DNA of 64,000 nt from an uncultured delta proteobacterium (GCA_963753975.1 CAVWEH010000004.1:256001-320000); one strand, 5' to 3'; shown: positions 1 through 64,000, numbered from the stretch's first letter. Numbers and translations are program-made. The notes: a model not told the origin generated them from the letters alone.

Positions 1-1
1 C

Positions 2-289
2 CAAATCGATGTCAGAGAGAAGTTCAAGGAGAAGTTAGGAATTGACTTCAAGAAATACGTGATTCTAGGCGCATGCAATCCGCCCTATGCCCATCAAGCT
101 ATCCTCGCGGAAGAGGATATTGGACTCTTGCTGCCCTGCAATGTAATCTTGTACGAAAAAGACCACGAGACCGCGCTGGCAATCATCAGGCCAAAAGTGG
201 CGATGCAGATGGTTAAGAATAAGTCGTTGAGCAAGCTCGCGAACGAAGTAGAAAAGAAATTGGAGAAGGTATTTGATTCGATTGTTTAA
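2..289 (+). CDS. DUF302 domain protein (5'-truncated by window edge)
   Basis: Frame is open from base 2 (QIDVREKFKEKLGIDFKKYVILGACNP...LLLPCNV), typical DUF302 motifs. Confidence 0.85.
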   Translation, partial: QIDVREKFKEKLGIDFKKYVILGACNPPYAHQAILAEEDIGLLLPCNVILYEKDHETALAIIRPKVAMQMVKNKSLSKLANEVEKKLEKVFDSIV

Positions 290-304
290 AGGAGGGAAAG
301 ATTT

Positions 305-628
305 ATGAAACGATATTTGTTCATATCTTTAGTGTTCATCTGGGCGTTGTTGGTAATGAGTTGTGGCCAATATAACGGCCCTTACGGCCCCATGGGTGGT
401 GGATGGGGCCACATGATGAACTATGGTTACGGATACGGGGGAATGTTTATGTGGATATTGTTTATTATTGTCATTGGTGTTGTTGCCTATTTTATCGTTC
501 AAAGCATTGGAGCTAAAACGGCGGGCACGGCGCCGCACGAAACGCCTCTGGACATTTTGAAGAAGCGTTATGCCAAAGGAGAAATCACCAAAGAAGATTA
601 TGACAAGATGAAGAGTGATTTAAAATAA
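305..628 (+). CDS. SHOCT-domain membrane protein with Gly/Tyr/Met-rich N-terminus
   Basis: GGAGG RBS; TM helix; C-terminal PLDILKKRYAKGEITKEDYDKMK is a SHOCT motif. Confidence 0.85.
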   Translation: MKRYLFISLVFIWALLVMSCGQYNGPYGPMGGGWGHMMNYGYGYGGMFMWILFIIVIGVVAYFIVQSIGAKTAGTAPHETPLDILKKRYAKGEITKEDYDKMKSDLK

Positions 629-713
629 TAATGCGCACATGAATTATGGGTATATACGCTTCCCGAGCGTGAAACACTCTTTTTGATCTGATCTGACGCA
701 AGAGGAACGGACA

Positions 714-1343
714 ATGAAAGAACGAAGCCCGACAGAAGAGACACGAAATCGCTACAACCGGTTGTCCTCTTATTACGATATTTTGGAATCTTTTATGGAG
801 GGCTCTTTCGGCTTATGGAGAAAAAGCCTTCTCGCCTTGGCCAAAGGGAAGATTCTTGAGGTCGGAGTGGGGACCGGAAAGAATTTTCCTTACTATCCTC
901 CGGGAGCGGATGTCACCGGCATCGATCTTGCCGAGAAGATGCTTTCTCTTGCCCGGGCCAGAGCGGCGAAACTCAATCTTCCTTTCCATCTTCTCGAACA
1001 GGACATAGAGAAGCTAGATTTCCCCGACAATACGTTTGATACGGCGGTGGCAACCTTTGTGTTCTGCTCCGTACCGGACCCCGTCAGAGGTTTGCAGGAG
1101 CTGCGGCGTGTGGTCAAACCGACAGGCCGCATTCTTCTGCTCGAGCATGTCCGAATAGACAAGCCCGTCATCGGCTTTATCATGGATCGTTTGAATCCTC
1201 TCATCGTTCATCTGGTGGGCGCGAACATCAACAGAAGGACTATCGAGAATGTCGGGAAAGCCGGCTTGCTCATCGAGAGCCTGGAGCATTTAGGGCCAAT
1301 GAAAATGATCAAGAGAATCATTGCGAAGCCGGATAAGCTTTGA
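714..1343 (+). CDS. Class I SAM-dependent methyltransferase
   Basis: ILEVGVGTG SAM motif I; FDTAVATFVFCSVPDP. Confidence 0.9.
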   Translation: MKERSPTEETRNRYNRLSSYYDILESFMEGSFGLWRKSLLALAKGKILEVGVGTGKNFPYYPPGADVTGIDLAEKMLSLARARAAKLNLPFHLLEQDIEKLDFPDNTFDTAVATFVFCSVPDPVRGLQELRRVVKPTGRILLLEHVRIDKPVIGFIMDRLNPLIVHLVGANINRRTIENVGKAGLLIESLEHLGPMKMIKRIIAKPDKL

Positions 1344-1429
1344 TCTTTCTCTGCCGCAACCTTCAGCTTGCGCCGGGCGGCTGATGCCAAAGGCAGAACT
1401 CCTAAAACAAAAAACCGGCCTTCTGAAAT

Positions 1430-2587
1430 TTAGAGACAACTCTCCAGGATCTTTTGCATCATTTCCGGCGTGACATCTTTGTTTTCACCCAGGTTAATCA
1501 TGTCGTGCTCTTTGAGTTTCGTGAGTATCCGGTCAATGCAATCACTTTTTATGCCGTAGTCGCACAGACGGGTAGGCAATCCCATAGCCTCGAAAAATGC
1601 TCGCGTTTTATCTATCGCTTTCTCTATGCGCTCATCTTCCTCGCCGGAATCGATTCCCCATACTCGACTTCCATATTGCAGGAGTTTCTCCCGTTTCTGT
1701 CCGGCGCGGACTTGCAGCATCGCCGGAACCAGACACGCCAGAGTCTGCGCGTGATCCAATCCGTACAAGACCGTCAGTTCATATCCGCTCCGATGCGCCG
1801 CCCAGTCCTGCGGCACGCCCGCGCCCAGGAGGCCGTTGAGACCTAACGTAGCCCCCCACATGAGATTGGCGCGCACATCGTAATTTTCCGGCTCGGCAAG
1901 CGCCCGGGGGCCTTCTTCAATCAGCATTAAAAGCAATCCTTCGGCCAGGCGATCCTGCACTTTTCCGTTGACCGGATAGGTCAGATACTGTTCCAACACA
2001 TGAACAAAGGTATCGACAACGCCGTTGCCGATGAATCTTGCGGGCAGAGTAAAAGTTGTGGCGGGGTCAAGAACGGAAAATTTCGGAAACACAATATCAT
2101 TTAGTATTGCTTGTTTGATCTGCAACTCTTTACGGGAAATTACCGCGCGGTTATTCATTTCCGAACCGCTGGCCGGAAGAGTCACAACCGTGCCGATCGG
2201 CAACGACTGTTTTATGGCACTGCCGGCATCAGCCAGTAAAAGAGCCGGATCACCTTTAAAAGGAATAGCCGCGGCCATAAATTTTGTTCCGTCGATAACC
2301 GAGCCGCCGCCGATAGCCAGAAGAAAATCGATTTTCTTTTTTCGCGCCAGATCCATTCCCTTCATCAATGTTTCGAATTCGGGATTCGGTTCGATACCGC
2401 CGAATTCGGTCAGGTCATAACCATTCAGGACGGCTTTAACCTCATTCAGCAAGCCGTGGCGTTTTGCACTTCCTCCGCCGTAGGTGATCAGCACCTTGGA
2501 TTTTGCGGGAATCTCCCGCACGATAAACTTGATTGCTCCCTTGCCGAAAAAAATCTTTGTCGGATTATGAAATATAAAATCGAGCAT
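1430..2587 (-). CDS. Iron-containing alcohol dehydrogenase (YqhD/BdhA-like)
   Basis: NPTKIFFGKG, GIEPNP, AIGGGSVIDGTK, TLPASGSEMN motifs. Confidence 0.92.
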   Translation of the reverse strand: MLDFIFHNPTKIFFGKGAIKFIVREIPAKSKVLITYGGGSAKRHGLLNEVKAVLNGYDLTEFGGIEPNPEFETLMKGMDLARKKKIDFLLAIGGGSVIDGTKFMAAAIPFKGDPALLLADAGSAIKQSLPIGTVVTLPASGSEMNNRAVISRKELQIKQAILNDIVFPKFSVLDPATTFTLPARFIGNGVVDTFVHVLEQYLTYPVNGKVQDRLAEGLLLMLIEEGPRALAEPENYDVRANLMWGATLGLNGLLGAGVPQDWAAHRSGYELTVLYGLDHAQTLACLVPAMLQVRAGQKREKLLQYGSRVWGIDSGEEDERIEKAIDKTRAFFEAMGLPTRLCDYGIKSDCIDRILTKLKEHDMINLGENKDVTPEMMQKILESCL

Positions 2588-2653
2588 CTTTCCTCTTTTC
2601 CCTCGATGTGAACTGATAATTTAATGGAAATCACCCGGAATTGTCCAAAGATC

Positions 2654-2902
2654 TTAATGTCCGCAGGACGAACAATTCGATGAGGAGCACGAGGAGCAGC
2701 TGGAACTCGCGGAGGACCCGGCGCGGCTGGAACCGCCTGAACCCACCGAGGCATATTTCCCACGTCCGACTTTGGACATCACTTTGCTTACCTTTTTGGA
2801 CTTACATTTCGGGCATGCGGCATTGGGTTTTTCACTCATGCTCATGGTGACAACTTCAAATTGTTTTTTGCACTTAGCGCACTGATATTCGTAAATTGGC
2901 AT
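2654..2902 (-). CDS. FmdB-family zinc ribbon protein
   Basis: MPIYEYQCAKC...CPKC; Cys/Ser-rich tail. Confidence 0.9.
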   Translation of the reverse strand: MPIYEYQCAKCKKQFEVVTMSMSEKPNAACPKCKSKKVSKVMSKVGRGKYASVGSGGSSRAGSSASSSCSSCSSSNCSSCGH

Positions 2903-3086
2903 ATTTTATTTTCCTGATCTTTTTGTTTTAATCTAGAGACTAATGAGGAAAATGTCAATATTCATGTGACAACATATTCTGCAGGGTGGCGGCTTTATTC
3001 GGAGGCGATAAAAATATACCCTTGACAAACAAGATATGAATAAATAATTTTGTTTTAATATCGAATATCGAGAAAGGAGAAAAACT

Positions 3087-3716
3087 ATGTATCGCTTAAA
3101 TCTTTTCGTTTTCGTTGTTTTTTTTACATTAATCGTAGCGGGAATCATGCCGCAGGCGGCTATTGCCGTTTCAGAATCACAATCCTCAATCGAACAGACT
3201 TTTCAGAAAGCGAAAAAGGACTACCTGGATAAAAACTTGAAATCCGCAGCTGAACAGATTCAAAAGGCCTCGGACTACATGAAAGCCGAAGCCGAAAAAG
3301 CTTCCGCGACGGGAAAAGAGGCGCTGACGGCATCGGCTCATGAATTGAACAAATTGTCTGATGATGTAAAGAAAGGAGCGGTAAAATCTGTAAAAGGACT
3401 TGATGATGCTTTCGCCCGCGCCTATCATGCTATGGCAGCCGATGCCCATGCCAAATCAATGAAAGCATGGGCTGAGAAACAGTCCGTAAAAGCCGGCGAT
3501 GCCCTTGATTCGGCCACTAAGGATTTGAAGCACGGCTTGGCCTGGACCGGTCAAAAAATCGAAAAAGGCACGAAAGAAGTCATAAGAAAGTCTGAAGAGC
3601 TAGCGCTGAAATTGAAGAAGAAGAGCTCCGTGGTGGCGGAAGACGTCGGGAAAGGACTCCAAAAAACGGGAGATGAAATCGAGAAATTCGGAAAAAGAGT
3701 TTCACCCAAGGAATAG
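3087..3716 (+). CDS. Hypothetical secreted helical protein
   Basis: AAGGAG RBS, signal peptide, 209-aa Ala/Lys-rich ORF. Confidence 0.75.
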   Translation: MYRLNLFVFVVFFTLIVAGIMPQAAIAVSESQSSIEQTFQKAKKDYLDKNLKSAAEQIQKASDYMKAEAEKASATGKEALTASAHELNKLSDDVKKGAVKSVKGLDDAFARAYHAMAADAHAKSMKAWAEKQSVKAGDALDSATKDLKHGLAWTGQKIEKGTKEVIRKSEELALKLKKKSSVVAEDVGKGLQKTGDEIEKFGKRVSPKE

Positions 3717-3978
3717 CAAAATTGTTCTAAGCGATAAACCGTAAGTTCACGGCAACTATTGGGATCAAAGTTCCGAAGGCTTCTCGACATGCTCAGTACC
3801 TGGCTTTTGCAATAAAAAGGCCAGGTGCAATGGTCATTTATTCCTCCCATTCCACTTACTATTTACCATCATTGCCTTTAGTGACGCATTCTTCCATTAT
3901 TGCTTCCATGGTACTGCAAATTAAGGGGCTTCTCCCGGAGTCATGGGTCGCAGCCTGCAATACCAAAAGGAGGAAGGC

Positions 3979-4365
3979 ATGAAAGAAGATATAAAATGCG
4001 AAGATGTGGACAAAGTGAAACCGTTGGATAGACTTCTTGATGACCAGATTAAGGAGTTTGAAAGTGGAAAAGATAAGCAGTGCGACAAGGACCTGGACAC
4101 GATGATGTGGGAACTTGGCGATTACGAAAACGAAGAGCCGAAGATGGCAGCCACGGAATTCGAGGAAGAAAAGCCGATAGAAGAGCAACTTGTCGAGAAA
4201 AGAATGATCTTGGGCAGTAATGGCAAGCCTCGTTTCGTGGAAGGCGCATCGGAACAAGAAGAAACTGGTGAGGAGGTCACTGTCGCCCACTCAATCGGTT
4301 CAGGGACGAGGCAAAGAGGGGCCAAGGCTTTCCGTGACAACTCTTCGCGCAAAAAGAAGAAATGA
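3979..4365 (+). CDS. Hypothetical acidic protein
   Basis: Strong AGGAGG RBS before ATG at 3979; no recognisable domain. Confidence 0.45.
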   Translation: MKEDIKCEDVDKVKPLDRLLDDQIKEFESGKDKQCDKDLDTMMWELGDYENEEPKMAATEFEEEKPIEEQLVEKRMILGSNGKPRFVEGASEQEETGEEVTVAHSIGSGTRQRGAKAFRDNSSRKKKK

Positions 4366-4477
4366 TGGTCAGCGCAGGTTCGTCGATTGCAATTGTCAAG
4401 AAAATAATTTGACGCCCAAATGGTCAAAGGCAGACCTGACCCCTTCTGACCCCTTCTCCGTCCGCTTCTCCATCTTT

Positions 4478-4973
4478 TTATTTGCGCGTTTGCGACCGCA
4501 GGTACTGAATAAAGCTCTTATGGGGAGGCGCAACATCCATTTGCCATAACAGCGCTATAAGTTCTCCCCGATGATGCGTTTCTTCCTGGAAGAAGTCGAG
4601 CAATACATCCTCAACTGTCACAAGGAATGTCGAGCCGTCCCTAAGCTTTCTCTCAACTTTTCTCGCCAGTTCTTTCGGCGTGACTTTGCCGAGATACGCG
4701 TTGGCTTTGGATTCCACCTGTTCCAGATAATTCGTGATTTTCGCGATGCTGTCATATTCATTATAGTTGACGCTCGGATAATTGGGATTGCCTTGCAGTA
4801 CATAATTAATAATAGGCATCCACCACAAAGACGATATGCACGTAGATGTCTCTCAGGGACGGGAAACTGGCGCCTCGATCCTTGACAACTTCCTCCCAGG
4901 GGAGCTTGCTTAAGCTTTCCAGATATTTGTGCCTTAAAAATTGACTATACTCCAACAGTTGTAATGTCTTCAT
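4478..4973 (-). pseudogene. DinB-family protein, frameshifted near 4810
   Basis: N-part MKTLQLLEY...SLRDIYVHIVFVVDAY and C-part INYVLQG...EETHHRGELIALLWQM join if one base is removed (GCC TAT T ATT AAT); HHRG motif. Confidence 0.8.
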
Positions 4974-5001
4974 CGTTTCCTCCCGTTTGAGCTCTTTCAT
5001 T

Positions 5002-5418
5002 TCACAGTTTGAATTTCTCTTTAAAGTATGTGTCGCGGACTTTTTTTGCCTTCTTTTGGGCCCATGCATCAACACCCATTTTCTTCATCAGGCAAAGATT
5101 GAAGACTTTTGTGTTGTGCGGCCGCATAGATGCTTGATCGGCGTAAGGGTGCAGAAAGTCGCACGGAAAATCGGCGCATTCAAAACAAAAATTTAAACCC
5201 TTCTTTTCAATACATTTATATACGTTGCATGCCTCAACGAGAGAATGTGCCGAACACATACCTTTTTGATTTCTGCAACCGTCGCAAATCGCATCTTCAA
5301 AGGTCAGATTCATGTTTTTGGCGATCCTGCTTCTCAATTCGTCATTGTCTCTCGCTGCATACATCGCGCAGTTGAAACAATCTATCCCGCAAGGCGCGGT
5401 CATTTGCCGATAATCCAT
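5002..5418 (-). CDS. DUF3795 domain Cys-rich protein
   Basis: APCGIDCFNC, CDGCR, FCFECADFPC pattern. Confidence 0.88.
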   Translation of the reverse strand: MDYRQMTAPCGIDCFNCAMYAARDNDELRSRIAKNMNLTFEDAICDGCRNQKGMCSAHSLVEACNVYKCIEKKGLNFCFECADFPCDFLHPYADQASMRPHNTKVFNLCLMKKMGVDAWAQKKAKKVRDTYFKEKFKL

Positions 5419-5504
5419 TGTATTTTCCTTTCGCTTATTTTACTTTATCGTAAAATTGAGATTTCAAGACCTGACCCTAGCCTCCTGTAGAAGTCGTGCG
5501 CAGA

Positions 5505-6035
5505 CTATCTCCGCTTATACAAACCGATAATCTGGCCTTGGGCAAGGATATGTCCCTTCATGGCATTTTCCAAGTCTGCCTTATTCGAATTCGGGCTGAT
5601 GCCGAACATGTTATCCAGGGCATATACCTTAAAGAAGTAGCGGTGGGTGCCGGAAGGCGGACATGGTCCCCCATATGAGTGTTTTCCAAAGTCGTTCATA
5701 CCCTCGATAGCCCCTTGTGGAATTGTATTCTCTTTGATCTCTTTCACATCAGGGGCGATGTTCCAGATCACCCAGTGGACCCAGATCCCCACTGGTGCAT
5801 CAGGGTCATCAACAATCATAGCAATGGATTTTGTCGCCTGGGGGCAATTTTCAATCAGGAGAGGCGGATTAATATCCTCGCCATCACAGGTATACTTGCC
5901 GGTGATATGGCCATTATTCTGAAAAGCCTGACTCGTTATCTTTAACGTATCCATTGCACTCACCTCCTTTGTAAGTGATGCAGAAAAAAGGAAAGCTAAA
6001 ATCATTAATGGTATTATTATTACTTTGCCGCCCAT
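5505..6035 (-). CDS. YbhB/YbcL (PEBP, Raf kinase inhibitor-like) protein
   Basis: DDPDAP, WVHWVIWNI, YGGPCPPSGTHRYFF. Confidence 0.93.
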   Translation of the reverse strand: MGGKVIIIPLMILAFLFSASLTKEVSAMDTLKITSQAFQNNGHITGKYTCDGEDINPPLLIENCPQATKSIAMIVDDPDAPVGIWVHWVIWNIAPDVKEIKENTIPQGAIEGMNDFGKHSYGGPCPPSGTHRYFFKVYALDNMFGISPNSNKADLENAMKGHILAQGQIIGLYKRR

Positions 6036-6103
6036 TTCTCCCTCCTTTTTACATTAGTTATTAGAAAAAACGTGCGACTTTACCGACGCAAGCCTAAACA
6101 TCA

Positions 6104-6655
6104 TTACAGTCCCAAATCTCCGGCTACTCCCTTCATCGCTTCCAAGCCAAGCTCGATAAAGTCATCCAATTCCAAACCGATATCACTGCATTTTGCTATC
6201 TGCGCCCGGTTCGCACCCGCCGCAAAGCGCTCTTCTTTGAACCGCTTGCGAATGGATTTGGCTTCCACGGAGGCGAGCTTTTTATCGGGACGAATTAGCG
6301 CTCCGGCAGTGATGAGCCCGGTCAAAGGATCGGCACAAAAGAGGGCTTTATCCATCAGTGATACGCAGGGCTCTCCGTGCGCTTCGTTGTGGACAAGAAT
6401 GGCATGGCAGACCGTCTCACCCGCACCCAACTGTTTTGCTATTTGGGCCCCGGACTTGCTGTGGACTTTCAAATCGGCATGGGTCAGCTCGACATCGATA
6501 TCGTGAAGCAAACCCACGAGCCCCCACTCATCTTCATTTTCCTTGAACCGCCGGGCAAGCGCGCGCATAATGGCTTCCGTAGCCAGCATATGCTTGATCA
6601 GATTCTCATTCTTCACATTTTCTCGGATGGCTTTGAGCGCCGTTTCCCGATCCAT
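6104..6655 (-). CDS. HD/HDIG-domain phosphohydrolase
   Basis: NLIKHMLA, GLLHDID, FAAGANR. Confidence 0.88.
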   Translation of the reverse strand: MDRETALKAIRENVKNENLIKHMLATEAIMRALARRFKENEDEWGLVGLLHDIDVELTHADLKVHSKSGAQIAKQLGAGETVCHAILVHNEAHGEPCVSLMDKALFCADPLTGLITAGALIRPDKKLASVEAKSIRKRFKEERFAAGANRAQIAKCSDIGLELDDFIELGLEAMKGVAGDLGL

Positions 6656-6807
6656 AAGCTCCTCATTGAATATAACCGCCTCGGAAGGCTCGGCGGATTG
6701 AATTATGAAACACCGTTTGATGAGCGCAAAAAAATTATCAATTTAGCGAGCTAGTATGATTGTATTTTTTTATTCTCTGTGACAGTAAAATGTCAAGAGT
6801 AAAGATT

Positions 6808-7314
6808 TTATTTCGTGATTTTAATTTCTCGCAACCACGCGGATACTTTGTTTTGCGCGGTTTTCACAACGCTACCGCGAATAGCAGCACCATTCAGCAA
6901 GGTCGATTTTGGGCAAAGTTTCGCGATATCCGTAGCGCTTCCTCCCAGAGAGCTTCCTTCGTGCGTGCAAAACGGTGCGATGGTCTTTCCCGAAAAATCG
7001 TATTCCGATAAAAAGGTTTTGACCGGAGCGGGAAACGTGCCCCACCAAACAGGGTAGCCTAGGAAAACCAAATCATACGATTTGATATTCTCAATTTTTG
7101 TTTTCAATGCCGGTTTGTAGCCGGAATCCAGTTCCTGCCTTGCTTGTTCTACAACCGCATCGTATTCATGAGGATACGGCTTTACGGCCTGAATTTCAAA
7201 AATATCGCCACCAACAATTTTGTGAATTTGATTGGCAATTTCGCGAGTGTTGCCACTGTGAGAAAAATAAGCCACCAGAATCATTTTTCCCTCCATCAAT
7301 TTATTGCTGATCAA
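6808..7314 (-). CDS. Flavodoxin
   Basis: LVAYFSHSGNT, GYPVWWG, PFCTHEGS; start may be a few codons downstream. Confidence 0.9.
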   Translation of the reverse strand: MISNKLMEGKMILVAYFSHSGNTREIANQIHKIVGGDIFEIQAVKPYPHEYDAVVEQARQELDSGYKPALKTKIENIKSYDLVFLGYPVWWGTFPAPVKTFLSEYDFSGKTIAPFCTHEGSSLGGSATDIAKLCPKSTLLNGAAIRGSVVKTAQNKVSAWLREIKITK

Positions 7315-7624
7315 TTACTTTTTTCAAGTGGTTAAAGGCCGAGGCTGCAGTGGGCCACCCGGCGTAAAATGCAATATGCGTAATCGCCGCTACAAGTTCT
7401 TCCTTCGTGAGGCCGTTTTCCAAAGCCTTTTTAAGATGAAACTCGACTTGCTCAATACGATTCAGCGCAACCAGGCATGTGACAGTAATTAAGCTTTTAT
7501 CGCGCTGCGAGAGTCCGGGACGTTTCCAAATATCACCGAAAAGAAAGTCTTGTGTAAGTTTCGCAAATTCCGGTGCTACAGCCTTTAAGTCATCTATCGC
7601 TTTTTGTTCGTTACTGTTTGCCAT
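7301..7624 (-). CDS. Carboxymuconolactone decarboxylase family protein
   Basis: LFGDIWKRPGLSQRDKSLIT, HIAFYAGWP. Confidence 0.9.
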   Translation of the reverse strand: MANSNEQKAIDDLKAVAPEFAKLTQDFLFGDIWKRPGLSQRDKSLITVTCLVALNRIEQVEFHLKKALENGLTKEELVAAITHIAFYAGWPTAASAFNHLKKVIDQQ

Positions 7625-7688
7625 ATGTATCTCCTTTCTTAGTTGTTAAAGACTGTGATTCCTTTACCACGTCGCTTTGCTCCTGGTG

Positions 7689-7742
7689 TAGTTCGTCCTA
7701 CAAATTTCAGCGCGCTACGCTTCTGAAACTTGGGGCTCACTA
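7689..7742. repeat. Single copy of hairpin module B of the dispersed repeat family
   Basis: tagttcgtccta-caaatttcag-cgcgctacgctt-ctgaaacttg-gggctcacta. Confidence 0.7.
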
Positions 7743-7862
7743 TCAGAGACCGGTCATTTGCTCCAGCTTTTCGGGGTACCGGGCTCCTTGCACCGTGATC
7801 TTCCAGAAGGCGCTTTCAATGTCACGGAGGTCGTCAGAGGTAAGTTTGACGGCGACTGCTCC
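7743..7862 (-). pseudogene. C-terminal remnant of an aldo/keto reductase
   Basis: Translates GAVAVKLTSDDLRDIESAFWKITVQGARYPEKLEQMTGL*, a typical AKR C-terminus; no upstream part. Confidence 0.7.
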
Positions 7863-9404
7863 TTATTTTTTCGCCGTCGGCGGAAAGCTTTGATAGGATA
7901 CATCCACCGGCGGCATTTTCACGCAATCCTGAATTCGGGGAAGTTTGCCGTAAATGGGGTTCTCCTGCCATCCGTCCATATGCGCGGCACGCCTTGCCGC
8001 CGCCTGAAACTTTTTCCAGTCAGCACTGCCGTAAAGGAACATCTCCTGTGCGGCAATCGAGCCTTCGCCGTGAATGGTGTCCACCTGCCAGTGATTGCCG
8101 GTGATGTCCTTGATCAGCCGCAAAATGCGCAGCCGTTCCTCGGTGGGCACACCGTCTTTGGCCGCCAGATATTTTTCAATGAACGGTTGAATCTCCGGAT
8201 TTTTCCAGTCGCGATAGGCCGGCACGGTAGTGGTCAGTCCGCCGCCGATGTCCTGCATGTGCTGGCACATCGTGTGGAAGTTGCTCGCGTAGGTCCACTT
8301 CGAAGCATTGATCGCCATCCGGTTGGGCATCATTACATCCATGCCGAATTCCGTTTGCGGGTCCAGGCAGGCCTGCTTGGCCAACATCTGCACCGTTTCC
8401 GTGATATAGGCCATCCAGGCCAGCTTTTTGCGCACATGCGGAACATTTTGAACGCCGTTGTATTCGGCAATGAGGCTCGCCGCCCCGGTCATCTTTTCCA
8501 GCATACCCGTCATCTTGCAGGTGCCGAACAAGCGATGGTAGCTCGCAAAGGCGTAAGCCAGAATCTGCGAGAACTGCCATTCTCCGCACATGAAGACTCG
8601 TTCCCAGGGGATGAACACATCGTCAAAGATGATGAGCGATTCCGAAGGTTGAAGATGCTGTGATACCGGATAGTCGAATTCCCCTTCGTCGTCGTAGAGG
8701 CGCGTGTTGGGTTCCGCACCCAGAAGCTTCACGCCCTTTGCGTTAACGGGCACGGCAAAACCCAGAGCATAATCCTTATCGGCTTCACCATGGGTCCGGC
8801 AGGGCAGACACAACAGTTCATTGGCGCAGGGCGAGGCGCTGATATGAACCTTGGCGCCCCGGACGACGATGCCGTCCTTTCGTTTCTCCACGACTCTCAA
8901 ATAAAAATCTTTGTGCTGTTTCTGCTGCGAGGGGTGAAGGCTGCGGTCGCCTTTTACGTCGGTAATCGCCCCGGTGAGGGCCAGGTCGTTCTTCTGGAGA
9001 TAGCGGCGGTAATTTTCGACGCGTTCCATGTAGTGGGTGCCCAGCTTTTTGTCCATCACCTCCGCGGCCACACTGAAAGCGGCCAGAGCGTCCGCGCCCA
9101 TGCAGTGCACCAGCACGCCGCCGCCCGCCCGCATGCCCACCATGTAGCATTCGCGCCTGCGCAGCATATCCTCCGGCGTTTTGGGAGAGGTGAGCAGAAA
9201 ATTGATATCCTCGCCGTCTTTGTCCTTGGTGACGAAAAGATGACGGTAGTCAGGGAGGTTCGGCAAAACGTAATCCATCGCGGCCATTTCCACGATGGTG
9301 CTGACCGTGGGATGCGTCCGGACATCGGCCACTTTTTCACCCAGACACCAGACTTCCCGGCCGTCATTCAAACTTTCCAGATACTGTTCGACTGTTTTAA
9401 TCAT
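7863..9404 (-). CDS. 4-hydroxybutyryl-CoA dehydratase / 4-hydroxyphenylacetate 3-hydroxylase family flavoprotein
   Basis: GAITDVKGDRS, DGIVVRGAKVHIS, FDDVFIPWERVFMCGE, HGEGS. Confidence 0.88.
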   Translation of the reverse strand: MIKTVEQYLESLNDGREVWCLGEKVADVRTHPTVSTIVEMAAMDYVLPNLPDYRHLFVTKDKDGEDINFLLTSPKTPEDMLRRRECYMVGMRAGGGVLVHCMGADALAAFSVAAEVMDKKLGTHYMERVENYRRYLQKNDLALTGAITDVKGDRSLHPSQQKQHKDFYLRVVEKRKDGIVVRGAKVHISASPCANELLCLPCRTHGEADKDYALGFAVPVNAKGVKLLGAEPNTRLYDDEGEFDYPVSQHLQPSESLIIFDDVFIPWERVFMCGEWQFSQILAYAFASYHRLFGTCKMTGMLEKMTGAASLIAEYNGVQNVPHVRKKLAWMAYITETVQMLAKQACLDPQTEFGMDVMMPNRMAINASKWTYASNFHTMCQHMQDIGGGLTTTVPAYRDWKNPEIQPFIEKYLAAKDGVPTEERLRILRLIKDITGNHWQVDTIHGEGSIAAQEMFLYGSADWKKFQAAARRAAHMDGWQENPIYGKLPRIQDCVKMPPVDVSYQSFPPTAKK

Positions 9405-9440
9405 GATATTCTTTCCTTTTTATATTGATTGTATGGTTAG

Positions 9441-9582
9441 TTATTTTGATTATTCTGCAATTAGTCTAGAAAAAATAGAACCGTCACCTATTAATTTCCT
9501 TGTCTGTTATCTGTTTCGCCTACTAAGTTTCAGTTTTACGTGGCTCATAAAATTGAAGATTACTGGTTGTAAGGTGCTAACA
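9441..9582. repeat. Dispersed repeat R1 copy 1 (imperfect palindrome plus attached gene 3' remnant)
   Basis: ttttgattattctgcaattagtctagaaaaaatagaaccgtcacc...tctgttatctgtttcgccta matches 11017-11163 and 14762-14822. Confidence 0.75.
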
Positions 9583-9739
9583 TTTAATATACGAACTTCA
9601 CTTTCCCCTTCCCCGATGATTTGAATATCGTAAAAGAAACTATTCTACCCGTTTTCTACAATTGTATTTCCCAGTGGAGCCCCCTCCGGTCGCAGATGAC
9701 CTTTAGATTACCAGAGCCGGGGGATTGCAAGTAGCGGGA

Positions 9740-10840
9740 TTAATAAATAAACGTCTTAACTTCTTTCATAAACGAATATGTTGATATTTTTCCGTCTTTT
9801 GTGCGAATCTTTACGGTGTCACCCTTAAAACTGATTATTTGTCCTTCAAGGACATTCCCGTTCTGTAATTCTATTCCCTTTAGCCCCTCTATTACTTGAT
9901 AATGCTCTTCTGAATCCACTGGGCGATTTGTAACTGAGATATCCTTCTTGGGAACTTTTACTTTATCTTTGCGTAGTCGCGTACTGTTTTTGTCCTTCTT
10001 AAATTGATTTAAAAGGGCAATCACAGAATCAGCATCGCCCTCGTTATAAGTCTTCAGCAGTGAATCTCTCAAACGTCTTGGTTGTTTTTGTATCCACGCC
10101 ACAATTCTTCCTGAATCCCTTAAATTATCAAAGTCCGGATGAGCGCTTCTTATGGTATTAAGACGGTTTTCTTTAGCGATTCTTTCTAAATCTTCATTTG
10201 AGGTTGGACCAGTTGGCTGATCCGGTACCGGAGCTGGTGCAGGTGCCGGTTGAGCGACGGGTGCTTCGACTTCAGGAGTCGCTACCGATACCGGCTCTTT
10301 CATTTTGTTTAGGTTTGCAATTATGAACGGAATGCCGGCGAGTACGATAATAATTAATATATATATAATGACAGCTTTATAACTAGTTTTAGCTTTTGGC
10401 TTATTTTCTTCTATATGAGGTTTGCCAACTGCTCTTTGCTGTGGTGGTCGTCTCGAAGGAGTTTCTGCTTTTACCTTTTTTTCGTCTACGCGAGGTGTGC
10501 TAACTGTACTTTGCTGTGGTGATGGTCTCGAAAGAGTTTCTGCTTTTACCTTTTTTTCTTCCATGTGAAGTGTGCCAACTGCACTTTGCTGTGGTGACGG
10601 TCCCGAAAGGATTTCTGCTTTTACCTTTTTTTCTTCTATGGGAGGTGTGCTGACTACACTTTCCTGTGCTGATGGTCTCGGAGGTGGTTCCTCGGTCATC
10701 TTTGAAACTTCTCGCGGCGGAACTTTTTGTTCTGATATATCTTGTTTGGCAACTTTAACCGGGGGTAAGGTCATAGTGCAGTGCCAGCATTTTATTGCAT
10801 CATCTCGAAGCTCTCCATCACAGAATGGGCATATTTTCAT
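9740..10840 (-). CDS. Zinc-ribbon membrane-anchored hypothetical protein with four 25-aa repeats
   Basis: CPFC...CWHC N-terminus, tandem repeats, single TM helix. Confidence 0.8.
   Translation of the reverse strand: MKICPFCDGELRDDAIKCWHCTMTLPPVKVAKQDISEQKVPPREVSKMTEEPPPRPSAQESVVSTPPIEEKKVKAEILSGPSPQQSAVGTLHMEEKKVKAETLSRPSPQQSTVSTPRVDEKKVKAETPSRRPPQQRAVGKPHIEENKPKAKTSYKAVIIYILIIIVLAGIPFIIANLNKMKEPVSVATPEVEAPVAQPAPAPAPVPDQPTGPTSNEDLERIAKENRLNTIRSAHPDFDNLRDSGRIVAWIQKQPRRLRDSLLKTYNEGDADSVIALLNQFKKDKNSTRLRKDKVKVPKKDISVTNRPVDSEEHYQVIEGLKGIELQNGNVLEGQIISFKGDTVKIRTKDGKISTYSFMKEVKTFIY
10382..10681 (-). repeat. Intragenic tandem repeat, 4 x 75 bp
   Basis: Four diverged copies of a unit like SRPSPQQSTVSTPRVDEKKVKAETP. 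Confidence 0.85.
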
Positions 10841-11016
10841 AACTGTTCCTTAAAATTAATAAATTTAGTTTTCCAGATGTGTTGAACATCATTATAGCAC
10901 ATTATTTTTTTTTAAAAAAGGAGGGAAACAGAGAATCATTTATTACGGGTTGAAATATTGTGTTAATTTGAGTGTTGAGTGATGAATTGCCCCCGACCCA
11001 TAAGTTCCTCTGCCCA

Positions 11017-11163
11017 ATGAGATGGTTTTGATTATTCTGTAACAAGTCTAGAAAAAATAGAACCATCCCCAATTAATTTCTCTATCTGTTATCTGTTTCG
11101 CCTAGAAGTCTACAACTTTACGACATGAATAAAAATGAGGATTCCTGGTTGAAAGCTGTTAAC
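11017..11163. repeat. Dispersed repeat R1 copy 2
   Basis: aatgagatggttttgattattctgtaacaagtctagaaaaaatagaaccatcccc... Confidence 0.75.
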
Positions 11164-11247
11164 GACCTAACAATACCACAGCAATAATAATTAGACTTAA
11201 AGTTATCCTTTTCATTTTTCTTACCCTTTTTAAATTGTTTTTAAATG

Positions 11248-11631
11248 TTACCAGCGCGCTTTTTCCAAGATTTCTGAATATCGTTGAAATTCTTCATCCG
11301 TTAAGTAGACGGAGTCCCATCCAAACGGTGGCAGTTGTATTTTACTACCAAGCTTGAGCTTGCTGTAATAGTTCCTGTAATAGTTCCTCGTAGTCTTGAA
11401 TGAAGTAAACTTCTTACAGTCTCTGGAAGCGATCCCATTGGAGATGTTATCTTGAGCTTCTTTTGGGAGAAACGGAATAATGTCGACATCAACCTGAGCG
11501 ACCTGGCACTGCTTCGTGAGGAATTCGACGTCCTGTTTTGTCAGTTTTGTTGGCTCTCCGGCATATACAGTGGACAGTATCACGGTTACCAGCATAAAGG
11601 ATAATAACGCTGCAAAACTCATCTTTTTCAT
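11248..11631 (-). CDS. Hypothetical secreted protein
   Basis: GGAGG RBS, signal peptide ending VYA. Confidence 0.75.
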   Translation of the reverse strand: MKKMSFAALLSFMLVTVILSTVYAGEPTKLTKQDVEFLTKQCQVAQVDVDIIPFLPKEAQDNISNGIASRDCKKFTSFKTTRNYYRNYYSKLKLGSKIQLPPFGWDSVYLTDEEFQRYSEILEKARW

Positions 11632-11931
11632 TGTTCATTCCTCCGTTGGATAAATAAATAATAAACACGGCAGCGTTTCCTTGTCAAACGAAAAGGATTA
11701 AATAATTATTTGAAAATCGTGGCAACTTAATAATTCGGCATATTGCTAAACGGAAATGGTTTATGCAGATTCTGCATAAACAGAAAAATTATCTAATTCA
11801 AAAACTGATAATTTCTGTTGATTTCAAAAGAAAGCTACTGTAGCAACGGAACTGCTCGGCCTAACCCTTACAGGAAGAAAAGCTTACCGTTAACGCCTCC
11901 CAATTTCCTAAGAGGCAACTGCCGCTAAATT

Positions 11932-12672
11932 CTAATTTCTTAATTTACCATCATTCTTCTTCAGAAAAATTTCCCACAGGGCTTTGATCGTTTTATAGTC
12001 ATGCCCACCGTCAATGGTATAAACGCGGTCTTGTTGTAAAAGAGGCGCAAGTATTTGCGACCCGTTCTTATAAGTATCGTCGGCACCGTATCCCAAATAA
12101 ACTATTTTGGCAGGACTGTCGGCAATCGTTGTCTTTATCCAGTCCCACAGCATTCTCTGCCAATCTTCTTCGGCGTCGTAAGCCCCCGGGTTCCACTTTC
12201 GGACGCCGCCCGCGGCTTCAATTTCGGAAAGGATCGATTGTGAGCCGAGAAACGGAGCAATCAAGTAAACGCCAGCAATGTCCTGGGGCCGATCCTTGAG
12301 ATAAAGCATAGCTCCCAGTCCCCCCATCGAAACGCCGACCAGCCAGATTTTTTTATAGCCCCTGGCCCGGGCCGGGTCTATCACATCCTCTTTCAGCCGC
12401 ACAATCAAGTTGCGACGTATATAGTAGCCAAGATGAGCATTGGGAGCGACCATATCGAATGGTAAGCCGCGCGCCCAGACGTCGGCCACAAGCCCCTTTT
12501 CTTCGAAACTGCGATGAGATCCTCCTATGCCGCGCAAGAAGACAAACAGACGTTTGTTGGCCGCTGCCTTGTTGGGATTCTCATAGGTAAGCACATCCAT
12601 CGGAGCGGGGACGATCATGGCGCAGCCCGATAAAAAAGCAACAAGCATAACGGCCGCCAAGTATCTCATCAT
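11932..12672 (-). CDS. Alpha/beta hydrolase fold lipoprotein
   Basis: Lipobox LSGC, GVSMGG nucleophile elbow, GGHD; start moved to ATG at 12672. Confidence 0.85.
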   Translation of the reverse strand: MMRYLAAVMLVAFLSGCAMIVPAPMDVLTYENPNKAAANKRLFVFLRGIGGSHRSFEEKGLVADVWARGLPFDMVAPNAHLGYYIRRNLIVRLKEDVIDPARARGYKKIWLVGVSMGGLGAMLYLKDRPQDIAGVYLIAPFLGSQSILSEIEAAGGVRKWNPGAYDAEEDWQRMLWDWIKTTIADSPAKIVYLGYGADDTYKNGSQILAPLLQQDRVYTIDGGHDYKTIKALWEIFLKKNDGKLRN

Positions 12673-12718
12673 TTGTCTTGAGTATTGAGTGATGAATTGC
12701 CCTCCCCTGCTCCACATT

Positions 12719-12900
12719 AATGAGACCCAAATTTTAGAAGCGGAGCATGCTGAAATTTGTTGGACGAATTAATGAAACTCAAATGTTACAAACACAGTGC
12801 AGTAACATTTGTTAGTTGAATTATCCCGCCGCAGGCGGAGGAGATCGCAGATATCCGTGGTATCCCAGGAGCATAGTACCCTTAATAACCTGAAGGTCAC
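12719..12900. repeat. Hairpin repeat cluster (two B modules, one A half-module, taacctgaaggtcac)
   Basis: aatgagacccaaatttt...aaatttg and aatgaaactcaaatgttac...gtaacatttg. Confidence 0.75.
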
Positions 12901-13018
12901 CATGGGGGCATCTACGACGACGTGGGACTTGTACCTTATGTAATTTTCCCGATCCATAAGTCCTCTGCCCGATGACCCACTGCCGCTTTGGTATTTTTGC
13001 AACAAATGAGATCGCGTG

Positions 13019-13955
13019 TCAGTGCGGTTTTCGGCCGTCTTTTTTCATATTCAGCATTTCCTGCATAAGCTCGTCGATGTTCAGCCCCGGGGTATGACCG
13101 TATTCCTGAAGAAGAGCGGCATCGAACATTTCTTCCAGTTTCCGGAGTTGTTCCAGGGCGGTTTCATTCTGGCTGAAGGACTTATCCATCATCTCGACCA
13201 GGTTGTCCCCGGATTTTTTGAGATCGCTTAAATCGATATTCAGCGGCGTATGGGCGAACACCTTTTTCAAAAGATCGTAGCATGCTTTTGCGTTAAAATT
13301 CTGAATATACGGCGGGACTCCTGGCCGTGATGCCGGCCGCCTCGATACCCTCCCTGCCGGCCTGATTCAAAAGCATTGTGGAAAAGCTGCACGGCCCCGC
13401 GTAATTCAGAAACGGAAACGATTTGAATTCACTCTTCAACTCCGGACGGCTCAGCACGGCAAAGACCCGCGTTTCCCGGGTATGGGGCACCTGGTCGTAA
13501 ACGCCGCCCAGAGAATAAATTCTTGGAACCCGGTAGCGTTTGGCAATGCTCAGAATGGCTGACGCGTATTCCGGCCATTTCAGATTCGGTTCGGAACCTG
13601 TAAAAAGAATCAGGTCGTTCCCGGCGCCGCTCTTCCAGAAAAAGAATTCACTGGCGGGTTCGGCAAGCGACCTGATCAGGCCTTCTTCGATGACCGCATG
13701 GGGTCTCATGGTTTGCGCCGGATCAAAGCCCGGGACCTGCCAGATATGAAAACGCTGGGAATCGATGTGGGCGAACTTACGGGCATTAAGTTTGCGGCGC
13801 AGAAAGTCAATGCATCCGGTCGCAACCTCGCCCGCATTCAACCAGCCGCCTAAGCCGATCAGAATGTATGGATTTACAAGGTCGGGCGTATCCTGAAGAA
13901 TGAGACTGTCGTTCATAAGCGCTGCTATTATTGTTTGCCCGCTCTTTGCAGTCAA
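13019..13955 (-). pseudogene. PAC2 (proteasome assembly chaperone) family protein, frameshifted near 13318
   Basis: GLGGWLNAGEVAT, GSEPNLKW, SLGG...VPHTR; removing one base gives ...PPYIQNFNAKACYDLLKKVF, joining ORF 13019-13270. Confidence 0.8.
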
Positions 13956-13998
13956 GTATTATTTGTGGTACATATATATGGAAAGGTCATGGAGGAAA

Positions 13999-14682
13999 AT
14001 GCGTATGAAGATCACTGCTATTATCGGCAGTCCAAGAGGAACAAAAGGTGCTACTGGCAGGCTTATGGAAATCGTGATCGAGGGGGCCAAAAAACAGGGA
14101 GCCTCGACGGAAATTTTTGTCATCAAAGGAGGGGAAGTAAAGCCGTGCAGGGCCTGCGATATCTGTCACAGGGATGGCTTATGCCCGCAGAAGGATTCTT
14201 TTAGAGAGATAAAGGAAAGTATCAATAAGGCCGACGGTCTTATTCTGGCGAGTCCCAACTATATATTTCATGTCAGCGCTCAATTGAAAGCCTTCTTTGA
14301 CCGCTGCGCCAGTGCGCTTCATCTGCAGGAGTTTGAGGGAAAGTATGGCGCGGCAGTGGTCACGTCCGGCGGTGGCGATGAAGCGCCTGTAGCGGACTAC
14401 ATGCAGCATTTTCTCGCCACTGCAGGAGCCGTGCCTGTTGGCGCCGTCTGGGCGACGATGGGGCAGATACAGAATTATAATTTCCCGCAGGATGTAAGAG
14501 AAAAGGCTTTTGCCCTGGGCGAGAGGCTTGTTCATGCATGGAAGGCCAAGGAAAAGAATCCCACCTACGCGGAGGTTACACGGGCGTTCAATGAGCGCAT
14601 GCGTTCTCTGATGCTCTGGCGCAAAGAGGAATGGCCATATGAATACGAATACTGGAAGACGCACCGGGGATTGAAGGCTTGA
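13999..14682 (+). CDS. Flavodoxin-fold iron-sulfur flavoprotein (NADPH-dependent FMN reductase family)
   Basis: GSPRG, CRACDIC...CPQKD, LASPNY; GGAGG RBS before ATG 13999. Confidence 0.9.
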   Translation: MRMKITAIIGSPRGTKGATGRLMEIVIEGAKKQGASTEIFVIKGGEVKPCRACDICHRDGLCPQKDSFREIKESINKADGLILASPNYIFHVSAQLKAFFDRCASALHLQEFEGKYGAAVVTSGGGDEAPVADYMQHFLATAGAVPVGAVWATMGQIQNYNFPQDVREKAFALGERLVHAWKAKEKNPTYAEVTRAFNERMRSLMLWRKEEWPYEYEYWKTHRGLKA

Positions 14683-14761
14683 TGGCCGAAGACAGCATCA
14701 AACCAACTTGCCAAACCTCAACATCCCTGGCAATAAATGGAAATGTCCCTTTTTTCGAAAC

Positions 14762-14822
14762 AAATGAGATGGTTTTGATTATTCTGTAACTAGCCTAGAA
14801 AAAATAAAACCGTCCCTAATAT
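14762..14822. repeat. Dispersed repeat R1 copy 3, abutting the herA-like stop codon
   Basis: aaatgagatggttttgattattctgtaactagcctagaaaaaataaaaccgtccc. Confidence 0.75.
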
Positions 14823-14824
14823 TC

Positions 14825-16669
14825 TTACTTAAAGTTTGCAATATCACCATATACTTCCATAAATAAAGGTGAACCTGTAAAGGACAAAGGAGAAACCGGG
14901 CCAAAAAACATAAATGGGAATTTATTATTGCTGGCCGGGTCTATAAAAGATCGATACAGACTAATAGCAGATCCATTATTTATTAAATCACTAATTCTTC
15001 TTAAAGCTGGTCCAGAAGTCAATCCATAACCAAAACCGAAGATTCTCACCTGCTCCCAAATCTCTCTATCTAAAGATTCAATGGTTTGAGTTATAAACAT
15101 ATACCCGATACCATATTTCCTGGTTGTTCTTACGGAATCAATTATTTCTGTGGTTAGTTGGGCAATTTGGGAATCGGATGATTCTCTCGATATGAACCTG
15201 TGCGCCTCATCCATAACAATAAGACAATTTACCTTCTTGCCTTGCGCATAGAAATCTTCTCCTTTTTCTTTAATTTTGGATTCAATAATTTTGACAAACA
15301 TTGCCTGAAGATTCTCGCTTATTTCTCTTCCACCCTTTTCGCTCAAATCCAAAATGACAAAATTACCCTTCTTGTCCTCATCTGTTACGAGCCTGATAAT
15401 TGAATCTATGGACTCTTTTTTTTGGCCACTAGCTTTTCTATCTGCAAATAAGACCACCACCGGTTTCCAATACTTAACGTAAATTTCTTTCAGTTGAGTT
15501 TCGCTAGAAAGCAAAGACGTGAGATTATCAATAAGCTGATCTTTCCTCGCATTCTGAGTGTAAATCAAATTAATATATTTATTATACTCAATGTCTCTCC
15601 TCCCTCTTGCATTTTCTATTTCTCTTGTTTCTGTAAATTTTTCTAAAACGTCTTTCATGGCCTTGTAACTAAATTCATCGTCCCACATTTTCTTCAAGCT
15701 GAAACCACCCTTGCTAACTTCAGCGCGATTTTGTATGTAAATTGATACTGCTTCCGCAGCGTTATTTTCTCTATCACTCAAAATACTAAAACTCTTTTTA
15801 ATAAATTCACTTTTTTGAAGCAGAGAGCCAAATAAATCGAAAGCATCGGCAGGCAAAAACAAGTCCTCCAGAACTTTGTACTTATTATATTTCATCCCTA
15901 TTTTCTCTATCTCATCCTTGAGTTTTTTGTTTTTGGGAACAACTAGTTCGCTATCAATATAGAACTGTCCCTTGGGATCTAAGACGAGAATATTCATATT
16001 GTTTTTATTTTTTGCATATCCTAATAACATATAAACTGCTGTTACAGATTTGCCAGAACCAGTTTTTCCAAAGACCCCAATATGGTAAGCATCGCCCGCG
16101 CCAAACTCCTTATTTTTTTCGTCCGTTGCATCAAAGTGTTTAAACCAAAAGGGTAAATCAACGTCCGTACCATAAACACGTCCGATATATGTTATATGCA
16201 CTTCATTAGTTTTCATAAGGGCAGTCATAACTTCGTTATTCATTTTTTTCACTTTTTCTCCGGTGGAAGGCGAAGTTCCGAGAATATATCCTTTTGGTTC
16301 AGCCTGTCCTAAATCATAACAAGCTTGGACACTAATAGTAGCTATTCGATTGTCCGCAGCACCGCTTAAATGCGGCAATGTCCCATGTCGTTTTATAACG
16401 CCTTTAAAAGAAGGGTCTTCATGCCATCTATTTTCAGTTCTAATCGAAATTATTTGACCCATCACCAGAACATTGCGGGCATCTTCCTCGATAGCAACAT
16501 ACACCATTTGACCTAATGCCCTATCAGCCTTACTTTCTTCGGTTATATCAATAGTAATATCAATAGTCGTGCTGGGGGAACTAGTTATACCGATAACAGC
16601 TTTTTGCTGCTGAGCTTTGATGACTTCTAGAATATGATCACAAACTGACTTCTCTTGAGTACCACTCAT
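14825..16669 (-). CDS. herA: HerA/FtsK-family ATPase (DUF87) with N-terminal HAS-barrel-like region
   Basis: Walker A HIGVFGKTGSGKS, LVLDPKGQF, Walker B IVMDEAHRF, Arg finger RKYGIGYMFITQ. Confidence 0.88.
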   Translation of the reverse strand: MSGTQEKSVCDHILEVIKAQQQKAVIGITSSPSTTIDITIDITEESKADRALGQMVYVAIEEDARNVLVMGQIISIRTENRWHEDPSFKGVIKRHGTLPHLSGAADNRIATISVQACYDLGQAEPKGYILGTSPSTGEKVKKMNNEVMTALMKTNEVHITYIGRVYGTDVDLPFWFKHFDATDEKNKEFGAGDAYHIGVFGKTGSGKSVTAVYMLLGYAKNKNNMNILVLDPKGQFYIDSELVVPKNKKLKDEIEKIGMKYNKYKVLEDLFLPADAFDLFGSLLQKSEFIKKSFSILSDRENNAAEAVSIYIQNRAEVSKGGFSLKKMWDDEFSYKAMKDVLEKFTETREIENARGRRDIEYNKYINLIYTQNARKDQLIDNLTSLLSSETQLKEIYVKYWKPVVVLFADRKASGQKKESIDSIIRLVTDEDKKGNFVILDLSEKGGREISENLQAMFVKIIESKIKEKGEDFYAQGKKVNCLIVMDEAHRFISRESSDSQIAQLTTEIIDSVRTTRKYGIGYMFITQTIESLDREIWEQVRIFGFGYGLTSGPALRRISDLINNGSAISLYRSFIDPASNNKFPFMFFGPVSPLSFTGSPLFMEVYGDIANFK

Positions 16670-16687
16670 AATTCCCCCTATCTACAA

Positions 16688-17884
16688 CTATTTGGTTCGA
16701 TAGTTAAAAAGTAAATTAAACTTACCCTTATCAATTTTTAAGTCTGGTGATAATCGTACAGCTTCCTGTATAGCAAACATGCCAGTAGAAATGCCCTTAG
16801 CCATTATATCAACCAAGTACTGAGGATAAGGTTCCCTGATTTGAGGAAAAACAATTTGCTTCTTAATACTTAAAAGATATTTTTCTAGAATGGCTTTATC
16901 TAAAGCTGCTGCTTCCTTTAATTCAATACGATATGCTATACCATCAGCATAAGGCTTATAATAAGTAAAATATAGTTTTGATTTCTTGCCTTTTGTTGTT
17001 AATGGTTCAATGGCTTGCTTAAGAGCCTCATTCAGTTTGATCTTTTCGTCTATCTCTAAATTACAATTTATATGCAAATCGTTCCAAACCTTTTTTCTTT
17101 CTTCCGAACTTTGGCCGACCGAGAAAGGCGTCAAATATTCGTCCTCTTGAAGTTTTAAAGAAAAGAAAGTCCTATCATCTATTGTTATATTATGCTTCTT
17201 TAAGTAAGCATCGATGATATCCCTTGAGGAACTATATTTTACCAAAGCGATAATGTTTGGATCTCCGTTTAAAACCGAGTTAATTATGTCGGGAATATCA
17301 GGGATAATCTTTTTATAAGTTTCCCTTAAGAAATCACGCAAAGCATCAGCATACTCCTTGTCAGCCGTATTCTCATCTTTTGCTGACAGCATACTATTAA
17401 TCTTAAGGATAGGAGTAAAATGAGTACCATCCATGATTCTTATATCGTGCTTTGACGAGGCTAAGACACTTAGCTCCATCAAAAACATTACCCCTTGGGC
17501 GAGTCTAGCATTAGCTTCATTGTGTGATAAAACCGTTTGCCATTGATAATATTGATTTTTGTCTTTCCCCCAATCCTTAGATTCGTCTACCGTCAATCCT
17601 TCTACGCCAACCGCAACGGCTAAGAGTAAATCCGTACCTGTCATTCGCTCTAAAATAAAACTACCATCTACAGCGACAAGCGAAGTCGAAAAATCTGTAC
17701 CTGTTAATTTAATAATCTTGCCTGAGGTCTTAAGCTCAGCCATTCCGTTTTCAAGTGGCTCATCTTGAATATTAAACATCTTATTCATTTTATCCACCGT
17801 TAACGGCACATGCTCAAGAATCTTGGCCAGCAAGTCTTCAGGCAAATGTGCATAATTTCGGTTTCCCTCTTCAAAAGACGTCAT
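16688..17884 (-). CDS. nurA: NurA-family nuclease
   Basis: AVDGS, FLMEL, IMDGT and C-terminal PYPQYLVD motifs; adjacent to HerA. Confidence 0.82.
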   Translation of the reverse strand: MTSFEEGNRNYAHLPEDLLAKILEHVPLTVDKMNKMFNIQDEPLENGMAELKTSGKIIKLTGTDFSTSLVAVDGSFILERMTGTDLLLAVAVGVEGLTVDESKDWGKDKNQYYQWQTVLSHNEANARLAQGVMFLMELSVLASSKHDIRIMDGTHFTPILKINSMLSAKDENTADKEYADALRDFLRETYKKIIPDIPDIINSVLNGDPNIIALVKYSSSRDIIDAYLKKHNITIDDRTFFSLKLQEDEYLTPFSVGQSSEERKKVWNDLHINCNLEIDEKIKLNEALKQAIEPLTTKGKKSKLYFTYYKPYADGIAYRIELKEAAALDKAILEKYLLSIKKQIVFPQIREPYPQYLVDIMAKGISTGMFAIQEAVRLSPDLKIDKGKFNLLFNYRTK

Positions 17885-17885
17885 A

Positions 17886-19046
17886 TTATTTTACCGCTCG
17901 CAATTTTTTAGGTTTGTCAATTTTTGAACTAACATCCTCAAAAAAACATAAAGCATTAAAATTTTTATATGTTAAATCCTTCTCACTTTTTGGTATTGCC
18001 CATCTTTGTTTCCAATAGGCTGTTAAGTCATCAATAGTATGATGATACCATTTAGGTCTTGCATTCTTTTTGATTACGTCAGATAAGTTTTTCACAAAAG
18101 GAAAGAGATACACAGCTCTCCTTATACCATGTGTTGAGCCATTTTCGAAGCCTAACAGATTTAAAGCTTGTGATATCAACCGCAACTTCCTAGAAGGACC
18201 ACTACCGTAACCTCTTCGTACATCATATCCTTTTGAATCTAAGAACATTACTAGTTTATCAAATATATCATTTGAAATATGAAACGAGCCGCTTCCATGT
18301 GAATAGCCAATAAATTTTGCAACATATTCTGTGTTATATTTCAGGCGTGTATAAACACTGCTTTTCCCATATGCACCTGTTGTTGTTATGAATAGTAGTC
18401 TGGGTGGCAAATCTCTTTTTTGCAGAACTGTTTGGACATCAGCATATTTTTGTGCATATTTTCGTCTTATTAAATCAGCGCCTACAAGGTAGGCTACTAA
18501 TTTACCGCCCAATATACTATTATATGGCGGTACGGCACCTAGGCGCTGTGCGCTTAAAGACTGATTAACCCAGTAATCTCGAGTATCCGCAGGAATACCT
18601 AAATGTTTGTCTCTGACACTCCAGCTTAAAATTGGACTTTGCAGTCCAATTAATCCAATAATTGATTTGTGATGTTGATCCCATACTATATAACGCATTT
18701 GCCTTCCATAAGCACGTTCATATGGCAAGCTCCACCAAACGAGATTCCACCACCGGAACAAAACTTCCCATTCTGTATCTGGCAATACCTCTATAAGACG
18801 TGGTTTAATTTTTCGTACGTCTATATTGTTACCATCAATCAAGTATTTTTTAGCTATTTTAGTACTTCTTGAAATGAAATCTTTTCGTTTCTCAATACGT
18901 TCTTCTTTTGCCAAATCATGGACCGAGCGCTTTGTATCGTGATCCATAACAGCTAACGAAAATTGATTTTTTTTAACTTCATATCCTTGTTTTTTAAGTA
19001 TCTTTCTAATCTCTTTTTTTAATTTTGCTTGATCAATAGTTTTCAT
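17886..19046 (-). CDS. DUF4338 / Druantia DruA-like protein
   Basis: WSLPYERAYGRQMRYIVWD...IGLIGL, RD, LGAVPPYNSILGGKLVA, ITTTGAYGKSSVYTRL, GSGSFH. Confidence 0.82.
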   Translation of the reverse strand: MKTIDQAKLKKEIRKILKKQGYEVKKNQFSLAVMDHDTKRSVHDLAKEERIEKRKDFISRSTKIAKKYLIDGNNIDVRKIKPRLIEVLPDTEWEVLFRWWNLVWWSLPYERAYGRQMRYIVWDQHHKSIIGLIGLQSPILSWSVRDKHLGIPADTRDYWVNQSLSAQRLGAVPPYNSILGGKLVAYLVGADLIRRKYAQKYADVQTVLQKRDLPPRLLFITTTGAYGKSSVYTRLKYNTEYVAKFIGYSHGSGSFHISNDIFDKLVMFLDSKGYDVRRGYGSGPSRKLRLISQALNLLGFENGSTHGIRRAVYLFPFVKNLSDVIKKNARPKWYHHTIDDLTAYWKQRWAIPKSEKDLTYKNFNALCFFEDVSSKIDKPKKLRAVK

Positions 19047-19237
19047 GATTGAAGTGATTTAAGACAATCGTATTATTTACTTATGTAGGATACTAAGGAC
19101 AGCGCCCAATTACTAAATTGGAGCTTTGCGAATATTACGCTTTCTTAAAAAAAGCGCAAGAAAAAACATGTAGTTGAATAAGACAGAGGCGAGGGGCACG
19201 TAGCACGGGACAAGCGCAAATACCCGCGGAAGAAAAT

Positions 19238-19975
19238 TCAGCTGAAGTAAACACCGCCGTCGACATTAATCGTCTGACCGGTCATGTAACCGTTCCCGAC
19301 AAGCATGACGGCGATAGCGGCCACTTCCTCCACCGTGCCCAGCCTGCCTACCGGAATTAGGCTGCCCAGGGAGCGTGCGGACTCGTTAATCATATCCGTG
19401 ATGATCAGCGCCGGAGCGATAGCATTTACGGTGATGCCTTCCTTAATCAGCAATGCGGCGAAGGAATGTGTTAAGCCCAGCATTCCCGCTTTGGAAGCGG
19501 CATAATGCGGCCCAACAATGCCGCCCGTATGTGCCGCCGCCGAAGAAATGTTGATAATTCTGCCCCACTTCTGCGCGCGCATCTGCGGGAGCGCCGCCTG
19601 CGTTACCAGAAAGCAGGATTTAAGATTCACGGCAATGGTCTTATCCCAGAGCGCCTCGTCAATTTCATTCAGAGGGGTGATCGGGGCTATCCCCGCGTTA
19701 TTGACCAGAATGGATATCGCCCCAAGTTGATCTTCCACGGTTTTGATCATTGCGGCAACAGCCTGCGAGTTGCTGACATCGGCTTGCACGGCAAGAGCCC
19801 GCCGGCCTTGTTCCTCAATTATCCGGCAGACCGCCCGGGCTTCTTTTTCCCGCGATACGTAATTAATTGCTATATCGGTTCCCGCTTTGGCGAGTCCTAT
19901 GGCGATAGCTCTGCCGATACCGCGACTTCCGCCGGTTACCAGAGCGATACGTCCTTTTACTTCATCAATCGGCAT
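19238..19975 (-). CDS. SDR-family oxidoreductase (FabG-like)
   Basis: TGGSRGIG, NNAG, YAASK. Confidence 0.93.
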   Translation of the reverse strand: MPIDEVKGRIALVTGGSRGIGRAIAIGLAKAGTDIAINYVSREKEARAVCRIIEEQGRRALAVQADVSNSQAVAAMIKTVEDQLGAISILVNNAGIAPITPLNEIDEALWDKTIAVNLKSCFLVTQAALPQMRAQKWGRIINISSAAAHTGGIVGPHYAASKAGMLGLTHSFAALLIKEGITVNAIAPALIITDMINESARSLGSLIPVGRLGTVEEVAAIAVMLVGNGYMTGQTINVDGGVYFS

Positions 19976-20057
19976 ATATAATTATCCTTCATTGTAATTT
20001 GGGTAATTAGGGGGACATAATACTCAATTTATCTGATTGTCCCCAGAACTCCGACGC

Positions 20058-20465
20058 TTATCTTCTCTTCATCAGTTCAAAAATGGCGCCTCCCGGCCCT
20101 CCGGCATCGAGGTAGGCGAATTTTCCCGGATCATGGATCAGGAGCCTTGCTCCATCTTTCGTCAGTTTGGCCACTTCCGCATCTACATCGTCAACAAAGA
20201 ATCCGAGGTGATGAACGCCTTCTCCCCATTTGTCCAAAAACCTGGATTGGAAAATTCTTCCCTCGACACACTGCACGAGCTCGATCTCCAGGGGCCCCAC
20301 GTAAGCAAAGGCCATGCGGATTTTCCAGGAGCGCCCCTTTATATCCGTGCCGCCGTTTTCTCTGTACGTCCAGGGAGCAATGCCATAGAGTCTCGACCAC
20401 GCCTCGACCGTCTTGTCGATATCGGTTACCGCGTAGCTGATATGATCAATCGATTTCACCTTCAT
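20058..20465 (-). CDS. VOC-family protein (methylmalonyl-CoA epimerase/glyoxalase-like)
   Basis: IDHISYAV, IELVQ, GEGVHHLGFFVDD, FEL. Confidence 0.88.
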   Translation of the reverse strand: MKVKSIDHISYAVTDIDKTVEAWSRLYGIAPWTYRENGGTDIKGRSWKIRMAFAYVGPLEIELVQCVEGRIFQSRFLDKWGEGVHHLGFFVDDVDAEVAKLTKDGARLLIHDPGKFAYLDAGGPGGAIFELMKRR

Positions 20466-20500
20466 TTTTCAACTTTCCTTTTTCGATATTTTTCGTCCAT

Positions 20501-20662
20501 TTAAACGGTTTTCGGCCATAAAGCCCAGATCAATAAGGCGATAAACACTATCGCGCATGCACCTATTACAATTATCGTTTTCAATTTCTTTGACATGCGC
20601 TTCTTTCTTGGTTTTGCTTTTGCTTTTACTTTTGCGTTTGCTCTGACTTTTTTCTTTGCCAT
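20501..20662 (-). CDS. Small (53 aa) basic single-TM protein, not in ORF track
   Basis: MAKKKVRANAKVKAKAKPRKKRMSKKLKTIIVIGACAIVFIALLIWALWPKTV*; AAGGA RBS. Confidence 0.6.
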   Translation of the reverse strand: MAKKKVRANAKVKAKAKPRKKRMSKKLKTIIVIGACAIVFIALLIWALWPKTV

Positions 20663-20713
20663 GTGTTCCATCCTTTCGTTACATCCAATTAAGCGATATT
20701 CGGCTCCGGAACC

Positions 20714-20780
20714 TCAAGCCTCGTGAGCTTCCTTTCCATAAACTCTTTCATACGCCGCGCAGTAAGGGCAGAAGCCATTC
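20714..20780 (-). pseudogene. 3' remnant paralogous to the small Cys-rich gene at 26007-26198
   Basis: NGFCPYCAAYERVYGKEAHEA* versus NGLCPYCAAYERVYGKKAHEA*. Confidence 0.8.
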
Positions 20781-20835
20781 CAATGAGAGGGACAGCGGCT
20801 TCTTATAAAATGTTTTTTGGTGAAACTTGATGAAT

Positions 20836-21384
20836 CACGGGCCCAGCCAAAGCCCTCCGATAGCGCAGGATCGTTCCCAATCCCGATCTATCGGGATTGG
20901 ATAATTCGACTTACAAATTTCACTACACTGTGCTTGTGAAATTTGAGTCTCATTACAGCTAGTAAATTCCGATGCACCTATAGTGACCTTTAGGTTATTT
21001 GCTTTCGTAATTGGAGTTTCACTATACTACAACTTCCAATAAGTAATGCAAGGAAAATCACGGGTATGAACCACAAAATAAGGTTTTGCCAACCATATTT
21101 CTAAAAGGTGTCATTAATCCCCATACGCTACGCTTCGGGGATAGTTCGGCTAACAAATTTCACTACACTGTGCTTGTGAAATTTGAGTCTCATTACAACT
21201 TTCAGTGCGCTACGCTTGCTTTTATTAAGGTGCTCATTATCCCCATCCACTGCGTTTCGGGGATAGTTCGGCTAACAACTTTCAGTGCGCTATGCTTCTG
21301 AAAGTTGAGCCTCACTACAACTAGCCAATTCCGATTCACCTATAGTGACCTTTAGGTTATCCGTTTTCGTAATTGGAGTTTCAC
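20836..21384. repeat. Large cluster of modular hairpin repeats
   Basis: Two identical caaatttcactacactgtgcttgtgaaatttgagtctcatta units, two atcccc...ggggatagttcggctaacaa units, two aattccgat...gtgacctttaggttat...aattggagtttcac units. Confidence 0.85.
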
Positions 21385-21386
21385 TA

Positions 21387-21453
21387 ATTTTCGGCAAAAT
21401 AGTGCCGGTCTTTCCCCGAATTAGATAATCGGATATGCCCTCCTGCGTTAGCG
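21387..21453 (-). pseudogene. Fragment of a second sirtuin C-terminus
   Basis: LTQEGISDYLIRGKTGTILPKI, nearly identical to 22800-22866. Confidence 0.8.
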
Positions 21454-21744
21454 TGACAAACAAGATCAAGTCTCTAGAGCTTTGTGCAAATTCCAGCGGA
21501 AGGTCCTGAACTGGGCGGTTACGGTATGGGCGATCAAACGAATTATTCTTTCATCGCGGGATCTATTGGAGATGACTTCTGTGATGCTGTTCGAAATTTA
21601 GTTTGTGTCGAACAAGGGAATTAAGAAAGGAAAGTAAGAAGGGGGAAATACAATGAACGGCATCATATTATTTTAAATGAAAATCGGGGACGATTTGCAC
21701 CTCCCCCAGTATTTAAAAATGCGGCTGAAACGGCCAACCGGAAA

Positions 21745-22434
21745 TTATTTTAGAGGCAGGTGCGAGTTTAACATTTTCATCGTTTTTTGCCAGGAATCAT
21801 CATCGTAAGGTTTGTTATAAAGTCCGAGGGAATCTGTGTTGAATGCATGTCCGGCTTTTGGATAAATAATCAAATTAAAATCTTTGCCTTTTGTTTTTGC
21901 CGCAGCGGCGATTTGTTTAATATCTTCGACCAGGCAGCAATTGGCGAATACATCATCTTCGCCCTGAAAAACGAGTACGGGAACCTTGAATCGGTCGGAA
22001 TAACTTTTTAAATCGTGAATCCATGTTGTCGCAGGATAGTAGGCAATAACGGCCGATACGGTGTCCGGCATGCCGGATGCCGCGCCGAGCGCTATCCAGC
22101 CGCCCAGGGAATAGCCGATAACGACAACCTTTCGGGAGCTGGAATGGGAAGATTGCAGCGTCTCGCGGATAATTTTTGATAATTGTAATTTGCACGAATC
22201 CAGATCTTTCCAGTCAAGATCATTGGAATCAAACAGCAGCGCGTAATAGCCTGCTTCTCTGAGTCTGTCTGCGAATTGGGTATAAGCAGCCGAACCGTCA
22301 ATGCCGGATAAAAGGATTACGGCCGGTCCCTTGCCTGCTTTCGGCTGGTAATCCATGGGAGCGATGGCGCGGTTGCAGGAAGATAATACTAAAAACTGGG
22401 ACGCCAATAATATTGAGAAAATAATTTTCTTCAT
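21745..22434 (-). CDS. Dienelactone hydrolase family lipoprotein
   Basis: Lipobox LSSC, GYSLGG, FQGEDD, YPKAGHAF; true start MKKIIF at 22434. Confidence 0.85.
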   Translation of the reverse strand: MKKIIFSILLASQFLVLSSCNRAIAPMDYQPKAGKGPAVILLSGIDGSAAYTQFADRLREAGYYALLFDSNDLDWKDLDSCKLQLSKIIRETLQSSHSSSRKVVVIGYSLGGWIALGAASGMPDTVSAVIAYYPATTWIHDLKSYSDRFKVPVLVFQGEDDVFANCCLVEDIKQIAAAAKTKGKDFNLIIYPKAGHAFNTDSLGLYNKPYDDDSWQKTMKMLNSHLPLK

Positions 22435-22487
22435 GCCTTTCTTCCTTTGGTATTGTAAGACTGAACTGATATTTGTAATTGATGCAG

Positions 22488-22754
22488 ACTGCGCTTTAAG
22501 CCGCTTTTCATTGATGGTGTAACCGTCCACCAAGTGCTTGCGCAAAACATTGGTTGCCCAAATACGGAATTGTGTTCCCCGAATATATTACGTAAATGTC
22601 GAGAAATAACAGAGTTGTCCTTTTCAAATAGTTTTGCCAATTGATTCAGACTCAACCACACGGTGTCGCGCATCAATTTGACTTCCAGATTGTTTTGATA
22701 AAGAACAATCTGCCCGCCTGAAATATCTTCTATGTGTTTTCCTCTTTGTAGCAC
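22488..22754 (-). pseudogene. RhuM/virulence-protein-like remnant with internal deletion
   Basis: QIVLYQ...TVWLSLNQLAKLFEKDNSVISRHLRNIF, then WATNVLRKHLVDGYTINEKRL in another frame. Confidence 0.7.
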
Positions 22755-22768
22755 AGTAATAGCCTCGT

Positions 22769-23570
22769 CTAATCGGTTTTCTTCTTAACCTCCGCCACGA
22801 TTTTCGGCAAAATAGTGCCGGTCTTTCCCTGGATCAGATAATCGGATATGCCCTCTTCTGTCAGCGGAGTGCGATCAGCATTGATTTCAACGATAATTGT
22901 TTTTTGTTTAGATTGATACTGTTTGGCCATCCTGGGCAGCATGGCAAAAGGATGAACTACCGCCGACGTCCCGCAAATCAGCATCAGATCACATTTTCCC
23001 ACCTCTGCCTGGCTTTCCTGGGCGACGTCTGCGGGAATGGCCTCATTAAAATGGACGACATCCGACTTCAGAACGCCATTGCATTTTCGGCATAAAGGCG
23101 GCAAGCGATCTTCCGCCAATAACCGATCCAGCTCGAATTCCGTCGGGATCAAACCGGGAATCGCATTCAAAACATCTGAGCAATGAAATATTTCCGTGAT
23201 AATCCAGAACTCTCTTGCTGCCCGCTTTCTGGTGCAGGTTATCAATATTCTGGGTGACTACACATTTCAGAAGTGCCATCTTCTCCAATTCGGCCAGGGC
23301 AAAATGCCCGGGATTAGGGAGGGCATTAATCAAATCTCCCATCCATGATGTGCCGGTCATTCGCTCTATCCAGTATTCTTTGGGGTTTTGTTGAAACTTG
23401 AAATAACTCTGATAGGCCTTTCTTTCGGCAGCGGGATTTTTCGTCCAGATCCCGTTTGGTCCCCGAAAATCAGGGATTCCCGATTCGGTGGACATGCCTG
23501 CTCCGGTCAACCCGACGGCATGTTTGCTTTTGATTAACAGCTCGGCTGCTTTGGAAATTAATTCTTCCAT
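22769..23570 (-). pseudogene. Sir2/CobB NAD-dependent deacylase, frameshifted near 23146
   Basis: GAGMSTESGIPDFRG, TQNIDNLH, HG, CxxC; continues as PTEFEL...CRKC...GTSAVVHP after removing one base. Confidence 0.85.
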
Positions 23571-23646
23571 ATCAATTTCATGAGTTATTCCGGGGACACC
23601 ATGCCAATTGTCCTCATCATTTGTTATTTCTATTGCTTCTTTCTAA

Positions 23647-24081
23647 TTAATATTTCCCTGCAATATAATTACTCAATTGATTGATGAGAAAATCTTTATT
23701 GGAAATAATTAATTTTACAACGTCGCCAATGGAAATGATACCGACAAAATTATTTTTTTCAAAAACAGGCAAATGCCGTACATGCTTTCCTGTCATCAGA
23801 ACCATCGCTTCTTCCACGCTGGTATCCGGGGTAACGGAAAATAATTTAGAAGACATGACTTCTTTTACTAAGGTTTCTTTAGAGGTTTTCCCCTGGAGGA
23901 TAATTTTTCTCGCATAATCTCTTTCCGAAATGATGCCCACGACTTTATTGCCCTCCATCACCACCAGCGCACCAATCTCCTCCTTGCTCATCTTCTCCAG
24001 GGCTTCATACACCGTTGCCTTAGGAGAGATGGACTGAATCTTACTATCTTTCGCCTTGAGAATATCCCTGACATAAATCAT
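23647..24081 (-). CDS. CBS domain protein
   Basis: GIISERDYARK, HVRHLPV, GIISIGDVVK. Confidence 0.93.
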   Translation of the reverse strand: MIYVRDILKAKDSKIQSISPKATVYEALEKMSKEEIGALVVMEGNKVVGIISERDYARKIILQGKTSKETLVKEVMSSKLFSVTPDTSVEEAMVLMTGKHVRHLPVFEKNNFVGIISIGDVVKLIISNKDFLINQLSNYIAGKY

Positions 24082-24243
24082 AGTTGCCTCCTCTTTATCG
24101 TTTATCTATAGTTTAATGTATGTATCGTTCTATTTGGACACTTCTATTACCTACCAGCCCTTATTAAAATCCGCCCCCAATATTTATTTAATCTTTTGCA
24201 GCATTTACCCCATCATTCGATGAACCAGGCTCAGATTCAATGA

Positions 24244-24927
24244 TTAAAAAGTATAACGGAAAGCGGCCATCACTTCATGTGCGGTCAAAGAGCCTGTGTA
24301 GTTTCCAGCAGGAATACCTGTTCCCATAACTCTTAAAGGAACATTAAATCTACCCATATCGATATAACGGTAACCGACTCTCACGCCGAAATTATTTGTA
24401 AACGCGTAATATACGCCCGTCTCAGCCTGCCAGGTAAAATTCGAGTCACTGCTGTCGGTCATTACGACGGTATCATTTGTTTTAACTTTCATCCATGTAT
24501 TGCCGACACCCGCCCCCAGATAGGGCGTTAAGTTTTTAAAATGAAATGGCTCTGCAAAGACAGAAAACATCAGCGAATAAACATCGCTTACTTCAGTCGT
24601 GAAAAAGAATGTCGGTACAGGCGGCTGAAAACTATTCGTCGTGAAATCGAGTTTACCCCTGTAATTGTAAGACACATCCGCCCTCAGGAAGTCGAAAAAC
24701 ACCGCTCCGCAACGCAGACCCGGCACTACTTGCGCAGTTCTATCGTCACCGGTATTTTCATCAGACCCCGCAGTATTGAAACCACCCGACCTTAATTTAA
24801 TAAAAGAGCTGCCTACTTCACCTTCCAGATATAATTTAACATTGTCCGCGGCAAAAATCGGTGAAGAGCAAAAAACAACAATCGCCAAACATAATAACCA
24901 TAGACCGGCAAAACTCAATTTTTTCAT
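24244..24927 (-). CDS. Outer-membrane beta-barrel (opacity/porin-like) protein
   Basis: Signal peptide, PYLGAGVG, GYRYIDMG, C-terminal RYTF. Confidence 0.85.
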   Translation of the reverse strand: MKKLSFAGLWLLCLAIVVFCSSPIFAADNVKLYLEGEVGSSFIKLRSGGFNTAGSDENTGDDRTAQVVPGLRCGAVFFDFLRADVSYNYRGKLDFTTNSFQPPVPTFFFTTEVSDVYSLMFSVFAEPFHFKNLTPYLGAGVGNTWMKVKTNDTVVMTDSSDSNFTWQAETGVYYAFTNNFGVRVGYRYIDMGRFNVPLRVMGTGIPAGNYTGSLTAHEVMAAFRYTF

Positions 24928-24959
24928 TCTCTTTCCTCCTAACAGCGCTTGTAATATCT

Positions 24960-25188
24960 GAGTTTCATTAGAATTGGAGTTTCACAAAAACCATGTGCTT
25001 AAATATACCCGCAATTTTCTTTATTGTGAAGCTCTAATTTCGCAAGCGCAGCGCATCGGAATTGGCTAGCTGTAATGAGACTCAAATTTCACAAGCACAG
25101 TGTAGTGAAATTTGTAAGTCGAATTATCCAATCCCGATAGATCGGGATTGGAACGATCCTGTGCTATCGGAGGGCAATCTGCCCGTGG
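24960..25188. repeat. Hairpin repeat cluster; 25026-25188 appears inserted into a promoter-like sequence
   Basis: 25053-25187 is a near-identical inverted copy of 20836-20975. Confidence 0.85.
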
Positions 25189-25315
25189 TTTCAATTCTTT
25201 TTTTGTACAGATTATTTCGCTTCGGTTTTCTCCTAAGCAACCAAATAAAAGTTTCGTTTCCGAAACCTTTATGATAAAAAGCGCCGAATCACATAACACT
25301 ATAAAGAGGCAATAA

Positions 25316-25918
25316 ATGAGAAGAGAAAAAATAGCTTTTTTCGTCTTTATATTTATTTTACTTGCTTTTACCAGTAGTGGTCACGCAACTGAACCCTATG
25401 TGAAATTATTCAGGTCGGATTATCAAACGCGTCTCGACCCGGCGAAATACCCCGAATTCAAAAACCGAACAATCAGTTTCTATTCCATCGGAATAGAAGA
25501 TCGAAATCTTAATAACTTCTTTTTTTATAGCTCGGACGATAAAATCGGATATGAGTTATATTATTCTCATTATAAAGCTATGCAGCCGGTTTCGTCTTTT
25601 TTCTGGTATGCTCTGGAAAAAACGTTCGGCACATTGGGACTGGTTGTTACCCCGGATGGACCTATCGAAAATGTGCCGGTGCTTGTCCTGACATTTACCT
25701 TTCTTAACGATCAGGAAGCAAAATTTCGGATAAGGCTTACGAGAAACGAAAAATTGCTTTTGGAAAAGACTATATCTGTCGCCCAAAAATTGCCGCCGAC
25801 AAATGACACCGAGGAATTAGAAAAGAGGGGTTACGCTCTTATAGATCTTATAGCCGGGGCTATTTTGAATGATCCTGATTTCAAAAGAGAATTTTTTTCG
25901 ACTAAAGGGAAAATTTAG
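25316..25918 (+). CDS. Hypothetical secreted protein
   Basis: GAGG RBS, signal peptide, 200 aa. Confidence 0.75.
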   Translation: MRREKIAFFVFIFILLAFTSSGHATEPYVKLFRSDYQTRLDPAKYPEFKNRTISFYSIGIEDRNLNNFFFYSSDDKIGYELYYSHYKAMQPVSSFFWYALEKTFGTLGLVVTPDGPIENVPVLVLTFTFLNDQEAKFRIRLTRNEKLLLEKTISVAQKLPPTNDTEELEKRGYALIDLIAGAILNDPDFKREFFSTKGKI

Positions 25919-26006
25919 TCTCCGGGAATTCCGAGAGCACAAGGTGTAAAAGGAAAGATAAGTGCAGGGCGTATGGGGTCGGGATTGAAATATCAGTTTT
26001 CCCCGA

Positions 26007-26198
26007 TCAAGCCTCATGGGCTTTTTTTCCGTAAACTCTTTCATATGCCGCGCAGTATGGACACAGGCCATTCTCGATATTCTTGACAAACCAATAAGCG
26101 ATACCACGCTGTTTCGACCTCGCGTGCGCGCATACCGGACACGTGACGCAGCGTTGAGCCATTTGTTTATCTTTTTTGGTAGCAGAAGTTGTGCTCAT
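26007..26198 (-). CDS. Small Cys-rich conserved hypothetical protein
   Basis: CVTCPVC...CPYC; AGGAG RBS; directly downstream of the oxidoreductase. Confidence 0.75.
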   Translation of the reverse strand: MSTTSATKKDKQMAQRCVTCPVCAHARSKQRGIAYWFVKNIENGLCPYCAAYERVYGKKAHEA

Positions 26199-26217
26199 AT
26201 AATGTCTCCTATTGAAA

Positions 26218-28491
26218 TTATATCACCGTAGCGATCTGATATGCCGCTCTTACCGCTTCCAATATCCTTCCGCAGGCAAACGAATCGCCGATATTATACA
26301 ATTCGGGAGCAATATTAGCCGACAAACACGCATAATACAGTTCGTCGCCCGGACGTGCTCCAGCCGATATGACAACAAGGTCAGCCTTCAGTGTCCGAAC
26401 CTCAAATGATTCCTTAATCTTTTTGGCAAAGGGATTTTCGATATTTTCCGGAAGGAGCGGCGTCCAGGTGTTATACGGATCGGGCACCGTTTTCGATACG
26501 TTTTGTTCGACAAGAACTTCCTTGTCCCTGACTTCCTTCAGCAGTGAACAGTTCAATAATTCCACGCCCATTTTTTCCAGGTAATGAATAAGGAAGCCCC
26601 GATTCGCGGTACAAACCCCTTTCATTATTTCCGGGAGCATTTCGACTATCTTAACGTTCTTCTTTTTTTCATGGACAAGGAAATAAGCGGTTTCACAACC
26701 CACGGAGCCTGCCCCGACAATAACGATATCCCGCGCGCTTTCGGCAACAGAAGGATCGCGAAGCAGGTCAACCGCCAGAACAACATGCGAAGAATCAATA
26801 CCCTTGACGGGAGGGCGCTTTTGGACAGTGCCTGTAGCGCAGATAATCGCGTCGTAATGCCCCGCGCGCAGCGAATCTGGATTTACTTCACGTCCATATT
26901 CGGCCTTGAGGCCGTGTTTTTCGATTGCTGCGGTAAGTATCGTTTTCAAATACGTCCGGTAATTGAGAATATCAAACTTGATTGCCGGACGTGAACCCGG
27001 AATCAGCATGCCGCCGATTTCATCTCTTTTTTCAAAAAGCGTCACCTGATGCCCGCGGCAGGCGGCAATAATCGCGGCGTTTGCTCCGGCGGGGCCGCCG
27101 CCGACAACAGCAATGGATTTAATTTTTTTAGCGGGAAACAATTCGCTTCCGTTATAAATATCTTCATGGCCGGTACGGGGATTCACTGTGCACTGGGGAT
27201 GACCACCATCGACAAATTCATTGATGCACCCTTCCTGATCGCCGATGCAGGGGCAAATCTTGTCAACATTTCCGGCATAGACTTTGTTGGGCCATTGAGG
27301 ATCGGCAAGCAGAGGCCGCGCCAGCATGATCATATCGCATTTTTTATCGCGCAGAGCCTGTTCCGCAAGATCGGGATAACCAAGTTTGCCTACCGCCACA
27401 ACCGGTACGTCCATCCCCGCGTTGGAACGTATTTTGTTTTCCGCAAAATAATCTTTGACGATTTTTGCTATTTCCAAATAGCAGCCGGGGGCCATGAATC
27501 CGGGAGGATGAGGCAGCCACCAGTTGTCATAACAGCCGAGATCGACATCGAACATATCAACGCCCGCCCTAACAAGCGCCGCCATGTAGTTCAGCGTCTG
27601 CTCGGTTGTCCGCTCGTTTTTGAATTTGCGCAAAGATTTAACCGCGGACATTCTTTCTCCGTAAGTATCGTTGAGCGCCAACGAAAGATCAATCCGATAC
27701 ATGATGGGATAAGATTTGCCGACACGGCGACGTATTTCGCCTACCAGCTCGACACCGAATCTCTGCCAATCGGCAAAAGCGCCGAACGAGCGCCGGTTGA
27801 AAGCGGGATTGGTCATCTGCTCCAGAAGATACCCTTCATGCCCGTGCAGATAGACGCCGTCGATCAATGCCGCTTTGGCATCTGCCGAAGCCTGCCCGGC
27901 GTTTTTAATGATCTTCCGTGCCATTCGTCCGGAAAGAGGCCGGCATGGAATCGAAGGCAAATAGAAATTGGGGTTCCATGATGCCGATACGGGAAGCTTG
28001 AATTTTTTCACCAGACATTCCGGAGACCCGACCCGACCCAGCCCGGGGGTAAGCTGAATAAAGAATTTTGCGCCATAACCATGACAGCGCTCGGCAATAT
28101 CCCGCCAACCGGAGAAACGCGTCCGCGATGCATCGATACGCGGGAAGTAGGAAAGGCCGCCCGGTTCCGTAACGGTGGGATCTATGCCCTGGCTGATTGG
28201 TATCAACCCGGAAGTAATAAGTCCGACGCCGCCTTTTGCCCTTTCAGTAAAGTATTGTATCATCTTGGTATTGGGACGGCCTGTTTCTTCCGCCATGTTG
28301 ATATTACCCATCGGCCCCATCACCAGACGATTTTTAATTTTCACGCCGTTGACCTGCAGAGGAGAAAAGAGAGATGTATAAGGGTAAAGTTTGGAGCTTA
28401 TTATACCTTCATCAAGACGCGCCTTATCCTCATACCAGGTGCCTACCTTTTCTACGACTGCTTTCATGCGTTCGTGATATTTATTTGCCAT
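26218..28491 (-). CDS. NADH:flavin oxidoreductase (OYE + FAD/NAD domains, enoate reductase-like)
   Basis: IKNRLVMGPMG, YLHGHEGYLL, LARPLLADP, CIGDQEGC...CTVNP, two Rossmann GxG motifs. Confidence 0.9.
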   Translation of the reverse strand: MANKYHERMKAVVEKVGTWYEDKARLDEGIISSKLYPYTSLFSPLQVNGVKIKNRLVMGPMGNINMAEETGRPNTKMIQYFTERAKGGVGLITSGLIPISQGIDPTVTEPGGLSYFPRIDASRTRFSGWRDIAERCHGYGAKFFIQLTPGLGRVGSPECLVKKFKLPVSASWNPNFYLPSIPCRPLSGRMARKIIKNAGQASADAKAALIDGVYLHGHEGYLLEQMTNPAFNRRSFGAFADWQRFGVELVGEIRRRVGKSYPIMYRIDLSLALNDTYGERMSAVKSLRKFKNERTTEQTLNYMAALVRAGVDMFDVDLGCYDNWWLPHPPGFMAPGCYLEIAKIVKDYFAENKIRSNAGMDVPVVAVGKLGYPDLAEQALRDKKCDMIMLARPLLADPQWPNKVYAGNVDKICPCIGDQEGCINEFVDGGHPQCTVNPRTGHEDIYNGSELFPAKKIKSIAVVGGGPAGANAAIIAACRGHQVTLFEKRDEIGGMLIPGSRPAIKFDILNYRTYLKTILTAAIEKHGLKAEYGREVNPDSLRAGHYDAIICATGTVQKRPPVKGIDSSHVVLAVDLLRDPSVAESARDIVIVGAGSVGCETAYFLVHEKKKNVKIVEMLPEIMKGVCTANRGFLIHYLEKMGVELLNCSLLKEVRDKEVLVEQNVSKTVPDPYNTWTPLLPENIENPFAKKIKESFEVRTLKADLVVISAGARPGDELYYACLSANIAPELYNIGDSFACGRILEAVRAAYQIATVI

Positions 28492-28662
28492 AATTAGCCT
28501 CGCGTAATATTATTAATCTAACCGATGGACTAAGTTTAATTAATGGGGCACAACGCCACCTTTTAAAAAACACATATACTCGCAATTTATTCTTGCTTCA
28601 ATTCTTTTTTAAAAAAGGCTTTGTGCTGGAGATAGAATAACGTATCAGACAGAGAATTGGCA

Positions 28663-29838
28663 TTACACTGCCCGCAGGGCATCGACTATCTTCAGCCGCG
28701 AGGCGCGCAACGCCGGTAACACGCCGCCGGTCAATCCCATGATCAGGGCAAAGAACATCGATTCCAGAAAGATTCCGGGCGTCAGAGTAAATTTAAACGC
28801 CAGTTCGGAAAAAGTTTGAAAATTCACCGTAGAAATAGTGATAAACTGCATAAAGGAGGCAAAAAATAATCCTACACAGCCGCCGATGAAGCCCAACAAT
28901 AAAGATTCGACTAAGAACGCTATCAGGATGTTGCGCCGGCGGAAACCTAAAGCCCGCAAAGTGCCGATTTCCGCCGTGCGATTGGCGACGGCCGAATACA
29001 TGGTAATCATCGCCCCGATGATCGCGCCGATGGAAAAGATAATGGTCAGCGACATTCCCAGGATACGTAGAAACTTGGCCATCATTTCCGATTGATCAAG
29101 ATAGTATCTTGTTTCCCGCTTGGCTTCCAGTGTGAGCCGCGGGTCCGATTCCAGCGAGGTTTTAGCCGCGGAAAAATCATCCGGATTTTGCAACTTGAAA
29201 ATCAGCGACGAATAAACGGAACGCCGGAAAGCCTGCATGACCTGATCCACATCTCCCCAGATTTCGGAACTAAAACCGGTATTGCCCGCATCAAAAATTC
29301 CCACGACGGTCCAGGTGCGCATGCCCCAGTTGAGAGTGCCTTGCAGGCCGACTCCCTGAAATCCTTTCGCGATGCTGTTGCCGACAATCACTTCCGATGA
29401 TCCCATGCGAAACATACGGCCGGCAACTATTTTTACCTGCGGGCGCAGAGGAAGGGATTGAAGCTGTACACCGCGCACGACGACATTGGAATGACCGGAT
29501 GTTTTCTCCGCACCGCGTTTTTGCAGGGCGATGAGCACAACCGATTCCTTGGCTACAAGCCGCAGTCCCTCTGCGTCTATCGCCACCTGCGGCAGCATTT
29601 CCACAATCGAAGCGGCATTGCGTTCGATGCCGCTCATGACTTCGGATGTCGAACCTTTACGCACTACAACGACATTGTCGGGAGAACCGGTTTCGACCAG
29701 TGTCTTTTGCAGGCCTGCCGCCATCATCAGCACCGCGGCAAAAACAAAGACAACCAGCGCCATACCGGAGACGGTTAAAATAGTGGTCAGCCTGCGTTTC
29801 CAGAGGTTGTGGAAACTATAGGATATGGGCACAGCCAT
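28663..29838 (-). CDS. ABC transporter permease (MacB/FtsX-like)
   Basis: RTAEIGTLRALGF, 4-TM architecture. Confidence 0.92.
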   Translation of the reverse strand: MAVPISYSFHNLWKRRLTTILTVSGMALVVFVFAAVLMMAAGLQKTLVETGSPDNVVVVRKGSTSEVMSGIERNAASIVEMLPQVAIDAEGLRLVAKESVVLIALQKRGAEKTSGHSNVVVRGVQLQSLPLRPQVKIVAGRMFRMGSSEVIVGNSIAKGFQGVGLQGTLNWGMRTWTVVGIFDAGNTGFSSEIWGDVDQVMQAFRRSVYSSLIFKLQNPDDFSAAKTSLESDPRLTLEAKRETRYYLDQSEMMAKFLRILGMSLTIIFSIGAIIGAMITMYSAVANRTAEIGTLRALGFRRRNILIAFLVESLLLGFIGGCVGLFFASFMQFITISTVNFQTFSELAFKFTLTPGIFLESMFFALIMGLTGGVLPALRASRLKIVDALRAV

Positions 29839-30995
29839 CAGCCGATCCTCCTCAGACCGTCCGCGATACGAATGCGGATGGCGTGACGGGTGGGAATTAT
29901 CGCGGCGAGAAAAGCAATCAGTAAGGCCGCCAAAAGATCGTAATAAAGCGTTTTTTCGGAGACGAGAAAGACAGGGAAAAAAGTCGCCAGTGACTGGCCG
30001 AAGACCTTTGCCGCGGGAAAAGTCAGGAGCATTCCGATAAGAGAGCCGGTCAGGGTGATGACCAGGGATTCACCGAAAATCAGGATGGTTATTTCTTTAG
30101 CGCCGAAGCCCAGTGTTTTCATGATCGCGTAATCGCCTGTACGTTCGCGCGTGGTCATGGCCATGGTATTGGCGACAACAGCCATAATAATAAAAATCAC
30201 CACAAAGGAGACCATCTGAATGGCCGTGACGATGGCTTCACTCATGGCGATAAAACCGAGATTGAAAGCCTTTTCCGTTTCCGTCAATGTTTCGGCAAGA
30301 GAATTCTTGAAAACTTTATCGATCGCAACGGCCGTATCGGCGGCAATGTCCGGTCTGGCAACTCCGATCATATAGAAACCGACTTGCCCGGCGCGCCGCG
30401 GAACTGTTTGTTTCATGGTTTCATCGAGATAGGCCCAGTGAAAGAAGAACTGGGTTTCATCTACGGTTTTATCGCGGCCGTGATAAATGCCGCGCAAAAC
30501 AAAATCCCAGTTGCCCGGATAAATGGTTCCTTTCAGGGTTACGGTATCGCCCGGCTTCCAACCATACTTTGCGGCCAGTTTCCGGCCCGCCACGAAACCC
30601 TTCCGGTCGGCAAGAAATGCCCTTTTCTGCAAAGGATCAAGCACAAATTCCGGATAGAGTTCGAAATATGTCCGGGGTTCAACGCAGAAATTCGCGAAGA
30701 AATTTTTCTCGTCAATATAGATGCCGCCAAACCAGTTGCCGTAGGAGACGATCTTCACTCCTTCCACCTGCCGGATTTTTTCCTGATAGGAAATGGGCAG
30801 CGGGAAAATAATGGAAATGGCGTTGCGGGTAACCAGACGCGTGGTTGAGGCGGCCTCCACTCCGGAATACCAGGAATTGATTACCGTCCGCAGAAGACCG
30901 AAAGCCAGAATAGCCACGGCAATGCCCAGGATGGTGAGACCGCTGCGCAGCTTATTGTGAAAAGCGTTCCTAAAGAGGATTTTTAGAAGCATCAT
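29838..30995 (-). CDS. ABC transporter permease (MacB/FtsX-like)
   Basis: RERTGDYAIMKTLGF; coupled to neighbours. Confidence 0.92.
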   Translation of the reverse strand: MMLLKILFRNAFHNKLRSGLTILGIAVAILAFGLLRTVINSWYSGVEAASTTRLVTRNAISIIFPLPISYQEKIRQVEGVKIVSYGNWFGGIYIDEKNFFANFCVEPRTYFELYPEFVLDPLQKRAFLADRKGFVAGRKLAAKYGWKPGDTVTLKGTIYPGNWDFVLRGIYHGRDKTVDETQFFFHWAYLDETMKQTVPRRAGQVGFYMIGVARPDIAADTAVAIDKVFKNSLAETLTETEKAFNLGFIAMSEAIVTAIQMVSFVVIFIIMAVVANTMAMTTRERTGDYAIMKTLGFGAKEITILIFGESLVITLTGSLIGMLLTFPAAKVFGQSLATFFPVFLVSEKTLYYDLLAALLIAFLAAIIPTRHAIRIRIADGLRRIG

Positions 30996-31677
30996 TGTTC
31001 AGATACCCTTTATCCAGATGCCGTAAAACTTTTGCCCGCTCGGCCGCCCGCGGATCATGCGTGACCATAATGATTGTTTTGCCCATATCCGCATTAAGTC
31101 TTTCCATCATCGACAGAATCTCTTCGGCGGAGACACGGTCGAGATCGCCTGTCGGTTCATCGGCAACCAGGATGGTCGGGTCGGTGACGATGGCGCGGGC
31201 GATAGCCACGCGTTGTTGTTCGCCACCGGACATCTCCCCGGGATAATGATCCATCCGATGGTCAAGGCCAACCATGGAAAGCGCCATTTCCGCATGCTGC
31301 AGTCTCTCTCTTTTCGATAAATTGGTCAGATGCAGCGGCAGCTCCACGTTCTCAATTGCTTTGAGAACGGGAATCAGATTGTAGAACTGGAAGATGAAAC
31401 CGACGGAGTTGGCACGCCAGGCCGCAAGCTCCGTCTCCGTTAGAGCCGTAATATCGATATCTCCCACGCGGATCAATCCTTGGTCGACTTTATCGATTCC
31501 AGCGATGAGATTCAACAGAGTGGTTTTGCCGGAGCCGGATGGCCCCATCAACGCCAGAAATTCCCCTTCGGCAATATCGAAAGTGATATCGTACAAAACA
31601 GGCACGACCAAGTTTTGCCGGTGATAGGATTTATAAAGGTTCTTTATTTCGACAATGGTGTTTTTTTGTTCGGTCAT
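30970..31677 (-). CDS. ABC transporter ATP-binding protein (LolD/MacB-like)
   Basis: GPSGSGKT, MSGGEQQRVAIARA, ADEPTG. Confidence 0.95.
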   Translation of the reverse strand: MTEQKNTIVEIKNLYKSYHRQNLVVPVLYDITFDIAEGEFLALMGPSGSGKTTLLNLIAGIDKVDQGLIRVGDIDITALTETELAAWRANSVGFIFQFYNLIPVLKAIENVELPLHLTNLSKRERLQHAEMALSMVGLDHRMDHYPGEMSGGEQQRVAIARAIVTDPTILVADEPTGDLDRVSAEEILSMMERLNADMGKTIIMVTHDPRAAERAKVLRHLDKGYLNNDASKNPL

Positions 31678-31694
31678 GATTTATAGGAAGTTGT

Positions 31695-31871
31695 CGATTG
31701 AGCGCGGGCATCCATATGCTCCGAATCCCCGTCACTGCGTCTCTAAGACTCATTGCGCGACGGCCGGAAACTCGCCTGTGGCTCAAATACTCCAGCCGTT
31801 TTCACGCTCCATGTCGCCAAGAGCCGCAACGTTCCGGGCATAGTCGCTTATTGCATGCCCCGACTCAATCG
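31695..31871. repeat. 177-bp imperfect hairpin element inside the transporter operon
   Basis: Ends cgattgagcgcgggcat / atgccccgactcaatcg are inverted repeats. Confidence 0.55.
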
Positions 31872-31897
31872 GTGGCGTTCAGGCGATGATGTTCTTA

Positions 31898-33145
31898 TTA
31901 CCTTTCCGCTATTTTTATTTTTGTCCCGTTTTTCATTCCTTTAGGCGGATTGACGACAACGCGGTCGCCGGACTTAAGACCGCTTATTATTTCTATCATA
32001 TCTCCCAGTTTAACGCCTGTCTGCACGGATGTTTCCCGGACATGGTTTCCCTCAAGTACAAAAACATGGGTTTGATCAGTTTTGCCGACTAAAGCCGAGC
32101 CGTTTACGGCCAGACGCGGCTTGCGTTCCTCCGGCTTGAGATTACGGGAAAGAAAAGAAACTTTGGCGCTCATATCCGGCAGCATACGGGGGTCTTTGTC
32201 CAGAAAGCGCACCTTAACCAGAACAGTGGCTTTGGTGCGGTCGACTGTCGGCACAATAGTGTAAACTTCGCCGCGAAAACGAATTGCCGGCAGAGCGTCA
32301 AGCTGGATATCGCAGGCTTGTCCTGTGCGAATACCGGCGATATTTGTTTCCGAAACATCAACTTCCACCTGCAGTGATCTCATATCGGCTATTGTGACGA
32401 CAGCGGCTTTGGCGGTTGCCACTGCGGCAAACGGAGTCACAATATCGCCGACATCGGCGTTTTTGGTCAAAACCACGGCGTCAAAGGGGGCCCTGATCAA
32501 GGTATAATCAAGACCGGCTTTAGCGCCCTCGAGAGCGGCTTTGAGCGCCAGCACATTAGCTTCGGCCACTTTTACTCCTTCTTCGGAGCGTTTATAGCGG
32601 GTATTAACCGCGTCCCAATCAGATTGGGAAACAGAACCGTCGGCCACAAGGCCCTGGTAGCGGACATTTTCCCGCCGGGCAATATCCCGATCCGTTTTCG
32701 CCTGCTCCAGAGCGGCCAGGGCATTTACCAGATTAGCCGCCGCCTGGTTTTTGGCCGCAGTCACATCATCACTTTCCATCCGCGCGATTATCTGGTCTTT
32801 TTTGACCTTGCTTCCTTCCTCCACCATCAGGGCCACCAGACGGCCGGTTATTTTAGCGGCCACCGCGGCCTTGCGCTCGGCAACAATATAACCGCTGGCA
32901 TTCAAAACAGACAGAGATTGAGAGGGATAAACCTGCGCAACTGTTGTTACATCAACGGTTGTGGCCGGAGCGATGATTCCGGCTACGTAAAGGAAGCTGA
33001 GAATAAAAAGCAGGGCAATGGCTGACGCTATAAAAAATGGTTTCCTTTTTCGCCGGGATGAGCCCGTCAACTTTTGAGTCTTGTCGATTTTCAGCTTGTT
33101 TATATCCAGCTCGGGCATAATCTTTTCACTTCCTTCGGTTTTCAA
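31898..33145 (-). CDS. Efflux RND-type periplasmic adaptor subunit (MacA-like)
   Basis: N-terminal TM, LNASGYIVA, IRAPFDAVV, VEVDVSE. Confidence 0.92.
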   Translation of the reverse strand: MKTEGSEKIMPELDINKLKIDKTQKLTGSSRRKRKPFFIASAIALLFILSFLYVAGIIAPATTVDVTTVAQVYPSQSLSVLNASGYIVAERKAAVAAKITGRLVALMVEEGSKVKKDQIIARMESDDVTAAKNQAAANLVNALAALEQAKTDRDIARRENVRYQGLVADGSVSQSDWDAVNTRYKRSEEGVKVAEANVLALKAALEGAKAGLDYTLIRAPFDAVVLTKNADVGDIVTPFAAVATAKAAVVTIADMRSLQVEVDVSETNIAGIRTGQACDIQLDALPAIRFRGEVYTIVPTVDRTKATVLVKVRFLDKDPRMLPDMSAKVSFLSRNLKPEERKPRLAVNGSALVGKTDQTHVFVLEGNHVRETSVQTGVKLGDMIEIISGLKSGDRVVVNPPKGMKNGTKIKIAER

Positions 33146-33310
33146 TTTTTATCGATACAACTCATGATCCAAGATCGCAACCAAAACTTGTCATATTCAT
33201 AGCAGAACAAGTTGCTTATTACCATAAAGATCGTACCCCTTCGCTTATTCTATAGTAGTCACCCAAAATAAACAGGACCTCTCCTGACGCAGTATCACGG
33301 AATGAATCTC

Positions 33311-35869
33311 TTAAGAGTCTATCTTTCGATAGAATATATTTTTTGCCAGTTCCGCCGTTAAAATATAAAGCACCATAATGATCCCCAGCATCATAAGAAA
33401 TGACACGGGCAGAGGTACAAAATCAAATATCTTCCCGATAGGTGTCAAAGGAAAGATAAGCGTGGCAATAACAACAGAAATTGTGGCAACGAGTAAATAT
33501 TTCCCCGGCCGGCTCTTAAAGAAGGGTCTTCTGCTGCGAATGACCAGAACAATAATCGCGGCGGAAATGACGGATTCCACGAACCATCCTGTTCTGAATT
33601 GATCCGGCGCGGCGTGGAGAATCAGCAACAGAACACCAAAAGTCAGATAGTCAAAAATCGAGCTGATTAAGCCAAAAGTGATCATGAATTTTTTAATAAA
33701 AGATATATTCCACCTTTTCGGTTGATTTACCATTTCGGCGTCTGTCCGATCCGTGGCAACGGTCATCTCCGGAAAATCAGTCATCAAGTTCGTCAACAGA
33801 ATTTGTTTGGGCAACAAGGGAAGAAAAGACAGAAACAGCGAAGCACCGGCCATGCTGAACATGTTGCCGAAATTGGCGCTGGTCGCCATAAAGACGTATT
33901 TCATGGTATTGGCCAGCGTAGTTCTCCCTTGATGGACGCCTTGCACGAGCACCTCCAGATTCTTTTCCATCAGTACGATATCGGCCGATTCTTTGGCCGC
34001 GTCCGCCGCAGTATCGACGGAAATACTGACGTCCGCAGCGTGGAGAGCGGAAACATCATTGATGCCGTCTCCGATATAGCCCACAACGTGGCCGGCCTTC
34101 CTCAGCGCAATGATAATGCGTTCTTTCTGATTGGGCTCTACCTCGGCAAAGATGTCCGTTTGGGTCACTTTTTGCAATAAGGCGGCGTTACTTATTTCAC
34201 GCAGTTCGGCACCGGTAAGAATTTTGGCATCACGCATTCCTACATCCTGACTTATCTTGGCGGCAACGAGACAATTGTCACCGGTTATAATTTTCAGGGA
34301 AACACCGAGCTGTTTGAGGCGGTCTATCGTTTCCAAAACTCCTTTTTTAGGCGGATCGAAGAAAAGCAGGAAACCGAGGAAGGTCATGTCCCGCTCGGAA
34401 TCTTTATTGATGACGGACTCACTTCCCATATCCCGCAGGCCGACACCCAGCACGCGGAAGCCCTGACTGCTGAGTTCTTCGAACTTCTGCTGAATCTTTT
34501 CTCCCACTGTTATCGTGTCTATCTTATTCCCGGCCTCGTTTTCCGCAAAAGGACAGACAGCAAGCACATTCGCGAGCGCCCCTTTCATAATCATTAAATG
34601 CCTGCCATCCTTTTTAATCAGGATGCTCAATCGCTTGCGGATGAAATCATAGGGAACCTCGTCCACTTTTTCATATCCCGAAATATCCGGTTGCTTATAA
34701 GAACGGATCGCTTCGTCGAGGGGATTGGAAAAGCCTTTTTCATAAAACGAGTTCAGATAGGCATGAAAGAAAACCCGCTCACTGGGTGTGCCGTCGATGT
34801 CTATTGCCGAATGCAGGCACACGGTCCCTTCAGTCAGAGTTCCAGTCTTATCCGAGCAGAGAACGTTCATACTCCCGAAGTTTTCTATGGAGGCAAGCCG
34901 CTTTACAATAACTTTTTGCTGCGCCATTATTCTGGCGCCGTGAGCCAGGTTAATGCTGATTATTGCCGGCAGCAACTGGGGCGTCAGCCCGACAGCGAGG
35001 GCCAGAGAAAAAAGGAATGATTCGAGAACAGAGCGATGAAAAAAGACATTGATGGCAAAAACGGCAATGACCAGCAACAGGGTCACTTCGAGCAGTAAAT
35101 AACCAAACCGCCGGATGCCATGCTCAAATTCGGTTTCCGGCGGTCTCAATTTCAACCTTTCGGAGATTTTGCCGAATTCCGCTTGTTTTCCCGTGAAAAT
35201 CACAACGGCCCTGGCTGTACCGCTCACAACATGAGTTCCCATAAACAGGCTGTTGGTGCGCCCGTGGAGAGGAGTTCCCGCCGGCAGCACGCCTATTTCC
35301 TTTTCTACCGGATAAGTTTCACCTGTCAGAGTTGCCTCATCCACGAAGAGATCCCTGGATTCCATAATCAGGCCGTCGGCGGGAATCGCATCTCCGGCAT
35401 TCAAGATAACGATGTCGCCCGAGACAACATCTTCCAGTGCAATATCCTGCTCTCTGCCGTCACGAAGAACAGTGGTCTTGATCTTGACTATGGCGAGCAT
35501 CTTTTCGAGGGCATTAACAGCGCCCTTTTCTTGCCAGAATCCCAAAAGGCCGCTGATTAGAACGATTGCAATAATGATCGCGGCATCTGCCGGATCACGA
35601 AGAAAAGCAGAGAGTCCCGCCGCAAAAATCAAGGTCAGGATAATAGGACTTTTGAATTGGGCAATGAGCAGTGCCAGCGTGTCCGAACGTTTCGGGGGCG
35701 AAAGGAGGTTTGCGCCATGCTGAATCAGCCGTTGCTCGGCTTCCTCAGTGCTCAGTCCTTCCTGCTTCGCCTTAAGCTGAGTCAATAAATCGATCTGGGG
35801 AATACTCCAATATGCAGGTGGCTGCTTAATCATATGACCTATGTTAAGGAGACAGACAGACCTTGTCAA
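33311..35869 (-). CDS. mgtA: Magnesium-translocating P-type ATPase
   Basis: TGET, AVGLTPQLLP, DKTGTLT, YDFIRKR, GDGIND, SANFGNMFS; start may be ATG 35833. Confidence 0.92.
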   Translation of the reverse strand: MTRSVCLLNIGHMIKQPPAYWSIPQIDLLTQLKAKQEGLSTEEAEQRLIQHGANLLSPPKRSDTLALLIAQFKSPIILTLIFAAGLSAFLRDPADAAIIIAIVLISGLLGFWQEKGAVNALEKMLAIVKIKTTVLRDGREQDIALEDVVSGDIVILNAGDAIPADGLIMESRDLFVDEATLTGETYPVEKEIGVLPAGTPLHGRTNSLFMGTHVVSGTARAVVIFTGKQAEFGKISERLKLRPPETEFEHGIRRFGYLLLEVTLLLVIAVFAINVFFHRSVLESFLFSLALAVGLTPQLLPAIISINLAHGARIMAQQKVIVKRLASIENFGSMNVLCSDKTGTLTEGTVCLHSAIDIDGTPSERVFFHAYLNSFYEKGFSNPLDEAIRSYKQPDISGYEKVDEVPYDFIRKRLSILIKKDGRHLMIMKGALANVLAVCPFAENEAGNKIDTITVGEKIQQKFEELSSQGFRVLGVGLRDMGSESVINKDSERDMTFLGFLLFFDPPKKGVLETIDRLKQLGVSLKIITGDNCLVAAKISQDVGMRDAKILTGAELREISNAALLQKVTQTDIFAEVEPNQKERIIIALRKAGHVVGYIGDGINDVSALHAADVSISVDTAADAAKESADIVLMEKNLEVLVQGVHQGRTTLANTMKYVFMATSANFGNMFSMAGASLFLSFLPLLPKQILLTNLMTDFPEMTVATDRTDAEMVNQPKRWNISFIKKFMITFGLISSIFDYLTFGVLLLILHAAPDQFRTGWFVESVISAAIIVLVIRSRRPFFKSRPGKYLLVATISVVIATLIFPLTPIGKIFDFVPLPVSFLMMLGIIMVLYILTAELAKNIFYRKIDS

Positions 35870-36051
35870 TGGAAATGCGATATGAAAGTGAAACGCGTTC
35901 GGAAAGATCTTTTTCTCATACGCGACAGTAAAGGATATGGGATTCCCTCAATTATCTGGACGAAATAACTTCCTCTTTAGGATTTCTTGACCGGTCGAAA
36001 GCGATATGCAAATCAGCGAAATTTTCAATATACAATTCCGCGGCTCTATAA

Positions 36052-36408
36052 TCATTCTTCCTGGCCGGGAACAATGATGCGGGAAGCTTCCTGCCTTTGG
36101 ATTTCCTTCGCTTCAGCAATCATCGCCTGAACCGCTTTTTCAATAGCCGCGGGCAACTTGTCCACTGCTTCGCTGAGAGTCTTTGCTCCTTCAATGACGC
36201 ACTGAACCGGAATCGGTCCTTTAGCAGTCATCAGTTGAGTCAGTCCGGTAAAGACAGGCTCCCTGCTTCCATCGATTGAGCCGTCGATTTTGACCGGTGT
36301 AAGGCATCGGATTGTGGCATACGTCAGGTCGGTGAAAGCTTCTTCTTTGTAAAGGTTTTCTTTATTTACTTTAACTTCTGTTATTTTGGGTCCGTCAGCG
36401 ATACTCAT
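36052..36408 (-). CDS. Conserved cytoplasmic hypothetical protein
   Basis: LYKEEAFTDL...LTPVKIDGS...ASRIIVPG; AAGGAG RBS. Confidence 0.8.
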   Translation of the reverse strand: MSIADGPKITEVKVNKENLYKEEAFTDLTYATIRCLTPVKIDGSIDGSREPVFTGLTQLMTAKGPIPVQCVIEGAKTLSEAVDKLPAAIEKAVQAMIAEAKEIQRQEASRIIVPGQEE

Positions 36409-36728
36409 GGGTTGTCTCCTTCACATGCTGGATTCTCCGTTCTTATGTCCCGAAAAATTACGGGAAGCGCAAACCAACAGCCCATGTTTTTTCGGCTCAT
36501 TGCTTCACTGCTACACTGAAAAAGCCGCAGCGTCAAATGACATTTTACTCTGTCGGGCTACGGGCCGGATACTTTCCTGTACATACCGGACACCGGCCTG
36601 ACGCCGGATTTATTATTATCTTGACAACAAGCACGCCCTCAACTTAATATCTTATAAAAGTCAGCGCAGGACAGACTAACGAAGACTATCCTGCTGTTGA
36701 AAAATAATACCGGATAAGGAGATTAAAT

Positions 36729-37444
36729 ATGAAAAAGTTTACAAGCGTTATGTTTATTTTATTGGTTTTACTATTTTTTTCTTCCGTTGCTATGGCTCAG
36801 GATACAAAAGGTATCTATGTAGGTATTCTGGGCGGGTATGTTATACCTAACCGATGCAAACGTGGACTTGAACGACGTCTCAACGGGTGAAACGCTTGCT
36901 AGTTATGATGCGAGCATGAAAAACGGATATTTATTCGGTGCTAAAGTTGGTTGGCTCACACCTTTCACCAATAGGATTATGGCGGTGGAATTGGAATATA
37001 ATTACTTACATAGCACCTTTGATCAGGCCAAGGACCTTGGGGTGATACCCTATAGATTTGAACATGGATGGTAAAGTCAATATGAATTTGTTCATGCTGA
37101 ATGTTCTGGCACGCTATCCTAACGGAATATTTCATCCCTACATAGGCGCCGGCGCCGGATATGCCATGATCGATGTTGACGATCAGACAATTTCCGTGGG
37201 CGGTAATCCCATCTCTATAATAGGCGGTGGCAGCCAAGGCGTATTCGCCTATCAGCTGATGGCGGGATTTGATGTAGATGTGACTAAAAACATTATCGTC
37301 AGTGTCGCCTATAAATACATTGCCCCGCAAAAGATTTCATATGATTCCAACATTAGCATTGACGGTTCGCCTGCGGAACCTGTAACCCAAGACATGAATT
37401 TCACATTCCAAGCTATTACCCTGGGCATTAGCTATTTGTTCTAA
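36729..37444 (+). pseudogene. Outer-membrane beta-barrel protein with two +1 frameshifts (~36849, ~37050)
   Basis: AAGGAG RBS, MKKFTSV signal peptide to GGYVIP; then TDANVD...GVIP; then IDLNMDGK...PYIGAGAG...ISYLF. Confidence 0.8.
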
Positions 37445-37458
37445 TCGCTAAATCCTTT

Positions 37459-37489
37459 TGTTCCAGGGGCACTAGCCGCCCCTGGAACA
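37459..37489. terminator. Stem-loop between convergent genes
   Basis: tgttccaggggc-actagcc-gcccctggaaca, 12-bp perfect stem. Confidence 0.6.
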
Positions 37490-37595
37490 TCCGCATCCGG
37501 TATTCCTCTTATGTTTTTATTGTGACGCTTCTATTTTAGTTCGCATTAATTAGAAAATATTCATTGTTTAATCTTCTCCAGACTTAAATCAGACA

Positions 37596-38270
37596 TTATT
37601 CACTTTCCGGTTTTTTCTTGACGAACGGTTTAATAAGTTCAAAGAGGATAAGGGTAATGAGAGTAATCAAAAGCAGAATCAGCAATGTGTTGATGAATTC
37701 TTTATGCACAAGAAACATAATAATAAATATCTCCAGCATCAAGACTGCGGTCTCGATAATTCTACGGCGCATTACAGTATCGATGAGAAACGAAAATATA
37801 ATCACTTCCACCCAGCCTTCCGTGATGATACCGGAGATTATTTCTGTATTGAGGTTGCCACTGAGTAAAAATAAGGTCATCAGTTGAAGAAACCCGAAGG
37901 TGAAGAGTGATTCTGGAATGTACGAAATGTTCACCGCCAGGAATACCGGCATCCTGTTTCTGAGCAAACCGCAGATGAAGCCGGTCATCGCTTTGCCGAA
38001 TATTATCGCCAAACCGAAAAAGGGACCATAAATACCAAATACAGCGTAGTGAACATAAGGATAGATGGAGCCGATGGCTCCGGTAATCAGCCCATAAAAC
38101 GGCCCGAAGGCCAGCGCAACAACAAAGGTGGCCAGGTGTGAAAAATCAAAAGTTACCTGCGGGTGCATCGGAGTCAGGAGACTGGATAAAAAAGAAAGAA
38201 GGTTACCCAGTATACCCGCAGCTATGGCAGCCAGTACTTTTTTCATCCGGTCGTTGAGGTTGAAAGTCAT
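37596..38270 (-). CDS. ECF transporter S-component-like membrane protein
   Basis: DFSHLATFVVALAFGPFYGLITG; multiple TM helices. Confidence 0.7.
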   Translation of the reverse strand: MTFNLNDRMKKVLAAIAAGILGNLLSFLSSLLTPMHPQVTFDFSHLATFVVALAFGPFYGLITGAIGSIYPYVHYAVFGIYGPFFGLAIIFGKAMTGFICGLLRNRMPVFLAVNISYIPESLFTFGFLQLMTLFLLSGNLNTEIISGIITEGWVEVIIFSFLIDTVMRRRIIETAVLMLEIFIIMFLVHKEFINTLLILLLITLITLILFELIKPFVKKKPESE

Positions 38271-38365
38271 GGCGGCATCCTAAAAAATAATTCATTTTAA
38301 AACTATGTGTTTAACTATACTCGCATAGCTCAAGTTTTATAATATTCAGTTTTACGTTTAGCGGC

Positions 38366-38452
38366 TTACAGATGACCGATCAAGAGCAGCAGCAAAATCG
38401 CTACAACATGTAATACCCACCACCCCGGTTGGAACAAGAGAATATATTTCAT
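38366..38452 (-). CDS. 28-aa membrane peptide, not in ORF track
   Basis: MKYILLFQPGWWVLHVVAILLLLLIGHL*; AAGGAGG RBS right after upstream stop. Confidence 0.55.
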   Translation of the reverse strand: MKYILLFQPGWWVLHVVAILLLLLIGHL

Positions 38453-38464
38453 CAGACCCTCCTT

Positions 38465-38965
38465 CTATTTCCAAAAATAACCGCCGATAATGTAAACGGC
38501 CGTTAACATGACAACATGCACAAACCAAAAGCCCATATTAGGAAAGCGGAAAAACCTGCCGCTGCGCATCGGAGCGTCGGGCTGGTTTACTGCAAGCTCC
38601 AGTTCAAAAAGGGCTTTGCCGACGGCAAATTTTCCCCAAAGCAGCACGATATCAGCCAAAAGCGTTCCCAAAAGAATTGTCTGTAGAGTCCACGCTTGCG
38701 GGGGGTTTTCAATTGTAAAATGAGTCATAGCGATTGTACCGATGATTACCGTTATGCCATTGAGAAGATAAGCAAAGGAGATTGTTGATCGAAAAATAAA
38801 TAGGACAGGAATGACGATCACGCTGATAAACCCGGCCACGAGGGGTATGAAATTTTCCGGGTCTTTGGCGAAGGGATGTATCCGCAGATGAAGGAGCCAG
38901 CCACCCACGGCTAAAAAAAAGATCGCCAAAATCAATACTAACCGTAGATTGTCTTTTTTCTTCAT
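38465..38965 (-). CDS. Hypothetical integral membrane protein with conserved-looking His residues
   Basis: GGWLLHLRIH, AMTHF, GFWFVH; about five TM helices. Confidence 0.8.
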   Translation of the reverse strand: MKKKDNLRLVLILAIFFLAVGGWLLHLRIHPFAKDPENFIPLVAGFISVIVIPVLFIFRSTISFAYLLNGITVIIGTIAMTHFTIENPPQAWTLQTILLGTLLADIVLLWGKFAVGKALFELELAVNQPDAPMRSGRFFRFPNMGFWFVHVVMLTAVYIIGGYFWK

Positions 38966-38998
38966 AGTTCACCTCACTTTATTTATTTTACGGACGTG

Positions 38999-39341
38999 TG
39001 ACCTCGTGTGACCTTCAGGTTATTAGGTTATGCACTCGATAAATAGGGACAGCCTATTTTTAAAATACATATTTAATCACGGGTAAAATACCCTCCGCTG
39101 TGCGGGATAATCACGGGCATTTGCAATGCCCTCCGCTTATGCGGGATCAATTCAACCTGCAAATATTGCCGCACTGTGCTGGCAATATTTGAGTTTCATT
39201 GATTCGACCTGCAAGCTTCAGCGCACTCTGTTTCTGAAACTTGGGTCTCATTACAATTTACCAATTCCGCTGCACTTTGCTTTCGGAATTGGAGTTTCAC
39301 GAAAAACAACGTGCTTAAATATACTCACAATTTTCTTTATT
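38999..39341. repeat. Modular hairpin repeat cluster (2 A + 3 B-type modules)
   Basis: 39102-39250 is a near-identical inverted copy of 43094-43242. Confidence 0.85.
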
Positions 39342-39345
39342 TCAA
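39318..39345 (-). promoter_or_regulatory. Putative sigma70 promoter reading into the repeat cluster
   Basis: TTGAAA-16 bp-TATATT on minus strand. Confidence 0.45.
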
Positions 39346-39466
39346 TTCTTTTTTACATTAGTCAACGGCAAAATAACCGGATCCCCCCGACGTAGCCCGG
39401 CATGCGCTGGGCAGGCTACCGGGCTACGCTGCCGAGTAAACTTCTGCCGGACCGAAATGACATTTT

Positions 39467-40048
39467 TTATTTTTTAAAAAAGCCTTCCATAGCTATTTCG
39501 GAAATGCTCTTTCTTGCCGATGGAAATTCACGTTCCTGCTGGTAGGAAGGCAAATCTTCTTTCTTACCATGTTTGCCCACAGCAATCATTGCTTCCACCT
39601 GATAATCAGCGGGAATACGCAAAACTTCTTTGGCCTTATCATAATCGAATCCCTGCATGCCGTGCACAACGAGCCCCGCAAGCGAGCCTTGCAGAGCAAA
39701 GTTTTCCCAGGCGGCGCCGGTATCGTAGGAGTGCGTCCGGGAAGGTTTGCCGTTATCAAATGTCGTTTTGGAAATGACAACTATCAGCACGGCGGCGTTT
39801 TTCGCCCATTCCTGATTGCCCTCGGCCAGCAGATTGAAGAAAGTCATCCAGTTCTTTGTATTGCGGCGGCCGTAGATAAATCGCCAGGGCTGATTATTGT
39901 TGGAGGAAGGCGCCCAATGCGCCGCTTCAAAAAGAGAAAGTAATGCGGCTTCATCAATTTCTTCGCTGGACATCGCCCGCGGTGACCACCGGTTTAAAAA
40001 TAGTTCGTTGACATTCTGCTCGGGTTTTCTAAAATCTCTGATGTTCAT
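39467..40048 (-). CDS. Nitroreductase family protein
   Basis: RWSPRAM, WAPSSNNNQPWRF, HGMQGFD. Confidence 0.92.
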   Translation of the reverse strand: MNIRDFRKPEQNVNELFLNRWSPRAMSSEEIDEAALLSLFEAAHWAPSSNNNQPWRFIYGRRNTKNWMTFFNLLAEGNQEWAKNAAVLIVVISKTTFDNGKPSRTHSYDTGAAWENFALQGSLAGLVVHGMQGFDYDKAKEVLRIPADYQVEAMIAVGKHGKKEDLPSYQQEREFPSARKSISEIAMEGFFKK

Positions 40049-40066
40049 AAAGCACCTCCTCTTTAA

Positions 40067-41800
40067 TTATTGTTTGTTCAGCAAATAAGCCTTCATCTCC
40101 TTCAGATTCAGACAATTAAGACAATCGCCCTTGGAAAGCCAACCTTTGCGGGCTATCTTAATTCCAAAACTGATGTCGTGCAATCCCGCTTTCTGATGAG
40201 CGTCGGGGTTGATCGCAATCTTTACGCCCTTCTTTTTGGCATGAATGCAATTGCGCCAATCCAAATCCAGACGGTGCGGATTGGCATTGAGCTCGAGAGC
40301 CTTGCCGAACTGGGCCGCTGCCTCAATAATTTCCATAATGTTTAGCGCATAAGGTTCCCGCGACAAAAGCAACCTGCCGGTCGGATGGGCGAGCATGGTA
40401 GTATATTTATTCTGCAGAGCTTTCTTAATGCGGCCGGTCATCTCCGCAGCGGTCATGTTAAAATTGGAATGGATGGCGGCAATCACAAAATCAAATTTCG
40501 CCATAATTTCTTCATCGTAATCCAACCTGCCGTCCGGCAAAATATCCGCTTCGGTTCCTTTAAATATATAAAAAGGCGCATGCTTATTGTTGAGATTATC
40601 AATAAGCTCATGCTGCCTTTGAATATCCTCCGCTTTCAAGCCTCCGGCATAATAAGCCGAACGGCTGTGATCGCTGATACCGATATATTTTAATCCCATT
40701 TTTTTTGCCGCCAGCACGATACTCTCCAGTGTATCCGTGCCATCACTGAAATTGGTGTGGATATGAAAAAGCCCCTGTACATCTTTTTCTTCGACAAGTT
40801 TTGGCAATGTGTTTTTTTCTGCCGCTTCAATTTCGCCCATATTTTCGCGCAATTCCGGAGGAATAAATTGCAGCCCCAGTGCGGAAAAAATTTCTTCCTC
40901 ACTGCGGCAAACAATGTTTTTCTCTCCTCGGAAAAGCCCATATTCGTTCATTTTGATGCCCATGTCCTTCGCTCTGCCCCGCATGGCGGTGTTATGCTCT
41001 TTGCTGCCGGTAAAATGATGCAGCGCATAAGGAAACTCATCTTTTGTTACGATGCGCAAATCGGCATTGACTCCCGATTTCAAATTTACGCTGACTTTCG
41101 TTTCACCGCCGGCAATAACAGAAGCAACTTCATCCAAATTGGCGAATGCTCGGGCCAGTTTTTCGGGATGCGCCGAACTGGCCAGGATATCAATGTCCTT
41201 GACAGTTTCGTTGCCGCGGCGCAATGAACCGGCAACGCTGACGGCAAAGACATCTTTATTTTCCCTGAGAAACTTAAGCAGCGCTTCAGCCTGGCCTTCG
41301 ACTTCCGCATAAAGCCTTCTTTCTTTATAAACCTTCAGCTTTTCGATACCGGCCAAAATATTTTCCTGCGACTTTTTTCCAAATCCCTTAAGTTCCACAA
41401 GACGGTTTTCATGGCAGGCATATTCCAGTTCACCGATAGTTTTTATTCCCAATCGTTCATAAAGAGCATGAATTTTTTTCGGTCCCAGGCCGCTTATCTT
41501 CAACATTTCCAGATGACCGGGAGGAATGGACGTTTTGAGGTTTTCGTAATATTCCAATTGTCCGGTAGTCATCAACTCCACAATTTTTTTGCCGATAGCC
41601 TCTCCTACACCGTCGATTTCGTAAATTTTTCCCTCCTGCACCAATTCACTAAGATCAGATTCTACTTTTTCCAAATTGCGGGCGGCATTCGTGTAGGCAC
41701 GGGATTTAAAGGGATTTTCTCCGGTCAATTCCAAAAGAACTGCAATTTCTTCGAGAATTTTGATGACTGTTTCTTTGGTGACCATTTTTTTCACAAACAT
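40067..41800 (-). CDS. polX: DNA polymerase X / PHP 3'-5' exonuclease
   Basis: ENPFKSRAY, GSLRR...KDIDIL, HFTGSKEHN, PHP HIHT and DAH motifs. Confidence 0.95.
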   Translation of the reverse strand: MFVKKMVTKETVIKILEEIAVLLELTGENPFKSRAYTNAARNLEKVESDLSELVQEGKIYEIDGVGEAIGKKIVELMTTGQLEYYENLKTSIPPGHLEMLKISGLGPKKIHALYERLGIKTIGELEYACHENRLVELKGFGKKSQENILAGIEKLKVYKERRLYAEVEGQAEALLKFLRENKDVFAVSVAGSLRRGNETVKDIDILASSAHPEKLARAFANLDEVASVIAGGETKVSVNLKSGVNADLRIVTKDEFPYALHHFTGSKEHNTAMRGRAKDMGIKMNEYGLFRGEKNIVCRSEEEIFSALGLQFIPPELRENMGEIEAAEKNTLPKLVEEKDVQGLFHIHTNFSDGTDTLESIVLAAKKMGLKYIGISDHSRSAYYAGGLKAEDIQRQHELIDNLNNKHAPFYIFKGTEADILPDGRLDYDEEIMAKFDFVIAAIHSNFNMTAAEMTGRIKKALQNKYTTMLAHPTGRLLLSREPYALNIMEIIEAAAQFGKALELNANPHRLDLDWRNCIHAKKKGVKIAINPDAHQKAGLHDISFGIKIARKGWLSKGDCLNCLNLKEMKAYLLNKQ

Positions 41801-41886
41801 TTAACCTCTTATCTCATCTTTTATATATCTTCGAAGTATTCCGGCAAAAGCCGGCTTTCTTGTGATACTTTTTGTTGAGGCATTGC

Positions 41887-41915
41887 TTGACATTCTACTT
41901 TGAACAATATATAAG
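41887..41915 (+). promoter_or_regulatory. sigma70 promoter of tRNA-Glu
   Basis: TTGACA-17 bp-TATAAG. Confidence 0.65.
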
Positions 41916-41947
41916 GCGCGCACCTTACATATAAATTATTTCCCAGC

Positions 41948-42023
41948 GTCCCCATCGTCTAGAGGCCTAGGACACGGGCCTTTCACGCCTGTAACCGGGG
42001 TTCGACTCCCCATGGGGACGCCA
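41948..42023 (+). tRNA. tRNA-Glu(TTC)
   Basis: GTCCCCA/TGGGGAC acceptor stem, anticodon loop CT-TTC-AC, GTTCGA T-loop, encoded CCA. Confidence 0.95.
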
Positions 42024-42030
42024 ATATTTA

Positions 42031-42068
42031 AAAAAAAGGGCAAACTATATTCGGTTTGCCCTTTTTTG
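42031..42068. terminator. Bidirectional rho-independent terminator
   Basis: aaaaaagggcaaac-tatattcg-gtttgccctttttt. Confidence 0.8.
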
Positions 42069-42080
42069 TTTATCTGAATC

Positions 42081-42956
42081 TTATTTCTCTTTTTTCTTAG
42101 TTGTGCTCTTTTTCGGCTTTGTTTTGGCCTCCGCGACCGTTTTCTTTTTTAGGTTTTTATCAGCGGTAGCTGCCGTCTTTGTTTTCAGTTTAGGTTTTGG
42201 TGCGGCCTTTGCCTTTGTTGTCTTTGTCGTTTTTGGTTTTGGCTTTGCTTTTGGTACCTCGGCCTTTGGCTTCCCCTTAGGTTTCGGCTCAGGCTTCTTG
42301 GGTTTTGCTGCCGCAACTTTCGACTCTTTTTTAGCTCTCGGTTCAGCCTTTACTTTCGCTGGCGCCGGTTGAGAAACGGCAACGGGAGCAACCGGTTTTT
42401 CCCCAATCTTCGGTTCCGCCGGTACTGATATAATTTCCGGCAGTGGTACCGGGGCTTCCGGTTTTTCTTCAGGTTTTATTTCCACCGGCTTCGGTACAGA
42501 CACTGGTTCCGGCACTGGTTGGAATTTCGGTACGGCTATAGGTTCAGGTGCCGGCGCTTCTAATATCACCGGCTTGGGCTCCGGCGCTGGCCGCTTCGGC
42601 GGTTTGGGCGGCTTCGGCTCTTCCTGCATAGGCGCTGGTTTGGGCTTGGGCGCCTCTTTAGGTTCAGCTTTCGGTTTTTTCTCTTTTTTCTTCTTCGGTT
42701 CAGCTAACTTTTGTGCTTTTGCCTGTGCTAATTCCTGGACGCGTTGGACAAATTTCTCCAGCGCGGCAATTCTTATATTAGTTTGCCTGATTTTTGCCTT
42801 AAGATTTTTAACAAGGGGGTCACTTTGGGCTTTTTCTTTGCTGATACCCTTTTGGGCTAATTTCTGCAATCGTAAATCCAGTTTTTTCTCCAGGATTCGG
42901 CGCTGCTCAAGTCTGACATTCTTACTTTTCGACGGCATTTTTTCCTCCACATGCAT
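42081..42956 (-). CDS. Hypothetical protein: basic coiled-coil N-terminus, Pro-rich linker, Lys/Ala-rich tail
   Basis: 291-aa ORF, GGAGG before the MPSKSK start candidate. Confidence 0.7.
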   Translation of the reverse strand: MHVEEKMPSKSKNVRLEQRRILEKKLDLRLQKLAQKGISKEKAQSDPLVKNLKAKIRQTNIRIAALEKFVQRVQELAQAKAQKLAEPKKKKEKKPKAEPKEAPKPKPAPMQEEPKPPKPPKRPAPEPKPVILEAPAPEPIAVPKFQPVPEPVSVPKPVEIKPEEKPEAPVPLPEIISVPAEPKIGEKPVAPVAVSQPAPAKVKAEPRAKKESKVAAAKPKKPEPKPKGKPKAEVPKAKPKPKTTKTTKAKAAPKPKLKTKTAATADKNLKKKTVAEAKTKPKKSTTKKKEK

Positions 42957-43029
42957 TTTAAAATATTTAAACTTAGCGCTTAAATAACAATATTTTCGCT
43001 TGAAAGCTACAAAAATATTTTTACTGTTT

Positions 43030-43302
43030 AGTGGAGCCTCCTCCGGTCGCAGATGACCTTTAGGTTAAAGGAGCCGGAGGCTTCCTAAAATAGTGAGACC
43101 CAAGCTTCAGAAACAAAGTGCGCTGAAGCTTGCAGGTCGAATCAATGAAACTCAAATATTGCCAGCACAGTGCGGCAATATTTGCAGGTTGAATTGATCC
43201 CGCATAAGCGGAGGACATTGCAAATGCCCGTGATTATCCCGCGGAGCAGAGGACAACGCGACCTCCCGCGGCTGGAGCCGAGGGATTCCAAGTCACGGGA
43301 TT
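43030..43302. repeat. Modular hairpin repeat cluster
   Basis: 43030-43085 matches 9673-9740; 43094-43242 is an inverted copy of 39102-39250. Confidence 0.85.
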
Positions 43303-43367
43303 TGATGTTAGGTTTTCCTAATTATTTTTCCCGCCACCAGTTGACCACATAAACTACCATCTTTTTT

Positions 43368-44531
43368 TCATCTTGTCTCCAATAAACCGATGACTTCAAC
43401 ATGCTCGGTTTGGGGAAACATGTCCACAGGTAAAAGACTAAGCAAGGCATAACCATGCTCATTTAAATATTTAACGTCCCGCGCCTGTGTCGCCGGATTG
43501 CAGGAAACGTAAATAACCTTTTGCGGCTTTAAATCCGCGATTGCCTTCAGTACTGATTCGCTGCAGCCGCTGCGGGGTGGATCAAGTACAATCAAATCGT
43601 TTTCATTTCTGGAAGATAAAAATTCCCCCGATAAAATATTTTCGACTTTTCCCCGGATAAACCTAACATTTTTCACATTCGCATTGGCGGCATTTACTTG
43701 CGCATATTTTACTGATTTTTCGCTTATTTCAATACCGACAACACGCTGGCTATAAGGCGCCAGAAAAATCGAAAAAAGGCCGCTACCGCAATAGGCATCA
43801 ATTAAAGTATTTATTTCGTTAGACATCGCCAGACGGCAAACCTCATCCACTAATTGATTTGTCAAATACAGATTTGCCTGAAAAAATCCTCTCCGGGGCA
43901 CCAAAAACTTTTTCCCCTTAACCGTCCTCATGACCGCATCTTTCTGATCGGCAAGAGGATCTGACCAAATTGTTAAACGGTCATCATTATTGTGCTGAGT
44001 CTGTATATTCTCCCTCCGGGCACGTAATTTTTCGTTTATTGTTTCTTCCATAATTTCACAGCGTTCTATATCCACAATTTCACGGCCGGAAACATCTAAG
44101 AAGCCGATTTTAAAACCATTGCTTGTTCTTAAAGAATGAAACTCGGCCTTTCCCCGATAATGATAGACTTTGGAAGCCGCTTTAATAACTGTAACCGGCG
44201 GTGTCGCAATTTTGCCGATTTTTCGAAATATTTCTTCCACCTGCTTTTTTTTAATCTCCGGCTGGTATTCATAATTTACGTGCTGGTAGCAACAACCACC
44301 GCAGTTCTCATAATAGCGGCACAGAGGACTTACTCGCAACGGCGACGGTTTGACTATCTGTAATATTTTGCCGCGGGCAAATTTCTTTTTGAGCTGAACA
44401 ATTTCAACTTCCAGTTCATCTCCCGGAGCGGCAAAGGGAACGAATACCACAAAATTGTCGACGCGTCCGACTCCTTCGCCGCCAAATGCTACTGATTCAA
44501 TTTTTATTACAACGCGATCTTTGATCCGCAT
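43368..44531 (-). CDS. rlmD: TRAM-domain 23S rRNA m5U methyltransferase (RlmD/TrmA family)
   Basis: CRYYENCGGC, FFQAN, DAYCGSG, LDPPRSG, YVSCNPAT, DMFPQTEHVE. Confidence 0.9.
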   Translation of the reverse strand: MRIKDRVVIKIESVAFGGEGVGRVDNFVVFVPFAAPGDELEVEIVQLKKKFARGKILQIVKPSPLRVSPLCRYYENCGGCCYQHVNYEYQPEIKKKQVEEIFRKIGKIATPPVTVIKAASKVYHYRGKAEFHSLRTSNGFKIGFLDVSGREIVDIERCEIMEETINEKLRARRENIQTQHNNDDRLTIWSDPLADQKDAVMRTVKGKKFLVPRRGFFQANLYLTNQLVDEVCRLAMSNEINTLIDAYCGSGLFSIFLAPYSQRVVGIEISEKSVKYAQVNAANANVKNVRFIRGKVENILSGEFLSSRNENDLIVLDPPRSGCSESVLKAIADLKPQKVIYVSCNPATQARDVKYLNEHGYALLSLLPVDMFPQTEHVEVIGLLETR

Positions 44532-44681
44532 AATTCTCCAGTTTAGACATTTATAAAACTTTCCTGTTCAGCGAGAGCATATAGTACATGAGAAATAATA
44601 GTCAATACGAGCAATATTTTCTTTACAATGGGAATTAATGTTGTTAATTAAATCCGCAACGAAAATTATAAGGGATTAATA

Positions 44682-45533
44682 ATGTCCACGGAAAGAAAAT
44701 CCATCCTCTGCCCCAACTGCCGCAAGCTCATCAGCTCGGACGAGCCTTCCTGCCCTTATTGCGGACTTTTACGGCCCGGTTTACACAATACTGCAGGGAT
44801 TATCAGAAATATTTTCTTTGCTTTCAACCCGGTAATGACCATTATCTACACGAACATTGCTTTTTATTTTCTGGCATTGCTTTTAAATCCGCAGGGAATT
44901 CTTTCCGGTGGCAGCCCTTTTAATTTCCTCTCTCCTTCGGGTCAAAGCCTCTTTCTATTGGGAGCAACCGGAACAGTTCCCGTATTTGAATTTCACCGCT
45001 TTTGGACTCTAATTGCCGCTTCCTTTCTGCATGGAGGAATTCTGCATATTGGTTTCAATATGATGGCTTTATACCAATTGGGACCTTTCGTTCTACAAAT
45101 ATTCGGCTTTCACCGTTTTTTGATCATATATATTCTGTCCGGAATCGTCGGTTTTGCCGCCTCTTTGCTGTTTGGCGTTACCTTTACCATCGGCGCATCG
45201 GCCAGCATCTGCGGACTAATCGGCGCGATTTTGTATTATGGAAAAAGCCGGGGCGGTTATTACGGACAGGCTATATATAAACAAGCAGTGGGTTGGATTA
45301 TCGCACTAATAGTCTTTGGAGTTATCGTCAGCGGCATAAACAACTGGGCTCACGGCGGCGGAGTTCTTTGCGGAATACTTTTGGCCTTTCTAATGGGATA
45401 CAATGAAAAAAAACAGGAAACGGCGGGACATAAACTTTTGGCCTATGCGTGCATCTTAATTACGGCCGGTATTTTAATCTGGTCGGCTGTTTATTCCCTA
45501 ATTTATGTTATCGCGCCTTCAATCCTTTCATAA
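44682..45533 (+). CDS. Rhomboid intramembrane serine protease with N-terminal zinc ribbon
   Basis: CPNC...CPYC, FLHGGILH, GASA, NNWAHGGG. Confidence 0.92.
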   Translation: MSTERKSILCPNCRKLISSDEPSCPYCGLLRPGLHNTAGIIRNIFFAFNPVMTIIYTNIAFYFLALLLNPQGILSGGSPFNFLSPSGQSLFLLGATGTVPVFEFHRFWTLIAASFLHGGILHIGFNMMALYQLGPFVLQIFGFHRFLIIYILSGIVGFAASLLFGVTFTIGASASICGLIGAILYYGKSRGGYYGQAIYKQAVGWIIALIVFGVIVSGINNWAHGGGVLCGILLAFLMGYNEKKQETAGHKLLAYACILITAGILIWSAVYSLIYVIAPSILS

Positions 45534-45562
45534 ATTAAAATGAAATTTTAATCTGTAAATTC

Positions 45563-46022
45563 ATGACAGAAAAACCCGAAGAAGAAAATAAAAGATCTAT
45601 CCTGGCATTTGCCTGCGCCTCTTTCTTAAATGATTTTGGCTCCGACATGATTTATCCGGTTTGGCCATTGTTTGTTACTTCCGTTATGGGCGCCAACATG
45701 GCCGTGCCGGGATTGATTGACGGATTGGATGAAGCTTTCGTTTCCATCTCTAAAGCCATATCCGGCTATCTTTCCGACAGGATCAGGAAAAGGAAGTTTT
45801 TTATAGTGTTTCCGGGCCGCCGGCCTGGGTGTATTTCAAATGGCCATCGGCATTTGCGCCCTGCCGGCTTCATTGGTTGCCGGCTTTCTCCAGAATAATA
45901 TTAACATGCAGGCCCCTTTTTATTTATCTCTTGTCTTGTCTCTAATCGCTTGTTTCCTGCTTTTATTTGTAAAAGAGGATAGTGGCAACAACGGGCAAAA
46001 AAGCCTGCTTAATTTTTCCTGA
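45563..46022 (+). pseudogene. MFS transporter remnant with large internal deletion
   Basis: N-terminal SFLNDFGSDMIYP...GYLSDRIRKRK directly followed, in another frame, by last helices ALPASLVAGFL...APFYLS. Confidence 0.75.
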
Positions 46023-47202
46023 CCAGTAGAAGCCCCTTAAGATAGTGGCCTTCGGGATGTCCCAGCAAAACCGGATGATCCGGCCCTGCCGCCAATCTTG
46101 TTAGCAATTGTAAATCGGCGTCGGCATCGCGCGCAGCGCCAAGAACGATCTTGGAAAAAAGATCTTCTTCTATAAAGTTGGAGCAGGAAAACGTCGCCAG
46201 GATTCCTCCTCGGGCAAGATGCTTGATTGCTTGTAAATTGATTTCCTTATAGCCGCGCGCTGCTTTGGCCACATCCTTTTTGGCTTGAGCAAATGCGGGA
46301 GGATCAAGGATGATCATATCGAAACATTCCTGCGTATTGCGCAAATAATCAAAGACATCGGCTTCTACTACCGGATGGTCTTCCGTGGAAAACCAATTGA
46401 GCTGCAGATTCCTTTTTGCCGTGATACAGGCAGGCTTGGATATATCCAAAGAAACAACTCGTTTGGCCCCGCCTTGGGCGCAATAAACGGAAAAAGCTCC
46501 GGTGTAAGAAAAACAGTTTAATATGCTGGCATCACGGCTCAGCGCGCCTATCTTTTCTCTGTTGATCCGCTGGTCCAGAAAAAAACCGGTTTTTTGGCCA
46601 CGGGCAAAGTCCACCTCAAATTTCAACCCGTTTTCCATTATCTCCACAATACCGGCTTCATTATCTCCGAAAACAAAACCGATCCTGATTTCCAGCCCCT
46701 CCAATGAACGCGACCGGCCTTCGCTTTTTTCATAAATCCGCGCCGGTTTTAATTGGGAAATGAGAGCATCTAAAATATGGTTTTTTTGTTTTTCCATTCC
46801 GGCGGTCGCAATGGATAGCATCAGACTCGAACCATAAACATCAACTATCAATCCCGGAAAACCATCACCTTCGGCATTGATGAGGCGATAAGCGTTTGTT
46901 TGTTCATTGATAATTATTTGCCGTAATTTGCATGCCACATGCAGGCGGTTTTGCCAAAAATTTGAGGTGATTTTTCCTTCACAGTTTCTCGTCAAGATAC
47001 GTAAAGCTATGTCTGTTCGGGGATTAAAAAATCCTAAAGCCAGGGGTTTACCGCCCGAATCTTTGACCAGAACAATATCGCCCGCATCGGGTTTTCCTTT
47101 AATTGCATCAATAGCGCCGGAAAATACCCATGGATGCCCGCGCAAGAGCGCCGCTTCACGTCCCTTTTTCAAGATCATTTCCGGATAAATCATCTTAGAC
47201 AT
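46009..47202 (-). CDS. rlmI: 23S rRNA m5C1962 methyltransferase (RlmI family)
   Basis: GHPWVFSGAI, EGDGFPGLIVD, GQKTGFFLDQR, LDPPAF. Confidence 0.92.
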   Translation of the reverse strand: MSKMIYPEMILKKGREAALLRGHPWVFSGAIDAIKGKPDAGDIVLVKDSGGKPLALGFFNPRTDIALRILTRNCEGKITSNFWQNRLHVACKLRQIIINEQTNAYRLINAEGDGFPGLIVDVYGSSLMLSIATAGMEKQKNHILDALISQLKPARIYEKSEGRSRSLEGLEIRIGFVFGDNEAGIVEIMENGLKFEVDFARGQKTGFFLDQRINREKIGALSRDASILNCFSYTGAFSVYCAQGGAKRVVSLDISKPACITAKRNLQLNWFSTEDHPVVEADVFDYLRNTQECFDMIILDPPAFAQAKKDVAKAARGYKEINLQAIKHLARGGILATFSCSNFIEEDLFSKIVLGAARDADADLQLLTRLAAGPDHPVLLGHPEGHYLKGLLLVRKN

Positions 47203-47306
47203 TAAGTTTTAGGCTATCTTTTCTAACTTGAAATTGCAAGGCACTTTGTATTATAGCATTCAGTAATTACATTTATTCGCTACAAAACCGCAAGGGGTTT
47301 GGAAAA

Positions 47307-48383
47307 ATGCATGCTGTCATCATGGCCGGCGGCAGAGGCACTCGCTTCTGGCCCCGTAGCAGGGAGAAAAAGCCCAAGCATCTATTAGATATAGTTAGCA
47401 ATAGAACTATAATCCAGGAAACCGTTGACCGCGTCAAAGAACTGATTGCCCCGCAAAATATCTTGGTGGTGACAGGCAAAAAGCACGCGCGTGAGCTGAT
47501 CAAGCAGCTTCCGGAAATTCCTTCAAAAAATATCATTATTGAACCGGAAGGTAAAAATACCGCACCCTGCGTCGGACTCGCGGCTCTCTACATACAAAAA
47601 AAAGTCGGCGATGATGTCATGGTTGTGCTGCCTTCCGACCACGCCATTGGTGATGCCCATGTATATACAGAGGTCATTGCTGCAGCGGCACAATTTGCCG
47701 CCAACGAAAACGCGCTGGCAACAATCGGCATAAAACCATCCGGTATTCAAACAGGCTTCGGCTACATTGAATATGCTGATTCTTTTCAGCATATAGGGAA
47801 TCAGGAAGTTTTCCGGGTAAAATCCATACGTGAAAAACCGGATTTCACGCAAGCACAGAAATTTGTTCAAAGCGGCAATTTTTATTGGAACAGCGGCATG
47901 TTTATCTGGAAAGCCTCGACCATCATAGAAGAAATCGCCCGCTTTTTGCCGGACTTATATTCAGGTCTGATGAAAATAAAAAATGTCCTTGGCACTCCAA
48001 GAGAAGCGACTGTCATCCGTAAAGTTTATAAAAAACTGACTTCGATTTCTATCGATTACGGCGTTATGGAAAAGGCGAACAACGTTTTTATGCTGAGAGG
48101 AGATTTCGGCTGGAGCGATGTGGGCAGTTGGGATGCGCTTTGGGAAATATCGCCTAAAGATAACAAAGGTAATACAGTAACCGGAGGCCGCAATGTACTT
48201 TTTGAAGATACGGAGGGATCTCTTGTTTATAGCCCGCAAAAACTTGTCGCTCTTGTAGGAGTAAAGGATTTAATCGTTGTAGAAACAAAAAATGCCTTAC
48301 TGATTTGCAAAAAAGGCCGTTCCCAGGATGTAAAAAAAATAGTCGAAACTCTGGAAGCGGCAAAAATGAAGAAATACCTTTAG
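47307..48383 (+). CDS. Mannose-1-phosphate guanylyltransferase
   Basis: MAGGRGTRFWPRSR..KPK, EPEGKNTAP, WNSGMF, SIDYGVMEK, WSDVGSW. Confidence 0.95.
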   Translation: MHAVIMAGGRGTRFWPRSREKKPKHLLDIVSNRTIIQETVDRVKELIAPQNILVVTGKKHARELIKQLPEIPSKNIIIEPEGKNTAPCVGLAALYIQKKVGDDVMVVLPSDHAIGDAHVYTEVIAAAAQFAANENALATIGIKPSGIQTGFGYIEYADSFQHIGNQEVFRVKSIREKPDFTQAQKFVQSGNFYWNSGMFIWKASTIIEEIARFLPDLYSGLMKIKNVLGTPREATVIRKVYKKLTSISIDYGVMEKANNVFMLRGDFGWSDVGSWDALWEISPKDNKGNTVTGGRNVLFEDTEGSLVYSPQKLVALVGVKDLIVVETKNALLICKKGRSQDVKKIVETLEAAKMKKYL

Positions 48384-48385
48384 AG

Positions 48386-48682
48386 TTACTTTAAATAAAC
48401 CGGGTCGCCGTTGACATCAAACTTCCCTTTTTTAAGTTCTCCGATAATAATATTGAGGGTAGTCATTTCGTCATCAAAGGTAATAATCAACAGATCATGT
48501 CCTTTATTCTCATGTTTCTTCACACCGTTAATTTTTTTCAAGATAGAACCTATCCTGGCATTGGAGTTTCAGGCAGAACATCCGGGCATTGTCAGCTGCA
48601 CAATTCTTTCCTCAGCGATAGCGACACTGATAAACGCTGATAAGAAAATGAGTGTTAAGAATACACTTAATAATTTTTTCAT
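48386..48682 (-). CDS. Secreted heavy-metal-associated (HMA/MerP-like) selenoprotein, 98 aa, CxxU motif
   Basis: GAGGTG RBS, signal peptide, VQLTMPGCSA-UGA(48569-48571)-NSNARIGSILKKINGVKK...ITFDDEMTT, open for 60 more codons; SECIS-like hairpin; selC in window. Confidence 0.8.
48539..48557 (-). promoter_or_regulatory. Putative bacterial SECIS element
   Basis: CAGGATAG-GTT-CTATCTTG stem starting 11 nt 3' of the UGA, with G in the apical loop. Confidence 0.7.
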
Positions 48683-48814
48683 ATTCCACCTCTGTTTTTT
48701 TATGGCCTTATAATAACTCCAAGCCCCTCAAGAAGCAAATATAATTTCCAATTGACACTTAAAAGTTTATTTGTGATAAAAATCATTATATTCATATTAT
48801 AGAAAGCAAAACCA

Positions 48815-49408
48815 ATGCCTATCTCTTTATCCGAACAACTTATTTTAGCTTCGGCTTCGCCGCGACGGCGGGAGCTGCTGCGGTCGGTGGGTTTGAAGTT
48901 CAAAACCATTCCCGCTCATGTCGATGAAGATTACAGCGAGGGAGAAAGCCCTAAGCAGCACGTCCGCAGGCTGGCTGGCGAAAAGGCTCAACTTATTGCC
49001 CGAAAATATCCGCGGGCGTGGGTGCTGGGAGCGGATACAATTGTTGTCATTGACGGACTTATTTTAGGCAAGCCAAAAAATAAAACACAGGCAAAAGAAA
49101 TGTTGAAAAAACTAAGCGGCCGCGAGCATAAAGTATTTACCGGTTTTACTGTCACTCAAGTCACCTCTAAAGTAAGTCGTTCTGATATCGTTCAATCGAC
49201 GGTCAAATTTAAAAAGATCAGCGCCGCAGAATTGGATTGGTATATAGCCTGCGATGAACCATACGACAAGGCCGGTGGTTATGCAGTGCAGGGGAAAGGG
49301 GCTTATTTCATAAAATCAATTCGCGGCTCTTACACCAATGTGATTGGCCTGCCGCTTGGCGAAGTTTTGGAAACATTAAAAAAATTAGAAGTGATCAGTT
49401 TTGGCTAG
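48815..49408 (+). CDS. maf: Maf nucleotide pyrophosphatase
   Basis: LASASPRRRELL, GADTIV, DKAGGYAVQG, NVIGLP. Confidence 0.95.
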   Translation: MPISLSEQLILASASPRRRELLRSVGLKFKTIPAHVDEDYSEGESPKQHVRRLAGEKAQLIARKYPRAWVLGADTIVVIDGLILGKPKNKTQAKEMLKKLSGREHKVFTGFTVTQVTSKVSRSDIVQSTVKFKKISAAELDWYIACDEPYDKAGGYAVQGKGAYFIKSIRGSYTNVIGLPLGEVLETLKKLEVISFG

Positions 49409-49413
49409 GTTCA

Positions 49414-50106
49414 ATGGAAATAAATATTCCCGACAATATAAATAACATAAAACAAAAGATAATTTCTGCGGCTGTTAAGTGCGGCCGCGATCCTGATTCC
49501 GTCAAACTTATGGCGGTTACTAAAACCGTTCCCGCCGAATATATCATTAAGGCCATTAACGCCGGTATCACCATGCTTGGCGAAAATTATGTTCAGGAGG
49601 CCAAAGGTAAAATCGCTGTTATCGGCGGTAGTTCCCAATGGCATATGATCGGCCATCTGCAGACTAACAAAGCAAAATATGCCGTCAAATTGTTTGACTA
49701 TGTTCATTCCGTTGACCGCCTCGAACTCGCACAGGAACTGGATCGAAGAGCAGGACTGACCGGTTGCAAATTGAATATTCTCGTTGAAGTCAACGTCAGC
49801 GGCGAAAAATCAAAGAATGGCATTCCGGCGGATGATGCCCCAACCTTAATTAAGCAAATAGCCGGCCTCACAAATCTGGCTGTGCGCGGATTAATGACTA
49901 TGGCTCCGTATTCCGATAATCCTGAAAATGCCCGTCCTCACTTTTTCGCTTTGAGAAATCTTCGTGATAATATAGCCCGTCAACAAATTCCGGGAATTCA
50001 AATGGAAGAACTTTCCATGGGCATGACCGATGATTTCGAAGTAGCCATTGAAGAAGGAGCAACGATTGTCCGCATTGGCCGGGCAATATTCGGCCAGCGA
50101 AAATAA
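49414..50106 (+). CDS. yggS: YggS pyridoxal phosphate homeostasis protein
   Basis: AVTKT, GENYVQE, HMIGHLQTNK, LSMGMTDDF, VRIGRAIFG. Confidence 0.95.
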   Translation: MEINIPDNINNIKQKIISAAVKCGRDPDSVKLMAVTKTVPAEYIIKAINAGITMLGENYVQEAKGKIAVIGGSSQWHMIGHLQTNKAKYAVKLFDYVHSVDRLELAQELDRRAGLTGCKLNILVEVNVSGEKSKNGIPADDAPTLIKQIAGLTNLAVRGLMTMAPYSDNPENARPHFFALRNLRDNIARQQIPGIQMEELSMGMTDDFEVAIEEGATIVRIGRAIFGQRK

Positions 50107-50207
50107 TCTTACTGTCGAGGCACAAAAGCTTTCACGGAAGAAACATTGTAACAATGTTATCCATCGTTTTTTCTGATAACAATCAGTAAACGGAGAAAGT
50201 TTTTTAA

Positions 50208-51386
50208 TTACTTTTCGGAATTCTCCGCTGGAATGAATGCCGCTTCACCGGCGGTTTTGTATATTTTTAGGCAGGTGTCAACAACCATCGAATCGTAAAG
50301 GATTCTTTTGTATTTGACTATTTCTTCAATGGCGGAATCAACACCTAGTGCCGGCCGGTACGGCCGATGGGAAGCCATAGCATCAATAACATCAGCAATC
50401 CCTATAATGCGCGCCGCGAGCAATATCTCTTCTCCCTTAAGCCCCTGTGGATAACCTGAACCGTTCATCCTTTCATGGTGTTGCAAAATAATTTGCGCTA
50501 TCGGATAGGGAAACTCAATGGTTTTAAGAATATCATAGGCAACCCTACAATGTGTTTTGATTATATCCCTTTCCAAATCAGTTAAATGCCCCGGCTTGGT
50601 TAATATTTCCGACGGCACGGATATTTTTCCAATATCATGAAGAGCTGCGGCAATTCTAATGGCCTCAATTTGTTCCTTAGTCATCGCCATTTCTTTCGCT
50701 ATTTTACATGATATTATGGCCACTGCAGCCTCATGACCGGAGGTATAAGGATCACGGGTTTCCACGATCTTAGACATCGTTTTCACTGTGCCATCCAAAA
50801 TCATTTGTGAGTTTTCATAACTTGCCTTTAGTTCTTCGGCTTTGACCAATAGGTCACTTGTCTTCTCTTTAACTTTATCTTCAAGGGTTTTGTTCAATTC
50901 CATCAGATCGTTGTTTTGCTTTTTGGTTAATTCCACCAATCGTTTATTTTCCATCACCAGTTCCGTTTTGGAAAGAGATTCTTTAATATGAACCAGTAGT
51001 TCCTCCTCACGCCATGGTTTGGTAAAATAAAGCTGGATCCCTCCTTTATTGATGGCGTCAATTATGGCGTCGGTGTCGGCGTAACCGGTCAATAGTATTC
51101 GTACGGCATCCGGAAAAATATCCTTGGCCTTGGAAAAAAATTGCACGCCATTCATAACCGGCATTCTTTGATCGGAAATAATAAGGGAGAAAGGTTTTTT
51201 CGCTTCCCGCAGCTTATTCAGGCCTTCCATTCCATCGCGAGCCGTGTGAATTTCGTAATCTTCGTCGGCCAGAATACGCTTAAAAGCATTAAGAATAGAT
51301 TCTTCATCATCGACAATTAATATTGAATGCCTATGTTTTAAAGGTGCGATCGGCGCTAAAGTCATCCTATTATCCTTCCGTGCCAA
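50208..51386 (-). CDS. Response regulator with HD-GYP c-di-GMP phosphodiesterase domain
   Basis: REC domain (VDDE, SDQRMP); HDIGK, HHERMNGSGYP. Confidence 0.93.
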   Translation of the reverse strand: MARKDNRMTLAPIAPLKHRHSILIVDDEESILNAFKRILADEDYEIHTARDGMEGLNKLREAKKPFSLIISDQRMPVMNGVQFFSKAKDIFPDAVRILLTGYADTDAIIDAINKGGIQLYFTKPWREEELLVHIKESLSKTELVMENKRLVELTKKQNNDLMELNKTLEDKVKEKTSDLLVKAEELKASYENSQMILDGTVKTMSKIVETRDPYTSGHEAAVAIISCKIAKEMAMTKEQIEAIRIAAALHDIGKISVPSEILTKPGHLTDLERDIIKTHCRVAYDILKTIEFPYPIAQIILQHHERMNGSGYPQGLKGEEILLAARIIGIADVIDAMASHRPYRPALGVDSAIEEIVKYKRILYDSMVVDTCLKIYKTAGEAAFIPAENSEK

Positions 51387-51527
51387 ACTTTTTTGCAGAT
51401 TTATTCGATTTTAACATATATCGAAATCTATATACTCTCATACTGTAATATATTGGACCTTTTAGAAGATTATGTCAACATTTTGCTGCGACTGAAAATT
51501 CACAGTTTCAGCATTATCGCCAGAATC

Positions 51528-51969
51528 TCATTAACCACGGGTATCTTACGATACCCTCCGTTTATGGCGGGATCAATTCCACTTGCGCTTCAAACTTCGC
51601 TTCACTCGTTTTCATCGAGTATCATTGACCACGGGTATCTTACGATACCCTCCGTTTATGGCGGGATCAATTCCACTTGCGCTTCAAACTTCGCTTCACT
51701 CGTTTTCATCGAGTATCATTGACCACGGGTATCTTACGATACCCTCCGTTTATGGCGGGATCAATTCCACTTGCGCTTCAAACTTCGCTTCACTCGTTTT
51801 CATCGAGTGTCATTGACCACGGGTATCTTACGATACCCTCCGTTTATGGCGGGATCAATTCCACTTGCGCTTCAAACTTCGCTTCACTCGTTTTCATCGA
51901 GTGTCATTGACCACGGGTATCTTACGATACCCTCCGTTTGTGGCGGGATCAATTCCACTTGCGCTTCAA
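51528..51969. repeat. Tandem array of a 94-bp unit (4 full copies + 66 bp)
   Basis: Units start at 51528, 51622, 51716, 51810, 51904 and are near-identical. Confidence 0.95.
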
Positions 51970-51995
51970 TTTGAGTCTCTTTAAAAAAAATACGT

Positions 51996-54809
51996 TCAGG
52001 CGGAAATAATTTTCCTCAAAAATCTGCCCGTCGCTGATTTTTCTTCCCCGGCCACTTTTTCCACTGTACCGGACGCAATAATTTGACCGCCACCCGGCCC
52101 TCCTTCCGGCCCAAGGTCGATAATATAATCGGCGCATTTAATCACATCCAGATTATGTTCGATCACGACTATGGTATTACCCATATCTGCGAGGCGTTTT
52201 AAAACATCCAGCAATTTTTGAATATCTGCAAAATGCAACCCGATTGTCGGTTCATCCAGAATATAAAGGGTGTTGCTGTTGATTCTCTTGCCCAACTCCC
52301 GGGCCAGTTTTATCCTTTGTGCTTCGCCGCCGGAAAGAGTGGTCGCCGACTGCCCCAAATGAATATAGCCCAGCCCGACATCGTAGAGCAATTGCAGGTG
52401 CGATTTAATCGGTGAAATGTTGGAAAAAAAGATTAATGCCTGGCTCACCGTCATGTCTAAAACCTCGGCAATGCTCTTATCTTTATATTTGATATCCAGT
52501 GTGTCTTGATTAAAACGTTTGCCGTGGCAGACATCGCAAGTAACATAAACATCAGGCAGAAAATGCATTTCAATTTTTATTAATCCGTTGCCTTCACACG
52601 CTTCGCAGCGGCCGCCTTTCACATTGAAGCTGAACCGTCCCGGTTTATAGCCACGCACCCGAGATTCGGCAAGATTGGTAAATAGGTCGCGGATAAAAGA
52701 AAAAATTCCGGTATAAGTCACCGGATTGGATCGCGGCGTTCGCCCTATCGGCTGTTGGTTAATCATTATGACCCGTTCAATATCCCCCAAATCCGTAACT
52801 TTTCTGATTTTGCCCATTGCCCCGCGGTGCTGATTCAGGCGGCGCGCCAGTACTTTGTAAAGCGTTTCCACAACCATTGTGCTTTTGCCGGAGCCCGATA
52901 CCCCGGTTACTGCCGTAAACACTCCTACCGGTATTTTAATATCGATATTCTGGAGATTGTTTTCAGTGGCTCCCTCTAAAATAATTTGCCGGCCGGCAAT
53001 GGAGCGCCTTTTTGGCGGCAAAGCTATGGATTCCTTGCCGGATAAAAATCTACCGGTGAGTGATTCATCGCTTTTTAAAATTTCCTCCGGAGGACCTTGA
53101 AAGACCACTTTTCCGCCGTTGTCTCCCGCACCCGGCCCCATATCTACAATGTGATCACAGGCTATCATCATTTCGGCGTCGTGCTCGACAACCAGCACGG
53201 TGTTACCCATATCGCGCAACTTTTTCAAAGTATCTATCAGTCGCAGATTATCCCTTTGATGCAGTCCGACCGTCGGCTCGTCCAATACATACAAAACGCC
53301 CATCAATCCGGAGCCGATTTGCGTAGCGAGCCTAATACGCTGGCTTTCCCCTCCTGATAAGGACAATGTTGATCTATCCAGGCTTAAATAATCCATGCCC
53401 ACATTGAGCAAAAACCGTAGACGATTTTTGATTTCCTTGAGAATTCTCTCGGTTATGATTTTTTCCTGTGCCGTCAGTGCCAATTGTTCGAAAAAGTTAA
53501 AACATTCGCGAATAGACATCTGGCAGAGTTCATAAATATTTTTTCCCCCCACAGTTACGGCGAGGCTTTCCTTTTTCAAACGAGCGCCGTGACATGTCTC
53601 ACATGCGCTCAAATCAATGTAGCGCGCCAGATCATTGCGTATTACGCTTGACGTCGTGTCCCGCCAGCGACGCTCCAATTGCTTGATCACCCCCTCAAAG
53701 GGCTGATGAGCAAAGTACCTTCTGTCCGGGCGGTCATGATAAAATTTAATCCTTTCTGTTCCCGATCCATAGAGCAGAACTTTTTGAATTTTTTCCGGCA
53801 ATTTATCAAACGGAGTATTGATATCAAATCCGTAATGAGTAGAGAGAGCATCCAGGACATTATGATAGTAAAGAGAAGTTCTTCCCGCCCAAGGCGCAAT
53901 GGCCCCTTCCCGCAAAGACAACCCTGAATCCGGCACAACCAGATCCAGCGCAAAATGCATTCGGGAGCCCAGACCATTGCAGTCGGGGCAAGCTCCGTAG
54001 GGACTGTTGAAGGAAAACATACGGGGCGTAAGTTCAGGGATACTTATCCCACAATCCGGACAAGCATATTTTTCACTGAAAAGTATTTCTTCGCCGGAAG
54101 CGGGAACTATGCACACCAGTCCTTCCGCCCGGCTTACGGCGATTTCCAAAGAATCACGCAGTCTTTTTCTTACGCCCTCCTTCAATACCAGGCGGTCGAC
54201 AATCAAATCGATGTCATGGCGTTTATTCTTAGTCAGAAGAATATCTTCCGCCAAATCCCTAATTTCTCCATCAATCCGGACGCGCGCAAATCCTTCCTTC
54301 TGAAGCTTTTTTAATTCTTTCTGAAATTCACCTTTTTTACCGCGAACCAGCGGGGCCATAATGCTGAAGCGTGTATTGGCGGGAAGCGAGAGAACACTTT
54401 CTACGATACTGTCGATTGTTTGCGATTTGATTTCGCGCCCGCAGTTATAACAATGGCACTGACCAATTCCGGCATAAAGAAGACGGAAGTAGTCATAAAT
54501 TTCGGTGACCGTACCGACAGTGGAACGAGGATTGTGGCTGGCTGTGCGCTGTTCTATGGCTATAGCCGGCGATAAGCCTTCGATAGATTCCACATCCGGC
54601 TTATCCATCTGTCCGATAAACTGGCGGGCATAAGTGGAAAGCGACTCCACATAACGCCTTTGACCTTCAGCATAGATCGTATCAAAAGCCAGCGACGATT
54701 TACCGGAGCCACTCACACCGGTAATGACAACAAGCTTATCGCGGGGTATATCTAAACTAATATTCTTTAAATTGTGTTGGGAAGCGCCTTTGATTTTTAT
54801 TGCATCCAT
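51996..54809 (-). CDS. uvrA: Excinuclease ABC subunit A
   Basis: Two GVSGSGKS Walker A motifs, [17 protein letters not shown] signatures, zinc fingers. Confidence 0.98.
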
Positions 54810-54828
54810 CTTTTACTAAACTGCTTAT

Positions 54829-55803
54829 TTAAAATCTTACTTCAATGTATGACTTTTTTCTGACAGAGGTGATCCATTCTTCATATCTTTTATCCAATTT
54901 TTCATCTTCGATTTTTGTTTTTATTTCTTCTCTGACTGCAGCAATTGGTTTCAATCCGGCACCTCTTTTATCCACTACCATAATTATATGAAATCCAAGA
55001 CTTGATTCTATTACTTCGCTTACTTTTCCGATAGGCAGGCTAAACGCAACCTTTTCTACTTCCGGAATAACTACTCCTCGCTCAACAAAACCAACATCAC
55101 CGCCCTGCTTGGCTTCTGGTCCCTGAGAATATTTTACGGCCAGCAATTCAAAATGTTCTCCATTATTAATGCGCTTGCGTAAATTATTCGCCTGATCTTT
55201 TAGTTTCATCCGTGTAGCTTTATTGGCTTGGGGAGGAAGCAACAATAAAATTTGCTTAATTCTAACTGCTTCTTTTCCCTCATAATTCTGACGGTTTTTG
55301 TCGTAATACTCGCCTATTTCATCGTCACTGACAACTATTTTAGCCTTGATTTCCCGCCGCAATAACCGTGAACGCATTATTTGATTTCTTATATCTTTTT
55401 TAACAGACTCCAGAGAATTACCTTCCCGAGCAAGATTTTTTAAGAAATCATCCATAGTTAATTTCTTTTTCGCCAGCATGTCTTTGATTACTTCCGTTAC
55501 CTCCTCATCCTTGATGACAATGCCGGCACCGGTTTTTTTTGCTTCTTGTTCAATCAGCATATTATCGATGAGACGGTTCAGGAAAGCTCCTCTTGCCTGC
55601 TTAAGTACCGCTTCTTTATCTTTGTCCGGATAATTTTCCTCTATATTTTTACGGTAAGGTTCGAACGCCGCATTAAATTCGGAAAGGGTTATTACCTCTT
55701 CATTTACTATAGCAACGATTTTATCCACAACAGCGGCACCACTGGGCATAGATAAAAGCATTACTCCCCAAGCAATCAAAAAAATCCTTTTGTAAAATTC
55801 CAC
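54829..55803 (-). CDS. SurA-like peptidyl-prolyl isomerase
   Basis: VVDKIVAIVNEEVIT SurA N-domain; parvulin GGDVGF, GFHII. Confidence 0.9.
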   Translation of the reverse strand: MEFYKRIFLIAWGVMLLSMPSGAAVVDKIVAIVNEEVITLSEFNAAFEPYRKNIEENYPDKDKEAVLKQARGAFLNRLIDNMLIEQEAKKTGAGIVIKDEEVTEVIKDMLAKKKLTMDDFLKNLAREGNSLESVKKDIRNQIMRSRLLRREIKAKIVVSDDEIGEYYDKNRQNYEGKEAVRIKQILLLLPPQANKATRMKLKDQANNLRKRINNGEHFELLAVKYSQGPEAKQGGDVGFVERGVVIPEVEKVAFSLPIGKVSEVIESSLGFHIIMVVDKRGAGLKPIAAVREEIKTKIEDEKLDKRYEEWITSVRKKSYIEVRF

Positions 55804-55823
55804 AGCGCTTCAACCCTCCCTTT

Positions 55824-56828
55824 TTATTTTTGCCTGTTTACTTTTTTCCATAGTACGGTGTTTTCCTTCTTTATCACTGCTTTCATCTTCAAAGCTTGTA
55901 GCCAGGTTATGAAAGCCGCTTCTTCTTTCTGCGCCCGAATATCAGCTACAACTTCCTCTTTAATATCAGAAAATTTTTTAATTCCGGCCGGTTGAATTTC
56001 CAAAACCTTGAAAATATGAAATCCATAAGGACTTTGTACGATGGGACTTATTTTATTGACTGGTAACTTGAAAATAGTTTCTTCCAAAGGTTCGGGCATG
56101 ACCCCGCGGGTTATGAATCCCAGATCTCCTCCCTGACGAGCTTCGGGACCAATAGATACCTTAGAAGCCAGTGTAGCGAAATCATCGCCGGCATTCAATC
56201 GAGCCAGTACTTCCTTGGCCTTAGCTAAATCTCTAACAACTATCTGGGCAACCCTTACACTGGGCTCCAGTCTATAATTATTGCGGTGTTCATTAAAATA
56301 ATCTTCGGCTTCATCATCCGACACTCTTATTTTGGCATTCACATCGACCGCAACAAGCTTTTGCAGGAACATTTCTTTTTTTAAATCTTCTTTCCATTGC
56401 TCATATCTGATGTTTTCCTGTGCCAGCAGGTTCGCAAAATCTTCTCCGTAATCTTTTTTAATTTCGTTAATTTTATCTTCCAGCTCGCTGGCCCCTACCG
56501 ATATATCCAGCTCTTGCGCGCGCAAATACATGATTTTTTCGGTAATCATATTGTCCAAAACTTCTTCTTCAAGGCGTTTCACATAATTCGGCTGATCCAG
56601 CGCATCCTTGGGCAGCATAGCCATTTTTTGGTTTAAACGTATTTGATAGTCATCAAGATAAATCTTGGCTCCATTAACTGTCGCCACATACGGCCTGGAA
56701 AAAATATTAATTTTATCGCAAGCAACAATAAAAATAATTGCCAGTATGCATAGGATATAATATCTGTTCAATATTATATTCGTCAGTTTTCCAAGGTAAG
56801 AAGAAATTTTAATTTTCTTTTTAATCAT
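55824..56828 (-). CDS. PpiC-type peptidyl-prolyl isomerase (lipoprotein)
   Basis: VATVNG, GGDLGF, SPYGFHIFKV. Confidence 0.9.
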   Translation of the reverse strand: MIKKKIKISSYLGKLTNIILNRYYILCILAIIFIVACDKINIFSRPYVATVNGAKIYLDDYQIRLNQKMAMLPKDALDQPNYVKRLEEEVLDNMITEKIMYLRAQELDISVGASELEDKINEIKKDYGEDFANLLAQENIRYEQWKEDLKKEMFLQKLVAVDVNAKIRVSDDEAEDYFNEHRNNYRLEPSVRVAQIVVRDLAKAKEVLARLNAGDDFATLASKVSIGPEARQGGDLGFITRGVMPEPLEETIFKLPVNKISPIVQSPYGFHIFKVLEIQPAGIKKFSDIKEEVVADIRAQKEEAAFITWLQALKMKAVIKKENTVLWKKVNRQK

Positions 56829-56854
56829 AATTTTTACATATATATTGGTTATTG

Positions 56855-59800
56855 TTATTGGGCAAGCATCTTTAATAACAAATTGGCTTGTGTCAATATT
56901 TCTTTTTCGGAAAGATTTGGCGCGGGTACAAACAATTTATGATCCGGTGTAAAGCGTAATTCTTGAATTTTCTTGCGATAAAGAGCGATAATCTTTGCCG
57001 GATCAACAGGGGAATTATTCCGGAAAAAAATATATAACCGCTTACCATTATAGCCCATTTTTCTCCCTTTTAACAATTTAAGGGAATTTCTAATACTAAT
57101 AACTTGTAATAAGTTTTCTGCTGACGCCGGCAAAGGTCCGTAACAATCTTGCAATTCACTTTTGATTTGATCAATTTCCTCATCATTTGCGGCTAAAGAT
57201 ATTCTTTTGTATAAGACCAACCGCTGATAGACATCTTGCACATATCCTTCAGGAATGAAAGCGGAAACTCCCAACTGGATTTCGGGTAATATTTCTTCTT
57301 CGATAATTTTTTCCCCTTTAATTTCCCGAATCGTTTTTTCCATTAACTCGGTATAAAGTTCATAACCGACAGCACCAATATGACCGGACTGAGAAATGCC
57401 CAATAAACTTCCTCCGCCGCGGATTTCCAGATCATTATACGCTATCCTGAATCCGGAACCCGGATCGGAAAACTCTTTAATTACTTGCAGCCGCTTCATG
57501 GCTTCACGGGAAAGCATTGCTCCTTGCGGCAATAAAAGGTAGGCAAAAGCTTTCTCTTTAGCGCGACCTACACGGCCGCGCAGCTGGTAGAGCTGTGCCA
57601 ACCCAAACCTATCGGCACGATTTATGATTATCGTATTGGCCGTGGGAATATCCAAACCGGAACCAATGATAGTGGTGCTGACAAGAACGTTACTTTCCCT
57701 CTTGACGAATTTAGCCATTGCTTTTTCTATTTCCGCAGGTTTCATTTGACCGTGGACAACACCGATATTTGCATCCGGCACAAGACGTTTCAGCAGATGG
57801 GAAATCGAATAAATTGAGCGCACTCGGTCATGAATAAAAAAAACCTGCCCTTGGCGCGCCAGCTCTTTTTCCACGGCTACTTTAATAACATCCTCATCAA
57901 ACTCCAGCACATAAGTTTTTATAGGTATCCGATCTTCCGGGGGTGTGTTAATAATTGATAAATCTCTGATGCCCACCAGGGAAAGATGAAGGGTGCGCGG
58001 TATTGGCGTCGCCGAAAGGGTGAGCACATCGACAAGGGTGCGCATTTTTTTTAATTTTTCCTTGTGTGCTACTCCAAACCGTTGTTCCTCATCGATTATA
58101 ACCAATCCTAGCTCCTTAAATTCAATGTCTTTCTGGAGTAAGCGATGCGTTCCCACAACAATGTCCACTTTTTGATTTTTAATTTCCTCTACAATTTTCT
58201 TTTGCGCCGCCGCATTCTTGAAGCGATTAAGCACCTCCACACGAATGGGAAGATTTTTAAGCCTGCGGGAAAAGGTCTGATAATGCTGCTCGGCCAGAAT
58301 AGTTGTCGGCACCAGAACAGCAACCTGTTTACCGTCCATTACAGCGCGAAAGGCCGATCGAATGGCGACTTCCGTTTTGCCAAAACCGGCATCGCCGCAA
58401 ATTAGACGATCCATCGGCTTTACGCCATCCATGTCCAGATGGATATCTTCAATAGCTTTAGCTTGATCGGGAGTTTCCTCAAATTCAAAAGTGGAACAAA
58501 ATTCCTCGTAAATTCTATCCGGCGGGGCAAATGATTTTCTTTCCAATACTTCGCGAGCGGCATAAATGGAAACCAATTCTTCGGCGACTTCTCTTACAGA
58601 TTTTTTTACTCTTTCCTTTAGAGCCTCCCATGAAGTTCCACCCATCTTATCGATTTTCGGCACATAACCATCGGGCCCTAAATACCTTTGAATTTTTTCC
58701 AGAGAATTAACAGGTATGTATAGTTTATCTCCATCCAGATACTCGATAACCAAGAAATCATTTTCTATTTTACCGACTTTGATTTTTTTCAGCCCACGGT
58801 AAACACCAATGCCAAAATCGGTGTGGACAACAAAATCACCTTCTTTCAGATCACCAAAGGACTTTAAAAAATAAGCTTCCCGGGCAGGACGTGGACGGCG
58901 GCGGGGCACCTTTTTCACAAATATTTCTTCTTCGCTCAGAAGCACCAGCTTCATTGACGGAAAAATAAAGCTTGTGGAGATTTTTCCTTCCCATAAAATA
59001 AGTCGAGGACTGCCGTCCCATTGACTGATTTTGCCCATGACCGAACCTTGCTCGGTTGAAATCTGCAGGGGTAAATCGTAGGATAGGAGCAGATGCTGCA
59101 TCCGGTGAAAGTCTTCCGGGGTAGGAGAAAGAAAAAGAACCAACAGGCCATCAGCAAGCCAATTTTTGATCTTTTCCACAGTCTGCCGCAGCAGTGCATC
59201 TTCTTTAATTCCGCCGGTAACGGCATTTAACAATTGGAGTTGTTGATGAGCTTCAAAAATTATTGTTTTTGTCTCATTAGTGTTGTTCCCGTCGAGCCTT
59301 AGACTCTCCAGAGAAATTTGCCTAAACTTATCCATAGCGGCTCCGGCTTGAACCGGGTAAAGGTATGCATTTTCTTTTTCCAGATAAAATTTTTCGCCAT
59401 TTTTAGCTTTGAGCAATAATTTATCGATATTAAATTCTGTATTCTGTGCAGCCTGATCGATGGCCAGCGGATCATCCAAAACTATCAAAGTGTTTTGTGG
59501 CAGATAATCAAAAAAGCTTCCGAGCCGGTTTTGCGCGCCGCTCTCCCGATCATCGAAGGATTCGTAAAACAGGGACAAATATAGCGGATTTATGGAATTG
59601 GCTAAATCGTTTTGCAGAGTATCCACCAAACGGTTACGAATTTCTCGCGGCAGGGAAATATCGTCGATGCGCCGTTTGACATTGCACACAGCCAGCTTGA
59701 GCGTTTGCGAATTGACAATTACCTCGCTGGCCGGCGGCACGATAAAAGTTTCCACTGAACCTATGGAACGCTGGGAAACGCAGTCAAATTTACGGATGGA

Positions 59801-60412
59801 TTCGATTTCATCACCGGACATTTCCACGCGCAGCGGCCATTTTTCCGTGGGAGGAAACAGATCAATAATGTTGCCACGGACACTGAATTCACCCCTTTCT
59901 TCAACAAGGCTGACTCTTTTATAGCCACCTGATTGCAGATGTGCGCAAAAGTCATCTCTATTGAATGTATCGCCTATGGAAATTATTTGCAGATATTGAT
60001 TGAATGCGGCAAAAGGCATTACTTTTTGCATCAAAGCAGCCATGGAAGCGACCACTACTCCGGTGTTGATTTGCATAAAAGCAAGAACTTCCAGACGTGC
60101 TAATTCTTCTTCTTTCTGGAGTGCAAATATGTCAACAGTCAAGAAATCCAGAGACGGATAATGAATTACATTGTCATTGCCCAAAAACAAGGCCAGGTCA
60201 CTCGCCAACGCTGTGGCTTCTCTTTCTTCCGGACAAACAACAAGCAGGGTCTTCTTCTCCGTGCGAGCAAAAAGAAGAGCTGTCAAGAAAGAACGAGCAG
60301 ATCCGCTGAGGCCCCTTATATTGACTCTTAGGGTCCCCCTATTAATTTGTTCCAACAAATCATGCAGCGGTGCAATATCTTCCGTGATTTCTTTTGTGAT
60401 AATTTTTCGCAC
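56855..60412 (-). CDS. mfd: Transcription-repair coupling factor
   Basis: [48 protein letters not shown]. Confidence 0.98.
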
Positions 60413-60617
60413 TGACGATAATCCAAACTCTTTGCGGCAATGAATTATGCAATGGAACTCTTTTCCACAAGTTCCCGCAGGAAATTTAATTTTTTAGCTC
60501 AAATATGAATTTAGTTCAAGTTAGATTGATTATCTCATAATTTAATCATTTCTTATTGGTTGACAACCCCCTTGTGTTTGATAAGCTGCCCTTTATAAAT
60601 TTTATAGGAGATTAAAA

Positions 60618-61856
60618 ATGATTACCGTGGAAAAAGCTTTACAGTCAATCTTCTTGAATTTTCACCCGTTAGGTTTGGAAAAAGTAAATATCCTGGATGC
60701 CCGGGAGCGAGTAATAGGTGAAGATGTTTTTGCCACACGTAATATTCCTCCCGCCGACAATTCAGCAATGGATGGCTATGCGGTGCGGCATATCGATACT
60801 AAAGGCGCAACCAGGGTAAACCCGCTCCGACTCCAAGTTATTGAAGAGATACCGACAGGTAAAGTGCCACAAAAAAGTTTAAAAAAAGGCGCAGCTTCCC
60901 GCATCATGACCGGAGCAATAATCCCCGGCGCTGCCGATGCCGTTGTCCGCCAAGAAGACACAAAAAAAATCGGCAAAACGGTTATAATCTATACTTCAGT
61001 CAAAGAAGGCCAGGATATTCGCTTGACCGGCGAAGATGTGCAAAAAGAAGAGCTCGTTATTTCTCAAGGAAATGTTGTTAGTCCGGCACAAATAGGAATG
61101 CTTGCTTCGTTGGGAAGGCCATTTGTGAGCGTGTATCAGAAGCCGCGCGTAGCGATCCTAGCAACAGGTGACGAACTCGTAGACATCGAAAATGATCCGC
61201 CGCCCGCAAAAATCGTCAACAGTAACAGCTACTCTTTAGCGGCCCAGGTTATGGAGTGCGGCGCAATTCCCTTAATATTGGGAATTGTCCGGGATAAAAA
61301 ATCCGAACTTCACGAAAAATTTAAAACTGCGCTCGCTGCTGATTTGATTATTTCTTCCGGAGGCGTTTCGGTCGGTGATTTTGATTTTGTCAAGGATATA
61401 TTGGGAGAAATAGGTAACACCATGCATTTCTGGCAAGTGGCCATGAGGCCGGGCAAGCCTTTGGCTTTCGGCGCAATCAAGGGTATTCCCCTGTTCGGTT
61501 TGCCGGGAAATCCCGTATCCGCAATGGTGTCATTTGAACAATTTGTACGTCCGTATCTTTTAAAAATGCAGGGACATACAAAAATATTCCGCCAAACTAT
61601 AAAGGCTGTGAGCAACCAGGAAATCAGGAAAGAAGCGGGGGTTAAGCATTTCATTCGTGCCATTGTTAAAAAAAAGAAAAACCAATACATGGCTGCCATA
61701 ACCGGAGATCAAGGATCCGGCATTTTGAAATCAATGGTTTTAGCCAATGCTTTAATTGTTTTAAAAGAAAACGAGACCAAAGTTAAAAAAGGCGATCCGG
61801 TAACAGTCCAATTATTGGATGACTCTTTAACCAAGACAGAGTTTTTCCCGTTGTAG
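60618..61856 (+). CDS. moeA: Molybdopterin molybdenumtransferase
   Basis: SAMDGYAV, TGDEL, SGGVSVGDFD, MRPGKP, GLPGNPVS. Confidence 0.96.
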   Translation: MITVEKALQSIFLNFHPLGLEKVNILDARERVIGEDVFATRNIPPADNSAMDGYAVRHIDTKGATRVNPLRLQVIEEIPTGKVPQKSLKKGAASRIMTGAIIPGAADAVVRQEDTKKIGKTVIIYTSVKEGQDIRLTGEDVQKEELVISQGNVVSPAQIGMLASLGRPFVSVYQKPRVAILATGDELVDIENDPPPAKIVNSNSYSLAAQVMECGAIPLILGIVRDKKSELHEKFKTALAADLIISSGGVSVGDFDFVKDILGEIGNTMHFWQVAMRPGKPLAFGAIKGIPLFGLPGNPVSAMVSFEQFVRPYLLKMQGHTKIFRQTIKAVSNQEIRKEAGVKHFIRAIVKKKKNQYMAAITGDQGSGILKSMVLANALIVLKENETKVKKGDPVTVQLLDDSLTKTEFFPL

Positions 61857-61906
61857 AAAATACAGGCCAATGTCGGAAAATATTACTTTTTTATCCTTTT
61901 TTGAAA

Positions 61907-61935
61907 TTGACACACGGACAAATATCCTTTAGAAT
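61907..61935 (+). promoter_or_regulatory. sigma70 promoter of selC
   Basis: TTGACA-17 bp-TAGAAT, 7 nt before the tRNA. Confidence 0.75.
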
Positions 61936-61942
61936 TTTCCAT

Positions 61943-62040
61943 GGAAGTGCCCAGGTCACTGGTGGGCCTCCTGGACTTCAAATCCAGTGTGGGGCGCTAG
62001 AACCGTCCCGGGTGGGTTCGATTCCCATGCACTTCCGCCA
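61943..62040 (+). tRNA. selC: tRNA-Sec(TCA)
   Basis: 8-bp acceptor GGAAGTGC/GCACTTCC + GCCA, anticodon arm CTGGA-CT-TCA-AA-TCCAG, long variable arm. Confidence 0.95.
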
Positions 62041-62124
62041 TGCATATCTCAGGATTAATATTCACCGGCAATTTAACTCCGCTGTAAAGCAACAACTGCT
62101 GCAATTAATTAAACAGATACAGAC

Positions 62125-62153
62125 TTGACAGAAATGTTAATTAAATCTATAAT
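62125..62153 (+). promoter_or_regulatory. Consensus sigma70 promoter of the DsbC-like operon
   Basis: TTGACA-17 bp-TATAAT, perfect consensus. Confidence 0.8.
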
Positions 62154-62182
62154 TAATCTAGTTCTTAAGGGGGTATAAATTA

Positions 62183-62881
62183 ATGAAAAAATTAGTTTTA
62201 GTTGTCGGATGTCTTCTTCTCATTCTTCCCGTTTGCGCCGGCGCAAAAAAGCTTACTGTCGAAGAAAAGTTTCAGAAGAGTTTCCCCAAAAACAACTTTG
62301 AAAGCATAAAACCTACCTCCATCAAGGGGGTATACGAAATTTACACCGGCAATCAGATTTACTACTTTATGCCGGAAGCGGATGTTATTATTTACGGCGA
62401 TATAATTTCCAAAGACGGAGTAAATATCACGCGGGAGAGTAATTTAAAAAAGATGACGGCAAAAATGGCCAATCTGCCATTGGACAGCGCCTTAAAAATC
62501 GGCAATGGAAAAACCACCGTTATAGAATTCATGGATCCCGACTGCCATTACTGTCGGCAGGCTTACAATTTTTTCTCTACGCGCCAAGACGTAACCATTT
62601 ATATTTTCTTTTTCCCTCTATCTCAGGCATCCGAAAGAAAAATCAGGCATATCTTATGCGCCCCGGACAAATTAAAGATGTTTGAAGATGTTATGATGGG
62701 GAAATTTGACAATAATACCCCTCTTAATATTTGTAACGATAAAAAAGTGGATGAAATCATCAGAACACACATGCGCCTAGATTCACAAATAGGAATCAGA
62801 GCAACTCCTTTATTTTTTATCAAAGGACAGCTAGTTAATGGTTTTGAAGTTGGCACAATCGAAAAACTTTTAAAAGATTAA
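62183..62881 (+). CDS. DsbC-family thiol:disulfide interchange protein
   Basis: Signal peptide, dimerisation domain, FMDPDCHYC, GIRATP. Confidence 0.9.
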   Translation: MKKLVLVVGCLLLILPVCAGAKKLTVEEKFQKSFPKNNFESIKPTSIKGVYEIYTGNQIYYFMPEADVIIYGDIISKDGVNITRESNLKKMTAKMANLPLDSALKIGNGKTTVIEFMDPDCHYCRQAYNFFSTRQDVTIYIFFFPLSQASERKIRHILCAPDKLKMFEDVMMGKFDNNTPLNICNDKKVDEIIRTHMRLDSQIGIRATPLFFIKGQLVNGFEVGTIEKLLKD

Positions 62882-62883
62882 GG

Positions 62884-63153
62884 ATGTATTTTATAAAGCA
62901 GTCCTCGTCGGTTTTAATTAGTGTCACTGTTTTAGTGGGTTTTTCTGCCGGATTCGCTTTTGCTCAACCTGCAGCCAAAAGTTTGGTAGACAATGAATGC
63001 GCCGAATGCCATAACACAAAAAGAATTTATGGTGCCAATAAAAAAGCAGGCGAATGGGAAAAAACGGTTGACCGAATGATTAAAAAAGGCGCCCAGATTA
63101 AACCGGAAGAAAAAGACGCAGTTATTAAATATCTTAATACTTTGAATAAGTAA
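62884..63153 (+). CDS. Small periplasmic monoheme c-type cytochrome
   Basis: Signal peptide, CAECH heme motif, WEKTVDRM distal Met. Confidence 0.8.
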   Translation: MYFIKQSSSVLISVTVLVGFSAGFAFAQPAAKSLVDNECAECHNTKRIYGANKKAGEWEKTVDRMIKKGAQIKPEEKDAVIKYLNTLNK

Positions 63154-63201
63154 TTTTAGGCAGTTATAGTTTCCTCTATCTAAAAATAATTATCCTCAAG
63201 T

Positions 63202-64000
63202 TTAACGAATTTTTGCACCCGTTTGCGCTTCGCGATCAAACGTAAGAGCAGTAAGACCTTTGTCCGTATTGGCAGCCAAAAGCATGCCATGCGATTCTAT
63301 TCCCATTAATTGCACAGGTTTCAAATTGGCAACAATTACTATTTTTTTACCAATTAATTCTGAAGGAGAATAATCTTTGCCGATACCGGCAACAATAGTC
63401 CTTTCTTCGCCGATATCAACTTTCAACTTCAAAAGCTTATTCGATTTAGGAACGATCTCAGCCTCCAGGATTTTAGCAACGCGCAAATCGATCCTGGCAA
63501 ATTGCTCGTAATCAATCTCCTGTCCTAGATCGGCAAGAGACTCTCGCTTCGCCGTCTTGTGACTTTCTTTTTCTTTATCGATGCGCGGAAATAATGATTC
63601 ACCACGAATTAAAGCACTGCCGGCAGCTAATGTATTTCCTTTACGAATACTGGCCAAATCCGGCCGGTGAGATTCATCCACGCCAATCTGCCGTAAAATT
63701 TTCCCCGAGGCCTGCGGCATAAAAGGAGATATCAGGATGGCAATCGCCCGTAAGGCCGCAAGCAAATCATACATTATCGTCGCTAACTTTTCTTTATTTC
63801 CCGGATTCTTTTCCAAGGTCCACGGTTCATTTTCTACGATGTATTTATTGGTAACATTGATAAATTCCCAAATGGCAATCAAGGCTTTATGCAGGGACAT
63901 ATCATTAAAACAAGTTTCTACTTCAGAGAGTGCTTGGAGAGCGGCTCCATGCAGTACTGAATCTTTCTTTTTATGGTTTGTTTCCGGCACCTTACCATCA
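63202..64000 (-). CDS. metG: Methionyl-tRNA synthetase, C-terminal part (truncated by window edge)
   Basis: NKYIVENEPW, PFMP, LFPRI and tRNA-binding domain DLRVAKI...VANLKP...ESHGMLL. Confidence 0.95.
   Translation of the reverse strand, partial: DGKVPETNHKKKDSVLHGAALQALSEVETCFNDMSLHKALIAIWEFINVTNKYIVENEPWTLEKNPGNKEKLATIMYDLLAALRAIAILISPFMPQASGKILRQIGVDESHRPDLASIRKGNTLAAGSALIRGESLFPRIDKEKESHKTAKRESLADLGQEIDYEQFARIDLRVAKILEAEIVPKSNKLLKLKVDIGEERTIVAGIGKDYSPSELIGKKIVIVANLKPVQLMGIESHGMLLAANTDKGLTALTFDREAQTGAKIR

Follow-up and report, generated by a model that had tools for sequence, protein, structure and literature searches.

The genes described here lie on the minus strand of a 64,000-nt stretch of DNA from an uncultured delta proteobacterium (the window). 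In the ORF list they appear as three intact reading frames: druA (17886..19046, 386 aa), nurA (16688..17884, 398 aa) and herA (14825..16669, 614 aa). Direct reading of the sequence shows that the TAA stop codon of druA is followed by 1 nt and the ATG of nurA, and that the TAG of nurA is followed by an 18-nt spacer, which includes a GGGGGA Shine-Dalgarno-like run, and the ATG of herA. The flanking genes encode an NADPH-dependent FMN reductase (13900-14682, plus strand) and a short-chain dehydrogenase (SDR; 19238-19975, minus strand). A 191-nt spacer (19047..19237, minus strand) separates the SDR gene from druA; it is the right-hand edge of the island and the presumed promoter region of the operon, and a promoter consensus scan returned fewer sites than in shuffled sequence. 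GC content is 0.33-0.40 in the island vs 0.48-0.54 in its flanks (600-nt windows); by ORF, the cassette genes have 0.35, 0.36 and 0.37, the FMN reductase gene 0.50 and the SDR gene 0.55. The initial annotation, which described a co-oriented trio with gaps of 1 and 18 bp, more AT-rich than both flanks and placed between unrelated redox genes, was therefore accurate in these respects.

The left edge of the cargo corresponds to a hotspot-specific repeat of about 55 bp (14767..14822, plus strand), which abuts the 3′ end of herA and ends 2 nt before its stop codon. A palindromic repeat had been claimed at this end; the repeat is indeed present, but the palindrome inside it is only a short one of the CTAGNCTAG type. 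The genome contains three copies, all in the window (9444-9485, 11020-11069 and 14767-14822), and five sister genomes contain 2-5 copies each. Most copies follow a cargo gene or operon at a distance of 2-91 bp and keep one orientation relative to it. In a sister genome the same flanks (98% and 93% identical) enclose, at the same chromosomal site, a type VII retron (RT_VII-A2, 2.8e-101; DUF3800_VII, 3.6e-37); similarity to that genome resumes at window position 19223. The site is a variable gene hotspot with exchangeable cargo. No terminal inverted repeats, type IIG gene or methylase were found in the window, and the five matches to the integrase profile PF00589 in the genome all lie outside it. 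In sitting at the 3′ end of the cargo, the repeat recalls attC. An integron gene cassette, considered for this repeat, is not supported: no GTTRRRY/RYYYAAC pair was seen by eye in the aligned repeat, and PF00589 has no match in the window.

HMM searches upheld the families assigned to the three proteins, the matches to Pfam PF14236, PF09376 and DUF87 all being above cut-off. DruA aligns with positions 7-295 of the 297 in PF14236 (E 1.8e-62, 211.6 bits, cut-off 27) and with the PADLOC DruA model PDLC00002 (E 3.1e-86). Its AlphaFold model (pLDDT 88.6) consists of a GNAT-fold core with a conserved insert, at about residues 77-335, flanked by a small N-terminal domain and by C-terminal helices. 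All 50 VIA-align matches listed for this model are GNAT-fold by title (Z 8.0-9.9). Mom of phage Mu (8bv8, Z 9.9, 170 residues aligned) ranks first, but its lead over ordinary acetyltransferases of proteins and small molecules is within 1 Z unit, a tie that extends to GNAT toxins and protein N-acetyltransferases (e.g., 7byy, Z 8.7). Foldseek gives weaker matches, with E from 0.04 upwards; those listed are mostly GNAT-fold by title, malonyl-CoA decarboxylase and pre-ribosome chains being listed as well. GNAT enzymes are expected to have a loop that binds the acyl-CoA pyrophosphate (Q/R-x-x-G-x-G/A) as well as a catalytic residue. Among the 24 columns invariant across 45 DruA sequences are G170, P174, Y175 and K182, in a conserved stretch P-P-Y-N-x-x-L-G-G-K located after the fourth core strand; this stretch does not match the textbook loop letter for letter. 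DruA is basic, with a pI of 9.97 in the window and of 8.96-10.57 in 45/45 orthologues. The DUF4338 core, called a GNAT domain in the available part of Krishnan, Burroughs and Aravind (PMC10853773), is also found fused to a DDE transposase in IS elements.

NurA matches PF09376 weakly (26.8 bits, cut-off 21), and fold comparison confirms the family. The NurA model (pLDDT 82.3) has an RNase H/PIWI-like fold. Its ten best Foldseek matches are all archaeal NurA proteins (E 7.7e-11 to 1.1e-7, probability 1.00), and it also matches chain G of TdpAB (E 7.2e-4) and chain G of D. radiodurans HerA-NurA (E 1.9e-3). A profile of the cassette NurA subfamily found no PDB sequence at E <0.1. Judging from the modelled fold, the window protein is a NurA-type nuclease of a divergent subfamily. 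Across 40 sequences, residues D73 (AVDG), E137, D152 (MDG), H155 and D359/K363 (YL-D-MAK) do not vary; the NurA motifs, as defined in the available text of PMC13748450, are two 'DG' motifs and a C-terminal one. The invariant residues presumably sit at the active site. HerA matches DUF87 (E 6.8e-11, 43.1 bits, cut-off 23.2) and has GKTGSGKS (201-208) as Walker A and DEAH (487-490) as Walker B, with G201, G204, S205, G206, K207, D487 and E488 invariant in 37 sequences; residues 1-190, where a HAS barrel docking the NurA dimer would be expected, are also conserved in the alignment. In the PDB, the HerA profile matches HerA-type chains exclusively (8wiv, 3.3e-9; 9c1m, 6.4e-9; TdpA 8wet, 9e-9; Sulfolobus HerA 4d2i, 5.3e-8). 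No membrane-span-like stretch was seen in the HerA sequence. The invariant catalytic and ATPase residues, together with the NurA fold, argue for an active machine.

Through the NurA protein alone, 77 loci were collected. Of these, 70 carry the complete triple; in six a contig end interrupts the locus, and one no longer has herA. Since the synteny of druA with nurA-herA extends to identities of about 30%, the synteny check proposed along with the initial annotation supports a conserved triple. The unit spans 4.0-4.2 kb; no fourth gene is common to all loci, nor is any antitoxin-like partner conserved in the cassette. Gene order varies between clades: druA precedes the pair in 56 loci, follows herA in 10 cyanobacterial loci and lies on the other strand in 4. 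The linkage persists through these three orders. Across 50 cassettes the three proteins diverge in step, with correlated pairwise divergences (r 0.89-0.96, Mantel p 0.001). Prevalence, span, persistent linkage and co-divergence thus identify the cassette as a unit, in which DruA is a third obligatory partner of NurA-HerA. Frameshifts or deletions affect 6 of the 70 three-gene loci. In none of the 77 loci is druA alone broken with nurA and herA both intact, the informative cases being few. Loci with an attached type IIG methylase still retain druA, so DruA is not just a stand-in for the methylase.

NurA was found in none of 40 relatives, 14 of them of the same genus. Its homologues at 64-82% identity bear names from many phyla, phyla are scrambled on the tree, and the window falls in a well-supported clade of five rows together with an alphaproteobacterium, a Wolfebacteria MAG and Omnitrophus. 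These results point to horizontal spread of the cassette. The horizontal acquisition proposed for the window copy is further supported by its low GC content and by the different cargo at the sister genome's site.

The neighbours of 30 sampled cassettes were surveyed, with at most 5 ORFs of the flanks taken into account. In raw counts, 13/30 cassettes have beside them a gene for restriction-modification or toxin-antitoxin or one that PADLOC lists, and 8/30 a recombinase or transposase gene; about half of the sampled cassettes have solely housekeeping or unassigned neighbours. More distant cassettes have a type III R-M system plus HmaC as neighbours, or GmrSD, or a TmtA-like gene between druA and nurA. 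Directly after herA lies a type IIG restriction-methylase gene in 9/77 loci and on one viral contig, and Mre11/Rad50-like genes in 2/77 loci, both distant ones.

With PADLOC v2.0.0, NurA matches no family and no listed system is matched by all three components, and no paper mentioning both 'Druantia' and 'NurA' was found in the literature searched; the triple was not found catalogued in these searches. The nearest analogues of the cassette are TdpABC, type I Druantia and the tdtA operon of Thermus ICEth1. Type I Druantia (DruABCDE) was reportedly described by Doron et al. in 2018. It has DruA in common with the window, with full-length matches to PF14236 and to the PADLOC DruA model. Window DruA is 33% identical, over 85% of the length, to the annotated DruA of P. 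putida plasmid pKF715A, which is followed in a canonical druA-B-C-D-E array by proteins of 558, 625 and 260 aa and by an 1841-aa helicase. The window island differs in containing three genes only, nurA and herA following druA where type I Druantia has DruB, DruC, DruD and DruE, and in having a NurA nuclease and a HerA ring ATPase where the Druantia effector is a DEAD/DEAH helicase (DruE, DUF1998-type, ~1800-1840 aa). The absence of DruB-E and mre11/rad50 claimed at the outset agrees with the searches for DruE and SbcC: the single DUF1998/MZB match in the genome is an 818-aa frame on another contig, none of the three cassette proteins matches the PADLOC DruE model, and the SbcC Walker-B motif has no match in the genome (95.1% complete). 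In a 36-row DruA tree, unrooted and with biased sampling, the DruAs linked to Druantia, four in number, group on a single branch (SH-aLRT 93), which stands among several deep branches linked to NurA-HerA.

TdpABC is a phosphorothioate modification-restriction system reportedly described by An et al. in 2025 (Nat Chem Biol 21:1160). According to the available part of PMC12914056, it combines one modification gene with a HerA-like/NurA-like restriction pair; this three-gene logic, a DNA-acting gene plus the HerA-like hexamer TdpA and the NurA-like nuclease TdpB, provides a precedent for that of the cassette. In TdpABC, however, the modification gene encodes the phosphorothioation enzyme TdpC, whereas the first gene of the window encodes a GNAT-fold DruA, and at the sequence level TdpA is no closer to window HerA than other HerA proteins are. 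End resection for recombination by NurA-HerA has been proposed in archaea and Deinococcus. These pairs share with the window the NurA fold, the acidic residues, the HerA Walker motifs and gene adjacency, but the window pair is tied to druA, horizontally spread and located in variable islands. The anti-phage systems SIR2-HerA and DUF4297-HerA are likewise compact mobile operons that join a HerA-class ATPase to an effector enzyme; their effector is SIR2 or DUF4297, while that of the window is NurA, with a third obligatory gene. Window HerA gives weak matches to the PADLOC mad8 and HerA models (best 7.3e-14), no HerA model fitting well.

Taking these results together, we consider it likely that the three-gene cassette, which is widespread and of which the window copy is intact and was acquired horizontally, serves to destroy phage or plasmid DNA, with DruA supplying control or target discrimination. 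The initial interpretation is partly supported. Every check of it that was possible in silico came out in its favour; its functional part, protection against phages with DruA sensing or marking DNA and NurA-HerA degrading it, draws on fold, conserved residues, genomic company and analogy, from which the cassette is probably an unnamed anti-phage system. A defence role is supported by the retron at the sister site, the 13/30 defence-type neighbours, the R-M, GmrSD and TmtA-like genes of more distant cassettes and the type IIG gene after herA. By analogy with solved homologues, six HerA subunits would assemble into a ring that uses ATP to drive double-stranded DNA into a NurA dimer, and the dimer would cut both strands. 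DruA may confer control or target discrimination on this nuclease machine by acting on DNA: it may bind DNA, or it may place an acyl-type mark on that of the cell itself, in a manner resembling Mom, its nearest fold neighbour, and the way in which TdpC serves TdpAB. We prefer this reading to one in which DruA acetylates proteins because of the GNAT fold with Mom as best match, the pI above 8.9 in 45/45 orthologues, the transposase fusion and, although cases are few, the lack of loci with druA alone broken.

Some observations run counter to these assignments. As regards defence, the cassette is almost absent from plasmid and viral collections (0/72,556 plasmids; one locus in 2.9 million viral contigs), and the 64-82% identity across phyla is unusually high for a defence gene and could reflect a selfish or transfer-related unit. 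The make-up of the Thermus ICEth1 tdtA operon, which serves DNA donation, resembles that of the type IIG sub-clade, the two loci with Mre11/Rad50-like genes recall an archaeal repair operon, and about half of the sampled cassettes lack defence-type or mobile neighbours. As regards DruA, the tie of Mom with ordinary acetyltransferases and the lack of a clear match to the acetyl-CoA motif do not favour an action on DNA.

A more specific version is that DruA is a DNA-modifying GNAT enzyme which places a Mom-like acyl-type mark on the cell's own bases, NurA-HerA destroying unmarked DNA. We regard this as a tentative and rather unlikely proposal. If true, it would define a new modification-restriction class with a mark that is neither methyl nor phosphorothioate, and DruA would owe its unsolved role in type I Druantia, and in the Dnd/Ssp-like and ORC-like modules that carry it, to the same chemistry. 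The compact three-gene cassette offers a simple way into what DruA does.

It is unlikely that the cassette acts by abortive infection, NurA-HerA attacking invader DNA and DruA being a co-effector toxin which acetylates a protein or charged tRNA when the nuclease is blocked. In favour of this reading, the tied fold matches include GNAT toxins and protein N-acetyltransferases, and the available text of PMC10853773 proposes N-terminal DndF add-ons as co-effectors acting on self molecules, with proteins as the GNAT target. Nucleic-acid binding nevertheless fits a strongly basic DruA, whose family core is fused to a transposase, better than protein or tRNA acetylation does; moreover, the top-ranking fold match, Mom, modifies DNA, and the cassette has no conserved antitoxin-like partner.

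We consider quite improbable that the cassette is a DNA-transfer module, in which the nuclease and the HerA-type pump would cut and export the cell's own DNA ('transjugation') or process mobile-element DNA, thereby promoting transfer. The comparison is with the tdtA operon of Thermus thermophilus ICEth1, which, in the available text of PMC5365140, consists of Tth111II (type IIG), a NurA-like gene, TdtA and a methylase, serves DNA donation and belongs to an element with integrase and att sites. There, transjugation falls by orders of magnitude when the NurA-like or the type IIG gene is lost, and the tdtA mutant gives no detectable transjugants (PMC5365140). Both operons have a NurA-like gene directly upstream of a HerA/FtsK-class ATPase gene in a low-GC mobile island, and the type IIG attachment resembles that of one cassette sub-clade (L059-L078); the recombinase or transposase neighbours and the high identity across phyla would also fit. 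However, the ICEth1 operon as described in that text has no DruA, and the window has no integrase, terminal inverted repeats, type IIG gene or methylase. Window HerA lacks a membrane-span-like stretch, yet TdtA is also described as lacking a secretion signal (PMC5365140). In many genomes the cassette stands alone between housekeeping genes, and a retron occupies the same site in the sister genome.

Housekeeping double-strand-break processing, with NurA-HerA resecting ends for recombination and DruA as accessory regulator, is very improbable: the fold and catalytic residues of NurA and HerA, the Mre11/Rad50-like genes after herA in two distant loci and the missing SbcC Walker-B match, which makes an end-processing gap conceivable, agree with it, but the failure to find NurA in any of the 40 relatives, the low-GC island at a site with exchangeable cargo, the scrambled phyla, the frequent defence and mobile neighbours and the decay of individual loci do not.

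The cassette lies on the minus strand of the window and consists of three intact genes, druA (19046-17886, 386 aa), nurA (17884-16688, 398 aa) and herA (16669-14825, 614 aa). The initial annotation had described three co-oriented genes with 1- and 18-nt spacing, and this was confirmed by the ORF list and the gene junctions: a single nucleotide separates the druA stop codon from the nurA start codon, and the 18-nt nurA-herA spacer carries a GGGGGA run. The proposed DUF4338, NurA and HerA family assignments were equally confirmed by Pfam profile searches and, for DruA, also by PADLOC. The druA product is a DruA/DUF4338 protein of full length (Pfam E 1.8e-62; PADLOC DruA 3.1e-86), that of nurA passes the Pfam NurA profile narrowly (26.8 bits, threshold 21) and that of herA contains the HerA central domain DUF87 (E 6.8e-11). 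The AT-richness noticed relative to the redox-gene flanks is also real, GC content being 0.35-0.37 in druA, nurA and herA versus 0.50 in the flanking FMN-reductase gene and 0.55 in the short-chain-dehydrogenase gene; the first observation was thus right in all particulars checked. A promoter and terminator scan yielded fewer sites than shuffled sequence.

We then consider how widely the three genes are kept together. A word-index search with NurA found 499 proteins at E ≤0.001 among 8000 scored candidates. The best 120 of these 499 share 64-82% identity, and the names on the best matches include Parcubacteria, Omnitrophus, Zixibacteria, Chitinophagaceae, Pyrinomonadaceae and Chloroflexota. Against 1.84 billion cluster representatives, a profile search returned 600 relatives at E ≤0.001, with 174 at E ≤1e-30. 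The NurA subfamily is small and coherent. From a scan of one genome per species, a set of 77 loci was assembled. Using the three proteins of the window as tblastn queries, all three genes were found in 70 of the 77, so that the synteny of DruA with nurA-herA on which the original proposal relied does extend to other genomes. Six of the seven incomplete loci are cut by contig ends, and in locus L071 herA is a 32-residue remnant. The cassette measures 4.0-4.2 kb and no fourth gene is common to all loci. druA leads the cassette in 56 loci, is placed after herA in 10 loci of cyanobacteria, and lies after herA on the opposite strand in 4; the persistence of the linkage through such rearrangement argues for a shared function. 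In 50 cassettes whose genes are all full-length, DruA, NurA and HerA show correlated pairwise divergences (Pearson 0.89-0.96, Mantel p 0.001).

The phyla carrying the cassette include Patescibacteria, Nitrospirota, Cyanobacteriota, Actinomycetota, Chloroflexota and Pseudomonadota, among others. In the NurA tree the window copy falls in a well-supported clade of five rows with an alphaproteobacterium, a Wolfebacteria MAG and Omnitrophus, while Cyanobacteria (7 rows) and Nitrospirota (7 rows) form one separate clade each. NurA was found in none of 72,556 plasmid records; viral contigs gave one locus (L125), with all three cassette genes and a type IIG gene. Frameshifts or internal deletions, some of them perhaps assembly errors, occur in 6 of the 70 loci (herA in 5, druA in 3, nurA in 1), and among these few cases of decay there is no locus in which druA alone is broken. 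Overall, the triple behaves as a unit that is both conserved and mobile.

NurA and HerA look active, as judged from conserved residues and, for NurA, a predicted structure. Residues D73, E137, D152, H155, D359 and K363 of NurA are invariant in 40 sequences and are located in the NurA motifs, which are, according to a 2026 review (PMC13748450), two 'DG' motifs and a C-terminal motif. The ten closest Foldseek matches to the AlphaFold model of NurA (pLDDT 82.3) are archaeal NurA structures (E 7.7e-11 to 1.1e-7), and lower matches include the G chains of two complexes, TdpAB (E 7.2e-4) and Deinococcus HerA-NurA (E 1.9e-3). In PDB sequence searches with two NurA profiles (A1 and A3), no match fell below E 0.16. 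In HerA, both the Walker A motif (GKTGSGKS, 201-208) and the Walker B motif (DEAH, 487-490) are invariant in 37 sequences. Its profile matched only HerA-type chains in the PDB (8wiv, 9c1m, TdpA and Sulfolobus HerA, 3e-9 to 5e-8), which are all about equally distant from it. By reference to the solved homologues, a HerA hexamer would be expected to feed duplex DNA into a NurA dimer, with both strands being cut. The authors of the T. kodakarensis structures consider exactly such feeding and cutting as a possible means of destroying foreign DNA (PMC12977600). The cassette is most likely a DNA-destruction system directed against incoming DNA, in which NurA-HerA, from its fold and residues, would be the ATP-driven effector and DruA would act as a controlling third subunit.

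The surroundings of the cassette were analyzed in 30 cassettes with 143 flanking ORFs (at most two upstream and three downstream of each). Thirteen of the 30 have a restriction-modification, toxin-antitoxin or PADLOC-listed defence neighbour and eight have a serine recombinase or transposase nearby, the remaining cassettes having housekeeping or unassigned neighbours; these figures are plain counts and not an enrichment test. Examples are an EcoRV with a Dam-class methylase, a type I R subunit, type III and type IIG enzymes, a ThsB-like TIR protein, HEC-01, PDC-S11, PDC-S21, SocA, a Gp49/HTH pair, a Ppl-like ATPase with Fic, and a Schlafen-type protein. Nine of the 77 loci (L059, L060, L061, L065, L068, L071, L073, L076 and L078) and the viral contig L125 have, right after herA, a gene for a type IIG restriction-methylase with a length of about 1050 aa (41-57% identity; PADLOC REase_MTase_IIG, E down to 6.5e-200), which is the conserved fourth gene of an Actinomycetota/Chloroflexota-type sub-clade. 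A second conserved addition is seen in two other loci (L046 10541-14862; L047 9834-14602), where Mre11-like (Metallophos) and Rad50-like (SMC/AAA_23) genes come immediately after herA, the resulting DruA-NurA-HerA-Mre11-Rad50 order being the archaeal repair gene set plus DruA. As a separate observation, the distant cassette at L120 has a 1043-aa TmtA-like protein between druA and nurA (9044-12175; PADLOC TmtA 3.7e-98; Pfam SACS and NOV_C) and an N6/N4 methylase after herA.

The type IIG sub-clade bears on a serious alternative, namely that the cassette serves DNA donation and not defence. In Thermus, 'transjugation' requires the ICEth1 operon, which encodes a type IIG enzyme, a NurA-like protein, the HerA-like TdtA and a methylase (PMC5365140), and this operon is alike in make-up to the type IIG sub-clade of the cassette. 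For destruction of incoming DNA, the reading that we favor, TdpABC offers the closest known logic; its primary paper is reportedly that of An et al. (2025). In TdpABC, restriction falls to a HerA-like/NurA-like pair, and modification to one gene, tdpC (PMC12914056).

The second alternative concerns DruA. The authors who defined the DUF4338 domain favour a protein-directed co-effector role (PMC10853773). Our preferred reading, on thin evidence, is that DruA acts on DNA, by marking or binding it, because of its Mom-like fold, its high pI and the existence of transposase fusions, and because at no locus is druA the only broken gene. The DruA model is confident (pLDDT 88.6, pTM 0.86), and in a structure search against representatives all 50 matches listed are GNAT-fold enzymes. 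The best is Mom of phage Mu, a modifier of adenine in DNA (Z 9.9, rmsd 3.7 Å, 170 residues); ordinary acetyltransferases lie at most 1 Z unit below it. Foldseek gave weaker matches, mostly GNAT-fold by title and including Mom and RNA cytidine acetyltransferases, and a PDB search with the DruA sequence gave nothing meaningful. The pI of DruA is 9.97 in the window and 8.96-10.57 in all 45 aligned orthologues, whereas NurA and HerA are acidic to neutral. Twenty-four columns are invariant, including some in a conserved insert at about residues 190-300 and a P-P-Y-N-x-x-L-G-G-K stretch which, at the position of the GNAT CoA-pyrophosphate site in the model, is a candidate cofactor site only. Prediction of a DruA-NurA complex (alignments A2 and A3) returned no answer (score 0.00), which weighs neither for nor against.

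The initial annotation had not recognised the triple as a described system, and the searches agree. PADLOC-DB v2.0.0 has no model matching this NurA and gives HerA weak matches only, and its Druantia type IV (DruE, DruF and DruL) is a different gene set. In the main texts of the openly accessible papers searched, none pairs Druantia with NurA, and those on DUF4338 neither describe the triple nor mention NurA; supplementary tables of defence-discovery papers may nevertheless list the combination. The cassette falls among kinds already known, nuclease systems driven by HerA and systems that bear DruA, and is no new category. No work published since Druantia was named in 2018 is known to explain what DruA does there; published mechanisms, in the literature consulted, cover type III only. 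NurA-HerA is the simplest and best-understood partner of DruA, a nuclease motor with solved structures and assays, so that its union with DruA gives a three-gene system from which the contribution of DruA can be read out directly. If the cassette defends, a widespread system is added to the catalogue, and if DruA marks DNA, this would be a new kind of epigenetic self-label.

Within an even sample of the phylum of the window, PF14236 matched in 66 of 401 genomes. Short matches predominate (profile positions about 5-228); they are often multi-copy and associated with insertion sequences. They include a 725-aa fusion of an N-terminal DUF4338 core to a DDE_5 transposase, with three copies in one genome, and multi-copy proteins that have an HTH-like leader and a length of about 300 aa; such fused and IS-linked forms are found at loci L122 (2489-4666, minus strand), L123 (3812-4666) and L093-L116. 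The short or IS-linked forms are devoid of the insert and the C-terminal part of cassette DruA. Full-length DruA is present in six of the 401 genomes, in none of them beside DruB-E, and in five, that of the window included, it adjoins NurA-HerA; the Druantia-named family may hence mainly serve this cassette in uncultured bacteria. NurA of these phylum-sample cassettes is 25-27% identical to that of the window. In the sixth genome (L121, 7854-13241) DruA is at the end of an operon without NurA-HerA, another DruA partnership, beside an 845-aa ORC/CDC6-like kinase (PADLOC CARF6 STK_AAA 1.6e-51) and a 352-aa CARF6-like protein. The plasmid full-length DruA matches examined belong to classical Druantia arrays or lie beside a DruE-sized helicase. 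In a DruA tree of 36 rows, the four proteins linked to Druantia group on a single branch (SH-aLRT 93) with several deep NurA-HerA-linked branches around it; as the tree is unrooted and the sampling uneven, we claim no direction of partnership change.

With respect to its chromosomal site, the cassette is foreign DNA in an exchangeable position. A search for the NurA-like protein in 40 other genomes gave no match; 14 of these share the genus, 10 the family and 16 the order. The sister genome G010 keeps both flanks (FMN-reductase 98% identical, dehydrogenase 93%), and between them about 10.8 kb of different genes. These include a type VII retron pair (RT_VII-A2, E 2.8e-101; DUF3800_VII, E 3.6e-37) at 8110-10123 of L086, the G010 locus, which adjoins an 813-aa HSDR_N plus SEC-C protein and a 213-aa protein without assignment. 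A recognised defence system and the cassette are therefore alternative cargo of an identical site. The horizontal acquisition proposed at the outset is borne out by the 40 relatives, the low GC and the other cargo in G010. No tyrosine recombinase was found within the window, and a transposon reading was rejected, no terminal inverted repeats or target duplications being present around the three genes.

A repeat of about 55 bp is restricted to this hotspot. Its own-genome copies are at window 9444-9485, 11020-11069 and 14767-14822, and each of five sister genomes (loci L086, L130, L131, L132 and L133) has 2-5 copies. For most copies, a cargo gene or operon lies 2-91 bp upstream, and the relative orientation is the same. 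The cargo between copies is variable and of low GC: the druA-nurA-herA cassette, the type VII retron, AbiEii, OLD-like AAA_15/21 ATPases, Fic and also metabolic genes. This layout resembles a cassette array with an attC-like boundary element; an integron reading was rejected, as the window contains no integrase and attC core motifs were not seen. Two low-GC ORFs beside repeat copies, at 9740-10840 (minus strand, 366 aa) and 11248-11631 (minus strand, 127 aa), have no match in Pfam or PADLOC and may be additional cargo of the same hotspot. Elsewhere, window 22769-23570 (minus strand) probably holds a frameshifted cobB-type deacetylase gene, or a sequencing error, and other short dispersed repeat families, with dozens of copies in the own and sister genomes, are located at about 12718-12866 and 20850-21000.
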